A DNA stretch of 64,000 nucleotides from Dehalococcoidia bacterium. Lineage in GTDB: Bacteria; Chloroflexota; Dehalococcoidia; Lucifugimonadales; UBA3495. The stretch is taken from NCBI GenBank assembly GCA_963663945.1, contig OY760687.1:2708555-2772554 (forward strand). Reading direction: 5' to 3'. Each line of letters opens with the position of its first letter. The first letter of the stretch is position 1. Below, piece by piece: positions 1-64,000 of this stretch. Under the pieces are notes generated by a model. It made no database searches. It saw nothing but the letters and a program-made list of their open reading frames with translations, and had not been told where the DNA came from. The position numbers were made by a program, and so were the translations under genes.

Positions 1-1488
1 GATGATCCCGTCCTGCAGATTATGGGCGAATCCGTCCGGGCGCACGTCCACCAGCTTCGCCGTAAAATCGGTGTCCGCCGCAGTGGTCGCAGCATACAGC
101 GTCACGGTGATGGGGCCGGTGAGTTCCAGGTCTGATTCGACGGGTTCGGACGTAAACGAAAGTACGTCCGGCCGGTCCTCTGCGGGCCCCTGATCAAAAA
201 CGCCGTACTCGATTATGAGAGTGTTTCCACCCAGCGTGGGCACTGGATCGTTCGGGTCGTAGGTGAACTGGTCTGCAGGTTCATTCGGCTCCGGCGGCAC
301 TGTAGAAAGTGAACCGTCTCCGCCGCGGGTGTTGGCGCTGCCGCCGGAATGGAAGTACCAGCGGGTGTACTGGGTGCGGGCCAGTGGCCATTCGTTTTCG
401 TCCCGCCACTTGTTGTCGCCCATGACAAACAGGCGAACTGGCGGATCGTCCATGATGCCGGTCTCCTCGCCCTTGAGCCAGTAGCCATACCAACGCAGCA
501 GGTAATCGTGCAGCTCGATGGCCGCCTCGGAGCCGAAGTCAATGTTGCCCGCGCCACCCGTGGTGGGCTCGGTAAAGGGGCGCAGATGCGCCCACGGGCC
601 GATCAGCAACTTCTGGTTCTTGCGTGCGGTCTCGCTGCCTCCGTGCTTCCCGATTGCCTGGTAGGCGTTGAGAGCGCCCTCCAGGAAGATGTCGTACCAC
701 GCGCTGACGTGGAACATGGGAATGGTCACGTTGCGCGCCTGCCGCTGGAGGTTGATACCCCACCAGTACGGATCGTCCAGCTCTTCGTCGAAGTACTCGT
801 GAAAGTAGGGCGCCGCCTCTTTGAGGCGATCGATCCAGTCGCGCAGGGGCAGGTGCCGATACCATTCATCGGACAGCGGCTGCCCAAAGTTGCCGGGCTC
901 GATGACGTATTCGTCCATCTTGGCCAGCAATGCCTCGTGGCCGCCGCGTGCCAGGGTGTTCCGTCCCTTGAGAATGGCGTACGGAACCGTCCAGCCCCAC
1001 TCCATAGCTCCGCCGGTGTGGTAAACCCATGACTGGTGGAAGTCGGACGACGCGGAAACGACGGCCATGGTCTGCAGGTGGGGTGGCAGCGGATGCTTTC
1101 CGGCCAGGGTGTACTGCGTGGCGCCGAGGTAGCTCTGGCCCGTCGTGGCGACGCGGCCGTTGGACCAGGGTTGTCGCGCCGCCCACTCAACGGTGTCGTA
1201 GCCGTCCAGGGCTTCCTGGAACAGCGGGTCGTAGTCGCCTTCGGAATTGAAGCGGCCGCGCACATCCTGGCTCAGCATCACGTACCCGTTGCGCGGGAAG
1301 AACCAGATGGAATGGTCGGGATTGTCCAGGTAGCTGTCCTTGCTGTAGGGCCCCCGATTGATCAGCACCGGGAAGCGGCCCGGGGCGTCGGGGCGCACCA
1401 CGTCGGTGGCCAGCCTTGTTCCGTCGCGCATGGGCACCATGACGTCGGGCTCGCGTACGACCTGGTATTGGGTTCGCTGGGCGGTCAT
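1..1488 (-). CDS. CocE/NonD (S15 X-Pro dipeptidyl-peptidase-like) family hydrolase, 3' end cut by window edge
   Basis: Own translation of the minus strand from ATG 1488. It is absent from the ORF track because it runs off the window. Sequence: MTAQRTQYQVVREPDVMVPMRDGTRLATDVVRPDAPGRFPVLINRGPYSKD...TTGQSYLGATQ...LIGPWAH... It has a GxSYxG nucleophile elbow and no in-frame stop down to base 1. The + ORFs 349..1032 and 1036..1695 are antisense shadows. Confidence 0.8.
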   Translation of the reverse strand, partial: MTAQRTQYQVVREPDVMVPMRDGTRLATDVVRPDAPGRFPVLINRGPYSKDSYLDNPDHSIWFFPRNGYVMLSQDVRGRFNSEGDYDPLFQEALDGYDTVEWAARQPWSNGRVATTGQSYLGATQYTLAGKHPLPPHLQTMAVVSASSDFHQSWVYHTGGAMEWGWTVPYAILKGRNTLARGGHEALLAKMDEYVIEPGNFGQPLSDEWYRHLPLRDWIDRLKEAAPYFHEYFDEELDDPYWWGINLQRQARNVTIPMFHVSAWYDIFLEGALNAYQAIGKHGGSETARKNQKLLIGPWAHLRPFTEPTTGGAGNIDFGSEAAIELHDYLLRWYGYWLKGEETGIMDDPPVRLFVMGDNKWRDENEWPLARTQYTRWYFHSGGSANTRGGDGSLSTVPPEPNEPADQFTYDPNDPVPTLGGNTLIIEYGVFDQGPAEDRPDVLSFTSEPVESDLELTGPITVTLYAATTAADTDFTAKLVDVRPDGFAHNLQDGII

Positions 1489-1740
1489 GGGTGGCACCTC
1501 CGGAGGCGGTCAGGCCGGCGTGGCCCGCGAAGACTGGTGGTCACGATAACCGCCGGCGTACACACCGTCAACAAACGCCATCGCCGGGATTCGCACTTGC
1601 TACCGAGCTTTCTGTGCCGGCCACAGGGAGTACATTGGGCACGATTTCCGGCCGTTCGGTCGGTACGAGCGATTGACACCGGGTACGTCGACTGATAGCC
1701 TTTCCGGGCTTTTCAACACCACTATGGAGTAGTTGCAACC

Positions 1741-1950
1741 GTGCCTGGACGTGACGACAACAGCCAATCGGGACCTTCCCGCCGGCGCTTTTTGGGAGTG
1801 CTGGGCGCGGGCATTGCCGGAGCCGCAGTTGTGGCTTCGATACTGCCGTTCGGTCGGCGCAACAACACGGCGGAAGCTGCGAACGAGTTCCCTGGACCCG
1901 GGTCGATGTTCCATCCGGCGCAGGATCCCAGAACCGACCCCCGCCGATAG
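1741..1950 (+). CDS. small ORF with twin-arginine (Tat) signal-like N-terminus, function unknown (possibly a remnant)
   Basis: GTG start. SRRRFLGVLGAGIAGAAVVA resembles a Tat signal (RRxFL plus hydrophobic stretch). Only about 25 residues follow the likely cleavage region. Confidence 0.3.
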   Translation: MPGRDDNSQSGPSRRRFLGVLGAGIAGAAVVASILPFGRRNNTAEAANEFPGPGSMFHPAQDPRTDPRR

Positions 1951-2019
1951 TCGGGCAACCAACATAAGAGCGTTTTACAGGGCAGCCATCCCGGCTGCCC
2001 TGATTTATTGGCCACAGCC

Positions 2020-3771
2020 TCAGCGTCGTCCGAACTCGCGTTCCAGCTGATACTCGGTGAAATGGACCACCGTGGGACGGCCGTGGGGGCAGTGGTGCGG
2101 ATTTTCGGTGGTCTGCAGTTGCCGGAGCAGCGCGTCCATCTCTTCTTGCGCCAGCGTCATCCCAGCACGCACTGACCCGTGACATGCGACCGTCGCAGCC
2201 AGCGCGTCCTCGCGCTCCATCACCACCTGCTCCACGGCGACAGCATCCAGCAAATCGCACAGGGCAACGGTCGCATCCGGGTTGGCGCGAGCGGCCAGGT
2301 TGGCCGGCAGCGCGCGAACCAGCCACGCGCGATCCCCGAAGGGTTCCAGCGCGAAGCCGTACTCCGCAAGCAGGCTGACGTAGCTTTCCAGCGTACCCGA
2401 CTGAGCGACGGACAATTCGGCCGTCTGAGGGACCAGCAGGGGTTGCGACGGCCGTGCTCCTTCATGCATCCGCTGGCGGATCTGATCAAAAACCACGCGC
2501 TCGTGTGCAGCATGCTGGTCGATCAGGTACATGCCCGATGCGCCCTCGGCCACGATGTATGTCTGGCGGATCTGGCCCACAACGCGCAGGCCGGCCAACA
2601 CATCCCTGAGGGAGCCTTCGGCCGGCGCCAGCGCAGTCGCAGACAACGCCATGTTGTCATGCATCGGCGCAGAAACGCTCGTGGATGATGGACGGGGTGC
2701 ACCTGCGGATGGCGCGGTCGCGGGCGGCGCGGTCGCGGGCGGCGCATGTGTCGGCGCGAATGATCGGGTTGCCGTGCGTACTGGGGCGTGTGCGATCAAC
2801 GCCTCCCGGACCCCACGTTGCACCAGCGAGAACAACCGGTCCGCTTGACGGAACCGCACCTCTCGCTTGCTGGGGTGGGAGTTGACATCGACCTGGTCGG
2901 GAGGCAGGCATATATTGAGGATGGCCAGAGGAAAGCGGCGTTCCGGCAAAGTTCCCTGGTAGGCCTGCTCGATGGCGTAATAGATCGAACGGTCGTACAC
3001 CCAGCGACGGTTGACCAGCAGGGTGGTGTAGGAACGGTTTCTCCGGGTCAGGTCCGGGGCGCCGACGTATCCATCTACTGACACCTCACCGTCCGCGAGG
3101 GAAACCGGCAGCATGCGTCCGGTCACCTCGGAGCCGTAGAGGGACAGGATGACATCCTGAAGCCGACCGGAGCCCGGCGTGTTGATCGCTTCCCGTCCAT
3201 CGACTGACAGGGTGAAGCGAACTTCAGGGTGGGCCAGCGCGTAACGGGTAACGACCTCATGGACGCGGGCGGATTCAGCCGCGGCGGAGCGCAGGAACTT
3301 GCGGCGGGCCGGCAGGGCGCCGAACAAATCCGACACCTGCACCGAAGTTCCGGGAGGGCACCCCTCGGAACGCTCACCGACGCTGTTTCCGTAGCGAAAC
3401 TCGATGCGGGCTCCCGCTTCCGAATCGGGAGGACGAGTGGTGCAAACTACTCTGGCAACCGCCGCGACGCTGGGCAACGCTTCGCCACGGAACCCCAGCG
3501 TGGAGACGGATTCCAGGTCATCGACGGTGGACAGTTTGCTGGTGGCGTGATGGGTGAAAGCCAAACCCAGCTCGTCCGCGGCGATCCCGCGACCGTTGTC
3601 GGTGACCCGCATCTCGGCAACGCCGCCCTCGTGTATGGATACGGCGATATTGGTTGCGCCGGCGTCCAGCGAGTTTTCCACCAGCTCTTTGACCACCGAT
3701 GCGGGGCGTTCGATAACCTCACCGGCCGCGATCTGGGCGGCAACGTGCGGCGGGAGCTGTTGAATGGGCAT
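2020..3771 (-). CDS. mutL: DNA mismatch repair protein MutL
   Basis: MPIQQLPPHVAAQIAAGEVIERPASVVKELVENSLDAGAT is the GHKL ATPase N-terminus typical of MutL. The C-terminal dimerisation region ends ...CPHGRPT. Start moved from 3900 to ATG 3771, which begins the conserved N-terminus. Confidence 0.92.
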   Translation of the reverse strand: MPIQQLPPHVAAQIAAGEVIERPASVVKELVENSLDAGATNIAVSIHEGGVAEMRVTDNGRGIAADELGLAFTHHATSKLSTVDDLESVSTLGFRGEALPSVAAVARVVCTTRPPDSEAGARIEFRYGNSVGERSEGCPPGTSVQVSDLFGALPARRKFLRSAAAESARVHEVVTRYALAHPEVRFTLSVDGREAINTPGSGRLQDVILSLYGSEVTGRMLPVSLADGEVSVDGYVGAPDLTRRNRSYTTLLVNRRWVYDRSIYYAIEQAYQGTLPERRFPLAILNICLPPDQVDVNSHPSKREVRFRQADRLFSLVQRGVREALIAHAPVRTATRSFAPTHAPPATAPPATAPSAGAPRPSSTSVSAPMHDNMALSATALAPAEGSLRDVLAGLRVVGQIRQTYIVAEGASGMYLIDQHAAHERVVFDQIRQRMHEGARPSQPLLVPQTAELSVAQSGTLESYVSLLAEYGFALEPFGDRAWLVRALPANLAARANPDATVALCDLLDAVAVEQVVMEREDALAATVACHGSVRAGMTLAQEEMDALLRQLQTTENPHHCPHGRPTVVHFTEYQLEREFGRR

Positions 3772-3787
3772 GTGACGGGGCACGCCG

Positions 3788-4225
3788 CTAGAACAGGGGT
3801 ATCTTGGTGCCCTTGGCCCGGTACTGGCGGTCCTCGGAGTCTCCCGTTTCCTGGAAATCGCAGATGATCCGGTAAATGCGATCCATCTCGTGGTCAACAC
3901 TGCGCGAGAAGAAGTAGGGCGGCACCCACACGCCGCCGAAAGCCGCCACGATCTCGGGATAGTCGTCGATCACGAACTCGGGTTCCACCGGGATATTCAA
4001 CTCGGGCAGGCGCTCGTGGAAATGATGGGTGGGCTTCTCGTATACGCCGGATACGAACCGATGCAGGTCGTGCTTTTCGATGACCTCCCAGCGCTCTCCC
4101 ATCCCGGACCAGATGTAGATTTCGTGGCCATCGTCGAGGATTTTCTGGAAGGTATCCACGGTGCCGGGGCGAAGGGTGTCGTCCAGACCCAGGATCGTGT
4201 AGTCCACGTCGAAAAATATTTTCAT
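3788..4225 (-). CDS. HAD-superfamily hydrolase-like protein
   Basis: N-terminal MKIFFDVDYT matches the HAD motif I DxD. Confidence 0.65.
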   Translation of the reverse strand: MKIFFDVDYTILGLDDTLRPGTVDTFQKILDDGHEIYIWSGMGERWEVIEKHDLHRFVSGVYEKPTHHFHERLPELNIPVEPEFVIDDYPEIVAAFGGVWVPPYFFSRSVDHEMDRIYRIICDFQETGDSEDRQYRAKGTKIPLF

Positions 4226-4273
4226 GATCGGTTCGGCGTCCTGGAGGCGTTGAAATTAGCGGTATTGTTCGGA

Positions 4274-4636
4274 TCAGGAACTGAGCGCTTCAGTCATGGC
4301 TTTGATGCTGGCCCCTACGATCAACCGATCGCCCAGGCGTACGATGGGGCGGCGAACCAGCCGGGGTTCATCCAGCATCAGCGCGAGCTTGCGCTCATCG
4401 GAAAGCTCTGCTGCGTTCAGGCCCATCTTTTTCAGCGATGGGCTGCGTGCGGCGAACAAACCGGTCACGCCGGGTTCTCCCGCTTCGTTGACCAGCTCGC
4501 GAAGCTCCGTTTCCGTGAACGGTTCCTTGAAATAATCGCGTTCTTCAACCGTGTAGCCGTTTTGAACGAGCAACTCTCGCACCTTGCGACAGCTGCTTCA
4601 ACGCGGCCACCAATACATCGTTGCTGTAGCGCCCAT
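4274..4636 (-). CDS. ArsC/Spx/YffB-family redox protein with in-frame UGA (candidate selenocysteine, UxxC)
   Basis: The ORF track gives only 4274..4582. The same frame upstream reads GGAGGG-N4-ATG(4636)...MGATATMYWWPR-TGA(4600-4598)-SSCRKVRELLVQNGYTVEERDYF. This is the family N-terminal strand plus CxxC/R-K motif, with TGA at the first Cys position. Confidence 0.6.
4569..4597 (-). promoter_or_regulatory. SECIS-like stem-loop immediately 3' of the in-frame UGA
   Basis: The mRNA after UGA reads AGCAGCU-G-UCGC[AAGGU]GCGA-G-AGUUGCU. It forms 11 base pairs with one G.G mismatch and has GGU in the apical loop. Confidence 0.45.
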
Positions 4637-4781
4637 TCGACCCTCCGACGAATCCGGTGAAAATGTGCTGCGGCAAGGGCTATTTTATAACGAACCGGGC
4701 TTTGACATAAGTGGGGCGCGCGTAAATTCTGTGTAAGATCCCGGACATCCTAAGCGCCACGGCACGTGCCAGTGTCCACTA

Positions 4782-4790
4782 TGCTATAAT
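4782..4790 (+). promoter_or_regulatory. possible extended -10 promoter element (TGcTATAAT) upstream of rpmB
   Basis: tgctataat lies about 30 nt upstream of the rpmB ATG. No good -35 was seen. Confidence 0.3.
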
Positions 4791-4820
4791 CTGCGACACC
4801 AACAGGGCGGGGAAAGAATC

Positions 4821-5033
4821 ATGCAGTGCCAGATATGCAACAAGTCCGGCATGACCGGAAACAATGTGAGCCACTCCAACCGCAAGACCAAGACGCGGTG
4901 GAAGGCCAACGTTCACAAGCAGACGCTAGCAATCGACGGTAAGCCCACACGCGTCAAAATCTGTTCGCGGTGCCTGAGGACGATGTACAAGCCGCCCCGG
5001 GGCAAGAAGGCGCGAGCCAGGGCCGCCGCGTAG
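4821..5033 (+). CDS. rpmB: 50S ribosomal protein L28
   Basis: MQCQICNKSGMTGNNVSHSNRKTKTRWKANVH matches the bL28 signature (C..C.K....GN.VSHS....KR.). Confidence 0.9.
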   Translation: MQCQICNKSGMTGNNVSHSNRKTKTRWKANVHKQTLAIDGKPTRVKICSRCLRTMYKPPRGKKARARAAA

Positions 5034-5062
5034 CCAGGCAGCCCGCACAACCGTTCAGCATG

Positions 5063-5086
5063 AAGGGCGAAAGATTTTTCGCCCTT
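5063..5086. terminator. hairpin between convergent rpmB and rpe
   Basis: AAGGGCGAAA-ga-TTTTTCGCCCTT stem-loop. It overlaps the rpe stop codon. Confidence 0.45.
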
Positions 5087-5783
5087 ACTCATTTCCCGGC
5101 GACATGCCGGACACCGTGTCCCGCAGCGCGGCCATTGCCTCTGCCACCGACTGTTCACGGTTGAAAATCGCGGTGCCGGCCACCAGGATACCGGCGCCGG
5201 CAGCCACTGAATCACGGGCGGTGTCGTCGGCTTTGACGCCACCATCGACCTCCAGTTGCACACCGTACCCGTTATCGGCAATCGTGCGATAAAGCCGCCG
5301 CAATTTCCCGAGCGCCGCGGGTATGAACGACTGCCCGCCAAATCCCGGATTGACAGTCATCACCAGTACGATATCGAGATCCGGAAGCACTTCTTCGACC
5401 GCGGCCAGCGGCGTCGCCGGGTTGATGGCGACACCAACCTGGCACCCCTGCTCCTTGATGTAGCCCACCGTGCGGTGCAGGTGCGTACAGGCCTCGGCAT
5501 GAACCAGGACCTGATCGTTGATGTCCTTGACCAGGCCCGGCAGCAGGCGATCGGGTTCGTGGACCATCAGGTGGAGATTGAGTGGTAGTGAGGTGGCCCC
5601 ACGAATGGCGTCCACCACCACCTCGCCGAACGAGATGTTGGGAACGAAACGGCCATCCATGATGTCAACATGGATCAGGTCAGCGCCGGCAGCCTCGGCA
5701 TCCGCCACCTGTTGCGCCAGCCGGCCGAAGTCGGCTGCGAGAACCGACGGTGCAATCTGGACGTGGGCGGCGGTGGAGGTCAC
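5085..5783 (-). CDS. rpe: ribulose-phosphate 3-epimerase
   Basis: IAPSVLAADFGRLAQQV...HVDIMDGRFVPNISFG are classic Rpe motifs. Confidence 0.92.
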   Translation of the reverse strand: MTSTAAHVQIAPSVLAADFGRLAQQVADAEAAGADLIHVDIMDGRFVPNISFGEVVVDAIRGATSLPLNLHLMVHEPDRLLPGLVKDINDQVLVHAEACTHLHRTVGYIKEQGCQVGVAINPATPLAAVEEVLPDLDIVLVMTVNPGFGGQSFIPAALGKLRRLYRTIADNGYGVQLEVDGGVKADDTARDSVAAGAGILVAGTAIFNREQSVAEAMAALRDTVSGMSPGNE

Positions 5784-7126
5784 TGTACCCCGGCGGTCGC
5801 AAGGATATTCTTGGCACGGGCCAGACCATCGGCGACGCGGTTGGGCGCCGTCCCGCCCGGATTGTCCCGAGCGGCGACCGAAGCGGCGGCCGTGATGGCA
5901 TACACGTCATCGTCGAATTGGGGCGCGAAACGCCGGTACTCCGCTATGGGCAGGTCGGAGAGAGACAGGCCGTCAGCCTCGCAGTGCTGGCACAGCCGGC
6001 GCATGACGCCGTGGGCATCGCGGAAGGGCACGCCTTTGCGCACCAGGTAATCGGCAAGGTCGGTGGCGAGCATGTAGCTCTCGCTGGCCAGCGACTCGAC
6101 CCGATCTATGTTCAATGTCAGACCGGGCAGCATATCGGCGAAGACGGACAGGGTGGACAGCAGCGTATCTACGGTGTCGAAGAAACCCTCTTTGTCCTCC
6201 TGCAGGTCGCGGTTGTACGTCAAGGGCAGTCCCTTCAGGACAGTAAGGATGCCCATCAGACTGCCGTAAACCCGGCCCGTCTTGCCCCGGGCGATCTCGG
6301 CAAAATCGGGGTTGCGCTTCTGCGGCATGATGCTGCTGCCGGTGGTGAACTCGTCGGCCAGACGCACGAAGTCGAACTCGCGGCTGGACCAGATGACGAT
6401 CTCCTCGGACAGTCTGGAAACATGCATCATTGCGATGGCGGCGGCGGAGTGAAACTCGGCCAGAAAATCCCGGTCGGCCACCGCGTCCATGCTGTTCGGG
6501 CTGATTTCCGAGAATTCCAGGACCGAGGCCACCGCGTTGCGATCCGTGGGGTAGGGCACGCCGGCCAGGGCGCCGCTCCCCAGAGGCAGCACATCCATAC
6601 GGGCTGCGCAGTCGGCGAATCGGCCGACATCACGCTCCAGCATTTCGAAATATGCCAGCATGTGATGGGCGAACAGGACCGGCTGAGCGCGCTGCAAATG
6701 CGTGTAGCCCGGCATCACGACGTCGAGGTATCCCTCCGCCAGGCCCAACAGGGCGCGCTGGACGGACCGCAGGCCCGTAACCGTGTCGCCAACGGCGGCG
6801 CGGGTGTACAGGCGCATGTCCAAGGCAATCTGGTCGTTGCGCGAGCGACCGGTGTGGAGCCTAGCCCCAGCCGGACCGATCAGGTCGGTCAGCCGGCGCT
6901 CGATGTTCATGTGCAGGTCTTCGAGAGACGGATCCCACGGAAATTCGCCCCGCTCGATCTCGTCTTGCACCGTGGAGAGGCCGCGAATTATCGCGTCCGC
7001 GTCGTCCCTGGCGATGATGCCCTGCTTCGCCAGCATGTCGGCGTGCGCCTTTGAGCCGGCGATGTCCTGCCGGTACAGCCTGCGGTCGTAGTGTATGGAG
7101 ACAGTGTAGTCGCTGTGATCCTGCAT
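5780..7126 (-). CDS. argH: argininosuccinate lyase
   Basis: YDRRLYRQDIAGSKAH, TGRSRNDQ and GSSIMPQKRNPD match the fumarate-lyase family signature. The stop overlaps the rpe start (ATGA). Confidence 0.9.
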   Translation of the reverse strand: MQDHSDYTVSIHYDRRLYRQDIAGSKAHADMLAKQGIIARDDADAIIRGLSTVQDEIERGEFPWDPSLEDLHMNIERRLTDLIGPAGARLHTGRSRNDQIALDMRLYTRAAVGDTVTGLRSVQRALLGLAEGYLDVVMPGYTHLQRAQPVLFAHHMLAYFEMLERDVGRFADCAARMDVLPLGSGALAGVPYPTDRNAVASVLEFSEISPNSMDAVADRDFLAEFHSAAAIAMMHVSRLSEEIVIWSSREFDFVRLADEFTTGSSIMPQKRNPDFAEIARGKTGRVYGSLMGILTVLKGLPLTYNRDLQEDKEGFFDTVDTLLSTLSVFADMLPGLTLNIDRVESLASESYMLATDLADYLVRKGVPFRDAHGVMRRLCQHCEADGLSLSDLPIAEYRRFAPQFDDDVYAITAAASVAARDNPGGTAPNRVADGLARAKNILATAGVQ

Positions 7127-7187
7127 TGGCGTAGAAACTACCGCCCGACCCGACGGTCAGAAGGTCCGGTTAGACGTGACGGATGGT

Positions 7188-8003
7188 TCAGGCATCCAGG
7201 TAGGCGAAGCTTGCGGCAAGGTTTTCGAAAACCTCGTCGTGCGGAGGGATTTCCATCACGGCCGGGCCGTCATACGCCTTGCCCTGCAGGATGCGGCGCA
7301 TGGCCCGACAGTCCAGGTCACCGTCGTCCACGCTGCCAATGGCGACACCGTCGCGGGCCTGCTTGAAATGGACGATCTTGATGAAGTCAGCAGGGAGGGC
7401 CGCCAATTCGTCCAACGGTTGCGTGTCCGGATGGCGGCGCAGTTGGTTGGTTGGGTCGGGGCACAGCCCGAGATACTGCCCTTCGGCCTCGGTCAGTTGA
7501 GCCCGAGCCTCGCTGACCAGGAGCGCCATCGACCGCAACGGCTGGCCCGAGTTTTCCATCGAGAATATAACGCCCTGGCGCGCCGCCTCCCGTACCAGGG
7601 GCACGATACGTCCCGCCGCTTCGGCGACGTCGTCGGGGGTCTCCCAGGGGGTATCGGACGCCCCCGGATCCACGGTGCGCAGGTGGGGCGATCCGCCGCC
7701 CACCAGGCGCGCCGCCTCCAGCTGGGACTGGTACAGTCCACCCTGTGGATCGATGTCGGTGGTGATACACGGAAGCGCGACCGCCAGGTCGAAGGTGAGA
7801 TCGGGGAACCGGACCACCACGTCAGCGAGAGCGGTCAGGTTCGGGCGCCATTCCTGGCCTTCGCCAGCCTCCGCGAGACCGAGACAGGTTTGGCGCAGTT
7901 CGATGTGGCGCGCGCCGTGATCCTGCGCGGTGGCGATGAGATCGGCAAGGTCAGCGTCGTCGAGTTGGTTGCGCCAGGAATTGGTAATTGCGCCGTAGAT
8001 CAT
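7188..8003 (-). CDS. sugar phosphate isomerase/epimerase (xylose-isomerase-like TIM barrel) family protein
   Basis: HIELR, FSMEN, VHFKQA and VMEIP spacing resembles the AP_endonuc_2 fold. Start moved to ATG 8003 (MIYGAITNSW). Confidence 0.6.
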   Translation of the reverse strand: MIYGAITNSWRNQLDDADLADLIATAQDHGARHIELRQTCLGLAEAGEGQEWRPNLTALADVVVRFPDLTFDLAVALPCITTDIDPQGGLYQSQLEAARLVGGGSPHLRTVDPGASDTPWETPDDVAEAAGRIVPLVREAARQGVIFSMENSGQPLRSMALLVSEARAQLTEAEGQYLGLCPDPTNQLRRHPDTQPLDELAALPADFIKIVHFKQARDGVAIGSVDDGDLDCRAMRRILQGKAYDGPAVMEIPPHDEVFENLAASFAYLDA

Positions 8004-8216
8004 GGTGCTTTGCCCCTCAAACTCAGGCCGTGGTTCGCGATTGCTTGAAAACCGGAGCGCCCCGGCGATCAATGGACCGCCGGCAGAAACTATACCGCAG
8101 CGAAGGGTTGCGCTCAACAGCAGGTCTGATGACATCCCTGCCGCAGTACGGAAGGACCCCTATGCTAAAATTGCGCAACGAACAAATGCCCATCGACACA
8201 CGCAGGAGGCTAACCG

Positions 8217-8576
8217 ATGGCCGAATTGTACAGCGAACGATGCACCGCCTGCCGCCGCGACTCTCCCCACGTCACTGAGGCAGAGGTCGCCGAATTGCAC
8301 CCGGCAATAAACGATTGGGCATTGATCGACGAAGCCGGCATCCCGAAGCTGGACCGCCAGTTTAAGTTCGGGAATTTCGTCCAGGCGCTGGAATTCACCA
8401 ACGCGCTGGGTGAGTTGGCGGAATCTGAAGGCCACCATCCCCGGCTGACCACCGAATGGGGGCGGGTCAGCGTGACCTGGTGGACGCACAAGATTCGCAA
8501 CCTCCATCGCAACGACTTCGTCATGGCGGCGAAGACGGACCAGTTGTACGCCGAGCATGCGCCGGCGGAAGGGTAA
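8217..8576 (+). CDS. pterin-4-alpha-carbinolamine dehydratase
   Basis: FVQALEFTNALGELAESEGHHPRLTTEWGRVSVTWWTH matches the PCD/DCoH motif (E..HHP). Confidence 0.85.
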   Translation: MAELYSERCTACRRDSPHVTEAEVAELHPAINDWALIDEAGIPKLDRQFKFGNFVQALEFTNALGELAESEGHHPRLTTEWGRVSVTWWTHKIRNLHRNDFVMAAKTDQLYAEHAPAEG

Positions 8577-8610
8577 GCAAGAAAGTCGACCAAATTTTTC
8601 CGAGCGAACG

Positions 8611-9093
8611 ATGGACTCTAACACTCGCAAAGAAAGGTTCTCATTAGCGTACATCGGCGCTGTGGCATCGCACGCAGACTGTGAACTCGTTGAACCGAAG
8701 GTGGACCGCGGCAGTGTCGACGGCATGCTCAAGAGAGCAAGTATCACGGAGCTGATCGGATTCCAAGCTAAGGCAACGTCTCGGGATCTAATTTCCTCGT
8801 CTGCTGATCACATAAATTTCCCGCTGCCCGTAACCGATTATGACAACCTTCGAAACGCAGGGCGTCCATTCATTCTGGTGGTTGTCCTGCTGCCGGACGA
8901 AGAGAGCCAATGGCTATCGCAAAGCAACGAAGAACTTTGCTTACGATATTGCGGGTACTGGCTCTCGCTTGAAGGGCGGTCAGGAGTGACGAACACTAGC
9001 ACCGTGACAGTGCGTCTCCCTTTGGCAAACAGGTTCGGCAGCGTTCAACTCGGTACCTTAATGGACCGGGCCGCATCAGGGTCCTCGCTATGA
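8611..9093 (+). CDS. DUF4365-like PD-(D/E)xK nuclease-fold protein
   Basis: MDSNTRKERFSLAYIGAVASHADCELVEPKVDRGSVDGML-x10-IGFQAKAT gives a D..D...QxK core. The region is low in GC. Start chosen at ATG 8611 inside ORF 8557..9093. Confidence 0.6.
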   Translation: MDSNTRKERFSLAYIGAVASHADCELVEPKVDRGSVDGMLKRASITELIGFQAKATSRDLISSSADHINFPLPVTDYDNLRNAGRPFILVVVLLPDEESQWLSQSNEELCLRYCGYWLSLEGRSGVTNTSTVTVRLPLANRFGSVQLGTLMDRAASGSSL

Positions 9094-10217
9094 TAGTAGA
9101 AATCCGTGACACGGCAGCGTTGTCGTCATTGACCACGCTAAATTTGCGGGCGTATTTGCAGTCACGTGACTGGAACGATGTTGGCCGCTGGGGTAATCGT
9201 GCAACAGTCCACAGCAAAGCGAGTGGAGGCCGCACGTGGGAAATCTTGATACCTTTAAGTGATGCGATCAGTGATTACGCTGAGTTCATGGGAGAAGCGA
9301 TCGGCACTTTAGCTACCGCGGAAGAACGATCCGAACTGGACGTGTTCAATGACGTGACCGGCGCTGGTGCAGATGTCATTCGCATAACCTCTCTCAACGG
9401 CATGGGTAAGGAACCCCTGTCCTTGCGACAAAGTGCGGACATGCTGAGAGATGCGAATGACCTGTTGTCGGCAGCCGCAAGGGCCGTGACCAAACCACAG
9501 GCTGCTTATCGTGGTAGCCTGAGTTCCGAAATCGCTGAATATTTGAGCAGGATCAGGCCACTACCAGGCTATTACCAAGGCTACGGGTTGACCCTGCATT
9601 CCCCGGTTACGCCTGGGATCGGACCACAACCGGACTTAGGCGATGACGATTTGTACGCACCATTCCCAAGACGCGCCACCATTCGTCTTTCAGAAGCATT
9701 GCAGTCAGCGAATTTGGCGGTCAATGAAGCTTCCGCGACAAGTTCGTTGGACACCTTTGAGCAGGCAGTATCGGATGGAGTCAGTGCCAACCTATGCGAT
9801 GCAGTGGCCAAACTGGCCAAAAACGGCCATGGCGTAGAGATCGGCGTTGGTTGGGCGATGGTGCGATCGGCGAAAAGTTCTAGCTCAAATGTGCGTTTCA
9901 CCAACAATTCTGCCGGTATTTTGGAGGAGGCAGCGAGGCATTTCCGCCAGAGATTACCTTCATTCGACGAACGAGTTACAGCCATTGTGGTGAGATTGGA
10001 CAGAGAACCTGACGAATTTGACGGTCGAGCGACCATTAGGCCAATTGGAGATGATCTGCCGCCACGAATGCAGGTCGAATTTGAGCCGGTTTCTTACAAC
10101 GCGGTCATTAGTGCTTTCCAGAATCGCTCATTATTGACTCTGGACGGCGACATCTTTCCGGTCACCAACGGTCACCAACTGCGCAATCCAAGAAATATAG
10201 CAATAACGGCCGAATGA
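9090..10217 (+). CDS. hypothetical protein, 375 aa, partner of the DUF4365-like gene
   Basis: The ATGA overlap with the upstream gene implies translational coupling. The long ORF is in a low-GC region where spurious ORFs are less likely. I recognise no motif. Confidence 0.6.
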   Translation: MIVEIRDTAALSSLTTLNLRAYLQSRDWNDVGRWGNRATVHSKASGGRTWEILIPLSDAISDYAEFMGEAIGTLATAEERSELDVFNDVTGAGADVIRITSLNGMGKEPLSLRQSADMLRDANDLLSAAARAVTKPQAAYRGSLSSEIAEYLSRIRPLPGYYQGYGLTLHSPVTPGIGPQPDLGDDDLYAPFPRRATIRLSEALQSANLAVNEASATSSLDTFEQAVSDGVSANLCDAVAKLAKNGHGVEIGVGWAMVRSAKSSSSNVRFTNNSAGILEEAARHFRQRLPSFDERVTAIVVRLDREPDEFDGRATIRPIGDDLPPRMQVEFEPVSYNAVISAFQNRSLLTLDGDIFPVTNGHQLRNPRNIAITAE

Positions 10218-10246
10218 ATCAGCCAGTTCCGATGGGAGTTACCCGT

Positions 10247-11269
10247 ATGCGAGTTGTTTATTCACTGAGATCCCGTGACCTGAACGCCGTGGCTGCCGAA
10301 GCGGCCTGGGCGGAGTCCATGGGATACGACGGCGTTTCCACTAACGAGACGGCCCACGATCCCTTCCTGCCACTGGCCGTGGCCGCCACGTCGACCAGTC
10401 GCGTAACCCTGGAAACGCACGTCGCAATCGCCTTCCCCAGGTCTCCCATGGTCGTGGCCAACACGGCGCGCGACCTGCAGGACAACAGCGGCGGACGGTT
10501 CCGCCTTGGCCTGGGCACACAGGTGAAAGGCCACATCGAGCGCAGGTTCTCCACCAGGTGGACCGGGTCCGCCGGGCCCCGTCTGCGGGAATACGTCCAA
10601 TCGTTGCACGCCATCTGGAATTGCTGGGACACTGGCAGCAACCTGGAATACGCGGGGGATTTCTACCAGTTCTCCCTGATGACGCCATTTTTCAGTCCGG
10701 GACCCAGCGAGTATCCTCATCCGGAGGTCTACACCGCAGCGGTCAACGGATACAACTGCCTGGTGGCCGGAGAGTGCAGCGACGGACTGATGCTGCACAG
10801 CCTGGTGTCGCCAGAGTACGTGCGGCAGGTTGTACAGCCCAATGTCGCCGAAGGCGCCCGCCGCGCCGGTCGAAACGTCGAGGATGTGTCCGTGGTCGGC
10901 GGGGGATTCATCGTCACCGGGCCCAACCGGGCTGCCATCGCCGAGGCCGCAGAGGAGACCAAACGCCGCATCGCCTTCTACTCGTCTACCCGAACCTACT
11001 TCCCGGTTCTGGAATGTCACGGGTTCGAGGACATCGGCCGCCAGCTGCACGTCATGTCGCGCGAGGGCAGGTGGGACGAAATGGGCGGTCTGGTCCCCGA
11101 CGAGATGCTCAACGCCTTCGCCATCATCGGCGAGTACGATGAAATCCCCGGCATGTTCAAGGAGCGCTATGGCGGGCTGGTGGACGAAATGCACTTCTCC
11201 ATTCAGACCGCTTCCGACGCGGAGCAGGGGCAGCTGCGCCGCATAGTCCGTGACTTGCAGGACCAGTAG
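10247..11269 (+). CDS. LLM-class (luciferase-like) F420/flavin-dependent oxidoreductase
   Basis: MRVVYSL...AESMGYDGVSTNETAHDPFLPLA...GRFRLGLGTQVKGHIERRF matches the luciferase-like monooxygenase fold pattern. Confidence 0.8.
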   Translation: MRVVYSLRSRDLNAVAAEAAWAESMGYDGVSTNETAHDPFLPLAVAATSTSRVTLETHVAIAFPRSPMVVANTARDLQDNSGGRFRLGLGTQVKGHIERRFSTRWTGSAGPRLREYVQSLHAIWNCWDTGSNLEYAGDFYQFSLMTPFFSPGPSEYPHPEVYTAAVNGYNCLVAGECSDGLMLHSLVSPEYVRQVVQPNVAEGARRAGRNVEDVSVVGGGFIVTGPNRAAIAEAAEETKRRIAFYSSTRTYFPVLECHGFEDIGRQLHVMSREGRWDEMGGLVPDEMLNAFAIIGEYDEIPGMFKERYGGLVDEMHFSIQTASDAEQGQLRRIVRDLQDQ

Positions 11270-11278
11270 GGTGTTGCG

Positions 11279-11718
11279 ATGGAAGATGTGCCGCCGGTTT
11301 CTTCTCTGGATCCCGCGCGGTTCAAGCTGGCCAGCGAATCGCACCTGGCCTACAAGCTGAAATGGGAAGCCTGGGAATGGCTTTATTCCGTGGCCCGATG
11401 CCGGTGTATCGGACTCGAAGTGAGGCTGCAGGGCCCTTGGGGCTCGGTGGTCGACGTGGTGGGATTGGGACCATCCAATACGATCTACGTCGTCGAGGTC
11501 AAGGCATCACGGTCGGATTTCGCCCGAGATAACCACACTCAAGCGGACATCGATCGTCTCCAACGGCGCCAGGACGCCCTGAACCGGCGCATTGCATTGA
11601 CCCGCGCCCCCGGTTACCGCTCCTCGAACGGCGACGTCAGTCGGCTGGAACAGGAGGCCGAGCGTTTACGACAACGGCTGGTGATAGACGACAATAAGGA
11701 ATGCCTCTTGCGCCGACT
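11279..11718 (+). pseudogene. 5' part of a PD-(D/E)xK (MmcB/DUF1052-like) gene interrupted by IS21-family element
   Basis: E...VVDVVGLGPSNTIYVVEVKASRSDF is a nuclease core. The reading frame then runs into IS-end sequence and stops at 11743. Confidence 0.6.
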
Positions 11719-11767
11719 ATTCTTGCCGGTTGGGATGGTGTAAATCGTCCGGCACGGAGGTGCCGGA

Positions 11768-13270
11768 TTGATCAAGGACCGACAAGTCAGACTTTTGAGG
11801 CAAAAACGTATGGAAGGAAAAACACAGGAGACGGCGGCCGCCATGTCTGGGATGAGCGTGCGCTCGGCGCGCAAATGGCAGAGTGGCCCGTTGCCGTCGG
11901 AGACCAAACCGGAGCGCTGGTGGCGCACTCGGTCCGATCCCTTCGACGGGGTGTGGGAAGAGGAGATTGAGCCACTGCTGCGGGACGACCCCAAGGGCAA
12001 GCTGAAGGCAACGACGATTATCGAATGGCTGGAGGAGCAGCATCCCGGCCAGTTCAGCACCTCCCAGCTGCGCACGCTGCAACGACGATTACAGGACTGG
12101 CGGGCGCTGAATGGTCCGGACCAGGAGGTGTACTTCCCCCAGGAGCATCCGCCGGGACGGGAGGCCCAGTTTGATTTCACCCACTGCAGCGCCCTGGGGG
12201 TGACCGTCGCCGGTGAGCCCTACCCCCACCTGCTGTTTCAGCTGATCCTCAGCCACTCGGGCTGGCGCTACGCGGAGGTCGCCGCCGGCGAGACCTTCCT
12301 GGCCCTCAAGCAGGGATTACAGAATGCGCTCTGGGCCCTGGGCGGCGTACCGGAGGTGGTGCGTTCCGACAATACCTCTGCTGCCACCCACGAGATGAAA
12401 CGCAGCCGAGGCCGGGCGCTAAACGACAATTACGCCGCCCTGCTGGACCACTACGGTGTCCGATCCACCCGCATCAATCCTGGCAAGAGCCATGAAAACG
12501 GCGTCGCCGAGCACGCCCACTACCGTTTGAAAGACGCCGTGGACCAGGCCCTCATCCTGCGCGGCAGCCGCGATTTCCACACCGCCGACGACTACGCCGG
12601 TTTCGTCCGGAAGATGGTGGAGAAGCGCAATCGCCTGGTGCGGGGGAAGCTGGAGCAGGAAATGGCTTGCCTAAGACCCCTGCCGCCAGCCCCCATGCCG
12701 GAATACGCCAACTACCAGTCCAAGGTGCGCCGGTGGAGTACCATCCAGGTGGCGGGACGCAGCTACAGCGTCCCGTCCCGGCTCATTGGCAAGGTGGTAC
12801 AGATCCGCCTCTATTCCGACCACGTGGAAGTGTACTACAAGGGCCACTTTGTGGAACGAATGGCGCGCGTGCACGGTGATGGGGAAGTAAACGTCAATTA
12901 CCGCCACGTCATCAATTCCCTGGTGCGCAAGCCCGGAGCATTCGCCCGGTACCGGTTCAGGGAGCAGCTGTTTCCCACCTTGCGCTTCCGGCTCACCTAC
13001 GACGCGCTCAGGCAGTGGCGTGGGGAGCGCGCCGACGTGGAGTACGTGCGCATCCTGCACCTGGCGGCCACCACCATGGAGGTCATGGTGGACAGCGCCC
13101 TGTCGCTGCTGCTGGAGACCGGTCAGCCCTTCGACTACGCCGAGGTGCGGGAACTGGCCGAGCCCAGGGTGCCCCAGGCTCCGGTGCTGGTCCTCTCTGG
13201 GAAGCCGGACCTGAAGATCTACGACGGTCTGCTCACGAGCAGTACGGCCATGGTGGGGGTGTGCGCATGA
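11768..13270 (+). CDS. istA: IS21-family transposase IstA
   Basis: N-terminal HTH, then a DDE region (...SDNTSAATHE...), then the long C-terminal part typical of IstA. TTG start is preceded by GGAGG. The stop overlaps the istB start. Confidence 0.9.
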   Translation: MIKDRQVRLLRQKRMEGKTQETAAAMSGMSVRSARKWQSGPLPSETKPERWWRTRSDPFDGVWEEEIEPLLRDDPKGKLKATTIIEWLEEQHPGQFSTSQLRTLQRRLQDWRALNGPDQEVYFPQEHPPGREAQFDFTHCSALGVTVAGEPYPHLLFQLILSHSGWRYAEVAAGETFLALKQGLQNALWALGGVPEVVRSDNTSAATHEMKRSRGRALNDNYAALLDHYGVRSTRINPGKSHENGVAEHAHYRLKDAVDQALILRGSRDFHTADDYAGFVRKMVEKRNRLVRGKLEQEMACLRPLPPAPMPEYANYQSKVRRWSTIQVAGRSYSVPSRLIGKVVQIRLYSDHVEVYYKGHFVERMARVHGDGEVNVNYRHVINSLVRKPGAFARYRFREQLFPTLRFRLTYDALRQWRGERADVEYVRILHLAATTMEVMVDSALSLLLETGQPFDYAEVRELAEPRVPQAPVLVLSGKPDLKIYDGLLTSSTAMVGVCA

Positions 13271-14058
13271 TGGACACCCCCACCAGCGTGATCCAGGAGC
13301 GCATCGGCGAGCTATGCCGCGAATTCAAGCTGCCCACCATGGGCGCTCAGTCGGTGGCCCGTTTCACTGAGGCTGGCCACGGCGAGGCCCTGTCCACCTT
13401 CCTGGAGGTGCTGGAGCAGGAGGCCGAGGATCGCCGCCACCGGCGCATCAACCGGCTGCGTCAGGCGTCCCGGCTGCCCTCGGGCAAGACCTGGGAGACC
13501 TTCGAGCATCACCGGATGCCCCTGACTCTTCGTCAACAGATGGACCATCTGGCCCAGGGCAGTTTCGTGGAACACGGCGTCAACGTGCTGGCCTTCGGGC
13601 TCCCCGGCACCGGCAAGACCCACGCCCTATGCGCTCTGGGCCACCGCCTGGTGGAAGCCGGACACTCCGTCCTCTTCGCTCCAGCCTACCGCCTGGTGCA
13701 GGACCTCCTCGCCGCCAAGCGCGACTTCGACCTGCCCCGACAACTGCGCAAGCTGGACAACTTCGACTTCCTCCTCCTGGACGATCTCGGCTACCTGCCC
13801 CAGGGGGCCGAGGAGTCCGAGGTCCTCTTCACCCTCATCGCCGAACGCTACGAACGCCGGTCCCTGGGCATCACGTCCAACCTGGTCTTCTCCGAGTGGG
13901 AGCGCATCTTCGCCAACCCCATGGCTACCGCCGCAGCGATTGACCGGGTGGTCCACCACTCCGTCATCCTGGAATTCGACGTCCCCAGCTACCGGACTGA
14001 CGCAGCACAGCAACGCGGCGAGACTGCTGCGGCCGAGGAGGTGAACCGGCAAAACTAA
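13267..14058 (+). CDS. istB: IS21-family helper ATPase IstB
   Basis: Walker A GLPGTGKTH, Walker B FLLLDDLGY and ITSN are IstB/DnaC-like AAA+ motifs. Confidence 0.92.
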   Translation: MMDTPTSVIQERIGELCREFKLPTMGAQSVARFTEAGHGEALSTFLEVLEQEAEDRRHRRINRLRQASRLPSGKTWETFEHHRMPLTLRQQMDHLAQGSFVEHGVNVLAFGLPGTGKTHALCALGHRLVEAGHSVLFAPAYRLVQDLLAAKRDFDLPRQLRKLDNFDFLLLDDLGYLPQGAEESEVLFTLIAERYERRSLGITSNLVFSEWERIFANPMATAAAIDRVVHHSVILEFDVPSYRTDAAQQRGETAAAEEVNRQN

Positions 14059-14080
14059 TCGACGATAAATCGGCAAGAAT

Positions 14081-14483
14081 GGTTGACGCGGGACAGCTGG
14101 CCACGGTCTCGACCAAATTCCACGATGCGCGTTTCCTGAGTATCGCCGACTACCACTACATCATGGCGCCTCGAGGCTTGGTGCTGGCGGAGATGGTCCC
14201 ACCCGGCTGGGGTCTCCTGGAGCCGGGTCCCGGCGAAATCGTCGAAGCGCCGGTCAAAGCGATCCGCAAGAACACAGGCATCGTTTCCAACGTGCTGCGC
14301 GCTATCGCGCGCGCGAATACCACCGCCATGATGCGAGCTTACGGCGTCAAATTCGGTTCAGCCGGACCCGTGTTTTCGCATTCCATCGACGGAGCGATGA
14401 GTCCCGACGCAACCCCGGACACAATTGAAAGCACACCTGTTGATTTTGCGACGGAGGAAGAACATGCCAGAAATCACCATTGA
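14081..14483 (+). pseudogene. 3' part of the IS-interrupted MmcB-like PD-(D/E)xK gene
   Basis: VDAGQLATVSTKFHDARFLSIADYHYIMAPRGLVLAEMVPPGWGLLE continues the family C-terminal half. It is in frame with the 5' part when the IS is removed. Confidence 0.55.
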
Positions 14484-15066
14484 TCCAACGAACACAGCGC
14501 TGCTGATTCAAGACATGCAGAACGAGTTGATCAAGGGCGGCGGCATGCTGGTCCAACCTCTGCCGGGATCAGTAATCATTGCCAACAGCGCCCGCCTGCT
14601 GGAGAAAGCCAGGGCGTCAGGCATGGCGGTGATCTACGTGGTGGTGAACCGCAGGCTGGACCGTCGGGACGCTCCGCGGCCGCCTTTCGGAGCGCCGGCC
14701 AGCGCCGCCGATGCGGGTCCCCGGCTCACTGCAGGAACTCACGACGCCGAGGTGGTAGAAGAACTCGCGCCGCGGCCGGAGGATCCGGTCGTAATCAAGC
14801 ACACGACCAGCCCTTTCAACACCACCGACATCGAGGTCTATCTCCGCCGGTTCGGGATAACCACGCTGATCCTCACGGGATATTCGACCACAGGGGTGGT
14901 GGAAGGATCGCTTCGGGACGCCCGAGACAAAGATTATGACTGCATCGTGGTTCGGGATTGCTGCGCGGCCGGCACGGCTACCGAGCATGACGTGTGCATG
15001 GACATCATCTTCCCGCGCATGGCCTGGGTGGCGACGGCGGACGAGGTGATCGCCGCTATCGTTTAG
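14464..15066 (+). CDS. isochorismatase-family cysteine hydrolase
   Basis: TALLIQDMQNE..., ...KHTTSPF... and LILTGYSTTGVVEGSLRDA match the D-K-C catalytic-triad family pattern. Confidence 0.8.
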   Translation: MPEITIDPTNTALLIQDMQNELIKGGGMLVQPLPGSVIIANSARLLEKARASGMAVIYVVVNRRLDRRDAPRPPFGAPASAADAGPRLTAGTHDAEVVEELAPRPEDPVVIKHTTSPFNTTDIEVYLRRFGITTLILTGYSTTGVVEGSLRDARDKDYDCIVVRDCCAAGTATEHDVCMDIIFPRMAWVATADEVIAAIV

Positions 15067-15069
15067 CCA

Positions 15070-15315
15070 CTATGCTCCCGGCCTCGGTGTCCGGTCTTCG
15101 AGCTCGTACCAGTACACTTGGCCGTTATCGATAAGGTTCTGGATCTCCCGGTCGTTACGGATGCTGGCGACGGCCGGGTGGGCAGGATCCCCGGTGAACC
15201 GGGTCAGGTAGGCGGCGTTGCGGATGGCGCAGCCTGTGTCACGCCCGTCCGCGGTGTAAGAGACTTCCATCGCGATGTAATGGGTGGCCCCGTGCCAGTT
15301 GCTCTGCGAGTCCAT
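15070..15315 (-). CDS. hypothetical small protein (possibly truncated)
   Basis: 81-aa ORF squeezed between two genes. No motif recognised. Confidence 0.3.
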   Translation of the reverse strand: MDSQSNWHGATHYIAMEVSYTADGRDTGCAIRNAAYLTRFTGDPAHPAVASIRNDREIQNLIDNGQVYWYELEDRTPRPGA

Positions 15316-15336
15316 TATACGGCGCAGCGCCGCTGG

Positions 15337-16149
15337 CTAGCGGTTCAGCAGCCACCATTCGTCCGTGCCGAGGTTGAAGTCGATGCGTCGGAACCCCTCG
15401 GCGAACGGCACGCCGCAGCGTTCTCCCTGCAGGCGGCAGCCCTCGGTCATGCGGTCCAGCCGTTGTGACCGGGTACGGGCGCTGATCTGGGACGCGTGTT
15501 GGCTCAGGGCTTCGGCCTTGCGGTGGATGTGCTCCTCGGTAATGGAGATGAATGTATCCGGCCGTTCGGAGCCCCAGAGCAGAGCCTCACGAACCTGGTA
15601 CGGCTCCAGTCCTTCTTCTTCGATCTGCTCCGGAAAATCCTGCCAGCTCCAGGCATACGAGAACGCGGCGTCCAACGCCGCCTGACCACTGTGGCGATGG
15701 TCTCGATGGGTGTGCGAGGTGACCCGGTAGGGGTCGATTCCGAAAACAACCTCAGGCTTGTGGCGTCGTATTTCGCGAACCACCTGGCCGCGATAGGTGT
15801 GCGTGTCTTCCAGCTCGCCGTCGCCGTAGCGGAGGAACACCACCTCCGAGACCCCTAGCACATTGGCGGCATTTTGCTGCTCGATCTCACGAGTTGCGGC
15901 CAGGGACTCGGGGGTGAACGAACGGTCGCCGGTGCCCTTGTTGCCGTTCGTGCACATCAGGATGACCACCTTGGTACCGGACTCCGCGATCCACTTGGCC
16001 ATGGTCGCGCCGCAGCCGCCCTCGGCGTCGTCAGGATGGGGCGTGACCACCAGGGCGCTGCGCGGCGCTTCTGTCATCACCCGTGGTTCGGGGGCGTATT
16101 CCTGATTGGGGTATCCCCAGCCGTCAATCCCGTGCGGTCTGCTGGTCAT
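15337..16149 (-). CDS. PIG-L/LmbE-family deacetylase
   Basis: LVVTPHPDDAEGGCG and ...HRDH... metal-binding motifs. Confidence 0.8.
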   Translation of the reverse strand: MTSRPHGIDGWGYPNQEYAPEPRVMTEAPRSALVVTPHPDDAEGGCGATMAKWIAESGTKVVILMCTNGNKGTGDRSFTPESLAATREIEQQNAANVLGVSEVVFLRYGDGELEDTHTYRGQVVREIRRHKPEVVFGIDPYRVTSHTHRDHRHSGQAALDAAFSYAWSWQDFPEQIEEEGLEPYQVREALLWGSERPDTFISITEEHIHRKAEALSQHASQISARTRSQRLDRMTEGCRLQGERCGVPFAEGFRRIDFNLGTDEWWLLNR

Positions 16150-16175
16150 ACTAGCGCTCCGTCGTGCTGGAATGG

Positions 16176-16201
16176 GTAGGGGCGAATGATTATTCGCCCC
16201 T
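16176..16201. repeat. palindromic intergenic repeat, copy 1
   Basis: GTAGGGGCGAATGATTATTCGCCCCT. Confidence 0.85.
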
Positions 16202-16243
16202 GAGTGGTCCGGGTCCGGCTATTGCGGCGCGAACGCGCCAGCG

Positions 16244-17662
16244 CTAGCCGCCGAGGTGGAACACCACCATCTTGAGTTCGGTCATCTCCTCGATGGCGTA
16301 GGCCGGCCCTTCCTTCCCCATCCCGCTGTCCTTGAGACCACCGTAGGGCATCACGTCGGCGCGCCACCCTGGGGAGGAATTGATATGCAGGTTGCCCGAA
16401 TGGACTTCCTGGGCAAATTTCATTGCCCAGTCCACGTTCTGGGTGAAAATACCTGCCGACAGCCCAAAGCGCGTATCGTTGGCCTTGGCGATGGCGTCGT
16501 CGATGTCGTCGAACGCGCTGACAGCGACGGCCGGACCAAACAATTCCTCGCGGGAAATCAGCATTTCCGGACGCGCATCCGCCACCACGGTGGCCGTGTG
16601 CATTGTCCCTTCGCGCCCACCGCCGGCGATGACCCGGGCGCCCTGACTCACGGCCTCGGCAATCCAGCCCTCGACACGCTCAGCGTCGGTTTGGCGGATC
16701 ATCGGGCCCATCTTGACGTCTTCGTCAAAGGGATTGCCGACGCTGAATTCCTGGGTGGGTTTCACCAACGCGTCCAGCAGATCGGCGTATATGGTGCGGG
16801 CGGCGAAGACGCGCTGCGTGGAGATGCAGACCTGGCCGGCGTTGGCAAATCCGCTCGACACAGTGGCGGCCGCCACTTTCTCAATGTCGGCGTCGGACAT
16901 GATGATCAGGGGGCTGTTGGACCCCAGTTCCATCGTCACCTTCTTGATGCCAGCATTGCGGCAAATCTGGTCGCCGACCTCCATGCTGCCGGTGAAAGTG
17001 ATCTTGCGCACATCGGACGACCCGGTGATGGCGTCCCCGATCTCCGCGCCGGAACCGGTGATGGTCTGGATGGCTTCTCCGGGCAGGCCGGCTTCCAGGA
17101 GGATCTCGGTCAGCTTCAAAGCGGACAGCGGAGTGTCGCCGGCGGGCTTGAGGATGACGGCGTTGCCGCCAGCCAGGGCGGGCCCCACCTTGTGACAAAC
17201 CAGGTTGAGCGGGAAATTGAACGGAGCGATCGCAGCCACAACGCCCACTGGTACCCGAATGGTGAACCCGAACTGATTGACGACCCCGGGAGCCGAGTCC
17301 AACGGGACCGTTTCGCCGTGCAGGCGCTTGGCTTCTTCAGCCGACAGCGTGATGGTCTGGATGGCGCGCTGGACCTCAACGCGACCCTCGGCAATGACCT
17401 TGCCCTCTTCCCGAGTTATGGTCTCCGCCAGGTCGTCAGCGCGTTCTTCCATGAGGTCGGCGGCGCGCTTGAGGATCGTATAGCGACGGTGAGAAGGCAG
17501 CTTGGCCATCACCGCGGCGCCGCGCACGGCACTGGCGATAGCGGCCTGAACATCGGCGGCGGAACCGCGCGGGACGGTGTCGAACGCGGACTGATCAAAG
17601 GGATTGATGACTGGCATCTTGTCATCGCGGTCGACCCACTCGCCGCAGATGTACATACGCAT
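16244..17662 (-). CDS. NAD(P)-dependent aldehyde dehydrogenase family protein
   Basis: FTGS, MELGSNSP, GQVCIS and EELFGP are ALDH signatures. Start moved to ATG 17662 (MRMYICGEWVD). Confidence 0.9.
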   Translation of the reverse strand: MRMYICGEWVDRDDKMPVINPFDQSAFDTVPRGSAADVQAAIASAVRGAAVMAKLPSHRRYTILKRAADLMEERADDLAETITREEGKVIAEGRVEVQRAIQTITLSAEEAKRLHGETVPLDSAPGVVNQFGFTIRVPVGVVAAIAPFNFPLNLVCHKVGPALAGGNAVILKPAGDTPLSALKLTEILLEAGLPGEAIQTITGSGAEIGDAITGSSDVRKITFTGSMEVGDQICRNAGIKKVTMELGSNSPLIIMSDADIEKVAAATVSSGFANAGQVCISTQRVFAARTIYADLLDALVKPTQEFSVGNPFDEDVKMGPMIRQTDAERVEGWIAEAVSQGARVIAGGGREGTMHTATVVADARPEMLISREELFGPAVAVSAFDDIDDAIAKANDTRFGLSAGIFTQNVDWAMKFAQEVHSGNLHINSSPGWRADVMPYGGLKDSGMGKEGPAYAIEEMTELKMVVFHLGG

Positions 17663-17752
17663 GGCGAAACTCCTAGTAAGCGGAACAGAATCCACACGCC
17701 AACTCACGGCGCGCGGCAACGGCCACCATTGTACTACACGAGCCCGGCCCGA

Positions 17753-18442
17753 TTATTCGGCTTCGGTCTTGGCCTCGCCTTCGCCAAGGACAATGCTACG
17801 GCCGGTATTGGTCACTTTGTAGTGGCCGGACAGGCCCGGTATCCGCTCCAACCACCGGAACTTCGTGCGGGCGGCGTTGCGCAAAGTCTGCACAAAACTG
17901 TGCGGGATGGGCCAACCGGCCAAGGTGAACAGATGGGCCAGACTATCTGGATCAACGCTGCCAATGTTCAGGTATCGGTGCCCCGCTTCGGCGGCAACCA
18001 CCACCCGGCGCATGTCGCCCAATGGGTTGACCCGCTGACAGAATGCGATGTACTCGTGCTCGGAAGGGGTCATCGTCTCCGGCATGGCTACGGATGCCGG
18101 AGGCGGGGCGGGTCCACCATTCATGGCCACGGTGGGCGGAGGCGGCGCGACGTGGACCACGGAGACGGCCGGCGCCGCAGGAGGAGGGGCATGATTTTCG
18201 GCGATTGCCACCGCGACCGGCGGCGTCTCGGCAACGTGCTGGGCTGCGCCATTGCTCGTGGAGTGACCGTTGGAATGGGCCGGAGGATCGACCGTTTTGA
18301 CAACAGCCGCCTCCGCCACGGAACCGTTGGATCCAATGAGTTGCGGCATGAACGAATACAGGACTTCGCGAACGAGTCCAGCATCGTCAGACTCAATGCA
18401 AACCTGACTCCCTGCTGGCAACGTGATGCTGAGCTTGTTCAT
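17753..18442 (-). CDS. hypothetical protein with Pro/Ala-rich linker
   Basis: MNKLSITLPAGSQVCIESDD N-domain, a PPPAAPA linker and a C-terminal globular part. No motif recognised. Confidence 0.5.
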   Translation of the reverse strand: MNKLSITLPAGSQVCIESDDAGLVREVLYSFMPQLIGSNGSVAEAAVVKTVDPPAHSNGHSTSNGAAQHVAETPPVAVAIAENHAPPPAAPAVSVVHVAPPPPTVAMNGGPAPPPASVAMPETMTPSEHEYIAFCQRVNPLGDMRRVVVAAEAGHRYLNIGSVDPDSLAHLFTLAGWPIPHSFVQTLRNAARTKFRWLERIPGLSGHYKVTNTGRSIVLGEGEAKTEAE

Positions 18443-18662
18443 CCTGCACATCCCCCAGGCGCACCTGCGCCCAGCTTAATAGTAAAGTAACGCCGTGATT
18501 TATGGCAAGGCGGATGCGCGGCGGTGTTCGGCAAATCCATCACGCCAACACCCACCGACGGCAATCCAACGGCGGCAATCCAACGGCGGCGAGGAATATC
18601 AGGAATCCGAACACCTCGGTGTGGGAGTACCTCGGCGACCGACACCTGATGCGTCGGTCTGG

Positions 18663-20519
18663 TCAAATAGTCTGTTTCAGTCGGACCGCGAGCGATCTGG
18701 TCAGGCCGGGCACGGCGGCGATGTCCTCGACGCTGGCGTCCTTGATTCCCTGGAGGGAGCCGAAGCGACGGAGCAACATACGCTTCCGCTTGGGTCCAAT
18801 GCCGGTGACCATGTCGATTGGCGATTTCAGGCTGCTCTTGGAACGCAGGTTGCGGTGGAAGCTGATGGCGAACCGGTGGGCCTCGTCGCGGATGCGCTGC
18901 ATGAGGTACAGCGCCTGGGAATCCCGGGCCAGGACGATGGGTTCAGGAGTGTGCGGAACGAATATCTCCTCATTCTCCTTGGCCAGCGAGCACAGGGGGA
19001 TCTGTTCCAGGCCAAGGTGAAGCATCACCTCCCGAGCCGCCGAGAGGTGACCTTTTCCGCCATCAATGATGACCAGGTCCGGCACAACGCCCCACGTATC
19101 AACCTTGCCGTCAGGATCGGGGTTAGCGATGGCCTGGCTCAGCCGCTTGAACCGGCGGGTCAGCATCTCCTTCATGCTGGCATAGTCGTCCACGCCGTCC
19201 ACTGCCTTGATCTTGAACCGGCGGTAATCCCGGGTGCGTGGTTTGCCGTCGTCGAAGACAACCATGCTGCCCACGAGGTTGCTGCCCTGGATGTGGGAGA
19301 TGTCGTAGCACTCCATGCGTCGCGGAGCCGTGGGCAGGCTGAGTTCCTCCTCCAGCTCGGTCAGCGCGCCCTGGATCGCGTCGGAACGATTCAGCCACTT
19401 GACGCGATGCTGGGCCAGACCCTCCGAGGCGTTGGCAGCGACGACGTCCATCAGCTTTCGGTTCTCCCCGCGCTGGGGACGATAGATGCGAACTGCGCCG
19501 TCCCGGCGGCTGCGCAGAAAGTCCTGCAGTATCTGAGTGTCCTCGGTCGGCGGATCGTGCTGTACCAGGACGACGTGGGGCACTTCCAGGGCGGTGGCAT
19601 AGAACTGCTGGACGAACTGCGCGACGATCTCGCCAGGCTCGTCATCCTGGGGGCCCTCCATGAAGAAATGATCGCGGCCGATCAACTTGCCCCGACGGAT
19701 GAAGAACACCTCGACCCAGGTCTCGTTGGCGGCGACGGAGATGGCGATGGCGTCCAGATCCGTGGAACGGCCGGAATCCACCTTGACGGTACGCTCTTCC
19801 TCAAACTTCTGAATCGCGGCCATCTGGTCGCGAAGGGCGGCGGCGCGTTCGAATTCAAGCTCTTCGGCTGCTGCTTCCATCTTGCCGCGAAGTTGGCCGG
19901 TCACCATCTCCGTGTTCCCTTCCAGGAACAGGATCACCTGTTTGACAACGTCGGCGTACTCCTCCTGGCTGGCCAGGCCGGCGCAGGGCCCGACGCAGCG
20001 GTGGATGTAATATTCCAGGCAGGGTCGCGGATCTGTTCCCGTGATCTTCTTGGTGCAGGAGCGGTAGGGGAACAACTTCTTGACCAGGTCCATTGACTGG
20101 CGGACGCTGCCGGCGCTGGCGAAGGGCCCGAAATACCGCGCGCCATCCTTGTGTACGCCTCGCGTGATGTACACCCGGGGAAAGTCCTCGGACAGGTCTA
20201 CTTTCAGGTAGGGATAGGTCTTGTCGTCCTTGAGACGGACGTTGAAGTAGGGGCGGTGGCGCTTGATGAGGGTGTTTTCCAGTATCAGCGCCTCTGCCTC
20301 GGTGTCGGTGACGATGTACTCGAAGTCGGCCAGTTCGTTGACCATGCGCCGGGTCTTGCGATCCAGGCCTGCCGGGGATCCGAAGTACGACCGAAGGCGG
20401 TTCCGCAGGACCGCAGCCTTACCGACGTATATGACACCGCCGGCGGCGTTCTTCATCAGGTAGACGCCGGGGCGTTCCGGCGTCACCAGCAAGCGATGGT
20501 CGAATTCCTGCCGAACCAC
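18663..20519 (-). CDS. uvrC: excinuclease ABC subunit C
   Basis: GIY-YIG N-terminus (PGVYLMKNAAGGVIYVGKA..LRNRLRSYF), a UVR domain, and C-terminal (HhH)2. Confidence 0.93.
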   Translation of the reverse strand: MVRQEFDHRLLVTPERPGVYLMKNAAGGVIYVGKAAVLRNRLRSYFGSPAGLDRKTRRMVNELADFEYIVTDTEAEALILENTLIKRHRPYFNVRLKDDKTYPYLKVDLSEDFPRVYITRGVHKDGARYFGPFASAGSVRQSMDLVKKLFPYRSCTKKITGTDPRPCLEYYIHRCVGPCAGLASQEEYADVVKQVILFLEGNTEMVTGQLRGKMEAAAEELEFERAAALRDQMAAIQKFEEERTVKVDSGRSTDLDAIAISVAANETWVEVFFIRRGKLIGRDHFFMEGPQDDEPGEIVAQFVQQFYATALEVPHVVLVQHDPPTEDTQILQDFLRSRRDGAVRIYRPQRGENRKLMDVVAANASEGLAQHRVKWLNRSDAIQGALTELEEELSLPTAPRRMECYDISHIQGSNLVGSMVVFDDGKPRTRDYRRFKIKAVDGVDDYASMKEMLTRRFKRLSQAIANPDPDGKVDTWGVVPDLVIIDGGKGHLSAAREVMLHLGLEQIPLCSLAKENEEIFVPHTPEPIVLARDSQALYLMQRIRDEAHRFAISFHRNLRSKSSLKSPIDMVTGIGPKRKRMLLRRFGSLQGIKDASVEDIAAVPGLTRSLAVRLKQTI

Positions 20520-20547
20520 GGTGCGACCCCCGCTTCGTGCTCGGGCG

Positions 20548-20895
20548 CTAGAGCACGAATGAAACTGCTACGAGCACAACCACCAACACGCTGGAAAAAA
20601 TGCCGATGCGCGTCAACTCGGAACCAACATAATTGTACGCGGCGGGGCGCTCAAACCGGCGGCCCCGGGGCGCCGAAGCCGGCCGGCCGGTGGCACTAGC
20701 GGTTTGGGAAGCGGTTGGCGCTTGGGACGTGGCGGTTGCAGTGGCAGACGCGCGGTCCGATTCCGTTGCTACCGGACCGGACGCCACGGGTGGTGCAGCG
20801 GCCGGGTTCCCCACGGGAGCCGGTCGGTTCGCGCCGCCGCGCCGACGACGCAGGTTGTTCTGTCGGGCCGCCACCTTTTTGCCCTTGCTAGGCAT
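20548..20895 (-). CDS. hypothetical tail-anchored membrane protein
   Basis: Basic low-complexity N-terminus and a single C-terminal TM segment (IGIFSSVLVVVLVAVSFVL). Start chosen at MPSKGKK. Confidence 0.4.
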   Translation of the reverse strand: MPSKGKKVAARQNNLRRRRGGANRPAPVGNPAAAPPVASGPVATESDRASATATATSQAPTASQTASATGRPASAPRGRRFERPAAYNYVGSELTRIGIFSSVLVVVLVAVSFVL

Positions 20896-21090
20896 CAGCC
20901 ACCTCCTGGCGCCGCACCCCGGCCACATTTGCCGTCAGTGCGCCATTGATTTTCGTATCACGCGACCCCGCCGCAGCCGGCTGGCTCACGCCTGAGTCCA
21001 TGATACCAGCATAGGCTCAGAACGCGATCAGCGGCAGATCGCAGCTTATGTCAATTATGTGCGTATCGCCCAGGCTACCGGCCGGACTCA

Positions 21091-21687
21091 CTAAACGGAG
21101 ATACCCAGTTCGGCCTGCATATCAGCAACCGCCTGGTTACGGGTCTTGCGCTGCCACTGGGGACGGGCGTTGATGGGCTCGTTTATGACTTCGGGGTCGA
21201 TTTTCAGAGCGACGAACACCGGCCCCGGCTGGCTGAGAATCTCCTCGATCTGGCTGGCAAAGTCTTCCAGGTTGTCTATGGCATAGGTGGACGGGTAGCC
21301 GCAGCCCTGGGCGACCACTTCGTATTCCATCTGCTCGGCGTTGGGCACGGGCTGGCCACCGGTGGTGGCGTACACGCCGTTATCCAGCATGAAATGGTAG
21401 AGATTGGACGGCGCCTTCTCGGCGATGGTGGGCAAAGCGCCCATCCCCATCAGCACGTCGCCTTCGGAGTCGAACAACACAACCCGCTGATCGGGAATGG
21501 CGAGGGCGAGCCCAAGGGCGAAAGAGGCGTGGCCACCCATGGCCGGGTCACCCAGGGGAAGATCCCGATCCGGCTGGTCGCTCATTTCGACCCAGAACCG
21601 GCCGCCCCGACCGGGTATCACCACCGCGTCGCCGCGATGCTTGTTGAAAATGTCCAGCATTTCCGCCGTTTTCATCATGATGGTCAC
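21091..21687 (-). CDS. TPP-dependent decarboxylase beta subunit (ComE / sulfopyruvate- or phosphonopyruvate-decarboxylase-like)
   Basis: TPP-binding region ...FDSEGDVLMGMGALPTI...FMLDNGVYATTGGQ (GD...N motif). Confidence 0.7.
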   Translation of the reverse strand: MTIMMKTAEMLDIFNKHRGDAVVIPGRGGRFWVEMSDQPDRDLPLGDPAMGGHASFALGLALAIPDQRVVLFDSEGDVLMGMGALPTIAEKAPSNLYHFMLDNGVYATTGGQPVPNAEQMEYEVVAQGCGYPSTYAIDNLEDFASQIEEILSQPGPVFVALKIDPEVINEPINARPQWQRKTRNQAVADMQAELGISV

Positions 21688-21706
21688 ATCCGTTTATCTG
21701 TGTTGA

Positions 21707-22216
21707 TCAGCGGCTGACGTTGAAGCCGTGGTACTCGTCGCCAACGAGAACGGCTACGGGGCGTTTCTCCCGCTGCGCCTCGGCGAATGCGATGGATATG
21801 CGGTCGGCGTCCTCGTCGGACTCCACCAGGTAATAGTTGATGTTGAACGCATTCAGAAAGCGTTCGGTGTAGAAGGCGGCGGTGTCGGTGATTACGCCGT
21901 GTCGGGTCCAGCCTCGATACCCGACCATCATCACCACCGGGACGTTCATGCCCAGGCCCCAACCGCGCAGGGAATCACCGGACTCCATCATGCCGGTATT
22001 CTGGATGAGAATGACCGGCTTCTTGCCGCCGGCGGCTAGCCCCGCGGCAGTGGAGAAAGCGTGGCCTTCGCGGCTGACGGGCACAAGGTCTATGCTGGGC
22101 TCCTCGCTCATCAACACGTACAAAAAGTTGGTCTCGCTGTCGGGAAGCCACACCACGTGGGTGGCGCCGTTGTTCTTCAACTCCGCCAAAATGCGGGCGG
22201 GACTCAATTCGGCCAT
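21707..22216 (-). CDS. TPP-dependent decarboxylase alpha subunit (ComD-like)
   Basis: TPP_enzyme_N-like region ILAELKNNGATHVVWLPDSE...REGHAFSTAAGLAAGGKKPVILIQNTG. Start moved to ATG 22216. Confidence 0.7.
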   Translation of the reverse strand: MAELSPARILAELKNNGATHVVWLPDSETNFLYVLMSEEPSIDLVPVSREGHAFSTAAGLAAGGKKPVILIQNTGMMESGDSLRGWGLGMNVPVVMMVGYRGWTRHGVITDTAAFYTERFLNAFNINYYLVESDEDADRISIAFAEAQREKRPVAVLVGDEYHGFNVSR

Positions 22217-22380
22217 GAGTGATACCTGCCTCGAAATGTTTGGGGCAAACGGCAGCGCCGGAATGCCGTCAACTGGTATACCCGGCGCGCTATTTGGCGT
22301 CAACCGGGGGCGCCGGCGACGCTTGATATTGAGATGTTCGGCGTAAGGAATCGACCGGCTGGGTCGACGCCGCCACCCGA

Positions 22381-23304
22381 CTAATCGTCGGCGGCGACGG
22401 CCGGTTCGGCCAGGCGGTTGTCAACGAGTTCCGCGCTGCAGGCGGCGCTATCCAGCAATCCCCAGCGGACCATCCAGTGGTACGTGTCCTCGACGATCTC
22501 GTCGGTGTAGGGGGTGTTGTAGGAGTAACGCAGGCGAGGCAGATGGAAGTCCTCAGGCGTGATGCCGCCGTAACCCGCCGCCACCGCCGCGAACCGGGGT
22601 TCGTCAATGAGATACCGGACGTACTTGCGCTTGTCGGCGTTGATCCGGTCAACCGCCTTGGCGACGGCGCGGTTGATGGCGGAGAACGTTTCCTCGTCCA
22701 TGTTGTCGCTGGCGTTCTCGGCGCCCAGGTAGTGACCCTCGCACACCGGGCGGCAGCCCAGCTTTTCGGCCAGAGTGATCCAGGGCTCCATCAGGGCGGC
22801 GGCCGCGACCTCGCCATTCATTAGCGCCTCGAACCGGAACTGCGGGGAGCCGTAATGGACCAGTTTCATCTTGTCCTCGGGCAGATAACCCGACAGCAGC
22901 CTTATCGCGACGTAGTGGGACCCGGCGTGGAACTGCACGGCAACCGGTTTGTCGCCCAGCGTACCGGGGTAGTAGTGGGGGGAATCCGGATGCACCAGGA
23001 TGGCCTGAGTGGCGACCGCGGAACGGAGGGCGATGATGCGCGCGCCCTGCTTGCTTTCATAGGCCCGACGGACCTGACCTTCCTCTCAAGCTCGGTAGAT
23101 CGACACCTGAGCATCCTCGAAGGCCACGTGGCCGAGGATCGGGTTCACGTGTTCCGGATTCTCCGTGGGCGTCACCTTACCGCTGTTCAATGCGGTGACG
23201 AACTCCATGTCGATGCCCTCGGCTTCGAACAGGCCCTCGTCGCGGGCAACCAGCCAGGGCAGGCTGAACACCACGCCACTGATTTCGCTTACAACCTTTT
23301 TCAT
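22381..23304 (-). CDS. NMT1/THI5/SsuA-like (periplasmic-binding-fold, no signal peptide) protein with one in-frame UGA (candidate Sec, or pseudogene)
   Basis: ORFs 23086..23436 and 22381..22995 are in the same frame and separated only by TGA 23086-23088. The read-through sequence is ...FEDAQVSIYRA-U-EEGQVRRAYESKQGARIIALRSAVATQAILVHPDSPHYYPG... AGGAG precedes ATG 23304, and there is no RBS before the internal GTG. Confidence 0.55.
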
Positions 23305-23565
23305 TGCTAATGCTCCTGAGAGTAAACCGGTAGTGTGCGGAAGTTTAGCAAAGTCGCCGCACAGCGTCCATGCTGGCCCCGGCACATGTGCCTTTGACCC
23401 ATGCAGCGACGCCGCTACGGCCCCAAATCTGGGCATCGCAGCGCTTCACTGCCGATCATTAAACCCGCGGCGTCACGCTTGCCACGAGATGCCCTATGCT
23501 ATACTCGCGCCAAACTGGACAGCCTGTAGATTGGGGCTGGAATCAGCCCTTCAGAGGTGTTTACT

Positions 23566-24756
23566 ATGCAGTGGGCTTCTGCGCTATCTCAACAGAACAG
23601 CCTGCGCGCCGCTCTTTCCGAATGCGCAGCCTCCATACGCGAGAACATGGGCGACACGGCGGCAGACCTCGTGGTGGTTTTCGCGTCATCGGAATACTCT
23701 TCGGACTACGCCAACCTGCCCGAACTGGTGGCCGAACTCCTCGGACACCAGGCCCTGGTGCTGGGTTGCTCCGGCGGTGGGATCATCGGCGGTGGAACCG
23801 AGATTGAACAGGAACCAGCGGTGTCCGTAACCGCGGCCAGCCTGCCCGGAGTTGCCATCCACCCGATCCGCCTGGAAGGAGATGATCTCCCCAGCCTGGA
23901 CGCCGCTCCGGACGATTGGCACCAGGCGATGGGCGTCGACCCCGCCGACCAGCCACAATTCGTCCTGCTTGCCGACCCGATGTCGTTCCCCGCGCAGGAC
24001 CTTCTGCTGGGAATGGACTACGCCTACCCCGCGGCAGCAAAGATCGGGGGCCTGGCCAGCGCGGCACAGGGCGCCCGGCAGAACGGACTGTTCCTGGGCC
24101 GCGACTACCACGACTCGGGAGCGGTCGGCGTGGCGCTCTCGGGAAACATCGTGGTCGAAACGGTGGTTGCCCAGGGGTGCCGGCCCATCGGGTCGCCGAT
24201 GCATATCACCCGCAGCGACCGCAACTTCCTCGTTGAACTGGACGGGCAGCCGCCCATCAACGTGCTCCGCACCCTGTTCCAGGGAGCCGACCAACGTGAC
24301 CGGGACCTGATGCAGAGCTCCCTGTTCCTGGGCGTGGTGATGGACGCGCTGATCGACGAGCCTCAGCAGGGCGATTTCCTGATCCGCAACGTGATGGGGA
24401 TGGACCAGCGAAGCGGCGTGTTGGCCATCGGCGAAATGCTGAAGGAAGGCCAGCTGGTGCAGTTTCACCTGCGGGACGCGGACACCTCGGCCGACGACCT
24501 GTCCGCGGTACTGGAACGATACGCGGTGGACAATCGGGAAAACCCGGCTCACGGGGCGCTGCTGTTTTCGTGCCTCGGAAGGGGCAAGTACCTGTACGGC
24601 CGTTCAAATCACGACACCGAGGTGTTCCACGACAAGGTCGGCGCGGCGGTGCCGTTGGGCGGTTTCTTCTGCAACGGAGAGATCGGACCCGTAAGCGGGA
24701 CCACGTTCCTGCATGGATACACCAGCAGTTTCGGGATTTTCCGCCCGCGCGCGTAG
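23566..24756 (+). CDS. FIST N+C domain protein
   Basis: The layout ...DLVVVFASSEY...LVLGCSGGGIIG... then ...ALLFSCLGRG...GFFCNGEIGP is typical of FIST_N/FIST_C. Confidence 0.75.
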   Translation: MQWASALSQQNSLRAALSECAASIRENMGDTAADLVVVFASSEYSSDYANLPELVAELLGHQALVLGCSGGGIIGGGTEIEQEPAVSVTAASLPGVAIHPIRLEGDDLPSLDAAPDDWHQAMGVDPADQPQFVLLADPMSFPAQDLLLGMDYAYPAAAKIGGLASAAQGARQNGLFLGRDYHDSGAVGVALSGNIVVETVVAQGCRPIGSPMHITRSDRNFLVELDGQPPINVLRTLFQGADQRDRDLMQSSLFLGVVMDALIDEPQQGDFLIRNVMGMDQRSGVLAIGEMLKEGQLVQFHLRDADTSADDLSAVLERYAVDNRENPAHGALLFSCLGRGKYLYGRSNHDTEVFHDKVGAAVPLGGFFCNGEIGPVSGTTFLHGYTSSFGIFRPRA

Positions 24757-24768
24757 GAGATCAGGTCG

Positions 24769-25908
24769 ATGGCGGCAACCGTTAAAGCCGGTATCTCAGC
24801 ATCGCTGACCGGCCAATTCTCCACGCAGGGCCAGCAGGCGTTGGCCGGTCTCAGCGTGTGGGTTGATTACGTTAATCAGCAGGGCGGACTTGCAGTGGGA
24901 GACGCCCAACTTCCAGTCACGCTGGTCAGCTACGACGACGGCAGCACGGCGGACAGTACGCGGCAGGCCACGGAACGGTTGATCACCGATGACAACGTTG
25001 ACCTGTTATTCGGGCCGTATTCCGCGGGTCTGACCACGGCAGCGGCGGAGGTCGCCGAATCCCACGGCCGGGTCATCTGGAACCACGGCGGCGCCGGCGA
25101 CGCGCACTACGCCCGTGGGTTCCACAATGTGATCAGCATCCTGACGCCGGCCGACCAGTACCTGGTAGGCGCGCCCGATTTGGTTCGTCGAGCGAAACCC
25201 GAGGCCAACCGGCTGGTGATACTGCGGATCGACACGGGCGCGTTCGCCAGGCTCGTGGCGAGAGGCGCTGAAACCGCGGCTCACGAACTCGGGTTCACCA
25301 CGGTACTGGATTTGCGTTACCGGCCGACGCAGGTCAATTTCACCGAGATCGCCCGTCACGTGGCCGAACAGGAACCGGACCTTGTGGTCACTGTGGGCCG
25401 CATCCGCCACGACATTGGCACGGCCAGGGCGTTGGCAAGGCTCCCGAACCGGAGCAACATCGGGCTGGCTGCGGTGATCGCGACGCCCATCGCCGGGTTC
25501 CAGGAACTGCTGGGCGAGGCGGCTGACGGATTCGTGGGCCCCAGCCAATGGGAACCGGCCTTCAGCATACCAACGCCGGACGTGGGCCCCGGCGCCGCCG
25601 AGGCGCTGCGGATGCTGAACGACGCGGCCGAGTCTTCCGGCGTGCCTGTCGATTACCCGATGGCGCAAGCCATGGCGGCGGGTCTGGTCGCCGAGCGCTG
25701 CGCGGCTGCGGCGGGTGGCTTGCACGACGATGACCTTCTGAGCGCGGCCGTGGACGCTGACTTCACCACATTCTACGGGCGCTTCAAGATCGACGAATCG
25801 GGCCGGCAAATCGGCCGGTCCGTAGCTCTGGTGCAGCGTCAGAACGGCCGCAAGGTGGTGGTCTGGCCTCCGGAGTTGGCCGAAGGGCAACTGCAGTACC
25901 CCTTCTGA
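24769..25908 (+). CDS. LivJ-like (Peripla_BP_6) ligand-binding protein lacking a signal peptide
   Basis: VKAGISASLTGQFSTQGQQALAGLSVWVDYVNQQGG...LLFGPYSAG matches the family. The N-terminus starts directly in the mature domain. Confidence 0.75.
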   Translation: MAATVKAGISASLTGQFSTQGQQALAGLSVWVDYVNQQGGLAVGDAQLPVTLVSYDDGSTADSTRQATERLITDDNVDLLFGPYSAGLTTAAAEVAESHGRVIWNHGGAGDAHYARGFHNVISILTPADQYLVGAPDLVRRAKPEANRLVILRIDTGAFARLVARGAETAAHELGFTTVLDLRYRPTQVNFTEIARHVAEQEPDLVVTVGRIRHDIGTARALARLPNRSNIGLAAVIATPIAGFQELLGEAADGFVGPSQWEPAFSIPTPDVGPGAAEALRMLNDAAESSGVPVDYPMAQAMAAGLVAERCAAAAGGLHDDDLLSAAVDADFTTFYGRFKIDESGRQIGRSVALVQRQNGRKVVVWPPELAEGQLQYPF

Positions 25909-25917
25909 ATCGATGAA

Positions 25918-25950
25918 GCCGCCGGAACCGTTGGATCCCGGCGGCCTTTT
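25918..25950 (+). terminator. intrinsic terminator
   Basis: GCCGCCGG-loop-CCGGCGGC followed by CTTTTGC. Confidence 0.6.
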
Positions 25951-25970
25951 GCATTAGCTGGGTTCACCGT

Positions 25971-26360
25971 TTAGTCGGGGCGCTGGATGATCTCCAGGCT
26001 GACCTTATCGGGCGCCTCCACGAACATGACCTGGGAACCGGACGGCATGGTCCACGGCTCGCAGATGATGTTGGCCCCATTGGACTTGAACCTCTCGAAG
26101 GCTTCCTGGATGTTGTCAGTCTGGAAGCCGAAATGGTCCAGGCCGAAACGCGGGTGGGTGGACCCGGCCACGGCGTTTTCGCCTTCGGCCTCACCCGAAA
26201 CGGTGAGCAGGGGCTGGCCGTCCAACTCCAGGGTGTGGGAGATCGTGTTTGACAGCGGCCTGGTGGAGACGATCTCAGCGCCGAAGTTGTCGACATAGAA
26301 CTTCGCAGCGTTGTCAGGATCCTCGCTCCGCAGGTGCAGGTGGTTACAAACAAAAGCCAT
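25971..26360 (-). CDS. VOC (glyoxalase/bleomycin-resistance/dioxygenase) family protein
   Basis: NHLHLRSEDPDNAAKFY...GLDHFGFQTDN... pattern. Confidence 0.75.
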   Translation of the reverse strand: MAFVCNHLHLRSEDPDNAAKFYVDNFGAEIVSTRPLSNTISHTLELDGQPLLTVSGEAEGENAVAGSTHPRFGLDHFGFQTDNIQEAFERFKSNGANIICEPWTMPSGSQVMFVEAPDKVSLEIIQRPD

Positions 26361-26411
26361 GATTGGTTTCCTCCTTGAATGGTGGTGACTGAAAGATTGC
26401 CAGCCGACTGA

Positions 26412-27266
26412 TTACCCCAGGTAATCGGCGATTTGCTGGTCGTAATCGTCCTTCCGCGTGACTTGGGAGATCAGTTCCGGCGAGGCGCACTGGTCACGCA
26501 GGTCGCCGGGTGCGATGCCGTCGCGCAGGGCCTTCATAACGTCGTACACGGCCTTAATGGAAGCCTGGAATGAAAGGTGGCCCTGCAGAGCGACGCGCAC
26601 GCCGTTCTGGCCGAGCCACGCCTTGTCGGACAACTCGCCGCCGGCTCCGCCAAGGAGCAGCGGGATGTTCAACTCGGCATTGACGGCTTCGACTTGCGCC
26701 TTGGTGCTGGCTCCGGCCAGGAAGAGGGCATCAACGCCGGCAGCCTCGTAAGCCTTCGCGCGGCGGATGCACTCGTCGAGCCCCTCGCTGATGCTGCTCG
26801 TGCGACCGGCGACCACCAGGTTTGGATCCGTTCGGCCGGAAAGCGCGGCTTTCATCTTGCCGACGCCTTCTTCCAGCGATATGTAGCGAGGACCGTCACC
26901 GAATTGCATCGGGAGCACGGTGTCTTCTATGGTCAACGCCGCAACGCCGGATGCCTCCAGTTCCTCGACCGTACGCTTGACGCTCAGGGCATTGCCGTAG
27001 CCATGGTCGGCGTCGACCATCAGCGGCAGCGTGCCGGCCCGGCATATCCGGTAGATCTGCTGGGCGAACTCGCTGAGGGTCAGGACCACGTAGTCGGGGG
27101 CGCCGAGCACCGTCCCGCTGGCGATGGAGCCGGCGAACATGCCGACCTCGAAGCCCAGGTCCTCGGCGACACGGGCCGAAATCGGGTCAAACACGGAGCC
27201 GGGATGCACGCACACATCCCCGGCCAGAACGGCGCGATACCGCTCCCTTCGCTTGGTGTAATCCAT
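26412..27266 (-). CDS. isocitrate lyase/PEP mutase superfamily enzyme (oxaloacetate-decarboxylase-like)
   Basis: MVDADHGYGNA and LTIEDTVLPMQFG. The EDKxxxxxNS motif of true PEP mutase is absent. Confidence 0.75.
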   Translation of the reverse strand: MDYTKRRERYRAVLAGDVCVHPGSVFDPISARVAEDLGFEVGMFAGSIASGTVLGAPDYVVLTLSEFAQQIYRICRAGTLPLMVDADHGYGNALSVKRTVEELEASGVAALTIEDTVLPMQFGDGPRYISLEEGVGKMKAALSGRTDPNLVVAGRTSSISEGLDECIRRAKAYEAAGVDALFLAGASTKAQVEAVNAELNIPLLLGGAGGELSDKAWLGQNGVRVALQGHLSFQASIKAVYDVMKALRDGIAPGDLRDQCASPELISQVTRKDDYDQQIADYLG

Positions 27267-27427
27267 ACGCTCTTGGCTCCTTTGATTGCTCGAATGAGGG
27301 TGACCGGCGACGGTGTGCTAACATCCGCTCCGTGTATTCTAACCAATTCGTGCGGGGGCGCAACCTGCGTGCCGGGCTCTGCAATGCCGCCAGTACCGTT
27401 CGGCGATAGCACCGCATCAGCGCCACT

Positions 27428-28297
27428 ATGACCACGATAATCGGCGTCGACTTCAGCGGCCATCGGGACGACCGCAACACGTGGCTGGCACGGGGAATAC
27501 TCACTGATGATGGGGCGCTGGTTCTGGACAGCGTGCAGCCGGTCCGGCGCGATGACCTTTACCACACCCTGGCGAATGTGCCGACGCCGGCGGTGGCGGC
27601 ATTGGACTTCCCGTTTGGCGTGCCGCGGACGTTCGCAGATTTCCTGTCCCCGAAGCGATCGCCTCGGGATATGGCGGATATCTGGCAAGTGGTATCTGAT
27701 CTGACTGCGGCCGATTTCATCGACAGGCGAGATGCATTCGTGAATCAGCAATCTGGGCTGCCGCTCTCCCAGCGCGAACCCAGGCGCGCCGGCGACCAGG
27801 CCCACCATCGGGAAAGCTATTCGCCCCTGCATACCGTCAACCCCAACATGCTGCCGATGACCTTCGAGGGGATCAAGATGCTGCAGCGGTTGCACGCCGA
27901 GCAGTCGAGCCGCTGGCATGTGCCGCCGCTGGAACCCACCGGTCCACCATCGGACCGGGTCACTCTTCTTGAGCTGATGCCGGGAGCGCTCCTGAAATCG
28001 ATTGGATTGCCGTACAAGGGATACAAGAAAGGGCGATCCGCTTTGGAACGGCGCGACCACATTCTGGGTGGACTGGCCGAGTCCTCTCAAGTGGCCCTGC
28101 CCAACCTGGAACGTGTCCGGATGGCGTGCCGGGCCAACGACGACTGCCTGGACGCGGTGGTCGCGTCCGTGGGAGCGGCAGCGTGGGCCATAAACTCGTG
28201 CCGATTCCACCACCCCGACAGCCACGAACTGGCGGACGCAGCGTTGGAAGGTTGGATTTACGTGCCGGGGTACAACCAGGCAAACGGCTCAGCCTGA
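27428..28297 (+). CDS. DUF429-like (predicted RNase H-fold) protein
   Basis: N-terminal IIGVDFSG and C-terminal DDCLDAVVASVGAAAW...EGWIYVP. Confidence 0.6.
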   Translation: MTTIIGVDFSGHRDDRNTWLARGILTDDGALVLDSVQPVRRDDLYHTLANVPTPAVAALDFPFGVPRTFADFLSPKRSPRDMADIWQVVSDLTAADFIDRRDAFVNQQSGLPLSQREPRRAGDQAHHRESYSPLHTVNPNMLPMTFEGIKMLQRLHAEQSSRWHVPPLEPTGPPSDRVTLLELMPGALLKSIGLPYKGYKKGRSALERRDHILGGLAESSQVALPNLERVRMACRANDDCLDAVVASVGAAAWAINSCRFHHPDSHELADAALEGWIYVPGYNQANGSA

Positions 28298-28966
28298 CTG
28301 GCGGCCTCGCAGGAGGATAACCAGCCCGATTGCGAGGCCCGCGCCGATCAACTGCATCACGATAAACATCGGTGCCGACGCCGGGTAAATTCCGGCGAAG
28401 GTGTCGGAAAACATCCGGGCTATCGTCACCGCAGGGTTCGCGAAGCTGGTGGAGGAGGTGAAGAAATACGCCGCACCGATGTACGCTCCCACCGCCACCG
28501 GGATGACCACCGCTCGGTGCCTCGGGATGAGGAAGATCACGAAGAGCAATCCCAGAGTGGCGATCACCTCTGCCAGCCACAGATCCGGTCCGCTTCGCAC
28601 CTTCGTCGACCAGGTGACCGGAGGCAACGCGAACATCAGGTTGGCCAGAACGGCGCCAACAATACCGCCGGCAACCTGGGCCCCGATGTAGACGATACCC
28701 TCGCGCACCGGCCGACCGTGCAAAACTACGTCAGCCAGGGTCACCGCCGGGTTGAAATGCGCGCCGGAAACGGGTCCGAACGCCCAGATCAACGCCATCA
28801 ACCCAAATGCGGTGGCGACGGCGTTTTCGAACAGCTGCAACCCAATGTCGCCAGGACTGAGCCGCTGGGCGGCAATGCCGCTGCCGATCACCGTCATCAG
28901 CAGGAAAGCGGTACCCACCGCCTCCGCGAGGAGCCGTCGGCCTAGCGTGGGCAGCAAGGACGACAT
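28289..28966 (-). CDS. MIP/aquaporin-family channel
   Basis: Two NPA boxes (HFNPAVTLA and FANPAVTIAR) and 6 TM segments. I prefer ATG 28966 because a hairpin plus U-run abuts the alternative ATG at 28993. Confidence 0.85.
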   Translation of the reverse strand: MSSLLPTLGRRLLAEAVGTAFLLMTVIGSGIAAQRLSPGDIGLQLFENAVATAFGLMALIWAFGPVSGAHFNPAVTLADVVLHGRPVREGIVYIGAQVAGGIVGAVLANLMFALPPVTWSTKVRSGPDLWLAEVIATLGLLFVIFLIPRHRAVVIPVAVGAYIGAAYFFTSSTSFANPAVTIARMFSDTFAGIYPASAPMFIVMQLIGAGLAIGLVILLRGRQSG

Positions 28967-28993
28967 CCTTTGCGACGGTGGACCAACAGACAT

Positions 28994-29017
28994 ACAAAAA
29001 GGGCGGAAAATCCGCCC
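28994..29017 (-). terminator. terminator-like hairpin plus U-run in the MIP 5' leader (possible attenuator)
   Basis: The minus strand reads GGGCGGA-UUUU-CCGCCC UUUUUGU and ends at 28994, directly abutting ATG 28993. Confidence 0.5.
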
Positions 29018-29068
29018 CTTCCATCGGCTCCCGCTTCCACCATGTCGCCATAGTAGACCATGGGAAAG

Positions 29069-29097
29069 AGTCTACCAATGGGTCATGGGACGGTCAA
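29069..29097 (-). promoter_or_regulatory. candidate sigma70-type promoter for the MIP leader
   Basis: The minus strand reads TTGACC (29097-29092), then N17, then TAGACT (29074-29069). Confidence 0.4.
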
Positions 29098-29106
29098 CCG
29101 ACCGCG

Positions 29107-29136
29107 TTGACGCTCCGGGCCGTCGCTTACTATAAT
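29107..29136 (+). promoter_or_regulatory. candidate promoter for the 29176 gene
   Basis: TTGACG (29107-29112), then N18, then TATAAT (29131-29136). It lies back-to-back with the minus-strand promoter. Confidence 0.4.
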
Positions 29137-29175
29137 CCGGGACATCAACCGAAGACTGAAGAGGTACCGGCAGCA

Positions 29176-29478
29176 ATGAACCTGAAAACTGGACAACGTT
29201 ACGTGGGCCCGGGCGGCGCTGAGATGATAGTCAGCAAGGCCAGCGGGGAAGGCGATCTCACCGACGGCGAAATTCCCCTGCAAATCAAGGGCGCCAGCGT
29301 CGATTTCGGCGGAGCGGGCACAGCCGACGACGCGCCAGAGGTGACCATGGGCAAACGGCTCACATCCGCGGACGGCAGCGTGTCCGTCCTGATCACCAAG
29401 GCGGGCAAGTGCGACCTGCGACTGAACGGCGAGGCGATGGAGTTGCAGGAAGCGAAGCAACTGCCCTCGTCCGACTAA
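29176..29478 (+). CDS. hypothetical protein (two short internal repeats)
   Basis: MNLKTGQRYVGPGGAEMIVSKASGEGDL... and ...MGKRLTSADGSVSVLITKAGKCDL... are two similar halves. Start chosen at ATG 29176 within ORF 28978..29478. Confidence 0.45.
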   Translation: MNLKTGQRYVGPGGAEMIVSKASGEGDLTDGEIPLQIKGASVDFGGAGTADDAPEVTMGKRLTSADGSVSVLITKAGKCDLRLNGEAMELQEAKQLPSSD

Positions 29479-29504
29479 CGCGCAACTGGATGGAGACACG
29501 AACT

Positions 29505-29529
29505 GGGGGCGGGTTCTGGACCCGCCCCC
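29505..29529. terminator. bidirectional terminator hairpin between convergent genes
   Basis: GGGGGCGGG-TTCTGGA-CCCGCCCCC followed by TTGCATTGTT. Confidence 0.6.
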
Positions 29530-29575
29530 TTGCATTGTTCTCGCTCGGCGATTGCACGAAAATCGCGCTCCCAGC

Positions 29576-30646
29576 CTACAGGAAGTGCGGGATCACGTAC
29601 TTCCCAAAGAGCCGAATGCTGTTCATGATCTTGCTGTGGGGCAGGTTGCCCATCTGCATGAAGCAGAGGATCTGGTCGACGCCGGCCTCGCGGTACTTTT
29701 CAATCGTCTTGATCACCGTTTCGGGTGAGCCCATGGCGAACGCGCCCGACTCGATGTGATCGTCGGCGGTCTTGTCGACGCGCTCCTCCTGGACGGCATT
29801 GACGGCGAAGCGGTAGCTGTCCGGCACCGCGCGCCCGGCCCACGGCGCATACAGTTCTTCGGCCTTGCCGACGAACCACTCGCCCTCGCGAGCGGCGGAT
29901 TCATACGCCTCTTCATCGGTGTCGGCCACGTGGACCATGCACAGCGCCGCGATATTGTCGTTGACCATGCGGCCGATGGGATTGGCGTTCTTCACCGCGT
30001 CGCGGTAGATCTCGACCCTTTCGACCAGCTGTTCGTGTCCGCCCAGGTTGAAGCACAGCACCCCCACGCCCAGCTCACCGGCTTCTCCAAAGGACGTCGG
30101 TTGGCTGCACGCCATCCACATGGGCGGGTGCGGGTCCTGCACCGGCTTGGGGATCACCGATCGGGGCGGGATGTTATAGAACTCGCCCGAATGGGAGAAC
30201 GGGTCCTCGGTCCACATGCGCGGGATCATCTCTATGGCCTCCCGCCACTGGGCCTTGGTGGTCTCCGGGTCGACCTCGAAACCGTCCATTTCGATAAGCG
30301 TCGTGGATCGACCGGTTCCCAGGTCCATGCGGCCGTCGCTGACGATGTCCAGCACCGCGGCTCGCTCGGCGACCCGAACCGGGTGGTTGTAAGCGCCGGG
30401 CAGCAAGGCGACTGCGTGGCCGATGCGAATTCGCTTGGTCCGCTGGGAAATCGCGCCGTACAGCACCTCGGGGGCGGAACAGTGGGAGAACTCCCGCAGG
30501 AAGTGGTGCTCCACGGTCCAGAAGTAGTCGAAGCCAACGTCGTCCGCCAGCTCGACCTGAGCCATGACCTGCTTGTAGCGGTCGGCTTCGATGCCGGGGT
30601 AATGGGGCTCGGGAACTTGAATCTCGTACATCAATCCGAATTTCAT
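29576..30646 (-). CDS. LLM-class flavin-dependent oxidoreductase
   Basis: MKFGLMYEIQVP...FDYFWTVEHHFLREFSHCSAPEV matches the luciferase-like monooxygenase pattern. Confidence 0.85.
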   Translation of the reverse strand: MKFGLMYEIQVPEPHYPGIEADRYKQVMAQVELADDVGFDYFWTVEHHFLREFSHCSAPEVLYGAISQRTKRIRIGHAVALLPGAYNHPVRVAERAAVLDIVSDGRMDLGTGRSTTLIEMDGFEVDPETTKAQWREAIEMIPRMWTEDPFSHSGEFYNIPPRSVIPKPVQDPHPPMWMACSQPTSFGEAGELGVGVLCFNLGGHEQLVERVEIYRDAVKNANPIGRMVNDNIAALCMVHVADTDEEAYESAAREGEWFVGKAEELYAPWAGRAVPDSYRFAVNAVQEERVDKTADDHIESGAFAMGSPETVIKTIEKYREAGVDQILCFMQMGNLPHSKIMNSIRLFGKYVIPHFL

Positions 30647-30972
30647 GGGAGATCTCCTTTGAACATAAAGGCGGCGGCGTCTCTTGGCTTAATTTGTTTG
30701 GCGATGGCAGCGCCGGATTCTTGCTCCACCATTTTCAAATCATAGGAGGTTTGCAGATTCATCCAGAGGCGCTCTCCGTCCCCGAAGTATCGAGCCATTC
30801 GCAACGCGAGTTCAGCGTCGATGTGACGCTTTTCCCCCAGGATCGCAGAAACCGTTCCAGGAGGAACAGCTAGGCATGCATCAAGTTCCTCGGGAGACAT
30901 ACCGATTTCTTCCAGTTCGTCAGCCAGAATTTCGCCAGGATGTATTGGCCGCATTCCATTTTTAGGGGGCAT
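30643..30972 (-). CDS. higA: HigA-family antitoxin (XRE HTH)
   Basis: IHPGEILADELEEIGMSPEELDACLAVPPGTVSAILGEKRHIDAELALRMARYFG. Confidence 0.8.
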   Translation of the reverse strand: MPPKNGMRPIHPGEILADELEEIGMSPEELDACLAVPPGTVSAILGEKRHIDAELALRMARYFGDGERLWMNLQTSYDLKMVEQESGAAIAKQIKPRDAAAFMFKGDLP

Positions 30973-30982
30973 GCGTCATACC

Positions 30983-31264
30983 TCAAACGTGGTAGTCAAC
31001 TATTTGAACGTCGTGTGGGGCGCCCTCGGTCCAGTGAAAGCAGACACGCCATTGTCGATTGATGCGAATGCTGTATTCGCCTCGCCTGTCCCCAACCAGG
31101 CGCTCCAACCGATTACTGCGGATGTTTCTCAATTGTGACAAGGATGTGGCATCGTCCAGAATTTGCAGGCGACGTGTTGCTTGCTCAGCAAATGATCGAA
31201 AGCGCGCGACTGAATGCCCATTGAACAATGTCTCGGTATCTCTGTCTCTAAACGATTGTATCAA
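30983..31264 (-). CDS. higB: HigB-type (RelE/ParE superfamily) toxin
   Basis: MIQSFRDRDTETLFNG...YSIRINRQWRVCFHW...VQIVDYH matches the 'plasmid maintenance system killer' family pattern. Confidence 0.8.
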   Translation of the reverse strand: MIQSFRDRDTETLFNGHSVARFRSFAEQATRRLQILDDATSLSQLRNIRSNRLERLVGDRRGEYSIRINRQWRVCFHWTEGAPHDVQIVDYHV

Positions 31265-31282
31265 TTTCGTGATCCAACGGCT

Positions 31283-32389
31283 CTACGGCACCAGCATCGC
31301 CCGTGTGATCTCGGTCTGGCGCTGGCTCCACTCGGCGGCGGCGAAAGCCTCGTTGACGTCCGCCAGCGGGAACGTGTGCGATACCAGCTTGTCGAAGGGC
31401 AGACGGTCCTGGTTGCGCACCAGGAAGTCCAGCAACTCCGGCAGCAGCGACGGACGATACATCAGGCTGCCCACGATGTTCTTGCCCTGCAGCAGCTTGG
31501 ACGGGTCGATGGACACTTCCTGCCCCCGCACGATGTCGCCAATCTCGACGAAAGTGCCGCCGTTGGACAGCATATCGATGCCTTCCTTCAACAGGTCGGC
31601 GCGACCCACCAGCTCCATCACCACGTCAGCGCCGCGGCCGCGGGTCAGCTCGCGGACCCGGCGGACGCGTGTCTCAGGGGTGTTGAACTCCTCAATGTTG
31701 ATGGTCTCGTCGGCTCCGAACTCCTCAGCGAGAGCCAGGCGGTTCTCCAAGCGGTCCAACACAATGACCCGATCCGCCCCGCGCTCCTTGGCCATGGCGG
31801 TGGCGTGGATTCCCAGTCCGCCAGCGCCAATGATGACCACGGACTGTCCGTGGCTCATTCCCGCCCGCTCCAGGCCGGTGGTCACCGTGCCCATGGCGCA
31901 GTTGACCGGCCCCAGCAGATTGTCGGGGAGTTCGTCCGGGACTCGGAAGAACGGATGACGCGGCGGCAGGTAGAGAAAGTCGCCGTAGGTGCCGGTGAAG
32001 TATGGCCAGTTGCCGGCGGCAGGATACTGGCGGTTGGCGCACCAGTTGGTGTTTCCGCGCAGGCACATGTGGCAGTGGTAGCAGGGGAACACGGCGGCGT
32101 ACACCACGCGGTCGCCCTCTTTCACGTCGGTTCCCCAGTAGTCGGTGGTGATTCCGTCACCCAGGTATTCGATGACGCCGGTGCCCTCATGTCCCATGAC
32201 CCGCCCAGTTTCGGGCAGGGGATTATGTTCCTGGGTCTGGTCGCCGCGCCAGGTATGCAGGTCGGAGCCGCAGATGCCGGCCTGGGTCATGCGGAGCAAT
32301 ACCGCTCCGGGTTGGGGTTCCGGAACGTCGTACTCTTCGATCTCAAAGGGCTTGCCGTATTCCTTGACGACTACGATGCGTCCTTTCAT
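31283..32389 (-). CDS. zinc-dependent alcohol dehydrogenase (MDR) family protein
   Basis: GICGSDLH, GHEGTG and GAGGLG Rossmann motif. Confidence 0.85.
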   Translation of the reverse strand: MKGRIVVVKEYGKPFEIEEYDVPEPQPGAVLLRMTQAGICGSDLHTWRGDQTQEHNPLPETGRVMGHEGTGVIEYLGDGITTDYWGTDVKEGDRVVYAAVFPCYHCHMCLRGNTNWCANRQYPAAGNWPYFTGTYGDFLYLPPRHPFFRVPDELPDNLLGPVNCAMGTVTTGLERAGMSHGQSVVIIGAGGLGIHATAMAKERGADRVIVLDRLENRLALAEEFGADETINIEEFNTPETRVRRVRELTRGRGADVVMELVGRADLLKEGIDMLSNGGTFVEIGDIVRGQEVSIDPSKLLQGKNIVGSLMYRPSLLPELLDFLVRNQDRLPFDKLVSHTFPLADVNEAFAAAEWSQRQTEITRAMLVP

Positions 32390-32544
32390 GGTGGTCCCTC
32401 CGATTGAACGTGATAATGGCGTCAGATGGCCGGTATCCTAGCATACGCCGGGGGGTTGGGTAAGGGCGCAGAGCCGGAGCAACTGCTGTGATAAACTGCG
32501 GGCAACGATAGAAAAATGACACGCCGATAATCACGGGTACGGCT

Positions 32545-32973
32545 ATGAAGATTGCTATCGGTTCCGACCACGCGGGGTTCGAGTACAAGGGGAAACTACT
32601 GTCCTTGCTGGCCTATCTGGGGCACGAAGCGTTGGACTACGGCGCTTATTCCGAGGAGTCGACTGACTATCCGGAATGGATACGCCCCGTCGCCGAGGCG
32701 GTTGCAAGAGGAGAGGTGGACCGGGGCATCGTCCTGGGCGGGTCGGGCAATGGCGAAGCCATCGTCGCCAACCGCGTGCCGGGAGTCCGCTGTACGCTGT
32801 GCTGGAACGCGGAGTCGGCCCGGTACGGCCGCCAGCACAACGACTCCAACGTATTGTCCATGGGACAGCGGCTGGTGACCTGGGAAACGGCGCGGGAAAT
32901 CGTGGACGCGTGGCTGACCACCGAGTTCGAAGGCGGCCGTCACCAGCGCCGCATCAACCAGATCGACGAATAG
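32545..32973 (+). CDS. rpiB: ribose-5-phosphate isomerase B (RpiB/LacA/LacB family)
   Basis: MKIAIGSDHAGFEYK...GIVLGGSGNGEAIVANR. Confidence 0.85.
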   Translation: MKIAIGSDHAGFEYKGKLLSLLAYLGHEALDYGAYSEESTDYPEWIRPVAEAVARGEVDRGIVLGGSGNGEAIVANRVPGVRCTLCWNAESARYGRQHNDSNVLSMGQRLVTWETAREIVDAWLTTEFEGGRHQRRINQIDE

Positions 32974-32999
32974 ACGCCGCGCAAATCTCAAAATGGCAA

Positions 33000-33028
33000 A
33001 GGCGCCTCGATGGTTGAGGCGCCTTTTC
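33000..33028 (+). terminator. intrinsic terminator after rpiB
   Basis: AAAGGCGCCTC-loop-GAGGCGCCTTT followed by TCTTTGC. Confidence 0.65.
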
Positions 33029-33057
33029 TTTGCGGCGGCGGTCGGATTGACGCGCTA

Positions 33058-33672
33058 TCAGGGAGATACAGCGTCCGTGACCCCAATCATGCTGTCACGG
33101 GTCACCAGCGCGGCCAGTCCCTCCTCGCTCATGCCCTCGGTTCCGGCAGGCCGGCGCGGCAACACCAGGTAGCGCAGGTCGGCAGTGCTGTCGAGGACGC
33201 GCACCTCGGCATCCGCTGGCGGCGCGGCGCCAAACTCAGCCATCACCCCGCGCGGGTCGCGCACGGCGCGGGCCCGGTAGGCCAGGCTCTTGTACCAGTC
33301 CGGTGGCCGGCCGAGCAGCATCCTGGGGTAGCAGGAACACAGGGTGCAGACCACCATGTTATGAACATCGTCCGTGTTCTCAACCACCGTCAAATGCGGG
33401 GTCTCGGCCGGGATCTCGATGCCCATCTCCGACAACGCGGAGCGCGAATCCGCCAGCAGGCGCGCCTTGAAACCTTCGTCGACCCAGGCCCGGGCGACGA
33501 CCCGCGCGCCTTCGGCTGGCGTGCGACCGTCCATCAGGTTCACCTGGCGCTGCACTTCATCGGCCGTGAGCAGGCCTTTCTCCGCGAGCAGAGCTTCAAT
33601 TGCCACGGAGCGCAGGGCCACCTCGCTCATGGGCTCATCATGGATGTGGTCAACGACATGGGTTGCGGTCAT
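33058..33672 (-). CDS. nitrile hydratase alpha subunit (Co-type metal claw)
   Basis: VCTLCSCYPRMLLG active-site motif and a length of about 204 aa. Confidence 0.85.
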   Translation of the reverse strand: MTATHVVDHIHDEPMSEVALRSVAIEALLAEKGLLTADEVQRQVNLMDGRTPAEGARVVARAWVDEGFKARLLADSRSALSEMGIEIPAETPHLTVVENTDDVHNMVVCTLCSCYPRMLLGRPPDWYKSLAYRARAVRDPRGVMAEFGAAPPADAEVRVLDSTADLRYLVLPRRPAGTEGMSEEGLAALVTRDSMIGVTDAVSP

Positions 33673-33755
33673 GTTTTTCTCTCCAGTGTTCTGCGGGAGC
33701 GGCTGGGATCAGCACCGATCACGCCAGCGAGCAATCACATTTGGAGGCAAGGCCC

Positions 33756-34859
33756 CTAATTGTGACAGCCTCGGGCTTCGATCTCCCAAACCGCCTCCAC
33801 CTTTCCGTCACGTATGCCGATGAAACGATCCCAGCGGCTCACCATGGCGTCCTGCTGGCCGGGAAGCAGCAGAACCTGGTCGCCAACCGCCAGTTCGGCT
33901 CCCTCAGCCGTCTGGAACACGGTGCGGTCGGTGTCCATATCGACAGCTTCGACCCCGGGTCGACCGTCTACTCGCGGCAAGCCCTTCATCCCTCCCACGG
34001 CCCGGGCTCCAGCATCGCCTATCGCCATTCCCGGACGCGGGACGCTGATAATGGACGACAGCACCTTGCCGGCCAGATGGAAATCCTCCATGTATTCGTA
34101 TGAGGTTTCCATCACCAGGTAGGAGCCGCCCTGGATTTCAGTGACCTCCGGCATGTCACCGGCAATGTCGTAGCTCCAGGTTTCGCCCGTCGACACGATG
34201 TCAACCGGCAGACCGTCGGCGAGCATCGCTTCCCTGAGATCCAGAACCGGCTGGATGAGATGGTGTGCTTCGGTGGTCCGGTCCTCCAAGTCACCAGAGG
34301 GCTCCGCCATCATCTGGTGGCTCATCACGCCTTTCAGCGAGAGCCCGGGCAGCGAATCAATCAATCGGGCCAGATCAAGGCCGGCGTCCGCCTCCTGTAC
34401 TCCGCACCGGACCAGTCCGGTTTCCTGCTCGATGACCACGCCCAGGTCTACGCCCTGGGCAACAGCAGCCTGGGACAGGTCCTGGGCGTTGGTTTCGTTT
34501 TCGCAGGCCACCAGGATCTCAGCCTGGTCCGCCAGGGCGCAGAGGCGGGCGATCTTGGGCGGCGCAACCACCTCGCTGGTGACGAATACGCTGGCCACTC
34601 CACCCTGCACCATGACCTCGGCCTCGGCAACCTTGGCGGCGCACACCCCGCCGATGGTCCCGCCGCGCTGGATCTGCCGCAGGGCCAGGGCCGGACTCTT
34701 GTGGTTCTTGCTGTGTCCACGCAACTTGCTGTGCCGGTCACCGTAGAAATCGGCAATCACATCCATGTTGTGGTCCAGCGCATCCATGTCCAGGATCAGG
34801 CATGGAGTATCCAGTTGCGCAATCGGAGTGCCGGGTTGGGGTTCATACGCTTGCGGCAT
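33756..34859 (-). CDS. DSD1-family (alanine-racemase-N fold) PLP enzyme, D-serine dehydratase / D-threonine aldolase-like
   Basis: LDTPCLILDMDALDHN...LRGHSKNHKSP (PLP-Lys motif). C-terminal ...GDQVLLLPGQQDAMVSRWD. Confidence 0.75.
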   Translation of the reverse strand: MPQAYEPQPGTPIAQLDTPCLILDMDALDHNMDVIADFYGDRHSKLRGHSKNHKSPALALRQIQRGGTIGGVCAAKVAEAEVMVQGGVASVFVTSEVVAPPKIARLCALADQAEILVACENETNAQDLSQAAVAQGVDLGVVIEQETGLVRCGVQEADAGLDLARLIDSLPGLSLKGVMSHQMMAEPSGDLEDRTTEAHHLIQPVLDLREAMLADGLPVDIVSTGETWSYDIAGDMPEVTEIQGGSYLVMETSYEYMEDFHLAGKVLSSIISVPRPGMAIGDAGARAVGGMKGLPRVDGRPGVEAVDMDTDRTVFQTAEGAELAVGDQVLLLPGQQDAMVSRWDRFIGIRDGKVEAVWEIEARGCHN

Positions 34860-34938
34860 GGAAGTACCTCCGAGGTTCCGTAATATCTAATCGATTTTCG
34901 CTGTGAACACTGACCGGTAAAATCGCGGCAATGCAGAA

Positions 34939-36096
34939 CTATCCCAATTGCCCCCGGCCGGAAACCCGCCAATACCCCACCAGCTTGCCATCCCGCACGG
35001 CGCGAATGTAGTCATACTGATTGACGCACAGGGCCAGATTGAACGGAACCAGGTGCACCTTGTCGTTCGGCATCAACCGCTCGGTGGCCGGTCCTTCCAA
35101 ATCCAGTATCCCGTGCTCCGCGCTGAACCGGGAGGCGACGGCGCCCTCGAACGCCTCCAGAACGGGTACACCGAAATCGGGCCCGGTAGTCTTGTGACCG
35201 GCATCCACCACGGCCCGGCCCGCCACCGGATGGCTGATGACCGTCGCCAGTACACTGGCCGCCGGCTGCAACTCCGGGCGCACGCGCCGGGTTTCCATAT
35301 CCATCAGAGCGTACACGCCGGCCTGGACCTCAGTGATGCCCGAAATTTGAGAGACGATATCGTAGTTGTAGGTGCTGCCCGCGCTCACCGTCGCAACCTC
35401 AATGCCGGCCTGCTCCAGAGCGCCTCGCGCGTCCAGAACCGGTTGCAACCGGCGGCGGGTTTCAGCCTCCAGTTCCGACCGGTCCGTTATGGCCAGCGGG
35501 CCCTCGTAGGTCATTATCCCCTTCAATGACAATCCGGGCGCGCTGGCAACCGTTTGCGCCAGATCAACCGCATCCTGCACGGACGCCACACCGCCAAACC
35601 CGTACCCGGCGTCCATGTCCACCAACACCCCCACGGTGACGCCGGCGGCCTGCGCAGCCTCGGCGAGGTCGTGGACATTTCGGGGGTTGTCGACTGCCGC
35701 ACTCAAAGTGATCCGGCCCGCCATGGCGACCAACCGGCTGATCTTGGCGGCGGTGATTACGCGGCCGGCTATGAGGATGTCGTCAATGGCGCCCGAAGGC
35801 GACGCACCCCCGTCGTCGGCAGCAGCAAATGCCTCGGCCTCCGCCAGGGAGCTGACCGCTACGCCGCCGGAGTTGCCCGCCGCGGACAGCTGGATCCGGG
35901 CGATTTCAGGACAGCCGTGACAGGAGACATGAGGCCGAACCGCGACCCCTCCAGCTCCCGATCCATCGTCGGAGCCGCTAACGACATCGTGCAGCACCGC
36001 GATGTTCTGCTCCATTATCCCCAGATCGACCACCAGGGCCGGCGTGTCCAGTTCTTCTGCGGGGGAGCCAATGGGCTGAAATATCGGTCGCTCCAC
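34939..36096 (-). CDS. DSD1-family paralogue lacking the PLP lysine
   Basis: LDTPALVVDLGIMEQN...VRPHVSCHGCP. The H-x-K-x-H-K motif is replaced by HVSCHGC, so there is no Lys and a CxxC is gained. Confidence 0.7.
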   Translation of the reverse strand: MERPIFQPIGSPAEELDTPALVVDLGIMEQNIAVLHDVVSGSDDGSGAGGVAVRPHVSCHGCPEIARIQLSAAGNSGGVAVSSLAEAEAFAAADDGGASPSGAIDDILIAGRVITAAKISRLVAMAGRITLSAAVDNPRNVHDLAEAAQAAGVTVGVLVDMDAGYGFGGVASVQDAVDLAQTVASAPGLSLKGIMTYEGPLAITDRSELEAETRRRLQPVLDARGALEQAGIEVATVSAGSTYNYDIVSQISGITEVQAGVYALMDMETRRVRPELQPAASVLATVISHPVAGRAVVDAGHKTTGPDFGVPVLEAFEGAVASRFSAEHGILDLEGPATERLMPNDKVHLVPFNLALCVNQYDYIRAVRDGKLVGYWRVSGRGQLG

Positions 36097-36261
36097 GGTT
36101 CATGTACCTCTCATTTGCGGCGTTTGCGGGCAAGATAGCACAAATAGCGCCCCGGGCTTGTCGATCTATCGCCGCCGCGGAAGCCAACCCCAGGCGGCGT
36201 TGCTCGAACCAGCCTTTGCGAGGACGGAACCTTGCAAATGCCCTTGCCGATCCTACGGCGA

Positions 36262-36561
36262 TCAGGCTGGCTCCAGCCAGTGCTGGTAAACGTCGACGAG
36301 TAGCGTATCTGTCGGGTTGCCGGCGTAGTCCGGCCACAGATCAGTTTGCTGCAAACGCACGCGATAGAGGGGCTGGCGGGGCAATCCATCGCCTCCGTGG
36401 GCCAGCGTCTCCGGATTGGGAAAGACCCCGCACAGCGCGTCAACCGTGCCGGTGTGCCCCTGGATGTAATGCGGCGTGCGAAAATGGTGCGCCGGCGAAC
36501 CAACGCGCACGCGCACGGACGTCCCATCGGGATAGCGAACAGGTTCGGCCGGTGTGGTCAT
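36262..36561 (-). CDS. nitrile hydratase beta subunit, C-terminal (SH3-like) half as a separate 99-aa protein
   Basis: MTTPAEPVRYPDGTSVRVRV...HFRTPHYIQGHTGTV...YRVRLQQTDLW...VDVYQHWLE. The ATG overlaps the upstream TAA. Confidence 0.7.
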   Translation of the reverse strand: MTTPAEPVRYPDGTSVRVRVGSPAHHFRTPHYIQGHTGTVDALCGVFPNPETLAHGGDGLPRQPLYRVRLQQTDLWPDYAGNPTDTLLVDVYQHWLEPA

Positions 36562-36863
36562 TAGAGCCCCAGCTCCCGCAACTCGGCGGCTTTGGCGTCG
36601 ATCTCCTCGGCGGTGAGGATGCCCTTCTCGATCAGCAGTAACTCCAGAGCGGCGGTCCACTTTTCGTAGTACGACAGCGCTTCGTAGCGTTCCGGAGGCA
36701 GGCTTTCGATGGCGCGGCGCATCTCGTCGGTGGTGCGTATGCCCTGCTGACCGAGCACCTGATGTACGGCATCGACGCGCCGTTCCCAATCGCTGTACTC
36801 GTGATCGGCGAGGTCAATGGGCGTGTCGTCGGGCCAACCGCCACGGTCGTGTACTGCAGGCAT
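36561..36863 (-). CDS. nitrile hydratase beta subunit, N-terminal half as a separate 100-aa protein
   Basis: MPAVHDRGGWPDD...DEMRRAIESLPPERYEALSYYEKWTAALELLLIEKG. GGAG lies upstream of ATG 36863. Confidence 0.7.
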   Translation of the reverse strand: MPAVHDRGGWPDDTPIDLADHEYSDWERRVDAVHQVLGQQGIRTTDEMRRAIESLPPERYEALSYYEKWTAALELLLIEKGILTAEEIDAKAAELRELGL

Positions 36864-36867
36864 GATC

Positions 36868-37686
36868 CTACGCTCCTTTTTCCCACATCGTCGCCACGTC
36901 CACCGAACGCATGAAGCTAACGCCGGGGAAGGTCTTGATGTACTCAATCAGGCGCTCCAGCATGAGCAGGCGCCCCGGCCGTCCGATGTACTGCGGGTGC
37001 ATGGTGAGGTTGAAGCAGCGGCCATAGCGGTACATTCCGCGGAATTCGGCCGCCCAGCTTTCAAACACCTCGTCCGGGTTCCGCATGGGTCCCAACCGGT
37101 TGGCGGAGGGGGCATAGGCGAAATGCGGAGCATCGTCCAACAGCCAATGGATGGGCAGCTCAACCAGGTTCCGTGGCGGGTCCCCACCCTGCACGAAATA
37201 CGGCGCGTCGTCGCCCATCAGGCTGCTGTCGTACTGGAAGTTGTGCTTGGCAAGCAGGTCCAGCGAGACCGGGCTGAGTTCCCAGCTGGGCGAACGATAG
37301 CCGACCGGCGCGTCACCGGTGAGTTCCCCCAGGATGCTGATGCCCTTGACCAGCACTTCCTCTTCCTTCTCGGGCGTCATGGTGGCCGGCGGCTCGTGGA
37401 TGTAGCCGTGATGGGCCACCTCGTGCCCGCGCCCTGCGATTTCGCGCACCAGGTCGGGGTGGGTTTCGGCGACATAGCCGGGGATGTAGAAGCTGCCCGG
37501 TATGCCCTGGGCGTCCAGCATGTCCAGGATGCGCGGTGTGGCCACGCTCGGCCCGTATTCCGCCATCGACAGCAGGCTGGGGTAGTTGATGAAATCGGGG
37601 TTCCGATTCAGCCAGGAGGTGATGCCGTCCACGTCGAAGGTGATGAGCGCGACGCAGCGAATGTCGTCAGGCCAGATGCCGGCCAT
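36868..37686 (-). CDS. polysaccharide deacetylase (NodB homology) family protein
   Basis: ALITFDVDG...HEVAHHGYIHE... motifs. Confidence 0.8.
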   Translation of the reverse strand: MAGIWPDDIRCVALITFDVDGITSWLNRNPDFINYPSLLSMAEYGPSVATPRILDMLDAQGIPGSFYIPGYVAETHPDLVREIAGRGHEVAHHGYIHEPPATMTPEKEEEVLVKGISILGELTGDAPVGYRSPSWELSPVSLDLLAKHNFQYDSSLMGDDAPYFVQGGDPPRNLVELPIHWLLDDAPHFAYAPSANRLGPMRNPDEVFESWAAEFRGMYRYGRCFNLTMHPQYIGRPGRLLMLERLIEYIKTFPGVSFMRSVDVATMWEKGA

Positions 37687-37757
37687 GGTGTCCCTCCCGT
37701 AAATCTAGTGGGCGGTAGCAGTTCTATCAGATCGGTCCGTACTGCACGGCAAGCGGT

Positions 37758-39038
37758 CTACCTGGCAGGGATGATATCAAAGCCGGTGTAGGGGCGCAGG
37801 ACTTCGGGGATTACCACCGACCCGTCGGGCTGCTGGTTGTTCTCCAGGATGGCGATAATCACCCGCGGCAGGGCCAGGCCCGACCCGTTCAGGGTGTGGA
37901 CGAAGCGCGGCCGCTCACCCACTCCGGGCCGGTAGCGCACGTTCGCGCGACGGGCCTGGAAATCCGTGCAATTGGAGCAGGACGACACTTCCAGCCATTC
38001 CTGGGAACCGGCGGCCCAGACCTCGATGTCATAGGACTTGGCCGACGGGAAGGAGATGTCGCCGGCACACAGTTGCAGGATGCGGTAAGGCAGGTCAAGG
38101 CGCTGGCATACCGCCTCGGCGTTTGCCAACAGCGCCTCAAGCTCATCGAAGGAGGTGTCCGGCTCGACAAACTTGTACATCTCCACCTTGTTGAACTGGT
38201 GGACCCGCTTGATGCCCCGCGTGTCCCGTCCTGCCGCCGCCTTTTCGCGGCGGAAGCACGGGGTATGCGCGACGTAATAGAGGGGCAGATCATCGGCGGT
38301 GAGGATCTCGTCCCGGTGCAGGTTGGTGACGGGCACCTCCGCAGTGGGAATGAGCCAGAGGTCATCCTCATCATCGTGGTAGAGATTGTCGGCAAACAAC
38401 GGCAGGTTACCGGAACCCTCCATGATCTCGCGGCGCACCAGGATGGGAAGCGCAACCTCCGTGTAGCCGTGCTCGCCGCCGTGCAGGTCCAGCATCCAGG
38501 AGATGATGGCCCGCTCCAGCCTCGCGCCGTAACCGTTCAACGTGTAGAACCGGCTGCCGGAGAGCTTGACGCCCCGCTGAAAGTCGATGATTCCGAGATC
38601 CTCGGCCAGATCCCAGTGTGGCTTCGCTTCAAATTCCAGGGTGGTCGACTCGCCCCAGTGGCGCAGCACCACGTTGCCGGTCTCGTCAACGCCTTCCGGT
38701 GTGCTGACGTCCGGCAGGTTAGGCAATGCGAGCATGGCGTCGTTAATCCGGGCGTCCAGATCGCGCACCAGGTCTTCCAGCTCATTGATGCGGCGGCCGA
38801 CGTCTCGCATCTCGGCGACGATACTTTCATCCGGCTGGCCGCCCTGAGACCGAGATTGGCCAATTTCGCGGGACACCGCGTTGCGGCGGGCGCGAAGTTC
38901 GTCGCCGTCGGTGATCGCCACACGCCTTTGGGCGTCCATGGCCAGGATTTCATCCAGGCAATCCTCGTCCTCTGCGCGGCGGATCAGGGCGGCGCGAACT
39001 ATGTCAGTATCGTTACGGATTTGTTCAAGGGAAAGCAT
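37758..39038 (-). CDS. serS: seryl-tRNA synthetase
   Basis: N-terminal coiled coil, then class II motifs (...FRREKAAAGRDTRGIKRVHQF.KVE...GSGLA.PR). Confidence 0.95.
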   Translation of the reverse strand: MLSLEQIRNDTDIVRAALIRRAEDEDCLDEILAMDAQRRVAITDGDELRARRNAVSREIGQSRSQGGQPDESIVAEMRDVGRRINELEDLVRDLDARINDAMLALPNLPDVSTPEGVDETGNVVLRHWGESTTLEFEAKPHWDLAEDLGIIDFQRGVKLSGSRFYTLNGYGARLERAIISWMLDLHGGEHGYTEVALPILVRREIMEGSGNLPLFADNLYHDDEDDLWLIPTAEVPVTNLHRDEILTADDLPLYYVAHTPCFRREKAAAGRDTRGIKRVHQFNKVEMYKFVEPDTSFDELEALLANAEAVCQRLDLPYRILQLCAGDISFPSAKSYDIEVWAAGSQEWLEVSSCSNCTDFQARRANVRYRPGVGERPRFVHTLNGSGLALPRVIIAILENNQQPDGSVVIPEVLRPYTGFDIIPAR

Positions 39039-39049
39039 CGTGGGTTCAG

Positions 39050-39742
39050 TTACACCAAGTCGAAAATCAACTCCCGAACGGCAAAGGTGAAACCGGGCAG
39101 CACCTCCTCGCCGTCGAGCATGTCAGGTTCAGCCAGCAGCTCAGGTTCAGCCACGCCGGCGCGGTAGACGCGCACGGTGCGCTCTAGAGGGTCGATGAGC
39201 CAGCCAAGCTTTGCGCCATTGTCCATGTATTCCCGCATCTTTGCCAGGAGAGGCTGTAGTGACCGCTGGGAGGTCGACCTGATTTCGACCACGAAATCGG
39301 GGCAGTAGGGTCGCGCACGTGGCGGATCTGATGGCGGTGGAACAATCTTGTCGCGAGTCGTCCAAGCCACATCCGGGCTTCGGATGGCGCCGTTAGCCAA
39401 TCGGAACGCACTGGTTGGACCGGTCACTATGCCCGGTCGGCCACTCCGGATGTTCCACTCGCGCAACTCTCCATAAGACTCGCCTTCCTGTTCGTCCGAT
39501 GGAGGGTAGGTGGGAGGCATGAGTTCGATAACTCCGTCTGCGGCGAGTTCCATCTGCCAGAGGTATTCCTGGTTGGCCGCCGCCAACTCCCAAAACCAAC
39601 GTTCGCAGGCATCAGGTCCCGCTTCGATCACGGCACCAGGCAGTCGCAGCGCAATGGGCAACACGTCCAACGCGCCAACCATCTCTGCGACGGGCAGGTC
39701 CGGTCCCGTTTGCGGCCTGGGATGAGTAGGGGCCGTTGTCAT
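39050..39742 (-). CDS. Uma2 (DUF820) family endonuclease
   Basis: ...PDVAWT...PDFVVEIRSTS...KMREYMDNGAKLGWLIDP matches the PD-(D/E)xK Uma2 pattern. The true start may be internal. Confidence 0.7.
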   Translation of the reverse strand: MTTAPTHPRPQTGPDLPVAEMVGALDVLPIALRLPGAVIEAGPDACERWFWELAAANQEYLWQMELAADGVIELMPPTYPPSDEQEGESYGELREWNIRSGRPGIVTGPTSAFRLANGAIRSPDVAWTTRDKIVPPPSDPPRARPYCPDFVVEIRSTSQRSLQPLLAKMREYMDNGAKLGWLIDPLERTVRVYRAGVAEPELLAEPDMLDGEEVLPGFTFAVRELIFDLV

Positions 39743-39747
39743 ACTGG

Positions 39748-41379
39748 TTACCCGATCTCGGGCTCCTGATCGGTTGTCGCGTCATCCGTCCCGCTGCGCC
39801 CATCCATCGCGGCGGTAGAGGTGGCAGGTGGGAGGATGGCTTCAGCCTCTATCGGGATCCTGGAGCGCATCTGCGGAAATAGTAGCACATCGCGTATCGT
39901 GGACTGGCCGGTCAGCAGCATGACCAGCCGGTCGATGCCGATGCCGAGACCGCCGGTGGGCGGCATGCCGTATTCCAGGGCGGTCAGGAAATCGTCGTCG
40001 GTGCGGTCGGCTTCCTCGTCGTTGTAGGCGTCGCGTTGGTGCTCCTGCGCGGCGAACCGGGCCCGCTGGACCTCGGGATCGTTCAGCTCGGTGTATGAGT
40101 TGGCGATCTCCATGCCCGCGGCAAAGGCTTCGAACCGTTCGACGTAGCCTGGCTTGTCGGGGTGTCCCTTGGCCAGAGGCGACATGTCCTCGGGGTAGTC
40201 GATCAGGAAGGACGGCTGGACGAGGTGAGGCTCCACGTAGACCGAGAGCATCTTGTCGATGAGGCGCCCGCGGGCCTCTCTCGGAGCGGGTTCCAAACCC
40301 AGTTCGCGGCACTTTCCGGTAAGCGATTCGGCGTCGGGGTAGTCTTCAATGTCAACGCCGCTCCGCCGCTGCAATTCCTCACGCAGCGATAGCCGAGGCC
40401 ACGGTGGCGTGAAGTCGATCACTTCGTCTCCCATCGCGATCTGCATCGAACCATGCACATCCTGCGCCAGCGATGAAACCAGCGACTCCACCATCTCCAT
40501 CACCGCGTTGTAATCGGCGTAGGCTTCGTAGGATTCCAGCAGGGTGAACTCAGGATTGTGGTCCTGATCTATGCCCTCGTTGCGGAAAACTCGCCCAATC
40601 TCATACACCTTGTCCAGCCCACCGACGATCAGGCGCTTGAGGTACAACTCAGTGGCAATGCGCAGGTATAGCTGCTCGTCCAGGGCATTGTGGTGGGTGA
40701 TGAAAGGTCGGGCGTGGGCGCCGGCAGGGATCGGCACCAGGATGGGCGTGTCCACCTCGACGAAACCGCGCCCATCCAGGAAGCGGCGAATGCCGCTGAT
40801 GATGCGACTGCGCTGCACGAAGGTGTCGGCGACCTCGGGGTTGGCGATCAGGTCCAGGTAGCGTTGGCGGTAACGGGTTTCGACATCCCTCAACCCGTGC
40901 CATTTCTCGGGCAGGGGACGCATTCCCTTGGCGAGAATGGTCAGGCCATGCGCCTCGATGGTGGGCTGGCCGGTGCGGGTTCGTATCATGTTGCCGTCGA
41001 CACCCAGGAAATCGCCGAGATCGAGGTCCTGCAGCGCAGCGTACTCGTCGCCCAGAACGTTCTGCCGCAACATGGCCTGCATCGTACCCGAAGCATCGCG
41101 CAGATCGAGAAAGGCGGCGCGGCCCATCACGCGCATGGACACGATGCGACCGGCGACGCTGATCCCCGCCGCGCGGTCGGGCGCCTGGGCTTCCTCAGCG
41201 GCCTCGAACAGCTTGATGGCTTCGTCGGTGGTGCAACTGCGCTTGAACCGCGGCGGATAGGGATCTACGCCACGTTGCCGGATGCGCTGCAGTTTCGCGC
41301 GCCGGCTATCCAGGTTGGCCTGGAGGCTACCGGGATTCTCCGCTGGCGAATCCTGGATGGTTTCGGGTGTTTCCGGCAT
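39748..41379 (-). CDS. lysS: lysyl-tRNA synthetase (class II)
   Basis: OB-fold N-domain, FVEVDTPIL, RIATELYLKRL, FRNEG and GGLGIGIDRLVMLL. Confidence 0.95.
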   Translation of the reverse strand: MPETPETIQDSPAENPGSLQANLDSRRAKLQRIRQRGVDPYPPRFKRSCTTDEAIKLFEAAEEAQAPDRAAGISVAGRIVSMRVMGRAAFLDLRDASGTMQAMLRQNVLGDEYAALQDLDLGDFLGVDGNMIRTRTGQPTIEAHGLTILAKGMRPLPEKWHGLRDVETRYRQRYLDLIANPEVADTFVQRSRIISGIRRFLDGRGFVEVDTPILVPIPAGAHARPFITHHNALDEQLYLRIATELYLKRLIVGGLDKVYEIGRVFRNEGIDQDHNPEFTLLESYEAYADYNAVMEMVESLVSSLAQDVHGSMQIAMGDEVIDFTPPWPRLSLREELQRRSGVDIEDYPDAESLTGKCRELGLEPAPREARGRLIDKMLSVYVEPHLVQPSFLIDYPEDMSPLAKGHPDKPGYVERFEAFAAGMEIANSYTELNDPEVQRARFAAQEHQRDAYNDEEADRTDDDFLTALEYGMPPTGGLGIGIDRLVMLLTGQSTIRDVLLFPQMRSRIPIEAEAILPPATSTAAMDGRSGTDDATTDQEPEIG

Positions 41380-41778
41380 CAGTAGTTGAGTGTGGGAAGT
41401 GGCGCTTAGCCAAGTCTGATTTCGATCGTGTCAACCGGGCTTGCAGATTGCAAGGGCGTGGACCTGTCGTGAGGTACGTGTGTTTCAGGTTGGCGGTCTG
41501 GCACGCTTTGCCGGATCGCCCGGGCTCCCACGGACGGAAACGCAACGGTTGGCCCCACGAAGGCCCGACATTAAACCGGGGAGAGGCTGTGTCAGCCTGC
41601 TCCCTTGGCTGAAATTGTAAATCTGCGGCCTCAGGTTGTAAAGCGAAACCGGGACAACTTTGCGATCATGTGCAAAGACAATCAGAAACCATTGCGTTTA
41701 GAATTCAACACGATTGACGCCCGCCATAGTCGGCCACGATCGATATACAGTCCGGTAACGATTGAGTGAGGTGAATAG

Positions 41779-42321
41779 ATGATCCAGAGAATGATCGGAG
41801 CGGCGTTGTTCAACGCCGAAACATACGAGGAAATCGAAGCAGATCCGGGAGCAATCGGGCAGGCCATACTGGTGGTGCTGCTGGTGACCCTCTGTGGCGC
41901 CGTCGGCGGAGTCATCGGCGGCCTGTTGGGCGACGCCTCGGCGCTCAAGATTTTATTTGGCGTCATCGCCGGCCTGGTGTTCGGCATCGTGCGGTGGGCT
42001 ATCTGGGTGTCCGTGCTCAGCCTGGTGGGCGGCATGATGCTGCGCACCGGAAGCACCCACACCAGTTGGGCAGAGATCGGCCGAGTGGTCGGCTTCGCGT
42101 ACACGCCGGGTATTCTGTCGATCTTCAGCTTCGTGCCGTTCATCGGCTGGCTGTTCCCGGTGATCGCCTGGTTCTGGACTCTTGCTGCGGTGACCGTGGC
42201 GGTGCGCCAGGCGCTGGACTTCGAGTCGACGGGTCGGGCAATTGCTGTGGTACTGGTTGCCGCGGTGATCGGGTTCATTCCGTGGATCATAATCATCATT
42301 GTCCAGGCCACACTGCTTTAA
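41779..42321 (+). CDS. Yip1-family membrane protein
   Basis: N-terminal MIGAALFNAETYEEIEADP followed by 5 TM segments. Confidence 0.65.
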   Translation: MIQRMIGAALFNAETYEEIEADPGAIGQAILVVLLVTLCGAVGGVIGGLLGDASALKILFGVIAGLVFGIVRWAIWVSVLSLVGGMMLRTGSTHTSWAEIGRVVGFAYTPGILSIFSFVPFIGWLFPVIAWFWTLAAVTVAVRQALDFESTGRAIAVVLVAAVIGFIPWIIIIIVQATLL

Positions 42322-42359
42322 ACCAATCTCGCGCAGCCCCCTCGCCAGCGGGCATTTGT

Positions 42360-42388
42360 CGGGCCGGCCATCAGACGGCCGGCCCGAT
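42360..42388 (+). terminator. strong hairpin after the Yip1 gene (no U-run)
   Basis: TCGGGCCGGCC-ATCAGAC-GGCCGGCCCGA, an 11-bp stem. Confidence 0.4.
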
Positions 42389-42674
42389 GCTGAAACCAAA
42401 TCTCATTCAAATCCTGTCCCGAGCCGCAGGCGTCGCGATTTTCGACCAGGCCGCCCGCCGGGAAATCTTGTCCCCCACTTGATTGTCGGTGATCAGTTGC
42501 GGCGGCCATCCGGGGCAGGGGTACGCGTTCCGGCACGCGTTTGATTCGGAGCCCACTACTCGGGTCACTATTATGGTGGCGGCAGTTTGGGCATAGGAGA
42601 CCGCCATCGGGTACGTCTTATAGTTCGCGTCCATTTGCTGTAATCTTGCCGCCAAAGACAACCTCAAACAGGCG

Positions 42675-43421
42675 GTGAAACGCGCCATGCGTGACAAGTG
42701 GGCAATTCGCGAATCGGTCTGGACTTCGCTGGAAACGGCCCGCGTAGTCCGGGGAAAGTCGGTACACGACAAGATCCCCAACTTCATCGGCAGCGAGGCG
42801 GCGGCAGCCCTGGCGTCAGAGCTACCGGAGTGGGAAGCCGCCCACGCCATCAAGAGCAACCCCGATCAGGCGCAGCGTCCCCTGCGTCAACTCGCCCTGG
42901 AGCAGGGCAAGCTGCTGTACATGGCGGTGCCGAGGCTCAAGGACGAGCGGGTGTTTATCGAGCTCGACCCTGCCCGCGCCGAGGTCGTGCCGGCCAAAGC
43001 GGCCACGATATCCGGAGCGTTCAAGGTAGGCCGGCCGGTGTACGTGCACGAGATGCAGCCCATCGACCTGGTGGTTTCCGGATCGGTGGCGGTGAACAGT
43101 CAGGGCGTACGGATCGGAAAAGGCGGCGGGTTCGCTGACCTGGAATATGGCCTCGCGGCGGCGGCCGGTGTCGTCAGGCCGGGCACGCCTGTGGTCAGCA
43201 CGGTCCACCCCATGCAACTACTGGACGAGGACCTGCCCTGGACGCAACACGACGTGCCATTGGACATAGTGGTAACCACCGACGCAGTTATCCGATGCAG
43301 CAGCAACCAAAATGAATTGCCACGTCCCAAGGGCATTTACTGGGAGGACCTGGACGAGCGCAAGATACGATCGATCCCGTTGCTGGCGAAACTGCGCGAG
43401 GAGAACCCAACCAACGGTTGA
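42675..43421 (+). CDS. 5-formyltetrahydrofolate cyclo-ligase family protein
   Basis: ...VVSGSVAVNSQGVRIGKGGGFADLEY... matches the family core. Confidence 0.7.
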   Translation: MKRAMRDKWAIRESVWTSLETARVVRGKSVHDKIPNFIGSEAAAALASELPEWEAAHAIKSNPDQAQRPLRQLALEQGKLLYMAVPRLKDERVFIELDPARAEVVPAKAATISGAFKVGRPVYVHEMQPIDLVVSGSVAVNSQGVRIGKGGGFADLEYGLAAAAGVVRPGTPVVSTVHPMQLLDEDLPWTQHDVPLDIVVTTDAVIRCSSNQNELPRPKGIYWEDLDERKIRSIPLLAKLREENPTNG

Positions 43422-43453
43422 CGCCGGACTCAACCGGGTAACCCGCGACACAG

Positions 43454-43479
43454 AAGGGGCGGCCGGTTGGCCGCCCCTT
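43454..43479. terminator. bidirectional terminator hairpin between convergent genes
   Basis: AAGGGGCGGCC-GGTT-GGCCGCCCCTT. Confidence 0.6.
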
Positions 43480-43511
43480 ATCACGCTGGGTTTCCCCGCA
43501 GTGGCCCGAGG

Positions 43512-44285
43512 CTAGGACTCGAGCTTGACCGGATTGCGCAGCACGCCGATGCCGCTGATGTCGATCTCGCAGACGGCGCCGTCGGCCATGTCGGACGTGG
43601 TGCCCGGCGTGCCGGTGAAGATGCAGTCGCCAGCCTCCAGGGTCACGTACTTCGTGATGAACTCGATCATCGTGGGCACGTCGAAGATGAGGTGCGCGGT
43701 GGTCTCGTTCTGCTCCTCGTTGCCGTTGACGCGGGTCCGCAGGTGCTGGGCGTGTGGGTCTACCTCGGTCTCGATCCATGGGCCCATGGGCGAGAAGGTG
43801 TCGGCGGACTTGGCGCGCCACCAGTCGGAGTTGTTCTCCCTGCGGTCCTTCTGCTGCCAGTCGCGCGCGCTGACGTCGTTGCCGCAGGTGTAGCCAAGCA
43901 CGTGGTTCAGGGCGTCGGCCTTGGAAACGTTGCGACACTTGTCCTTGATGACCACGACCATCTCACCCTCGGCGTCGAAGCGCTGGACTTCCTTCGGCCG
44001 GACGATGGCGTCCTCGGGGCCGATGACGCTGGTGGGGGTCTTGTGGAAGATCATGGGGTATTCAGGCGCGGGCCGGTCGCCGATGTGGCTGGTGTAGTTC
44101 AGGCCCATGGCGAGGATTTTTCCCGGCATCACCGGCGACAGCAGTTTGACATCGGACAGTGCGTGGATGTGGTCGGTCAGCTTGATCTCAGAGTCGAAGA
44201 TGCTGCCGTCGATGGCGGTAATGTTGTCGCCGTCAATGACGCCGAAATGCTCGGCTCCGTGGGCGAGGTAGCGTGCAATTCTCAT
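43512..44285 (-). CDS. fumarylacetoacetate hydrolase (FAH) family protein
   Basis: ...LNYTSH..., FDAEGEMVVVI and GDCIFTGTPGT. Confidence 0.85.
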   Translation of the reverse strand: MRIARYLAHGAEHFGVIDGDNITAIDGSIFDSEIKLTDHIHALSDVKLLSPVMPGKILAMGLNYTSHIGDRPAPEYPMIFHKTPTSVIGPEDAIVRPKEVQRFDAEGEMVVVIKDKCRNVSKADALNHVLGYTCGNDVSARDWQQKDRRENNSDWWRAKSADTFSPMGPWIETEVDPHAQHLRTRVNGNEEQNETTAHLIFDVPTMIEFITKYVTLEAGDCIFTGTPGTTSDMADGAVCEIDISGIGVLRNPVKLES

Positions 44286-44357
44286 AGCAGGGATGCCTCC
44301 GTTGGGATGTGATGACCTTTTTTGGCGTGCGATATTGTACCAAAAGCGGCTGGACGG

Positions 44358-45392
44358 TCAGTGTTCGATGACCAGCTTGCCGAAGAAGTCCCGGTCGTGC
44401 ATCACCTGGTGCGCCTCGCCGACCTCCTCCAGCGGGAAGGTGCGGCCGACGATGCCACGCAGCGCCCCCTGGTTCACCATCTTCATGGCGTCGGCCATGG
44501 TGCGCCGTGAGCGGCCGCCGCTGCCCATCAGGTGCAGGGGCTTGCCATGCAGAATGGACAGATCCATCGGTGTCTGGCTGCCAGAGGTGACGCCGGTTAT
44601 GACCAACCGGCCTTCATGCTTCAGGCTCAGCATGTTCTCATGCCACACGTCCGCGCCCACGCAGTCGTACACCACGTCCACGCCCTGCCCGTCGGTCAAT
44701 TCCTTGACGCGCTCGCTGACGCTGTCCACCTCGCGGTAGTTGATGACCTCATCAGCGCCCCACTTCTTCGCCTCTTCCAGCTTCCAGTCGCTGCCGGCGG
44801 TTGTGATCACCCGGCAGCCCATCATCTTGGCGATCTGGATGCCCATGCTGCCCACGCCGGAGCCGCCGGCCTGCACCAGCACGTCGTCCCAGGGCTGCAG
44901 CTTGGCCTGGGTGATGAGGCAATGCCATGAGGTGTGCAGCGCTATGGGCAACGCCGCGGCCTCGGCGAAGGACATCTCGTCCGGGATGGTGTAGGCGTTT
45001 ACCGCCGGCGCGACCACATACTCCGCGTGTCCGCCGTCCAGGTCGACGCCGATGCGCTGCTGGCGGATGCACCACTGGTCGTGACCGGCGGCGCAGTGCT
45101 CGCACAGGTTATGTCCGCCGCACTTGACCCGGTTGTCGATCAGGATACGGTCGCCGACCTTGAGATCGGTGCCGGAGTCGGGGCTGACCTGCACGACCTC
45201 GCCGGCCATATCACAACCGAGGACGTGCGGAAACCGGCGGCAACTGCCGGCGCGCAGGTTCAGGTCCAAATGGTTCAACGCGCTGCCCCCGACGCGGATC
45301 AGTATCTCGCCGGGGCTGATTTCGGGGTCCGGCCGGTCGCCGTGCACCAGCACGTCGGTGCCGCCCGTTTCGTTGATGTAAACCGCCTTCAT
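44358..45392 (-). CDS. MDR-family zinc-binding dehydrogenase / quinone oxidoreductase
   Basis: GGSALNHLDL..., GCDMAGEV and QAGGSGVG. Confidence 0.85.
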   Translation of the reverse strand: MKAVYINETGGTDVLVHGDRPDPEISPGEILIRVGGSALNHLDLNLRAGSCRRFPHVLGCDMAGEVVQVSPDSGTDLKVGDRILIDNRVKCGGHNLCEHCAAGHDQWCIRQQRIGVDLDGGHAEYVVAPAVNAYTIPDEMSFAEAAALPIALHTSWHCLITQAKLQPWDDVLVQAGGSGVGSMGIQIAKMMGCRVITTAGSDWKLEEAKKWGADEVINYREVDSVSERVKELTDGQGVDVVYDCVGADVWHENMLSLKHEGRLVITGVTSGSQTPMDLSILHGKPLHLMGSGGRSRRTMADAMKMVNQGALRGIVGRTFPLEEVGEAHQVMHDRDFFGKLVIEH

Positions 45393-45509
45393 GGTAAGTT
45401 CCCTCCGAATGGCAATGGTAACGACGGCAGTGTAAAGGCGCGGCGATAAGCGGGCAAATCAGTGATAGAGTCGGCGCCGCGCAATCTACGAATCGGGACG
45501 ACACCGACC

Positions 45510-45914
45510 ATGGAATTTGTGGCTAACCCTACCGAACACCAACTGGCCGAGATCGAGCACGGTCTGAATGAGTACAACGCCGGCGTGGTCTCCGCCCGCT
45601 CGGTTACCCCGGTGCAAGCCGTCTTCGTCGAATCGGGTTGCGTCGTGGCTGGGGTTGTCGCCGCCGCATACTGGGGAAAGCTCCATGTGAGGCTGCTGTG
45701 GGTGCATCCTGATCACCAACGCGAGGGTTTGGGCAGCCGCCTGATGCACTGGGCCGAGGAGCGTGGCCGAGAGCTGAACTGCCTTTCTGTCCTGGTCGAT
45801 ACCATGTCATTCCAGGCTCCCGAGTTTTACGCCAGGCTGGGTTACCGCCAATTTGCAGTGTCCGAAGGATATGAGGGTGGAGCCAGCCGGCATTATTTCG
45901 AAAAGAATCTGTAG
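45510..45914 (+). CDS. GNAT-family N-acetyltransferase
   Basis: LWVHPDHQREGLGSRLMHWAE is an acetyl-CoA binding motif (Q/RxxGxG). Confidence 0.7.
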   Translation: MEFVANPTEHQLAEIEHGLNEYNAGVVSARSVTPVQAVFVESGCVVAGVVAAAYWGKLHVRLLWVHPDHQREGLGSRLMHWAEERGRELNCLSVLVDTMSFQAPEFYARLGYRQFAVSEGYEGGASRHYFEKNL

Positions 45915-46076
45915 CGGCCACCTGCGAGTCGCGGTGAGATTCACCGGGTAAACCCTGCCAGCATCGCGAAACGCCCCTGCGCGAACGAGCATGGCGAAGA
46001 AACCATCCTCGCGTTTCCTGCTACAATCCGTTCCATCCCAACTATCCATGCCAACAGCCCTCACGGAGGCACTCCC

Positions 46077-47129
46077 ATGCCCGTCTTCACCCCTGAATAC
46101 CTGGAAAAGGCCGCCTACCACATCTACGTGGCCAAGGGCACGCCGCCCGAAGAGGCTGAGATCGTCGCCAGGCACCAGGTCATGGCCAACTTGGTCGGCC
46201 ACGACTCCCATGGCGTCATCCACATCCCCGAGTACTGCGAGCGCGTTGACCGCGGGCACATCGTGCCGGGCGCGCCTTTCGAGGTGCTCAGCGAGACGCC
46301 CACCACTGCGGTGGTCGACGGCCACTGGGGCTTCGGTTTCGTCGTGACCGAAAAAGCCACCCGGATGGCCATCGCCAAGGCCAAGGAGAACGGCGTCGCC
46401 GCCTTCACCATTCGCCGTCAGAGCCACATCGGGCGCCTGGGAGATTATCCGACCATCTGCGCTCAGGAGGGCATGATCGCCCTGCTCACCGCTGACTCCG
46501 GCGCGGGTCCCAAGGCCGTAGCTCCCTTCGGCGGCCGCGCCCGTCGCCTCGGCACCAACCCCATCTGCATCAGCGTGCCCAGCAACCTGCCGGGCCAGGT
46601 GCTGCTGGACATGGCGACCTCCGCCGTCGCAGCCGGCAAGATCAGCCTGGCCCGCAACCGCGGCGAGCAGGTGCCGACCGGCTGGATCGTGGACAAGGAC
46701 GGCAATCCCACCAACGACCCCAACGACTACTCCGCAGGCGGCGCAATCCTGCCCGTGGGCGCCGACCAGGGACATAAGGGATTTGGCCTCTCCTTCATGG
46801 TCGAGATGTTCTCCGGCCTGCTCACCGGCCTCGGTTTCGGCATCGACCCGCAGGCCCGCCACAACGACGGCTGCTTTCTGGCCGTGTTCGATGTCGCGAA
46901 GTTCCGCCCTCTGGAGGACTTCAAGCAGGAGATGACCGAGTTCGCGGAGTTCGTGAAGACCTCCCCGCCGGCCCCTGGTTTCAGCGAGGTCTACTACCCC
47001 GGAGAGATCGAGTACCGGACCGAACTGCAACGTCGTGAAAACGGCATTTTCATCGAGGACGAAACTTGGCGCCAGATCTCCGAGCTTATGGAAGAGGTAG
47101 GCGTCGCCGAGGCCGTCGGGCAACCCTAG
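46077..47129 (+). CDS. Ldh_2 (malate/L-lactate/ureidoglycolate dehydrogenase type 2) family oxidoreductase
   Basis: ...LVGHDSHGVIHIPEY..., ...GTNPICISVP... and GGHKGFGLS. Confidence 0.85.
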   Translation: MPVFTPEYLEKAAYHIYVAKGTPPEEAEIVARHQVMANLVGHDSHGVIHIPEYCERVDRGHIVPGAPFEVLSETPTTAVVDGHWGFGFVVTEKATRMAIAKAKENGVAAFTIRRQSHIGRLGDYPTICAQEGMIALLTADSGAGPKAVAPFGGRARRLGTNPICISVPSNLPGQVLLDMATSAVAAGKISLARNRGEQVPTGWIVDKDGNPTNDPNDYSAGGAILPVGADQGHKGFGLSFMVEMFSGLLTGLGFGIDPQARHNDGCFLAVFDVAKFRPLEDFKQEMTEFAEFVKTSPPAPGFSEVYYPGEIEYRTELQRRENGIFIEDETWRQISELMEEVGVAEAVGQP

Positions 47130-47176
47130 CCAATCGACCTGCGCGCGTGGGCGGGTGACGAGCGGGAGTAGCGCCG

Positions 47177-48019
47177 ATGCTCCTCTCCGACTTTGGCCTG
47201 CCATCGGATCTGGGAGTGTGGCTGGCCGCGCTGCTGCTGTTGATGTCTCTGCTGGTCGGCATTCTGGGTGGCCTGATCGGCTCATCCCTGGGCACAATGA
47301 GGCTTCCCGCCATGCTGATGCTGGGAGTGCCTCTACCCATGGCGGCCAGCGCCAACATTTTCGTCAGCAGCGCGGTGGGCATTGTCGGGAGCTACCGGCA
47401 CCTCCGGGACGGCCGGGTCAAGCTGCCCCTGGTTTTGATAATTGGCGTCCCAGCCTTCGTCGCCGGTTTCCTGGGCGGCTATTTCAGCAACCAGGCTCCA
47501 GCCAACCTACTGATCGGCCTGGCCGGCGGTCTAATCCTGTGGCAGGGATTTGAACTGATCTTGCTGGCCCACCGTCGCCGTCGCGGCTCACGGTCAGGAG
47601 AACCGCCAGAGGATGCGCTGGAGGGTTCTGAGGGACAGTTCACGGTGGCGCGAACCATCGGTGGAGCCGGAGCCAGTTTCGGGATCGGTCTGCTGGCCGG
47701 CGCCATTGGATTGGTGCTGAGTACCATTCGCCTGCCGCTGATCATTCGGGTCCTGCGGGTCGACCCACGGATTGCTGCCGGCAGCAATCTGTTCATTGGG
47801 ATGACCATGGGTGCGCTGGGATGGATCGGGCACATGCTGCATACCCGAACCGACGTGTCACTGCTGGTAATATTGCTCGCGCCGGCCATCGTGGGCAGCT
47901 ACCTGGGCGCCAAATTCACCGGTCGGATCAGCGTCAACCTCCTGCTGCTGCTTATGGGCATACTGCTCACCGGGTCCGGCTGCATGATGCTGTGGCGAGC
48001 CGCAACCTCGCTGCTGTAG
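47177..48019 (+). CDS. TauE/SafE (TSUP) sulfite-exporter family membrane protein, copy 1
   Basis: Polytopic membrane protein. VGILGGLIGSSLGTMRLPAM and PRIAAGSNLF repeats. Confidence 0.8.
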   Translation: MLLSDFGLPSDLGVWLAALLLLMSLLVGILGGLIGSSLGTMRLPAMLMLGVPLPMAASANIFVSSAVGIVGSYRHLRDGRVKLPLVLIIGVPAFVAGFLGGYFSNQAPANLLIGLAGGLILWQGFELILLAHRRRRGSRSGEPPEDALEGSEGQFTVARTIGGAGASFGIGLLAGAIGLVLSTIRLPLIIRVLRVDPRIAAGSNLFIGMTMGALGWIGHMLHTRTDVSLLVILLAPAIVGSYLGAKFTGRISVNLLLLLMGILLTGSGCMMLWRAATSLL

Positions 48020-48055
48020 GACACTGTTGACGTCTCGCAACCCTAACCCCACCTC

Positions 48056-48901
48056 ATGATCCTCGCCGACATAGGCCTGCCATCGGACGTGCTGATCTGG
48101 CACGCCGCACTGCTGGCGGTGATCTCGTTCCTGGTCGGCATCCTCGGCGGGTTCGTGGGTCTCGCTCTCGGCACCATGCGCCTGCCGGCCATGCTGCTTC
48201 TGGGGATGCCGGCTCCGGCCGCCGGCGGCACGAATATCCTGGTCAGCAGCCTGGCGTCGCTGGCCGGCACCATACGCCACCTGCGCGCCGGGAGAGTGAA
48301 CCTTCGCATCGTGCTCACCATGGGCGTGCCCGCGTTCATCGGTGCGTTCATCGGCGGGTGGTTCAGCGACGTGACTCCCGAGCATCTGCTCATCGCCCTG
48401 GCGGGTGCGCTGGTCTTCTGGCAGGGAGTGGAGTTTCTCATCATTGCCCGGGACCGGATCCGATCGGGTCAATCCAGCGGCGCCCTTTTCGGCCAGGGAC
48501 TCGAGGGCTCGCCGGGCCTGTTCACGCCCACCCGCATGGCTGCGGAGGGCGGCATCGGCTTCGCCGTGGGCATGCTGGGAGGCGCGGTCGGGTTGATCCT
48601 GGGCAGCATACGCCTGCCCGCCCTGGTCCGTATCCTGAGAGTGGACCCGCGCATCGCCGCCGGCACCAACCTGTTCATCGGCTTCGTGATGGGCGCGGCC
48701 GGCTGGGTGGGGCACCTCATCCACGGCCAGGTGGACTGGGTGATCCTGGCGCTGATGGGCCCCATGGCGATGCTCGGCAGCTACCTGGGCGCCAACCTGA
48801 CCGGCAGGGTCAACCTGAACCTGCTGATCCTGGCCATGGGTCTGACGCTGTTGGTGGTGGGCGTCCTGCTGGTCTGGCAGGGAGTCGCTGGCCTGCTTTA
48901 G
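48056..48901 (+). CDS. TauE/SafE (TSUP) family membrane protein, copy 2 (tandem paralogue)
   Basis: Collinear with copy 1 throughout (VGILGGFVGLALGTMRLPAM...PRIAAGTNLF). Confidence 0.8.
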   Translation: MILADIGLPSDVLIWHAALLAVISFLVGILGGFVGLALGTMRLPAMLLLGMPAPAAGGTNILVSSLASLAGTIRHLRAGRVNLRIVLTMGVPAFIGAFIGGWFSDVTPEHLLIALAGALVFWQGVEFLIIARDRIRSGQSSGALFGQGLEGSPGLFTPTRMAAEGGIGFAVGMLGGAVGLILGSIRLPALVRILRVDPRIAAGTNLFIGFVMGAAGWVGHLIHGQVDWVILALMGPMAMLGSYLGANLTGRVNLNLLILAMGLTLLVVGVLLVWQGVAGLL

Positions 48902-48949
48902 CTAGGCCAGGGTTCGTCCGATCCCTCCGCGCAGATTGCGCCGGGCCGC

Positions 48950-49801
48950 TCAGAGGCCGGCGAAAAAGTCGGCCGGGACCACCTCGCCGTCAGCCACCGG
49001 AGGCTCGGCGCGAATGAAGTGCTCCACCCCAATCACGGAGGCGGTCACCTCCCGGGGGATGCGCTCGTAGGGCCAGTCGGGCTGCAACTGCGTGAAGTGC
49101 CGCTTGATGCAGGCCATCTTGGCATCCAGGCCATCGGATGCGTCCACGGTCAGGTTGATGGTCTCGGGATCCGCGCCGTCGTTGGCGCGGTCGGGCGACG
49201 GCATCGGGAAGTCCACGCCGGCGGCCTGCAGCGACTCCGCCATGTGCACGCGGAACCCCTGCGGGCGCACGCTGTAAAACAGGCGATCAGTCTGATGGGG
49301 CTGGATGCCGATGGCCATGTGGTGCGGGAAGGACGAGGGGTCGGCGGCCAGCCTAAACGCGGTGGTGGCGTGCATGCAGATGGCGATGTGGTCCGGATGC
49401 CCATACAGCCCGTCCATGCCGAAGGTGAGGATCACCTGGGGCCGGAACCGGCGGATTTCGAACACCAGGCGGGCCACCACCTCGTGCTCATCGGCCTGTA
49501 CGAATGCTTTCGGATGATGGTTGTCGTCCCAGCCGGCCATGCCCGAGTCGCGATACTGGAGCACGTCGTGGGACTCGATGCCCAGTTCCTTGATCGCCTC
49601 GGCCAGTTCGCCGCGTCTAACCTCGCCGATGGTCTGGCGGGTCGCCGAGCCGGGTTGTCGGATCTCGCCGAGCTCGCCCGAGGTGGCAGTGATCAAACGG
49701 GCGGTCACGCCGCGCGCGGTGTGCATCGCGATGGTCCCGCCGACGGGGAAAGCCTCGTCGTCGGGGTGGGCAAACAGAATGAGTAAACGATGATCTGGCA
49801 T
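48950..49801 (-). CDS. PIG-L/LmbE-family deacetylase
   Basis: LILFAHPDDEAFPVGG...GHPDH. Confidence 0.8.
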   Translation of the reverse strand: MPDHRLLILFAHPDDEAFPVGGTIAMHTARGVTARLITATSGELGEIRQPGSATRQTIGEVRRGELAEAIKELGIESHDVLQYRDSGMAGWDDNHHPKAFVQADEHEVVARLVFEIRRFRPQVILTFGMDGLYGHPDHIAICMHATTAFRLAADPSSFPHHMAIGIQPHQTDRLFYSVRPQGFRVHMAESLQAAGVDFPMPSPDRANDGADPETINLTVDASDGLDAKMACIKRHFTQLQPDWPYERIPREVTASVIGVEHFIRAEPPVADGEVVPADFFAGL

Positions 49802-49840
49802 GGGAACGTTTCTGCCGAATATGTGGTGCGAAGGGCGACA

Positions 49841-49870
49841 TGTAGGGGCGAATAATCATCCGCCCCTACA
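49841..49870. repeat. palindromic intergenic repeat, copy 2
   Basis: TGTAGGGGCGAATAATCATCCGCCCCTACA, with one stem mismatch. Confidence 0.85.
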
Positions 49871-49896
49871 CTGACACGTACCTGAATCGAAGCGTT

Positions 49897-50256
49897 CTAC
49901 TCGACGACCTCGAGGACTTCCAGGATGATGCCCTGCGGGCCCTCGAAAAACATGACCCGGCGGCCGCCGCCTACCGTGGTCTCTTCCAGCACGGTGGCGC
50001 CGCCGTTTTTCAGGTCGGCAATGGTGCCATCGATATCGGTGGTGTCGATGGCGATGTGCTCGAAGCCGTAATTCTGCGGGTGGGTCTGCGTGGAGATATG
50101 GTCGGTGACGTTAAGGGGCAGGCCGTGAAGGTCCAGCCGGAACCCGCCATTGGGGGTCTCGGCGGTGACCGTGGCGCCCAGATTCTGCACGTACCAGTCG
50201 GCGGTGGACTTGGGATCGGGGGTCTTGAGGTGAACGTGGTTGAGTGAGAATGCCAT
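49897..50256 (-). CDS. VOC family protein
   Basis: MAFSLNHVHLKTPDPKSTADWY...GFEHIAIDT. Start moved to ATG 50256. Confidence 0.75.
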   Translation of the reverse strand: MAFSLNHVHLKTPDPKSTADWYVQNLGATVTAETPNGGFRLDLHGLPLNVTDHISTQTHPQNYGFEHIAIDTTDIDGTIADLKNGGATVLEETTVGGGRRVMFFEGPQGIILEVLEVVE

Positions 50257-50385
50257 AACGCTGAAGCCTCCTCGGAATGGTTTCAGGACCGCGTCCATGG
50301 GTGTGTTTGGCGGATTGTAACACAGGGTGCCGCTGCGGCCGGCGATGATATACTTGCGCCGCATTTGAGCACGGAGGCGATATAG

Positions 50386-51033
50386 ATGCTGGCGTTTTTG
50401 GGAGGCACCGGACCGGAAGGCAAGGGGTTGGCGCTGCGCCTGGCAATGGCGGGCGAATCGGTGGTCATCGGATCGCGGGACGCGGGGCGCGCCCAGGAAG
50501 CGGCGGACGAGTTGCTGGCCCTGGCCCCCGGCGCCGCGATATCCGGGGCGGTGAATGCGGATGCAGCCGCCGAGTCAGACGTGATATTCCTGACCATGCC
50601 CTACAACGGCATGTCACCGACCATCGCCGGCGTCGGCGACGCATTGGACGGCAAGGTCGTGGTGACCGTGATCGCTCCCATGCGGTTCGAACGCGGCGTG
50701 GGCGCCATCGCCGAAGAGGTGGAGGCCGGCTCAGCCGCGGAGGAGGCCCAGGCCGCCGCCGCGGGTTCGAAGGTGGTCGCGGCCTTCCAGAACGTGTCCG
50801 CCGAGGAACTGCTGAAGCCCGGCGTCACGCTGGACGAGGACGTGGTCATCTGCGGCGACGACGATGAAGCCAAGCAGACGGTGGTGGACCTGACGCGGAA
50901 GATCCCCAACCTCCGTCCCGTGGATGCCGGCGCCCTCTACAACGCCAAATACGTGGAGCAGATCACGCCGCTCCTGGTCAACATCAACCGACGATACCGC
51001 ACGCACTCAGGAGTGCGCATCACCGGCGTCTGA
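50386..51033 (+). CDS. npdG: NADPH-dependent F420 reductase
   Basis: LAFLGGTGPEGKGLALRLAMAG is a Rossmann motif. The overall NpdG pattern ends ...GVRITGV. Confidence 0.8.
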   Translation: MLAFLGGTGPEGKGLALRLAMAGESVVIGSRDAGRAQEAADELLALAPGAAISGAVNADAAAESDVIFLTMPYNGMSPTIAGVGDALDGKVVVTVIAPMRFERGVGAIAEEVEAGSAAEEAQAAAAGSKVVAAFQNVSAEELLKPGVTLDEDVVICGDDDEAKQTVVDLTRKIPNLRPVDAGALYNAKYVEQITPLLVNINRRYRTHSGVRITGV

Positions 51034-51077
51034 TCCGGACAAACATATCCCCCACAAACCGGACTGGAGGAATTACC

Positions 51078-51602
51078 ATGCCACGAGCTACGCTAGATTT
51101 GCAGAACGCCGGCGACCTCGCAGCCGTCAGCGGCCAGTGGAAGGTCGCCCACGGATTCGTGCCTGACCAACCCAACGAGGGCATCGTGCCTGAGGCGGAG
51201 GGTTCACCGTGCCGCCTGCCGGATTATGACGACTCCGGTTGGGAGGCCTGCGACGACCTGGGCGCCTGGCGCCGACGCGGCGTCTCGTTCATCTGGTACC
51301 GCATCAAGGCGACGCTGCCCGAGACCGTGGGTGGCCGGTCGTTGGAGGGCGCGCGCTGCCTCTTCGAGTCCTGTATCGATGACTACGGCGAGATCTGGAT
51401 CAACGGCGAGTGCGACCGGGAGCGCGCCACCGTGCAGGGGTTCAACGTTCCGCAGCGGGTGGTGGTGTCCACTGAGCCCAAGCCGGGTGACGAAGTCACG
51501 GTCGCGATCCTGGCGATGAACGGCCCGTTGGCCGCGCCGGGCGGAGCGGTGTTCGTCCGTTATGCCAACCTCGCCTTCGAATGGCGCGAATCCGGCTACT
51601 GA
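51078..51602 (+). CDS. hypothetical protein (galactose-binding-domain-like?)
   Basis: DDSGWEA...IWYR... resembles glycoside-hydrolase sugar-binding jelly-rolls. The match is weak. Confidence 0.5.
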   Translation: MPRATLDLQNAGDLAAVSGQWKVAHGFVPDQPNEGIVPEAEGSPCRLPDYDDSGWEACDDLGAWRRRGVSFIWYRIKATLPETVGGRSLEGARCLFESCIDDYGEIWINGECDRERATVQGFNVPQRVVVSTEPKPGDEVTVAILAMNGPLAAPGGAVFVRYANLAFEWRESGY

Positions 51603-51628
51603 TCTTAGCCGCACACCTTCACAAAACG

Positions 51629-51656
51629 TAGGGGCGAATGATCATTCGCCCCTACA
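51629..51656. repeat. palindromic intergenic repeat, copy 3
   Basis: GTAGGGGCGAATGATCATTCGCCCCTAC. Confidence 0.85.
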
Positions 51657-51678
51657 CTATTGAGTCAACGCCGGCGGG

Positions 51679-51987
51679 TCAGGACAGCCAATCGTCCTCG
51701 TCCTCCTCGTCGCCCCCGTCCTCACCATCGTTGGTGACCACCTGCCCGGGGTTATGCGAATAGCCTCGCGTCTCCAACTCGGCGCGAATGGTGGACGCGA
51801 AGTCGGCCGGGGCCTGGCTGGCGGGCAGGGTGATCTCCACCTTACCCCCATCTACGATGACCTCGCCCGGATCCTCGCGGGCCAAATCGACGCTGACCGA
51901 CTCCCGGTGGATGCCGAAATCATCGGTCACGGAGAAGACCACCGCCATGTCCTCCATGGTAATGATGGTAACGCTGTCGTCGGACAT
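51679..51987 (-). CDS. hypothetical acidic protein
   Basis: MSDDSVTIITMEDM... with an acidic tail GEDGGDEEDEDDWLS. Confidence 0.45.
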   Translation of the reverse strand: MSDDSVTIITMEDMAVVFSVTDDFGIHRESVSVDLAREDPGEVIVDGGKVEITLPASQAPADFASTIRAELETRGYSHNPGQVVTNDGEDGGDEEDEDDWLS

Positions 51988-51995
51988 ATTCAGAG

Positions 51996-52625
51996 TTACT
52001 CCTGCGGCGGCCACTGGGTGCCGCCCTCGGCCGGTCGTTCGGAGGCCGGCCGGGCCATGCCGTCGGCGACCACCTGCTGAAACTCACCGAGTATCACAGA
52101 GCCCCACTCCGCAGCCTTGCTGACCCGGTGGGCAGTGCGGCGTCCCCGGGTCTGCTGGCGGCGCTCGCCTTCATCGGCCACCGCGGCCGCTGCCTGCGCG
52201 ACCATTTCGTCCATGGCGTCGATTGTGGGAACCAGCGAACGGGCCGTCTCGATGAACCGCGCGATCTCGCCCATCTCGCTGTCGAGGACCACGAACACGG
52301 GCACGGTTCCGGCGCGGTGCTCCGGCAGGAAACTGTTTGTCAGCTCCAGTTCGTCGTCCCGGTTGAACACGCTGAGCCGAATGTTATCGCTGGCGTCGGC
52401 GAGGCGCAGGATGGCCGGCGTGGTGGACATGGCATCGCCGCACCAGTCCGAGGTGAAGACGGCCAGGTTCACCGGTTGTTCCAGTCCGTTGAAGTAGTCG
52501 AGCACGTTGTCGGGTATCGCGACGCCGTCATGGATCTGGCAGAACGGGTCCTTGTTCACCTTGATGATGTCGATGTATTGCTCGGTGGTCATTCCCTGGC
52601 TGAACTTCTCTGCGGATAGTGTCAT
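51996..52625 (-). CDS. thioredoxin-fold family protein
   Basis: AVFTSDWCGDAMSTTP is a Thioredoxin_9-like WCGD motif. Start moved to ATG 52625 (MTLSAEKF). Confidence 0.6.
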   Translation of the reverse strand: MTLSAEKFSQGMTTEQYIDIIKVNKDPFCQIHDGVAIPDNVLDYFNGLEQPVNLAVFTSDWCGDAMSTTPAILRLADASDNIRLSVFNRDDELELTNSFLPEHRAGTVPVFVVLDSEMGEIARFIETARSLVPTIDAMDEMVAQAAAAVADEGERRQQTRGRRTAHRVSKAAEWGSVILGEFQQVVADGMARPASERPAEGGTQWPPQE

Positions 52626-52752
52626 CTCGCACCCCCTGATGCCCCGAAGGCGTTTTTGCCGTGGTCTGTGCCCGGTGCTAAAATCGTGGCCATATATTAC
52701 CAGCCCCAAGTGGGCGAAAACGGAGCCGCTGTTGACTACCGAACGAGGCGGA

Positions 52753-53154
52753 GTGTACCTGAAATATGCCCTGTTCTGCCGCGAAACCGAGGAAGGGGAC
52801 GGGGACGACCTGAGTTTCAAAGGCGTTATCGACCTGGTGGACATCCCCATGCCCGAAGAACCTCCCAGTGGCGACGGGCCCAGGGTCCTTGCCGAGGTCG
52901 ACGCGCAACTGGCGTTCTGCATCGCCGGAGCCAACGCTGGGCCGCACACTCTGGAGGTGACCATCCGGGCGCCGGGCTCCAGCCTGTCCAGCCCGCCACC
53001 CCAGGAGGTGACTTGGGATGAGGGTATTTTCTTCCAGCGCTGGATCAAGCCATTCCGCATACCGGTGACCCGCCTCGGCCGTCACGTCGCCGCCATCGCC
53101 TTCGACGGCATGCCCCTCGGGGAGGCCAGTTTCCTGGTCCGGCTCAAGCCATAG
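52753..53154 (+). CDS. hypothetical protein
   Basis: GTG 52753 is preceded by GAGGCGGAG. VYLKYALFCRETEEGDGDDLSFKGVID... The upstream part of ORF 52507..53154 overlaps the thioredoxin-fold gene on the opposite strand. Confidence 0.4.
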   Translation: MYLKYALFCRETEEGDGDDLSFKGVIDLVDIPMPEEPPSGDGPRVLAEVDAQLAFCIAGANAGPHTLEVTIRAPGSSLSSPPPQEVTWDEGIFFQRWIKPFRIPVTRLGRHVAAIAFDGMPLGEASFLVRLKP

Positions 53155-53181
53155 CCGCGATTCGCAGCGCATTCAAAACCA

Positions 53182-53209
53182 GTAGGGGCGAATGATTATT
53201 CGCCCCGAC
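53182..53209. repeat. palindromic intergenic repeat, copy 4
   Basis: GTAGGGGCGAATGATTATTCGCCCCGAC. Confidence 0.85.
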
Positions 53210-53235
53210 GCAGTTTCGGTGGTCGGTCGGCAGAG

Positions 53236-55581
53236 CTACGAGCCGTTCTGCTCCCACAGGGCTTCGAGCACCGCGCCCGGATTCATGGGCAGGCTCTCCA
53301 GCCTGGCGCCGGTCGCCCTGGCGATGGCGTTGCCAATTGCCGCCATGGGCGGAACCAGCGAAACCTCGCCGACGCCGCGGACACCCAGGGGATGACCCGG
53401 ATTGGCCACTTCGACGATCACCGTGTCGATCATGGGAAGGTCCAGTGCGGTGGGCATGCGGTAGTCCAGGAAGGATGAGTTCATCATCTGGCCGCCATCG
53501 TCGAAGAAGTACTCTTCATTCAGCGCCCAGCCGATTCCCTGGACGGCTCCGCCCTGGATCTGTCCCTCGACGTAGCTGGGATGAATTGCCTTGCCGCAGT
53601 CCTGGATGGCGGTGAAGCGCAGCACTTCAACCTTGCCGGTGTCGGGATCGACCTCGACGTCGGCTACGTTGATGGCGAAGGCGTTGCCCACGCCGGCGGG
53701 GTTGGCCGCTCCGTGTCCCACGATGGGACCACCGGTGCCGTTGAGCCGCCGGGCCAACTGGTCGAAGGTCATGCGCAGGGCGTCATCGGACTTGTGGGCC
53801 AGGGTGCCGTCTTCCTGGTACTCCACGTCCTCCACCGGCACGTCCCAGATGCGCGCGGCCCGCTCGATCATCTGGCGGCGCACTTCCTCGCCGGCCTGAT
53901 AAACGGCGGTGCCCATCTTGAAGGTGACGCCGCTGCCGCCGGCCCCGCTGCTGTAGCCGATGCTGTCGGTGTCCACGATGGACGGCTTGATGCGCTCCGC
54001 CGGCAGTCCGAGAACCTCGGCCACGTGCATAGCCATCACGGCGCGGGAACCGCCGATGTCCGGCGAACCCTCAATCAGGCTGACCGTGCCGTCGGGCATG
54101 ACGCTGGCCACCGCGGTGGCCGGACCGGTTCCATTGAACCACGCGCCGGCGGCGATGCCCCGGCCGGTGACACGACCGGGCGCCGAGGGCTCGGGCACTG
54201 GTGCAGCCAGGTGCGGATGCTCCTGGGTTGCCTGCAGGATTTCCACCATTCCGATGCGCCGGAAGGCGGGGCCGCCGATCTGCCGGCTGCCCTCCTTGGA
54301 CGCATTGTTAAGGCGGAACTCCACCGGGTCCACGCCCAGCTTCTCGCACAGCTCGTCGATGGCCTGCTCGGCGGCAAAGGACGCGGCCGGCGAACCGGGG
54401 GCCCGGTACGCGGCAGCCTTGGGCACGTTGGTCACCACGTCATAGCCCTCGACGAACCCATTGGCGATCTCGTAGGGGGCAAACATGGTGCGACAACCGC
54501 TGGGCACGGGCGAACCGGGAAACGCTCCGGCTTCGTAGATCAGGGTCGCCTGGGCAGCGGTGAACCGGCCGTCGCGAGTGCCGCCCACCTTTACCTTTAT
54601 GTGGCTCCCCGATGTGGGGCCGGTACCGGTGAAAACCTCGGTGCGGGTCATTGCGATCTTGACCGGGCGGCCGGTCTTGCGCGCGAGGGCGCCAACGACG
54701 GGTTCGAGATAGCAGCCGCCCTGCCCCTTGCCGCCGAAACCGCCACCGATCTCCATGGGGACTACGTTGAGCTGCCCTACGGAGATGCCCAGAATTCGGC
54801 TCGTATGGTCGCGCAGGGCGAAGTGTCCCTGGCTGCTGGCCCACACGGTCACCGTGCCGTCGGTGTTCCAGCGGGCAGTCGCGGAATGCGGCTCGATATA
54901 GCCCTGGTGCACGGGGCGGGTGTGGTATTCCCTCTCCACGATGACATCGGCTTCGGCGAAACCGGCCTCCAGGTCGCCGGAGGTGAACTGGAAGTGGTTG
55001 GACACGTTGGACCCGCCAGCCCCTTCCTCAGCCCAACCGCCCGAGCGCTGCGCTGGATTGGACAGGGTCATCAGTCGCTCGTGGACTGCCGGGGCGCCCT
55101 CCGCCATGGCCTCCTGGGCCGTGAGGACGGGGGACAGGACTTCCCAGTCCACTTCGATCAGCGCCATGGCCTCTTCAGCCAGGTGAGGCGAGTCGGCGGC
55201 GATGGCTGCCACCGCGTGGCCGCGGTACAAAGCCTTCTCACGGGCCATCACGTTGCGGCTGTAGAAGCCGTAGTTGACGGGTGCCTCTTCTTCCTGATCC
55301 TTGATCTCCGCCGACACATCGGGGAAGTCTGCCGAGGTCACCACCGCGTGAACGCCCGGGAGAGCCAACGCCTTGCTCGCGTCGATGCCGCGGATGCGGG
55401 CGTGGGCGTGGGGGCTGCGCAGGATCTTGCCGTGCAGCATGCCGGGCAGGTGGATGTCGGCGGCGTACCGGGCGCGGCCCATGACCTTGTCCGGACCGTC
55501 GTGGCGTATCGGGCGCGTGCCGACCACGCGATAGTTTTCTTCGGGATCGGCGAGGACGATGTTGGGTTTGTAGTCAAGCAT
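53236..55581 (-). CDS. xanthine dehydrogenase / aldehyde oxidase family molybdopterin-binding large subunit (CoxL-like)
   Basis: ...GRARYAADI..., GGGFGGKG and a long Ald_Xan_dh_C2-like region. Start moved to ATG 55581 (MLDYKPN). Confidence 0.85.
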   Translation of the reverse strand: MLDYKPNIVLADPEENYRVVGTRPIRHDGPDKVMGRARYAADIHLPGMLHGKILRSPHAHARIRGIDASKALALPGVHAVVTSADFPDVSAEIKDQEEEAPVNYGFYSRNVMAREKALYRGHAVAAIAADSPHLAEEAMALIEVDWEVLSPVLTAQEAMAEGAPAVHERLMTLSNPAQRSGGWAEEGAGGSNVSNHFQFTSGDLEAGFAEADVIVEREYHTRPVHQGYIEPHSATARWNTDGTVTVWASSQGHFALRDHTSRILGISVGQLNVVPMEIGGGFGGKGQGGCYLEPVVGALARKTGRPVKIAMTRTEVFTGTGPTSGSHIKVKVGGTRDGRFTAAQATLIYEAGAFPGSPVPSGCRTMFAPYEIANGFVEGYDVVTNVPKAAAYRAPGSPAASFAAEQAIDELCEKLGVDPVEFRLNNASKEGSRQIGGPAFRRIGMVEILQATQEHPHLAAPVPEPSAPGRVTGRGIAAGAWFNGTGPATAVASVMPDGTVSLIEGSPDIGGSRAVMAMHVAEVLGLPAERIKPSIVDTDSIGYSSGAGGSGVTFKMGTAVYQAGEEVRRQMIERAARIWDVPVEDVEYQEDGTLAHKSDDALRMTFDQLARRLNGTGGPIVGHGAANPAGVGNAFAINVADVEVDPDTGKVEVLRFTAIQDCGKAIHPSYVEGQIQGGAVQGIGWALNEEYFFDDGGQMMNSSFLDYRMPTALDLPMIDTVIVEVANPGHPLGVRGVGEVSLVPPMAAIGNAIARATGARLESLPMNPGAVLEALWEQNGS

Positions 55582-55747
55582 AGAGCGGCGACCTCCCGGG
55601 AGACGTTGTTTGCGTAGGTAATGGCAGTAATTTACCACAAAGGGGGTCTCCTCAATCCCGGGGATGGCCCCATCAACAAAGGGACCGATCCACGTGGATC
55701 GGTCCCGAAGGGCGCCCGGTTGATCGACGGCCGCACGCCGCTGGATA

Positions 55748-56335
55748 TTAGCTGTCGCTGTCACCGTCACCATGATGACCGTGGCGACGACCCGAATGTT
55801 CGTGCGAAACGGTAGGCAGGGAGTCCGGCCGGTCGTCGTGCCAGTCACTGAGCGCGTCGGATTCGTCCTGGGTGATGCGCTCCGCGTCCACCAGCTTTTC
55901 GAGCCAGGTGTCGACCTTGTCGGAATCCGAGGTGCCGGCCAGTCGGATCGCCATCGCCCCGGAGTTGCTGGGCCGCTCGTCGAACCAGGTGTTGGCCGCG
56001 TCCGCCTGGTCTTGCGTCAGAGTTTCGTCGGTCACCAACGCCGTCATGCGTTCCTCGAATTTGGTGTTGGCCTGCTCGTCCAGAGCGGTTGCCAAAGCGC
56101 TGTCGAGTTCGGCGCGCGTTTTCCCGAGGAGTTCAGCCACCCGGTTGAGCACCGTGTCGTTGTTCCCGACGTGCCCGCCGCCGCGCTGATCCGAGTGACC
56201 TCCGCGCTTGAGGATATCGGTGGGATCGCTGCCCGAGGCGAACACGCTGCCGAACGTGAGGCCGACCGCCAGCAAGGCGACCGACGCGGCGAGCACGAAC
56301 CATCGCTTCCTTATCCCTGTGATCCTGTTGATCAT
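55748..56335 (-). CDS. secreted/anchored protein with LTxxQ-like repeats and His-rich C-terminus
   Basis: N-terminal TM/signal segment (WFVLAASVALLAVGLTFGSVFA). Repeats ETLTQDQADAANTWFDERP and ERITQDESDALSDWHDDRP. Tail HEHSGRRHGHHGDGDSDS. Confidence 0.55.
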   Translation of the reverse strand: MINRITGIRKRWFVLAASVALLAVGLTFGSVFASGSDPTDILKRGGHSDQRGGGHVGNNDTVLNRVAELLGKTRAELDSALATALDEQANTKFEERMTALVTDETLTQDQADAANTWFDERPSNSGAMAIRLAGTSDSDKVDTWLEKLVDAERITQDESDALSDWHDDRPDSLPTVSHEHSGRRHGHHGDGDSDS

Positions 56336-56427
56336 TTTGACCTCCGTTGCCGCCGTTGTGGTGTCGTTTGCGCCCGTGGGCTGGCGGCCATGTGTCAGCA
56401 GATTAGTTGGACAACATTTAGAAATTG

Positions 56428-57876
56428 TTAACGTTCGGTAATTGGCAGATCGAACACGAACCGGCTGCCTGATCCCTCCTCGCTCTCCGCCCAGATGGCG
56501 CCGCCGTGCGCTTCCACCAACTGCAGGGCGATGGTCAGACCCAGGCCCGATCCCCCGGTGGCTCTGTCTCGAGAGACGTCCACCCGATACAACCGGTCGA
56601 ACACGTGAGGCAGTGCTTCCGGCGAGATCCCGTCCCCGGTGTCCGTTACTTCCACCCTTACCAAGTCTCCCATGCGGCTGGCCGCTATTGACACGCTGCC
56701 TCCGGACGGGGTGTGTTGCACGGCATTTTCCACCAGATTGGTCAGCACCTGCTCAACCCGGACCCGGTCGACGTACAGCGTCGGCAATGTCTCCGTGATT
56801 TCCGTATCCAAATGAACCGATTCGGCCTCCGCCCGCGGTCTGAACGAAGCTGCGACCCTTTCTACGATCTCTCCGACGTCGGTAGCCTCGATCTCCAACC
56901 GCAGCTCCCGAGACTCCGTTTCGGCCAACAGCCTCAGGTCATCCACCAGGCGATTCAGATGCAGCGCCTGTTGGTGCACTGTGTCCAGCGTCTCCGCATC
57001 GGGTTCCAGGAGACCGTCCTGTAGAGCTTCCACATGGCCCTGAATATTGGCCAACGGCGTGCGCAGCTCGTGGGCCACATCGGACACCATGGCGCGCCGC
57101 TGCCGTTCCGATTCCTCCAGGGCGTCAGCCATCGAGTTGAAAGTCCTGCCCAAGTCGGCTATTTCGTCGTTGCCCTTAACATCCGCCCGGCTGGCCAGGT
57201 CCCCGCTCCCCAGTCCGCGGGCTGCGGCGGCCAGATTGCTGATCGACGCCAACATCCGCCGCGACATCACGATTACCAGCAGGATCCCTGCCGCGCCAGC
57301 CAGCAAACCCGCGATCGTCAGCGTCCTGGTGACGGCTTCGGCAAACCGGGCCAACGGGGGCTCGACGCCGGGGAGCGGGCCCGCGTCGGTATCCAGGCGC
57401 AAGGGGTGTACGAAGCCTCCGCGGCCGCGATCCCCCACCGCCACCGAGCCGATCTGCGATCCGCCGGCGATAATGGGAACGAAATACTCGGGAGGCGCGG
57501 GGTGGTCACGATGGTCCAGACGATCGAACAGTGACCGTCCGGGTCCATCCCGGTCCCCACGACGGTCGTTGCGGAGGGTACTGTCGGCGACCACCCTGCC
57601 TTCGGCGTCCAGCACTATGATGTCCCGTTCGGCCTGAAAACTGGTCCGGCGAACGAAATTTTGCGCTCCGTCCCAACTCCCGTTGGTTTCGTAAAATTCC
57701 GCCAACGCGACCACGACGCGGCCGGCGCGGACCCGGTCCTGTTCCGCCTGGACGTCGGTTACTTCACGCTCCGCCACCTTTCCGGTGAACAGCGCCACCG
57801 ACCCCAGCGCCAATGCCAAAATGACGGCGAACCCCAACGCCAGGCGCCACCGCAGGCCGAAGCGCAATCTAGGCAT
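56428..57876 (-). CDS. sensor histidine kinase (TM-HAMP-HisKA-HATPase)
   Basis: H-box SDVAHELRTPL, N box LVENAVQH and G boxes DTGDGI/GGSGLGL. Start moved to ATG 57876. Confidence 0.85.
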   Translation of the reverse strand: MPRLRFGLRWRLALGFAVILALALGSVALFTGKVAEREVTDVQAEQDRVRAGRVVVALAEFYETNGSWDGAQNFVRRTSFQAERDIIVLDAEGRVVADSTLRNDRRGDRDGPGRSLFDRLDHRDHPAPPEYFVPIIAGGSQIGSVAVGDRGRGGFVHPLRLDTDAGPLPGVEPPLARFAEAVTRTLTIAGLLAGAAGILLVIVMSRRMLASISNLAAAARGLGSGDLASRADVKGNDEIADLGRTFNSMADALEESERQRRAMVSDVAHELRTPLANIQGHVEALQDGLLEPDAETLDTVHQQALHLNRLVDDLRLLAETESRELRLEIEATDVGEIVERVAASFRPRAEAESVHLDTEITETLPTLYVDRVRVEQVLTNLVENAVQHTPSGGSVSIAASRMGDLVRVEVTDTGDGISPEALPHVFDRLYRVDVSRDRATGGSGLGLTIALQLVEAHGGAIWAESEEGSGSRFVFDLPITER

Positions 57877-58555
57877 CGCCAAACCGGTAGCCCACGCCAT
57901 GCACCGTCTGGACGTAGCGCGGTTTGCGCACGTCGGTCTCGATCTTGCGCCGGAGATTCGCGATGTGCACGTCCACCGTCCGGTCGTAGCCGTCGAAGTC
58001 GTAACCGAAGACGCCCTCGATGATTTGGTCGCGGGAGAATGGCCGGCCGGGTTGGGTCGCCAGCATGGCAAGCAGCCGGAACTCCGTAGGGGTCAACGCC
58101 GGCCTCTCGTCACCCAGAAGTACCGTCTGCTTCTGGAAGTCGATCATGATGCCGTCATATTCGACGGACGAAGGATCCGTCGACGACTGTCGCGAGGTGC
58201 GCCGCAGGACCGCCCGCACCCGGGCGGCCAGTTCCCGGGGGCTGAACGGCTTTACGATGTAATCGTCGGCTCCCAGGTCCAGTCCGGCCAGGCGGTCGTC
58301 CTCGTCGGCGCGGGCGGTTGCCATGATGATGGGCACGTCGGATTCCTCGCGCAGGGCACGGCAGACGCTCATGCCGTCCAGACGGGGCAGCATGAGGTCG
58401 AGAACGATCAGGTCCGGGTTGTCGGCGCGGGCCGCGTTGAGCCCGGACACACCATCGCCCGCAGTGGTTACGCTGTGGCCGTCGCGCTCGAGGTACAACC
58501 TGACAATCCGCGCGATGCCCGGATCGTCCTCAATCACCAGTATGTCGTTCGCCAT
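57869..58555 (-). CDS. OmpR-family response regulator
   Basis: ILVIEDDP...DLIVLDLMLP... receiver domain, then a winged-helix C-terminus (...VHIANLRRKIE...VHGVGYRF). Confidence 0.9.
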   Translation of the reverse strand: MANDILVIEDDPGIARIVRLYLERDGHSVTTAGDGVSGLNAARADNPDLIVLDLMLPRLDGMSVCRALREESDVPIIMATARADEDDRLAGLDLGADDYIVKPFSPRELAARVRAVLRRTSRQSSTDPSSVEYDGIMIDFQKQTVLLGDERPALTPTEFRLLAMLATQPGRPFSRDQIIEGVFGYDFDGYDRTVDVHIANLRRKIETDVRKPRYVQTVHGVGYRFGDA

Positions 58556-58704
58556 GTCAAACGCGGGTCCGTCGTCGTGGAGTAGATGGGATAAAGGATA
58601 AAGACGGCCACCCGTTGCCGGCAAACGGCGACGCGATGAGCCGTTGCCGGTGGTCCGGAAAATCGCCAAGCACGACGTTCCCGCAGCCCATCAACGTTCA
58701 ACCG

Positions 58705-60321
58705 CTACTGGTTGGGCGTTATGCCCAGAGCATCCCCATAAAAATGCAGCAGGCTGGTCACCGGGTTGCCCGCCATCTGCCCCAACCCGCACAGCGACGC
58801 CGCTCCAACGATTTCGGCGAGATCCTGGAGGTCCCGCACGTCCGACCCTTTTCCATCGCCGGCAGCAATGCGTACCAATGCCTCCGCGATCCGGGGAGTG
58901 CCCTCGCGGCAGGGCGTGCACTTTCCGCAGGACTCGGCAGCGTTGTACAGGCTCAACCGGGCGGCCACTTCCGCCGGAGAAGCCCGGTCGTCGAAGACGG
59001 TGATACCGCCGGCGCCCATCACCACCCCGCTGGAGTGCAGCATCCCGGGACGCAACGGCACGTCCAACTCGCTGGCCGGAAGCAGTCCGCTGGAAGGCCC
59101 GCCTACCGCGGCGAACCCTATCGCGCGCCCTTCGGGCACGCCTCCACCGACGAGATCAATGACCTGCCGAACCGTGGTGCCCATCGGCACTTCGGCCAGA
59201 CCGGGCCGCCTCACCACCCCGCTCAGCGACACCAGGCGCGTCCCTCTCGCTTCGTTGAGCCCAATCGACGCGAAACGGCGCACACCGCCCCTCAGGATCT
59301 CGGGCAGGTTGGCCAGGGTTTCCGCGTTGTTTATGACCGTCGGCTCACCGTACAGGCCAGCATCAGTGGGAAACGGCGGGCGCAGTCTTGGTTCGCGCCG
59401 GCGACCCTCCACCGTGTTGAGCAGCGTGGTTTCCTCACCGCACACGTAACCCCCGGCGCCGCGACGGATGGTTACCGCGCAGTCAAAACCGCTGCCCAGC
59501 ACGCCGTCGCCGACCAGCCCGGCGGTTCGCGCAGTTTCGAGCGCCGCCATCATGCGAGCCGCGGAAAGATCCGCCTCCGCGTTGATGTAGATAACCACAT
59601 TTCCGGCGCCCGCCGCATACGCCGCAATAACGGCGCCTTCAATGATTCGGTGCGGATTGCCCTCCATCAGATGGCGGTCCTTGAAGACGCCGGGCTCGCC
59701 CTCTTCCGCATTGACCACCAGGTGTCGCCGGGCCGCGTCGACCCGTCGCGCCGCTTGCCACTTGCGCGCCGCCGGAAAGTAGGCCCCACCGCGGCCCAGA
59801 AGACCCGCGTCCAGCGCCAGCGCGATGACCGCGTCGGGGCTCATCGCAAGGGCATCGGCCAGGCCCAGGTAACCGTTCCCCGCCAGATATCCATCGAGGG
59901 AAACCGGGTCAACACTGCCGATGCCCTCCATCAGGGCGATGTGTTGAGCCGAGAAAAACTCTTCCAACTCAGCCCGGGGGCGCATGCGCTCGGGCATCCC
60001 GCCATCCGCCGCAGCGATGATTTCTGACATATCCCCGTCGGCGGCCACCCGGTCGAAAAACCTTACCGTGCCGTCCACCCGCTCCACCACCACCTGCGTC
60101 GCGGCGAAACACGCCCCGTCGCAGCCGGCCGCCACTACGGACACGTCGTCGCGGTCCTGGAACAAGTGCGCCAGGCGTCGGTGGACGTCGGCCGCGCCGA
60201 CTGCCTGGCTGCAGTGGCCCCATTGCACGACCACCCGGGTGACGTGGGACTCAGCCGTGCCGCGTTCGGCCGCACCATCACGCAAAGTCTGCCAGGCTGG
60301 CCGGCAATCAGGCGAGGTCAT
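58705..60321 (-). CDS. NuoF-like NAD(H)-binding FMN/[4Fe-4S] flavoprotein with extra N-terminal thioredoxin-like domain
   Basis: GRGGAYFPAARKW, GEEGEPG and ESCGKCTPCREG. The ATG overlaps the upstream TGA (ATGA). Confidence 0.85.
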   Translation of the reverse strand: MTSPDCRPAWQTLRDGAAERGTAESHVTRVVVQWGHCSQAVGAADVHRRLAHLFQDRDDVSVVAAGCDGACFAATQVVVERVDGTVRFFDRVAADGDMSEIIAAADGGMPERMRPRAELEEFFSAQHIALMEGIGSVDPVSLDGYLAGNGYLGLADALAMSPDAVIALALDAGLLGRGGAYFPAARKWQAARRVDAARRHLVVNAEEGEPGVFKDRHLMEGNPHRIIEGAVIAAYAAGAGNVVIYINAEADLSAARMMAALETARTAGLVGDGVLGSGFDCAVTIRRGAGGYVCGEETTLLNTVEGRRREPRLRPPFPTDAGLYGEPTVINNAETLANLPEILRGGVRRFASIGLNEARGTRLVSLSGVVRRPGLAEVPMGTTVRQVIDLVGGGVPEGRAIGFAAVGGPSSGLLPASELDVPLRPGMLHSSGVVMGAGGITVFDDRASPAEVAARLSLYNAAESCGKCTPCREGTPRIAEALVRIAAGDGKGSDVRDLQDLAEIVGAASLCGLGQMAGNPVTSLLHFYGDALGITPNQ

Positions 60322-60830
60322 GCGTGGGGGTTCTCGATGAGGGAGGCCAGTCGCTCCGCGTCCACCCGTCCGTGCCAGCGCCCGTCGATCTGAACCGCCG
60401 GCGCCAACCCGCACACGAACGCACACGCGGTGGTGGTTACGTTGGACTCGTCAGTGTGATCGGCCCGTTGCCGAGCCGCATTCAGTAGCTCGTCGCCGCC
60501 CGACTGCCAGCAGGCCAGACCGGTACACACGACGATGCTGCGGAGCCCGGGCGGGTCGAGATGCAATTCGGAGTAGGAGGTCGCCGCTCCGTAAATCTCG
60601 GAGGCCGGCACGCGCAGATGCCAACCTACAACCTGCAACGCCCACTCCGGGAGGTGACCATGTTCGTGTTCCAGGAGGTGCAGCACGGGTAGAAGCTTGT
60701 CCCGGTTGCGGTCAGGGAATTGGTCTCTCAGCAGGCGGCGCAGGCTTGATTGGCGCTCCCGCCGTTCGGCATCCGCCGTCCCGTCGCTGGCAGGGTCGAC
60801 CTCATCGTCGCGCCGGCGGCGGCGTCCCAT
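60318..60830 (-). CDS. NuoE-like thioredoxin-fold [2Fe-2S] ferredoxin
   Basis: ...LLPVLHLLEHEHGHLP..., VCTGLAC... and ...CAFVCGLAPAVQIDG. GGAGGAG precedes ATG 60830. Confidence 0.75.
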   Translation of the reverse strand: MGRRRRRDDEVDPASDGTADAERRERQSSLRRLLRDQFPDRNRDKLLPVLHLLEHEHGHLPEWALQVVGWHLRVPASEIYGAATSYSELHLDPPGLRSIVVCTGLACWQSGGDELLNAARQRADHTDESNVTTTACAFVCGLAPAVQIDGRWHGRVDAERLASLIENPHA

Positions 60831-61092
60831 TTCTCCTCCAGCTACCATTGCGGGATTATATCAGCGATTATCGTTGAAACAGATTTGATCAATATGTAGG
60901 TTGTGCATGGTGTTGGGATGATACAGATTTTCTACCATATGTCCTGAAAGCATTGAGTTAGCAATGAGCCGCGCGCTAGGTTTGGCGGGTGGTTGTCCGC
61001 AAACGTCATCCCGCGGACCTCGCCCATGTTTGACCCCCTGCCGGCGCGTTGCTAACATCCCAATCACGCGAACCGTGTCCCGGAGGAGTTTT

Positions 61093-63036
61093 ATGCCCGT
61101 CGTATCTGTTGACATCAAGAATCGCCAGCCCTACGCCGATGGCACGCTATTCGGCGCAACCGGCGACTACGAACGCATCGACGGCGTGCTCGGGTTTGCG
61201 GTCGATCCAAACAACGCTGCCAACGCATCGATCGTTGACCTGGAATACGCTCCCGTGGATGGGGACGGATGCGTCCGCTTCGAATCCGACTTCACCCTGG
61301 TGGCTCCCCGCGAGCCTTCCCGCGGCAACGGTCGCGTGATCGTCGAGGTGGTCAACCGTGGCCGCCGCCGCACCGTCGCCTTTTTCAATCGCGGGCCGAC
61401 TCCACCCATCGACTCCGATGCCGTGCCGGAAGGCGACGGCTTCCTGCTTCGTCACGGCTACTCCGTGCTGTCCATCGGATGGCAATGGGATGTCTTCCGC
61501 AGCGATGCACTGATGGGCCTGGACGCTCCCGGGATCAGCATCGACGGCCGGCCGGTGACCGGGCAGGCCTGCGTGGAGATGCGCCCCACCCTGAATGAGC
61601 GCACCCGCCTGCTGGCCAACCGCGAACACAAGCCTTACCCGGTTGCCGACCTGGACGACCCCACTGCCATGCTGCTGGTGCGGGACTGGGAGGACGGGCC
61701 GGACACGGTTATCCCGCGCTCGCAGTGGCATTTCCCGGACCCGGAACACCTCACCCTGGAGTCGGGGTTCCAACCGGGCAAGATCTATTACGTCATTTAC
61801 AACGCAGCAAACCCCGTGGTGGTCGGGTGCGGGATGCTGGCCATTAGGGAGGCCGCCACCTGGTTGCACAAATCCCCCGGCGGTAGCGCGATTCATAACG
61901 GGTACGAGCGCGTTTACGGACAAGGCGTCTCGCAATGCGGCCGGTTACTCCGCCACATGCTGTACCTGGGCTTGAACCGGGATCAGGATGGTCACCCGGT
62001 ATTCGACGGTTTGTTGCCGCACGTGGCCGGCGGACGGATGGGAGAGTTCAACCATCGTTTCGCCCAACCCTCCTGCCAGTCCAACCCAGGCTTCGGCCAC
62101 CAGTTCCCCTTCGCGGACGACACGCTAACCGACTCGCTGACCGAACAGACCGACGGTCTGCTGCGCCGACTGCGTGAACTCGACACGGTGCCCCGGATCA
62201 TCTATACCGACTCCGCCGCAGAATACTGGCGCGGCGACGCGGCCCTTACCCACATCGACAGCACGGGCGTCCTGGACCTGGACAGCGGGCCGGAGACGCG
62301 CAGGTACCTGTTCGCCGGGACCCAGCATCTGCCGGGCGCTCCCGAACTCATGGTCGGGCAGGGCCCGGACGGTTCCACCGGCGGGCATCCCTACAACGCG
62401 GTCGACTACATCCCGTTGCTGCGAGCGGCCCTTTTCAACCTTGACCGGTGGGTCACCGAGGGAGTGGAGCCACCCCAAAGCATGCATCCCCGACTGCACG
62501 ATGGCACCGCGACCACGCACGCGGAATACCTGGCAGGTTCGCCGGCCGTGCCGGACCGGAACCTTCCGGACATCAATCGCCTGTGGCGCATTCGCGAAAT
62601 CGATGTGGGACCGGATGCCGAACGGGGCATCGCCGCCTATCCGGTCAAAGAAGGCCGGGCATACCCGCAGTTGGTTCCGGCCCCAGACGCCGACGGCAAC
62701 GATCGGGCCGGTATCCGGTTGCCCGACCTCACGGTACCGGTGGGCACGCACACCGGCTGGAACCTCCGGCATCACGACACCGGTGCACCCGAGCAGTTGA
62801 TGTCCATGCAGGGTTCCACGCATTGGTTCCCGGCTACCGAGGAACAACGCAACGCAACTTCGGACCCGCGTCCATCCCTCGAGAAGCGATATGCCAGCCG
62901 GGAGGACTATGCCTCCCGGGTGCGGGACGCGGCAACCAAACTGGCTGAGGACCGGTACCTCCTCGCCGAAGACATCGACCTCGTGGTGAATTCGTGCCTC
63001 GAAAGGTACGACTGCGCCATGGGCGGCGCCAGGTAG
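61093..63036 (+). CDS. large uncharacterised protein (alpha/beta-hydrolase-like?)
   Basis: GGAGG precedes ATG 61093. The 647-aa ORF has good coding character. Family assignment is weak. Confidence 0.55.
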   Translation: MPVVSVDIKNRQPYADGTLFGATGDYERIDGVLGFAVDPNNAANASIVDLEYAPVDGDGCVRFESDFTLVAPREPSRGNGRVIVEVVNRGRRRTVAFFNRGPTPPIDSDAVPEGDGFLLRHGYSVLSIGWQWDVFRSDALMGLDAPGISIDGRPVTGQACVEMRPTLNERTRLLANREHKPYPVADLDDPTAMLLVRDWEDGPDTVIPRSQWHFPDPEHLTLESGFQPGKIYYVIYNAANPVVVGCGMLAIREAATWLHKSPGGSAIHNGYERVYGQGVSQCGRLLRHMLYLGLNRDQDGHPVFDGLLPHVAGGRMGEFNHRFAQPSCQSNPGFGHQFPFADDTLTDSLTEQTDGLLRRLRELDTVPRIIYTDSAAEYWRGDAALTHIDSTGVLDLDSGPETRRYLFAGTQHLPGAPELMVGQGPDGSTGGHPYNAVDYIPLLRAALFNLDRWVTEGVEPPQSMHPRLHDGTATTHAEYLAGSPAVPDRNLPDINRLWRIREIDVGPDAERGIAAYPVKEGRAYPQLVPAPDADGNDRAGIRLPDLTVPVGTHTGWNLRHHDTGAPEQLMSMQGSTHWFPATEEQRNATSDPRPSLEKRYASREDYASRVRDAATKLAEDRYLLAEDIDLVVNSCLERYDCAMGGAR

Positions 63037-63329
63037 CGGCGAGAATATCTCTGGCGAGCATTGAACAGGGCCCATTCCTGCCTGGATCGTCCTGCAACGC
63101 CACCAAATCCGCGAAACACATGTGCAGCGTAATCCCAGCGACGGGCAAATTAGCAAAGCGACTCCCCGCCGTTGTCTGGGTGGCAGCATCTATCGAGATT
63201 GCGCTTGCGCTAAAGCGTTGCGCTTGTAGAAAATCAAGGTATCCGGCCCGTCAGTACCTGCGATTGGAATCGAGAAATATGTCGCGAGATGACTGACCGG
63301 ACTCTCCCAACCCACGGCGAGGTAGAGAT

Positions 63330-64000
63330 ATGACGGTTCAACCCAATAACGGCGTGATCTCGGTGGTAGTGCACGGCGCCACGGGCAGAATGGGGGCGGA
63401 AACAGTCCGCGCGGTTTCGGCGGCGGACGACGTCGCTCTGGTAGGGGCCACCTGCAACACTCCGCGAGGCGACGTGCTGGCGACGCCTGCTGGCGAGGTC
63501 CCGCTATCGACTGACCTGGCCTCCCTGCTGGATGCTACGGAGCCACAGGTGATGGTCGAGTTCACGCATGCCGAGGCCTGCATGGAGGCGGCGCCATTGG
63601 CTGCCAACCGCGGCATTCACATGGTGCTGGGCGCCAGCGGGCTGAACGCGGAGCAACTTCAGACTCTGGACACGATGAGCCGTGAACACGGCATCGGGGT
63701 GATCGTCGCCCCGAACTTCGCCCTCGGGGCCGTCGTGCTGAAGAAACTGGCAGAGCAGGCGGCCGCGTTCTTCGATTACGTCGATGTGGTGGAAGCCCAC
63801 CACGAAATGAAAATCGACGCGCCCTCCGGATTTTCCCTGGCCATCGCCCGCGGGATCCATGACTCGCGGGGCAGCGACTTCGAGCGCAACGAAACCACTG
63901 TGCATCACCTGCCGGAAACTCGTGGTGGTGACGTCGGCGGCGTGGGCATCCACAGCCTCCGTCTTCCCGGTCGCAGCGCCCACCACGAGGTGATATTCGG
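63330..64000 (+). CDS. dapB: 4-hydroxy-tetrahydrodipicolinate reductase, 3' end cut by window edge
   Basis: VVVHGATGRMG, APNFALG and EAHHEMKIDAPSG are DapB signatures. Confidence 0.85.
   Translation, partial: MTVQPNNGVISVVVHGATGRMGAETVRAVSAADDVALVGATCNTPRGDVLATPAGEVPLSTDLASLLDATEPQVMVEFTHAEACMEAAPLAANRGIHMVLGASGLNAEQLQTLDTMSREHGIGVIVAPNFALGAVVLKKLAEQAAAFFDYVDVVEAHHEMKIDAPSGFSLAIARGIHDSRGSDFERNETTVHHLPETRGGDVGGVGIHSLRLPGRSAHHEVIF

Follow-up and report, generated by a model that had tools for sequence, protein, structure and literature searches.

An in-frame UGA at codon 13 of a small gene on the minus strand of the window (the whole 64,000-nucleotide stretch of Dehalococcoidia DNA analysed here) is very probably decoded as selenocysteine (Sec), with a probability of about 0.85, in a 120-residue protein of the ArsC/Spx/YffB thioredoxin fold. 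The open reading frame (ORF) that starts at GTG 4582 is an annotation artefact, repeated across hundreds of database entries, and gene callers appear to drop the first 18 codons because the UGA at the active site codes for selenocysteine. This kind of selenoprotein is already known; the window protein represents a Dehalococcoidia/SAR202 subfamily that lies outside NCBIfam NF041106 and is mis-annotated throughout public databases.

The features of the corrected gene model are as follows.

4274..4636, minus strand: complete coding sequence of the proposed ArsC/Spx-family selenoprotein, 120 codons plus stop, with the translation M-GATATMYWWPR-U-SSCRKVRELL...
4641..4646, minus strand: GGAGGG, Shine-Dalgarno-like, read directly, with a 4-nt spacer to the true start codon
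4598..4600, minus strand: UGA in frame, proposed selenocysteine codon, residue 13 and first position of U-x-x-C
4580..4582, minus strand: GTG (Val19), the start taken by ORF callers; the 5' arm of the conserved hairpin opens with this codon

The original prediction had placed a frame at ATG 4636, behind GGAGGG-N4 and interrupted by TGA at 4600-4598, and direct reading of the minus strand agreed on all of these points. From ATG 4636-4634 the translation runs over 12 codons (MGATATMYWWPR) up to the TGA, past which the same frame reads SSCRKVRELLVQNGY... (SSCRKV RELLVQNGY...) as far as the stop at 4276-4274. The ORF lister did begin at GTG 4582, as had been remarked, which gave a product of 102 aa and cut off the first 18 codons. 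This start had also been said to remove the N-terminal strand and the redox motif, and the Pfam match, the alignment and the structure model all displayed that loss (strand beta1, the U/CxxC motif and the start of helix alpha1).

Homologues were gathered with one genome per species, which yielded 80 loci encoding proteins 51 to 94% identical to the window protein, all from Dehalococcoidia/Chloroflexota/SAR202 MAGs except for one probably mis-binned contig. TGA stood at codon 13 in every sequence (81/81, i.e., the 80 loci and the window), and neither TAA, TAG nor any sense codon was found there. The terminal stop of the same gene was TGA in 49, TAG in 24 and TAA in 7 of the 80 loci. In about 80 of 82 sequences the TGA was preceded, at a distance of exactly 12 codons, by a start codon, nearly always ATG, and a loosely defined SD-like motif was found at -18 to -4 in all 80 homologous loci. 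The upstream peptide (x5-6-[MLFI]YWWPR) was kept, with Ala5, Tyr8, Trp9, Trp10, Pro11 and Arg12 conserved, and its synonymous sites varied (four codons for Ala5, two for Tyr8 and four for Pro11). Conserved residues combined with free synonymous sites indicate that the 12 upstream codons are translated in this frame.

A sole Cys form (P0083, on the 1.4-kb contig L081) harbored TGC at this codon and read FYWWPR-C-SSCRKVRELL (FYWWPRCSSCRKVRELL); this form could be an assembly error. Set against the TGA found elsewhere, its TGC makes a Sec/Cys pair. Only one nucleotide separates it from the Sec forms and it retains the hairpin described below; for both reasons it was uninformative as a control for relaxed hairpin constraint. 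Taken with the invariant TGA and the conserved upstream peptide and start, the Cys form supports the earlier proposal of a selenoprotein candidate mis-called as a truncated ORF, including the proposed check that homologues reach this N-terminus with Cys or TGA at residue 13 (TGA in 81/81, TGC in L081).

Two database searches returned about 270 and about 430 clusters, nearly all of them 90-102 aa long and covering 72-85% of the query, which indicates that the family is systematically mis-called. These orthologue fragments were labelled either 'hypothetical protein' or 'arsenate reductase-like glutaredoxin family protein'.

Downstream of the UGA, two overlapping hairpins were considered.

4564..4582, minus strand: family-wide SECIS candidate, a 7-bp stem (GUGCGAG/CUCGUUC) with the loop AGUUG (4575-4571)
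4569..4597, minus strand: originally predicted hairpin, lineage-specific, 7+4 bp with the loop AAGGU, mutually exclusive with the conserved hairpin

Scoring of both used an alignment of 30 sequences as well as the full set of 81. For the hairpin at 4582-4564, 98.6% of the cells were paired, and none of 500 shuffles matched its pairing, covariation score or double-change count. One pair was C-G in 14 and A-U in 16 sequences, a split that may partly stem from one ancestral event, and another was U-G in 10, U-A in 9 and C-G in 8. RNAalifold independently predicted 4582-4564 as the consensus structure. The two branches of the family showed 98% and 100% pairing, AGUUG was the loop in 74 of the 81 sequences, and the mean free energy over all 81 was -8.3 kcal/mol. 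The codons that make up the loop and the 3' arm were frozen (GAG in 79/79, TTG in 76/77, CTC in 80/81), with an entropy of 0.1 or less, compared with 0.86-1.0 for conserved Glu codons and 1.3-2.3 for Leu codons elsewhere in the gene. Such frozen synonymous sites in GAG-TTG-CTC point to selection at the RNA level beyond protein coding.

The bSECIS model describes a loop of 3-9 nt on a stem of 4-16 bp, with G in the first two loop positions, located 16-37 nt from the UGA and with a free energy of -7.5 kcal/mol or lower (PMC13188914). The window copy of the conserved hairpin, which contains one U-U mismatch in its stem, lies within these limits: G at loop position 2 is followed by U, the stem has 7 bp and begins 15 nt after the UGA, the loop is reached after 22 nt, and the free energy is -7.6 kcal/mol. 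We infer that 4582-4564 is the SECIS of the family and a candidate SelB-binding element. As in bacterial SECIS elements (bSECISearch consensus; E. coli fdhF type), the hairpin lies within the coding sequence just 3' of the UGA and combines a small apical loop and G-U at positions 2-3 with the 22-nt spacing and the 7-bp stem. Unlike them, at about -8 kcal/mol it is weak as well as very short, its consensus lacks a bulged U, and a stronger alternative hairpin overlaps it in half of the family.

Rfam returned neither a SECIS nor any other credible RNA family, in a gathering-threshold scan of the whole window and in a permissive scan of 4480-4680, as expected if Rfam holds no model for a short in-frame hairpin of this kind. 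A small helix that RNAalifold placed around the UGA (37-40/56-59) is not claimed, because Trp, Pro, Cys and Arg codons determine all of its bases.

In the mechanism that we propose, translation would begin at ATG 4636 behind the Shine-Dalgarno sequence GGAGGG, and a ribosome arriving at the UGA would meet SelB-GTP-Sec-tRNASec recruited by the hairpin 4582-4564, 15 nt downstream. Termination would then be replaced by Sec insertion.

The original prediction had put the SECIS-like element at 4597-4569 instead (AGCAGCU-G-UCGC[AAGGU]GCGA-G-AGUUGCU). This hairpin exists and is stable: it is contained in the minimum-free-energy fold (-33.6 kcal/mol, z = -4.1 against 200 shuffles), and by itself it reaches -17.7 kcal/mol, far below the -7.6 kcal/mol of the conserved hairpin in the window. 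Its role as the SECIS of the family did not stand, as it occurs in one branch only and lies too near the UGA, and it is the overlapping 4582-4564 that is conserved. In the 50 sequences with AGY-AGY codons for Ser14-Ser15, the window included, 97.6% of its positions were paired, and one pair exchanged between UA (18), CG (16), UG (11) and CA (5). Such conservation within the branch is little informative, because AGY allows only C-to-U changes that keep the pairing and because the 3' arm is frozen by the conserved hairpin. The hairpin is absent from the other 31 of the 81 sequences (UCN codons, 36% paired), which retain the TGA all the same, and over the whole family its pairing (65.5%) did not exceed shuffled or slid controls. 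Closing the loop with an A-U pair leaves AGG, with G at position 2, but the UGA and the loop are a mere 12-13 nt apart, under the 16-37 nt of the bSECIS model (PMC13188914). We therefore regard it as unlikely that 4597-4569 is the working SECIS here, or that both folds form a switch tuning Sec insertion in the AGY-AGY branch. With 4582-4564 retained as the SECIS, the stronger fold (-17.7 kcal/mol) may still compete with or modulate it in the branch to which the window belongs.

The protein was assigned to its family from the full-length reading. Read with Cys in place of Sec, the 120-aa protein matched Pfam ArsC (PF03960) at 8e-16 (58.6 bits against a cut-off of 24) over profile positions 1-72 of 79, whereas the 102-aa ORF scored 6.6e-11 and matched only from profile position 17. 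The Pfam comparison suggested at the outset thus reached profile position 1 only with the 18 upstream codons included. Among NCBIfam models, TIGR01617 (Spx/MgsR) ranked first with 64.5 bits, below its cut-off of 75.05; TIGR00014 (glutaredoxin-type ArsC) gave 56.2 bits, below 106, and NF041106 ('ArsC family (seleno)protein') gave 31.1 bits, below 85. The top solved structures by sequence were Spx proteins (PDB 7f75_G, 1.4e-11). In the Spx alignment, ATMYWWPR-C-SSCRKVRELL faced VTLYTSPS-C10-TSC13RKARAWL, and the CxxC redox switch of Spx was present, U13-S-S-C16-R-K aligning to C10-T-S-C13-R-K. The TGA thus falls on Cys10 of Spx, and likewise on Cys12 of ArsC, as the earlier assignment to the first active-site Cys of the ArsC/Spx motif had it.

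An AlphaFold2 model was built on the Cys-form homologue P0083 rather than on the window protein, and reached a pLDDT of 88. In this model the YWWP segment forms strand beta1, and helix alpha1 begins directly after C/U-x-x-C. Foldseek matched the model to Spx, YffB and ArsC structures with TM scores of 0.7-0.86. Both a thioredoxin-like fold (on the P0083 model) and a full-domain match to PF03960 were thus found.

Spx, from Bacillus subtilis and other Firmicutes, is a redox-sensing regulator that binds RNA polymerase. The window protein resembles it in the C-x-x-C-R-K motif, which is in register with Sec at Cys10, and in the conserved equivalents of Gly52 and Arg60, as read from the Spx alignment and from the invariant alignment columns; Spx also provided the best matches by sequence and by structure (3gfk/1z3e, TM 0.77-0.80 with the P0083 model). 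It differs from Spx in lacking the C-terminal extension (120 against 131 aa) and in coming from Chloroflexota, not Firmicutes. With E. coli R773 ArsC it shares the fold and the correspondences of Sec13 to Cys12 and of R96 to R94, whereas the other two members of the Arg triad of ArsC, Arg60 and Arg107, are unmatched in the alignment, and the window protein possesses a resolving Cys (UxxC) that ArsC lacks. A true arsenate reductase is unlikely, given the TIGR00014 score below its cut-off, the unmatched Arg60 and Arg107 and the lack of ars context.

The product of the proposed decoding would have U13-S-S-C16 capping helix 1 at its N-terminus, the place occupied by the C10-x-x-C13 switch in Spx and by Cys12 in ArsC. 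It would cycle between a selenol/thiol and an intramolecular selenenylsulfide, acting as an oxidoreductase or a redox sensor. The U-S-S-C-R-K motif and the fold point to such a selenol/thiol-selenenylsulfide couple, and from this chemistry the protein is most likely a small oxidoreductase or redox sensor. A more specific and quite improbable version would make it a selenium-containing, non-enzymatic Spx-like redox sensor acting on RNA polymerase or another partner, together with a two-hairpin RNA switch that tunes Sec insertion against termination in the branch of the window. If the Spx-like sensor reading were true, this would be the first selenium-based transcriptional redox switch.

Genes for Sec decoding were searched for in the window and around the homologues. 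ARAGORN displayed no tRNA-Sec in the 64-kb window or in the 80 flanks of 20 kb (1.6 Mb), tblastn with E. coli SelA, SelB and SelD probes gave no selA, selB or selD match in the window and the 80 loci, and NCBIfam models identified no sel gene among the ten largest plausible ORFs of the window. The lack of sel genes near the arsC-like gene says little, since linkage is not required. In the literature, BSepDB counts 46-49 selenoprotein genes in Dehalococcoidia MAGs, which ranks them with the bacteria richest in selenoproteins (PMC13326102), and a study of 37 sponge-symbiont bins from Aplysina aerophoba reports SelA together with SelB in most of them (PMC5649159). This published work and a second Sec/Cys-pair gene in the window (see below) support Sec decoding in the clade.

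Another way to recode the UGA would be insertion of Cys by a SelB-like route, or near-cognate read-through with Trp, Cys or Arg. Such recoding would suit the negative searches for Sec machinery in the window and flanks and the Cys codon that can stand in for the TGA (L081). Against it, bacterial selenoproteins are classically recognised by a TGA that aligns to a redox-active Cys and is followed by a conserved hairpin (PMC9312934), ArsC-like proteins with UxxC already figure in selenoprotein catalogues, a wealth of selenoproteins is documented for the clade, and simple read-through would need no conserved hairpin with a frozen loop sequence. We consider non-Sec recoding very improbable and infer that the residue inserted at the UGA is Sec.

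Genome-wide reassignment of UGA was rejected, because TGA, TAG and TAA all serve as ordinary stops in the window. Fifteen window ORFs, most of them identified by family or homologue matches, end in TGA (6), TAG (6) or TAA (3), and TGA terminates mutL, argH, uvrC, a quinone oxidoreductase and an IS21 transposase. The three examples first given of TGA as an ordinary stop (13268-70, 10215-17 and 7188-90) all read TGA.

That the protein starts at GTG 4582 (102 aa) behind a leader peptide or non-coding sequence, or that the gene is a pseudogene, is hardly credible: GTG is a legal start codon and every gene caller annotates the family in this way, but this start deletes beta1, the start of alpha1 and the whole U/CxxC motif, which are present in the model and in Spx and ArsC, the called starts vary among homologues (90-102 aa) with no conserved downstream start while the ATG 12 codons before the TGA is conserved, the stretch ahead of the TGA shows the evolution of a coding sequence in this frame, an ordinary stop would not be TGA in 81/81 sequences while the real stop varies, and conservation down to 51% identity excludes a pseudogene.

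Among known selenoproteins, 'ArsC-like' members entered the catalogues in 2006 (Zhang et al. 2006, PMC1794560), and the GOS selenoproteome lists 'Arsenate reductase 1 (UxxS)' and 'Arsenate reductase 2 (cd03032, UxxC)' (PMC2398784). An 'Arsenate reductase-like protein, UxxC', corresponding to NCBIfam NF041106, appears in reviews (PMC9312934, PMC13188914). The window protein has in common with ArsC-like UxxC selenoproteins the PF03960 domain, Sec in the leading position of UxxC where helix 1 begins, an origin in marine or uncultured bacteria and identification by Sec/Cys pairs. It scores 31 bits against the 85-bit cut-off of NF041106, which places it in a different subfamily that PGAP-type annotation does not rescue.

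The relevance of the result is mainly one of annotation correction, as several hundred orthologue clusters stand as 90-102-aa fragments without the active site, and a dedicated profile model would mend the annotation across SAR202/Dehalococcoidia genomes. The compact SECIS of this clade (7-bp stem, AGUUG, 22 nt) could help find further selenoproteins. The present analysis adds the corrected gene model, a SECIS identified by comparison and a second selenoprotein candidate in the window. Biologically, the protein is a further UxxC selenoprotein of thioredoxin fold from a lineage reported to be selenoprotein-rich, and will not surprise specialists.

The neighbourhood of the gene is conserved, the next gene being the following.

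3788..4225, minus strand: conserved downstream gene of 145 aa with a HAD-like DVDYT motif, followed by mutL

In 79 of 80 loci the 145-aa gene comes immediately after the arsC-like gene, on the same strand and with 77-99% amino-acid identity, and mutL comes next, likewise in 79/80; the 145-aa gene is also downstream of the Cys form in L081. It had no match in Pfam, NCBIfam or PDB. The selenoprotein gene and the 145-aa gene are probably co-transcribed. An ars operon context was absent, the neighbours being the HAD-like gene, mutL and rpmB.

A further candidate was found elsewhere in the window.

22381..23304, minus strand: NitT/TauT substrate-binding/NMT1-like protein, selenoprotein candidate with an in-frame TGA at 23088-23086

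The second in-frame TGA that had been pointed out at 23086 is indeed there, at 23088-23086 of the minus strand. A codon-usage scan for TGA-bridged ORFs recovered only this candidate, its sensitivity being too low to detect even the arsC-like gene with its 12-codon upstream part; the other matches of the scan were rejected as adjacent same-frame genes or low-scoring stretches. At the position of the TGA, all nine full-length homologues aligned (46-54% identical) have the Cys of YRACEWGQ, and the close homologues are all called truncated. Both the TGA and the 72-codon N-terminal part of the gene are kept in four independent contigs (L082, L083, L085 and L087). A 5-bp hairpin with the loop CGUCG lies 10 nt after this UGA.

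On sequence grounds, the gene at 22381-23304 was a candidate for a second selenoprotein in the window. It is given here with the other features considered:

22381-23304, minus strand: candidate second selenoprotein, NitT/TauT substrate-binding/NMT1-like, with an in-frame TGA at 23088-23086
4601-4603, minus strand: Arg12 codon of the arsC-like gene, directly 5' of its proposed Sec UGA
3788-4225, minus strand: protein of 145 aa bearing a HAD-like DVDYT motif, directly 3' of the arsC-like gene
11768-13270, plus strand: IS21-family transposase (NCBIfam NF033546, 4.5e-61)
58705-60426, minus strand: N-terminally extended NuoF-like protein of 573 aa
60964-63036, plus strand: 690-aa protein, with Pfam Abhydrolase_10 as its sole match

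The full candidate gene spanned 307 codons, and the called ORF was a 204-aa fragment of it. In the alignment, the in-frame TGA corresponded to the Cys of YRACEWGQ, a residue that was Cys in all nine full-length homologues aligned. Four independent contigs (L082, L083, L085 and L087) kept the TGA as well as the N-terminal part of 72 codons, and a hairpin (AGGUC[CGUCG]GGCCU) began 10 nt 3' of the UGA. To our knowledge, no Sec form of the NitT/TauT substrate-binding/NMT1-like family is known.

The homologue on L087 also displayed a further in-frame TAG 17 codons past the TGA (KQGA*VIGL, around 1500-1520 of the contig). This copy may be a pseudogene, the TAG may stem from faulty assembly, or it may mark one more recoding event.

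In the arsC-like gene, Arg12 was encoded by CGT in 80 of 81 orthologues, while four to six synonymous codons were used at its other conserved Arg positions; this synonymous constraint is possibly a codon-context effect on recoding. In 79 of 80 loci, the arsC-like gene was directly followed by the gene for the 145-aa protein, and in 79 of 80 mutL came next after that gene. The 145-aa protein had no Pfam, NCBIfam or PDB match, shared 77-99% identity across loci and was more conserved than both neighbours.

Elsewhere in the window, an ORF at 13015-14058 overlapped or adjoined the IS21-family transposase and may encode its IstB-like partner. The 496-aa ORF at 45807-47297 was without any family match.

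What the first reader, a model, noticed from the sequence alone, without database searches (positions are those of the whole stretch)
8611..10217. Low-GC two-gene cassette: DUF4365-like PD-(D/E)xK nuclease plus a 375-aa protein with no recognisable domain (candidate uncharacterised defence / toxin-antitoxin module)
Two translationally coupled genes (ATGA overlap at 9090-9093) are wedged between a pterin dehydratase gene and an LLM oxidoreductase gene.

Hand counts show a GC drop. Line 8581-8640 gives 27/60 G+C and line 9241-9300 gives 25/60. The neighbouring gene gives 38/60 at 10321-10380. This drop is the usual mark of horizontally acquired DNA.

Gene 1 (161 aa from ATG 8611) shows ...KERFSLAYIGAVASHADCELVEPKVDRGSVDGML-x10-IGFQAKAT... 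This is a D...D...QxK restriction-endonuclease-like core of the DUF4365 type. I know this domain mainly as an effector module in prokaryotic conflict systems.

Gene 2 (375 aa) has no TM segment, no signal peptide, no NTPase motif and no motif I can place.

A small nuclease effector coupled to a larger unknown partner is the architecture of many abortive-infection and TA-like systems. I cannot map this pair to any named system. About 1 kb downstream lies a second PD-(D/E)xK gene hit by an IS21 element, which is consistent with a small variable island.
Basis: partly seen in the sequence, partly recalled or inferred. Interest (0 to 1): 0.75.

Follow-up and report, generated by a model that had tools for sequence, protein, structure and literature searches.

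The report
Untested nuclease–sensor phage-defence gene pair
This is a real, conserved two-gene cassette (a small DNA-cutting enzyme plus a partner that probably binds nucleic acid) that a defence-gene catalogue already lists as an untested candidate anti-virus system, so it is worth an experiment but is not a new discovery.

Summary
Genes A (8611-9093, 160 aa) and B (9090-10217, 375 aa) overlap by ATGA, sit between a pterin dehydratase and an LLM oxidoreductase gene, and have the lowest GC in the window (0.53 vs 0.63).

A is a full-length DUF4365/DREN PD-(D/E)xK nuclease with an invariant D37/Q52/K54. B has no Pfam domain. However, both proteins match PADLOC's unpublished candidate system PDC-M02 (E 4e-44 and 5e-98), so the pair is already catalogued, though I found no experimental test.

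New here:
- B models confidently (pLDDT 92) as an N-terminal domain, a helical insert and a C-terminal OB fold.
- A ~180-aa short form on cyanobacterial plasmids keeps only the N-domain and the OB fold.
- The pair stays together across phyla, plasmids and prophages.
- In about a quarter of genomes it is embedded in type I R-M operons between hsdS and hsdR.

- The cassette is not a recent acquisition. It occupies the same slot in related SAR202 genomes and is under purifying selection.
- The IS21-hit neighbour is a conserved syntenic gene, not island cargo.

Most likely B senses nucleic acid and switches on the A nuclease. This is inferred, not shown.

The parts
8611..9093 (+). Gene A: a 160-aa stand-alone DUF4365 / DREN-type PD-(D/E)xK nuclease (PADLOC PDC-M02A, phrog_27905)
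   Evidence: Pfam PF14280 E 6.5e-16, covering profile positions 1-139 of 139. PADLOC PDC-M02A E 3.6e-44. PHROGs phrog_27905 E 6e-15. A homologue lies directly upstream of B in 63 of 77 assessable genome loci.
8719..8772 (+). Predicted catalytic core of A: D37 (8719-8721), Q52 (8764-8766), K54 (8770-8772)
   Evidence: Translation was verified. D37, Q52 and K54 are invariant in a 20-sequence alignment that reaches 24-31% identity and are at least 98% conserved in 62 sequences. They correspond to the experimentally required D41/Q60/K62 of NbaSPARDA DREN (bioRxiv 10.1101/2023.06.08.544223; PMC12205087) and Q62/K64 of TmuRE (PMC10810196).
9090..9093 (+). ATGA start/stop overlap (translational coupling of A and B)
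   Evidence: Read directly from the sequence. The same 4-nt overlap is seen in 33 of 56 cleanly called genome pairs and in plasmid, prophage and viral-contig copies.
9090..10217 (+). Gene B: a 375-aa partner protein (PADLOC PDC-M02B, phrog_27927) with no Pfam family
   Evidence: PADLOC PDC-M02B E 5.3e-98, full length. No Pfam hit for B or for 106 relatives. The family has 6351 representative clusters at E<=1e-3, nearly all 370-390 aa. AF2 model: pLDDT 91.7, pTM 0.84.
9090..9368 (+). B N-terminal alpha/beta domain (aa 1-93), part of the conserved core and a candidate A-coupling domain
   Evidence: Secondary structure comes from the model. This domain is retained in the ~180-aa short partners of A on cyanobacterial plasmids (hhalign probability 98.6%, E 8.8e-16). 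PDC-M02B models hit the short form at 1-92. The coupling role is inferred.
9369..9962 (+). B middle module (aa 94-291): mostly helical, contains the near-invariant GVSANLC motif, and is absent from short forms
   Evidence: Model secondary structure and conserved columns. The short partners lack this region. No structural match was found in PDB.
9963..10214 (+). B C-terminal OB-fold domain (aa 292-375)
   Evidence: The topology is beta1-beta2-beta3-alpha-beta4-beta5 at pLDDT 89-96. Nearly all top Foldseek PDB hits are 85-100-residue OB folds (RPA, Stn1/Ten1, Teb1, HIN-200, SSB, aaRS N-domains), with probability up to 0.99 but weak E-values of 0.05-0.5. The domain is retained in short forms (hhalign probability 97.6%, E 2.7e-12).
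8577..10246 (.). Low-GC insert between the Pterin_4a stop and the LLM start (the whole cassette with its 34-nt and 29-nt spacers)
   Evidence: GC is 0.51-0.55 here against 0.61-0.68 in the flanks. B has the lowest GC of 62 ORFs. More distant relatives have an empty site, with Pterin_4a and LLM only 30-80 nt apart. No flanking repeats, promoter or terminator were found above chance.

Best explanation
The pair is an instance of a widespread two-gene anti-phage / anti-mobile-element defence module, the PADLOC candidate PDC-M02.

Gene A is the effector. It is a free-standing DREN-type (DUF4365) PD-(D/E)xK nuclease.

Gene B is the non-catalytic sensor and regulator. Its conserved core is an N-terminal domain plus a C-terminal OB fold.

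Proposed mechanism, by analogy with SPARDA (there the isolated DREN domain is monomeric and inactive, and is switched on only when the sensor brings four copies together):
1. A and B are made in fixed proportion through translational coupling.
2. They form a latent complex through B's N-terminal domain.
3. B's OB fold binds a nucleic-acid species that appears during infection, for example single-stranded or otherwise abnormal DNA.
4. Several A subunits are thereby brought together.
5. The assembled nuclease degrades DNA indiscriminately, which stops the invader at the cost of growth arrest or death of the infected cell.

What is shown here: gene structure, family membership, catalytic residues, the fold of B, conservation of the pair, the defence-type contexts, and purifying selection.

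What is inferred: complex formation, the ligand, oligomerisation-dependent activation, the abortive outcome, and any anti-phage activity at all.
For: Membership and effector:
- Both proteins match PADLOC PDC-M02A/B over their full length.
- A is a complete DUF4365. Its invariant D37/Q52/K54 equals the mutationally validated DREN active site (10.1101/2023.06.08.544223; PMC12205087; PMC10810196).

Obligate pairing:
- A lies directly upstream on the same strand, usually with the ATGA overlap, in 63 of 77 assessable species-level genomes.
- The same arrangement is found on Gluconobacter and Phaeobacter plasmids, in M. abscessus prophages, in 5 of 7 IMG/VR contigs, and in Leptospira phage LE1, where B is only 14% identical but matches structurally over its full length.

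B as a nucleic-acid binder:
- The model is confident and has a C-terminal OB fold.
- The short partners keep exactly the N-domain and the OB fold.

Defence context:
- 17 of 80 loci have a type I HsdR directly downstream, 20 have HsdS upstream, and 15 have both. In these the operon reads hsdM-hsdS-A-B-hsdR.
- In S. meliloti the pair is on an integrase island next to HmaB/HmaC with an embedded PtuA.
- A TIR-like gene lies directly upstream in 7 loci.

Accessory behaviour with maintained function:
- The pair's GC is below that of its flanks in 71 of 78 loci.
- Relatives with an empty site exist.
- The pair evolves faster than its flanks, yet omega is 0.06-0.08.

Precedents:
- DUF4365 nucleases act as defence effectors in SPARDA and in the validated integron system Divona.
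- TgvAB is a two-gene nuclease system embedded in a type I R-M operon that also occurs alone (PMC11411939).
Against: - No experiment exists. PDC-M02 appears in no searchable paper, PDC-x systems are described as unpublished candidates, and at least two other PDC candidates showed no activity when tested.
- In this window there is no neighbouring defence gene. The cassette sits among housekeeping genes, as it does in R. centenum.
- The OB-fold assignment rests on topology and on consistent but weak Foldseek E-values of 0.05-0.5.
- B's N-terminal and middle domains have no structural analogue, so a catalytic or other role for B cannot be excluded.
- The A family profile does not reach the SPARDA structures by sequence, so transferring the tetramerisation mechanism is an analogy only.
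- The apparent preferential loss of A (11 loci against 2) is confounded, because the loci were ascertained through B.
Confidence: 0.5

Rival explanations
1. The pair is a two-subunit, methyltransferase-less restriction endonuclease (type IV-like or otherwise foreign-DNA-specific). B recognises a feature of invading DNA, such as a modification, and directs A to cut that DNA directly. The cell survives. The pair complements the type I R-M system it is often embedded in.
For: - The pair is embedded between hsdS and hsdR in 15-22 of 80 loci.
- TgvAB is an exact positional precedent: a two-gene modification-dependent system inside a type I R-M operon that is found 17 times more often on its own (PMC11411939).
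- A has a restriction-endonuclease-like fold.
- The pair contains no methyltransferase.
- B has a nucleic-acid-binding fold.
Against: - B shows none of the known modified-base readers (SRA, EVE/YTH, DUF262, winged helix) by Pfam or Foldseek.
- OB folds typically bind single-stranded nucleic acid.
- The only biochemically characterised DUF4365 nucleases act collaterally, not in a site- or target-directed way (10.1101/2023.06.08.544223; PMC10810196).
- A lacks any DNA-recognition domain of its own.
Confidence: 0.2
2. The pair is a toxin-antitoxin or addiction module. A is a constitutively toxic nuclease and B is its protein antitoxin. The main role is to stabilise plasmids, prophages and islands rather than to sense phage.
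For: - The pair is a tightly coupled two-gene operon.
- It is found on plasmids next to ParA, recombinase and RelE/ParE genes and at prophage ends.
- A is degraded while B stays intact in 11 loci, against 2 for the reverse.
- A single fused A-B protein, P0170, exists.
Against: - B is large (375 aa), highly conserved and has a multi-domain fold including an OB fold. It has no HTH or RHH autoregulatory domain.
- An isolated DREN domain is inactive, not toxic, in SPARDA (PMC12205087).
- The pair is stably kept among chromosomal housekeeping genes for long periods under purifying selection, without any mobile-element context.
- Embedding in type I R-M operons is not typical of simple addiction modules.
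- The A-loss asymmetry is biased by ascertaining loci through B.
Confidence: 0.12
3. The pair has a DNA-transaction function for mobile elements or the host, such as junction resolution or recombination-intermediate processing. This would use a Hjc-like nuclease plus an SSB-like OB-fold protein and would not be an immune function.
For: - DREN topology resembles the Hjc/Hje Holliday-junction resolvases and TnsA (10.1101/2023.06.08.544223).
- B carries an OB fold like RPA and SSB.
- The short form lies next to tyrosine recombinase and ParA on cyanobacterial plasmids.
- In this window the neighbours are ordinary metabolic genes.
Against: - Distribution is patchy, with empty sites in close relatives.
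- The pair has a persistent compositional anomaly and evolves faster than its flanks.
- It associates repeatedly with R-M, Hma, Septu and TIR genes.
- It is not linked to replication or repair operons in any sampled locus.
Confidence: 0.08

Closest known systems
PADLOC-DB candidate system PDC-M02 (PDC-M02A + PDC-M02B)
   Same: Both window proteins match its HMMs over their full length (E 3.6e-44 and 5.3e-98). The genes are adjacent, co-directional and in A-then-B order. The M. abscessus prophage pair and the cyanobacterial pairs match the same models.
   Different: Nothing differs, so this is a member. PDC-M02 is only a catalogue entry. PDC-x systems are described as unpublished candidates (PMC11811056), and no searchable paper names PDC-M02 or reports a phenotype, structure or mechanism.
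SPARDA (short prokaryotic Argonaute + DREN-APAZ)
   Same: The effector family is the same (DUF4365/DREN), with the same D...QxK catalytic triad. Both are two-gene systems in which a non-nuclease partner senses nucleic acid. The effector is expected to be inert until assembled (10.1101/2023.06.08.544223; PMC12205087; PMC10810196).
   Different: - A has no APAZ domain; it is 160 aa of nuclease only.
- The partner is not an Argonaute. B has no MID/PIWI by Pfam and no Ago hit by Foldseek against PDB.
- There is no evidence of guide-dependent targeting.
- The sensor here is an OB-fold protein of a family absent from Pfam.
Divona (single-protein anti-phage system from Vibrio chromosomal integrons)
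   Same: It is an experimentally supported defence protein that uses an N-terminal DUF4365 nuclease joined to a different, non-nuclease domain (bioRxiv 10.1101/2024.07.02.601686).
   Different: Divona is a single polypeptide with a crr6 (PF08847) C-terminal domain. Here the nuclease and its partner are separate proteins, and the partner has an N-domain + helical + OB architecture.
[quoted passage not shown]
   Same: Both are two-gene nuclease systems. Both genes are required. TgvAB is embedded inside a type I R-M operon and is also common as a stand-alone pair (PMC11411939). The genomic behaviour matches that of A-B.
   Different: The protein families are unrelated (DUF262 NTPase and DUF1524 His-Me nuclease). 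TgvAB is NTP-dependent and modification-dependent. A-B has no NTPase.
PrrC / EcoprrI (anticodon nuclease guarded by a type I R-M enzyme)
   Same: PrrC is a latent nuclease genetically linked to a type I R-M system. It is silenced by that system and activated by a phage anti-restriction factor (PMC2610378). This is a possible model for the hsd-embedded copies of A-B. That prrC lies between hsdS and hsdR is my own recollection and was not checked in a paper here.
   Different: PrrC is one protein (an ABC-ATPase plus a tRNA anticodon nuclease) that targets tRNA-Lys. A-B is a DNase-type fold plus an OB-fold partner. Most A-B copies, including this one, are not next to any hsd genes.

Membership tests
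PADLOC PDC-M02 candidate defence system | A protein matching a PDC-M02A HMM | tested here: met
   PDLC04297 E 3.6e-44, residues 1-158 against profile 1-163 of 165
PADLOC PDC-M02 candidate defence system | A protein matching a PDC-M02B HMM | tested here: met
   PDLC04298 E 5.3e-98, residues 1-374 against profile 1-375 of 380
PADLOC PDC-M02 candidate defence system | The two genes are adjacent and co-directional | tested here: met
   4-nt ATGA overlap at 9090-9093 on the + strand
PADLOC PDC-M02 candidate defence system | Confers protection against phage or plasmids | not testable with these tools
   No published test was found. This needs a plaque or transformation assay.
DUF4365 / DREN PD-(D/E)xK nuclease (Pfam PF14280) | Pfam HMM match above the gathering score | tested here: met
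   59.1 bits against a cutoff of 24.3, covering profile positions 1-139 of 139
DUF4365 / DREN PD-(D/E)xK nuclease (Pfam PF14280) | Catalytic D...QxK residues present | tested here: met
   D37, Q52 and K54 are present and invariant across the family. They correspond to D41/Q60/K62 of NbaDREN.
DUF4365 / DREN PD-(D/E)xK nuclease (Pfam PF14280) | Metal-dependent nuclease activity | not testable with these tools
   This needs biochemistry.
SPARDA / short pAgo system | APAZ domain fused to the effector | tested here: not met
   A is 160 aa and is entirely covered by DUF4365, with nothing C-terminal to it. The only Aga-type PADLOC hit is weak and confined to the nuclease region (E 9.2e-5, residues 39-103).
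SPARDA / short pAgo system | Short Argonaute (MID-PIWI) partner | tested here: not met
   B has no Pfam hit. The Foldseek PDB search returned no Argonaute among its listed top 50 hits and nothing at E<=1e-3.
Type II toxin-antitoxin module | Small antitoxin with a DNA-binding (HTH/RHH/AbrB) autoregulatory domain | tested here: not met
   B is 375 aa, has no such Pfam domain, and its fold is N-domain + helical + OB.
Type II toxin-antitoxin module | The toxin is toxic alone and is neutralised by the antitoxin | not testable with these tools
   This needs expression tests. The indirect hint is that A decays more often than B (11 against 2), but that count is biased by how the loci were found.
Type IV (modification-dependent) restriction enzyme | Nuclease present without a cognate methyltransferase | tested here: met
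   There is no MTase in the pair or next to it in the window.
Type IV (modification-dependent) restriction enzyme | Recognisable modified-base reader (SRA, EVE/YTH, DUF262, Mrr-N winged helix) | tested here: not met
   None was found by Pfam in 106 members, and none appears among the listed Foldseek PDB hits. An unrecognised reader cannot be excluded.
Type I R-M-embedded accessory gene (PrrC/TgvAB-like position) | Located inside an hsd operon between hsdS and hsdR | tested here: not met
   This is not the case in the window, where the neighbours are Pterin_4a and LLM. It is met in 15 of 80 related loci, and 22 of 80 have at least one hsd neighbour.

The most novel reading that the evidence does not exclude
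PDC-M02 is an Argonaute-independent way of controlling the DREN collateral nuclease. A guide-free OB-fold sensor (B), from a protein family with no Pfam entry and no solved structural relative, would assemble on an infection-specific nucleic acid and oligomerise free-standing DREN subunits. That would define a new sensing principle for a very widespread system (thousands of sequence clusters). The minimal N-domain + OB form (~180 aa) would be its core. The copies embedded in type I R-M operons might act as a back-up that fires when restriction fails.
Probability: 0.3. Interest if true: 0.7.

Novelty: new member of a known kind. Interest (0 to 1): 0.45.

Why it matters
If the system works as proposed, it would show that the DREN nuclease, currently known as the Argonaute-coupled effector of SPARDA and used for nucleic-acid diagnostics, is also deployed with a much simpler, guide-free OB-fold sensor.

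The system is very common: 6351 representative clusters for B alone. It spans at least Chloroflexota, Proteobacteria, Actinobacteria, Cyanobacteria and Spirochaetes, plus their plasmids and prophages.

It would turn a bare catalogue label (PDC-M02) into a testable mechanism, with defined catalytic residues, a domain map of the partner and a natural minimal variant.

For this particular window the practical message is more modest. The cassette is a correctly spotted but already catalogued candidate defence locus. It is an old resident of a SAR202 lineage, not a fresh island.

Tried and rejected
1. The first structure prediction of B, using 52 close homologues, gave pLDDT 58 and was discarded. 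A second prediction with 106 sequences at 28-70% identity gave 91.7.
2. Sequence searches of PDB with B profiles (A1, A2), with A alone and with an A profile (A3) found nothing meaningful. In particular they did not reach the SPARDA chains.
3. NCBIfam gave nothing for either protein.
4. Flanking direct or inverted repeats as insertion scars: only short chance-level matches.
5. Promoter and terminator scan around the cassette: no more hits than in shuffled sequence.
6. The idea that the Pterin_4a-LLM slot is a defence hotspot was rejected. Other occupants are host-GC multi-GAF/HisKA sensor genes or their remnants.
7. The idea that B's C-terminal part is a swappable sensor module was rejected. 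The short partners keep both the N-domain and the OB fold and lack only the middle.
8. The idea that the 101-aa Nodularia phage protein (a Foldseek hit) is a phage copy of B's N-domain could not be tested. A tblastn of the short partner against phages did not hit it.
9. A bulk PADLOC scan of 130 near-neighbour ORFs was swamped by redundant type I R-M models. It added no other families beyond the cluster analysis. I did not run the far-neighbour control.
10. The literature search for 'PDC-M02' returned zero papers.
11. The A-versus-B decay asymmetry was considered as evidence that A is toxic. I down-weighted it because the loci were found through B.
Full report
**1.

The ORF listing shows gene A at 8611-9093 (+) and gene B at 9090-10217 (+). 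A is 160 aa. A longer ORF from ATG 8557 exists, but homologues align from residue 1 of the 8611 start. B is 375 aa. The ATGA overlap is visible in the sequence.

- Upstream is Pterin_4a (8217-8576, E 1.5e-27).
- Downstream is a luciferase-like monooxygenase (E 3e-54). Its real start is 10247, 29 nt after the B stop.

The GC drop is real:
- It is 0.51-0.55 across the cassette and 0.61-0.68 beside it.
- B has the lowest GC of all 62 gene-sized ORFs in the window: 0.527 against 0.634 ± 0.026, with GC3 0.53 against about 0.73.

**2. What the two proteins are**

A is a complete DUF4365 domain (PF14280, 59 bits against a cutoff of 24). B has no Pfam hit, and neither do any of 106 diverse relatives.

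Both proteins hit PADLOC-DB models of one candidate system over their full length: PDC-M02A (E 3.6e-44) and PDC-M02B (E 5.3e-98). They also hit two PHROG families of unknown function, phrog_27905 and phrog_27927. So the pair is already catalogued.

The literature describes PDC-x entries as unpublished candidate systems (PMC11811056). 'PDC-M02' occurs in no searchable paper. The PDC candidates that have been tested are different ones (PMC12881386 and PMC12409345).

**3. The nuclease**

In a 62-sequence family alignment, and in a 20-sequence alignment that reaches 24-31% identity (prophage and plasmid copies), D37, Q52 and K54 are invariant and D32 nearly so. The coordinates are 8719-8721, 8764-8766 and 8770-8772.

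This is the D...QxK signature whose mutation abolishes activity in characterised DUF4365 nucleases:
- SPARDA's DREN domain: D41/Q60/K62 (bioRxiv 10.1101/2023.06.08.544223; PMC12205087).
- TmuRE: Q62/K64 (PMC10810196).

A has no APAZ extension.

**4. The partner**

A first AF2 run with close homologues failed (pLDDT 58). I then queried with a distant proteobacterial member and built a 106-sequence alignment (A2). The model from that alignment reached pLDDT 91.7 and pTM 0.84.

The model has three parts:
- an N-terminal alpha/beta domain (aa 1-~100);
- a mostly helical middle (~112-290) carrying the near-invariant GVSANLC motif;
- a C-terminal beta1-beta2-beta3-alpha-beta4-beta5 barrel (291-373).

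Foldseek against PDB found nothing at E<=1e-3. Almost all top hits are 85-100-residue OB folds (RPA, Stn1/Ten1, Teb1, HIN-200, SSB, aaRS N-domains), with probability up to 0.99. Together with the topology, that supports a C-terminal OB fold. The other two domains have no solved analogue.

In BFVD the best hit is full length: Leptospira phage LE1 Q6NE06 (E 1e-19, TM 0.63, 14% identity). I later found that this protein (gp37) sits directly downstream of an A-type DUF4365 gene (gp38) in LE1. That independently corroborates both the model and the pairing.

**5. The pair is an obligate unit**

Of 80 species-level genome loci found through B, 77 can be assessed:
- 63 have an intact A directly upstream on the same strand.
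- 11 have A degraded or absent with B intact.
- 2 have B degraded with A intact.
- 1 has both degraded.

Because the loci were found through B, this asymmetry is biased and I give it little weight.

The same arrangement is found elsewhere:
- on Gluconobacter and Phaeobacter plasmids;
- as genes 1-2 of M. abscessus prophages;
- in 5 of 7 IMG/VR contigs.

An exhaustive profile search finds 6351 representative clusters for B at E<=1e-3, nearly all 370-390 aa.

**6. A minimal form**

Searching plasmids with an A protein gave 48 records, against 16 for B. The extra records fall into two groups:
- truncated Bradyrhizobium copies next to transposases;
- about 17 cyanobacterial plasmids where A is followed, with the same 4-nt overlap, by a protein of 175-180 aa.

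hhalign shows that this short partner equals B residues 1-93 (probability 98.6%, E 9e-16) plus B residues 292-372 (probability 97.6%, E 3e-12). PDC-M02B HMMs hit it in exactly these two stretches.

So the conserved core that accompanies the nuclease is the N-domain plus the OB fold. The helical middle is an optional insertion.

**7. Context elsewhere**

Clustering of flanking ORFs, followed by Pfam and PADLOC scans, gives:
- HsdR (T1RH-like_C type) immediately downstream of B in 17 loci;
- HsdS immediately upstream of A in 20 loci;
- both in 15 loci, so the operon reads hsdM-(HEPN)-hsdS-A-B-hsdR with overlapping or near-zero gaps.

In S. meliloti the pair lies on an integrase island beside HmaB/HmaC with an embedded PtuA. 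A TIR-like gene precedes A in 7 loci. These are defence-gene contexts.

TgvAB is an unrelated two-gene nuclease system that shows the same behaviour: it is embedded in a type I R-M operon but is commoner alone (PMC11411939). PrrC, which is genetically linked to a type I R-M system and silenced by it (PMC2610378), is the classical guard precedent.

In R. centenum, and in this window, the pair stands alone among ordinary genes.

**8. History at this locus**

The two closest B homologues (70% identity) occupy the same slot, within L28-Rpe-ArgH-AP_endonuc_2-Pterin_4a-[A-B]-LLM-253/257-aa gene-isochorismatase-...-PIG-L.

| Comparison | Flanking genes | A and B |
|---|---|---|
| Protein identity, window vs L090/L091 | 85-94% | 69-70% |
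| GC3 in all three genomes | 0.74-0.85 | 0.48-0.58 |
| omega, L090 vs L091 | 0.05-0.07 | A 0.077, B 0.064 |
| dN, window vs L090/L091 | 0.05-0.10 | 0.20-0.23 (dS saturated) |

(the LLM row used a wrong start and was redone.)

More distant relatives have Pterin_4a and LLM only 30-80 nt apart (an empty site), or carry a host-GC GAF/HisKA sensor gene in the slot.

Across 78 loci the pair's GC is below that of its flanks in 71, by 5.9 points on average, and it barely tracks host GC (r = 0.26).

My reading: the cassette is accessory DNA of foreign composition. It was acquired before these SAR202 lineages split, or was replaced by allelic exchange in one of them. It evolves fast but is functionally maintained. 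It is not a recent insertion.

The IS21-interrupted gene downstream is the conserved syntenic 253-257-aa gene. It has no Pfam or PADLOC hit, so it does not indicate a variable island.

**9. Mechanism**

Shown here: an intact DREN-type active site, an OB-fold partner, obligate coupling, defence-type contexts and purifying selection.

Established elsewhere: DREN alone is monomeric and inactive. It becomes a collateral DNase/RNase when the sensor assembles four copies (PMC12205087). DUF4365 nucleases serve as effectors in SPARDA and in Divona.

Inferred: B holds A through its N-domain, binds an infection-derived nucleic acid through its OB fold, clusters the A subunits and thereby switches on DNA degradation.

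I put about 0.7 on a defence role of some kind and about 0.35-0.4 on this specific activation scheme (0.5 for the combined statement as scored). The rivals are direct type IV-like restriction (0.2), a TA/addiction module (0.12) and a recombination or DNA-processing function (0.08).

**10. Comparison with known systems, and novelty**

The pair is a member of PDC-M02: every sequence-level criterion is met, and only the phenotype is untested. It is not SPARDA, because it has no APAZ and no Argonaute. The SPARDA authors list other DREN fusions (TIR, NTPase-WD40, DUF2057, TPR) but not this pair.

The instance in this window is therefore a new member of a known, catalogued kind. This analysis adds the domain map of B, the minimal short form, the type I R-M embedding statistics and the locus history.

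Interest is moderate. The system is very widespread and uncharacterised, with a clear experimental path. But it has already been flagged by a defence-gene database, and its architecture (a sensor plus a nuclease effector) is conventional.

Noticed in passing
window 11279-14483 (IS at about 11710-14089; istA 11768-13270, istB about 13270-14058): An IS21-family element with 22-nt terminal inverted repeats interrupts a gene whose two halves rejoin in frame (11279-11709 and 14090-14483). Intact 253-257-aa orthologues sit at the same syntenic position in L090 and L091 and have no Pfam or PADLOC hit. The PD-(D/E)xK reading rests only on a VDVVGL...VVEVK motif and a weak MmcB-like hit (E 0.078).
   Followed up: partly
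L099, L101, L106, L109, L111, L112, L115, L121 (between Pterin_4a and LLM); remnants in L117 and L118: In more distant SAR202-like contigs, the slot that holds A-B in the window is occupied by a multi-GAF / HisKA-motif sensor-kinase-like gene of 380-670 aa at host GC. In some contigs it is decayed to a 0.5-kb remnant. In others the slot is empty.
   Followed up: partly
L004, L011, L015, L020, L021, L050, L059 (about 1.5-3 kb upstream of the B start, directly before A): A conserved ~328-aa protein with a TIR-like / nucleoside 2-deoxyribosyltransferase-like C-terminal region lies immediately upstream of A in 7 loci (PADLOC 'Effector TIR' E 7e-8; Pfam Nuc_deoxyrib_tr E 2e-4). It could be a separate defence gene or an optional third component.
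   Followed up: no
L003, L004, L021, L025, L037, L050, L065 (inside the hsd operons): A 143-aa NTase_sub_bind (HEPN-type) gene sits between hsdM and hsdS in the same type I R-M operons that carry A-B. These operons therefore hold more than one embedded cargo.
   Followed up: no
P0170 (550 aa, 1761-bp Logan contig); P0264 (752 aa, two B-like stretches): P0170 is a single ORF that fuses an A-type DUF4365 to a full B. P0264 is a protein of double B length. If they are genuine rather than sequencing errors, they support physical association of A and B and hint at B self-association.
   Followed up: no
window 8611-9093 (A residues 23, 47, 64-65, 87): The window's A carries D, E and F at positions where at least 95% of 62 family members have G23, P47 and R87. 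It also has a 2-aa insertion (S64-A65) that 98% of members lack. The L090 copy shares these features, so they are clade-specific derived states in an otherwise intact protein.
   Followed up: partly
BFVD A0A482MK90 (Nodularia phage vB_NspS-kac65v162, 101 aa): A small cyanophage protein matches about 89 residues of the B model (E 1.6e-4, TM 0.71 on the target, 22% identity). I could not tell whether it matches the N-domain or the OB fold. A phage-encoded copy of one B domain would be a candidate decoy or anti-defence protein.
   Followed up: partly
L084-L086 (S. meliloti; 9299-17140, minus strand): An Hma-type system (HmaB methylase, HmaC ATPase, SNF2/NOV_C helicase) with an embedded PtuA plus a 214-aa gene (Septu-like) lies directly beside the A-B pair, on an island that starts with a tyrosine integrase.
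   Followed up: partly
L081 (Mycobacterium phage prophi102-2, 398-2160; also prophiGD54-1): The pair forms genes 1 and 2 at the extreme left end of two M. abscessus prophages, a few genes upstream of a WXG-motif / polymorphic-toxin cassette. This is a typical location for prophage cargo genes.
   Followed up: partly
H23-H37 (Bradyrhizobium plasmids): Fifteen Bradyrhizobium plasmid records carry the same A-type DUF4365 truncated at residue 121. In several records the match overlaps or abuts a transposase gene. The B query gave no hit in these records.
   Followed up: no
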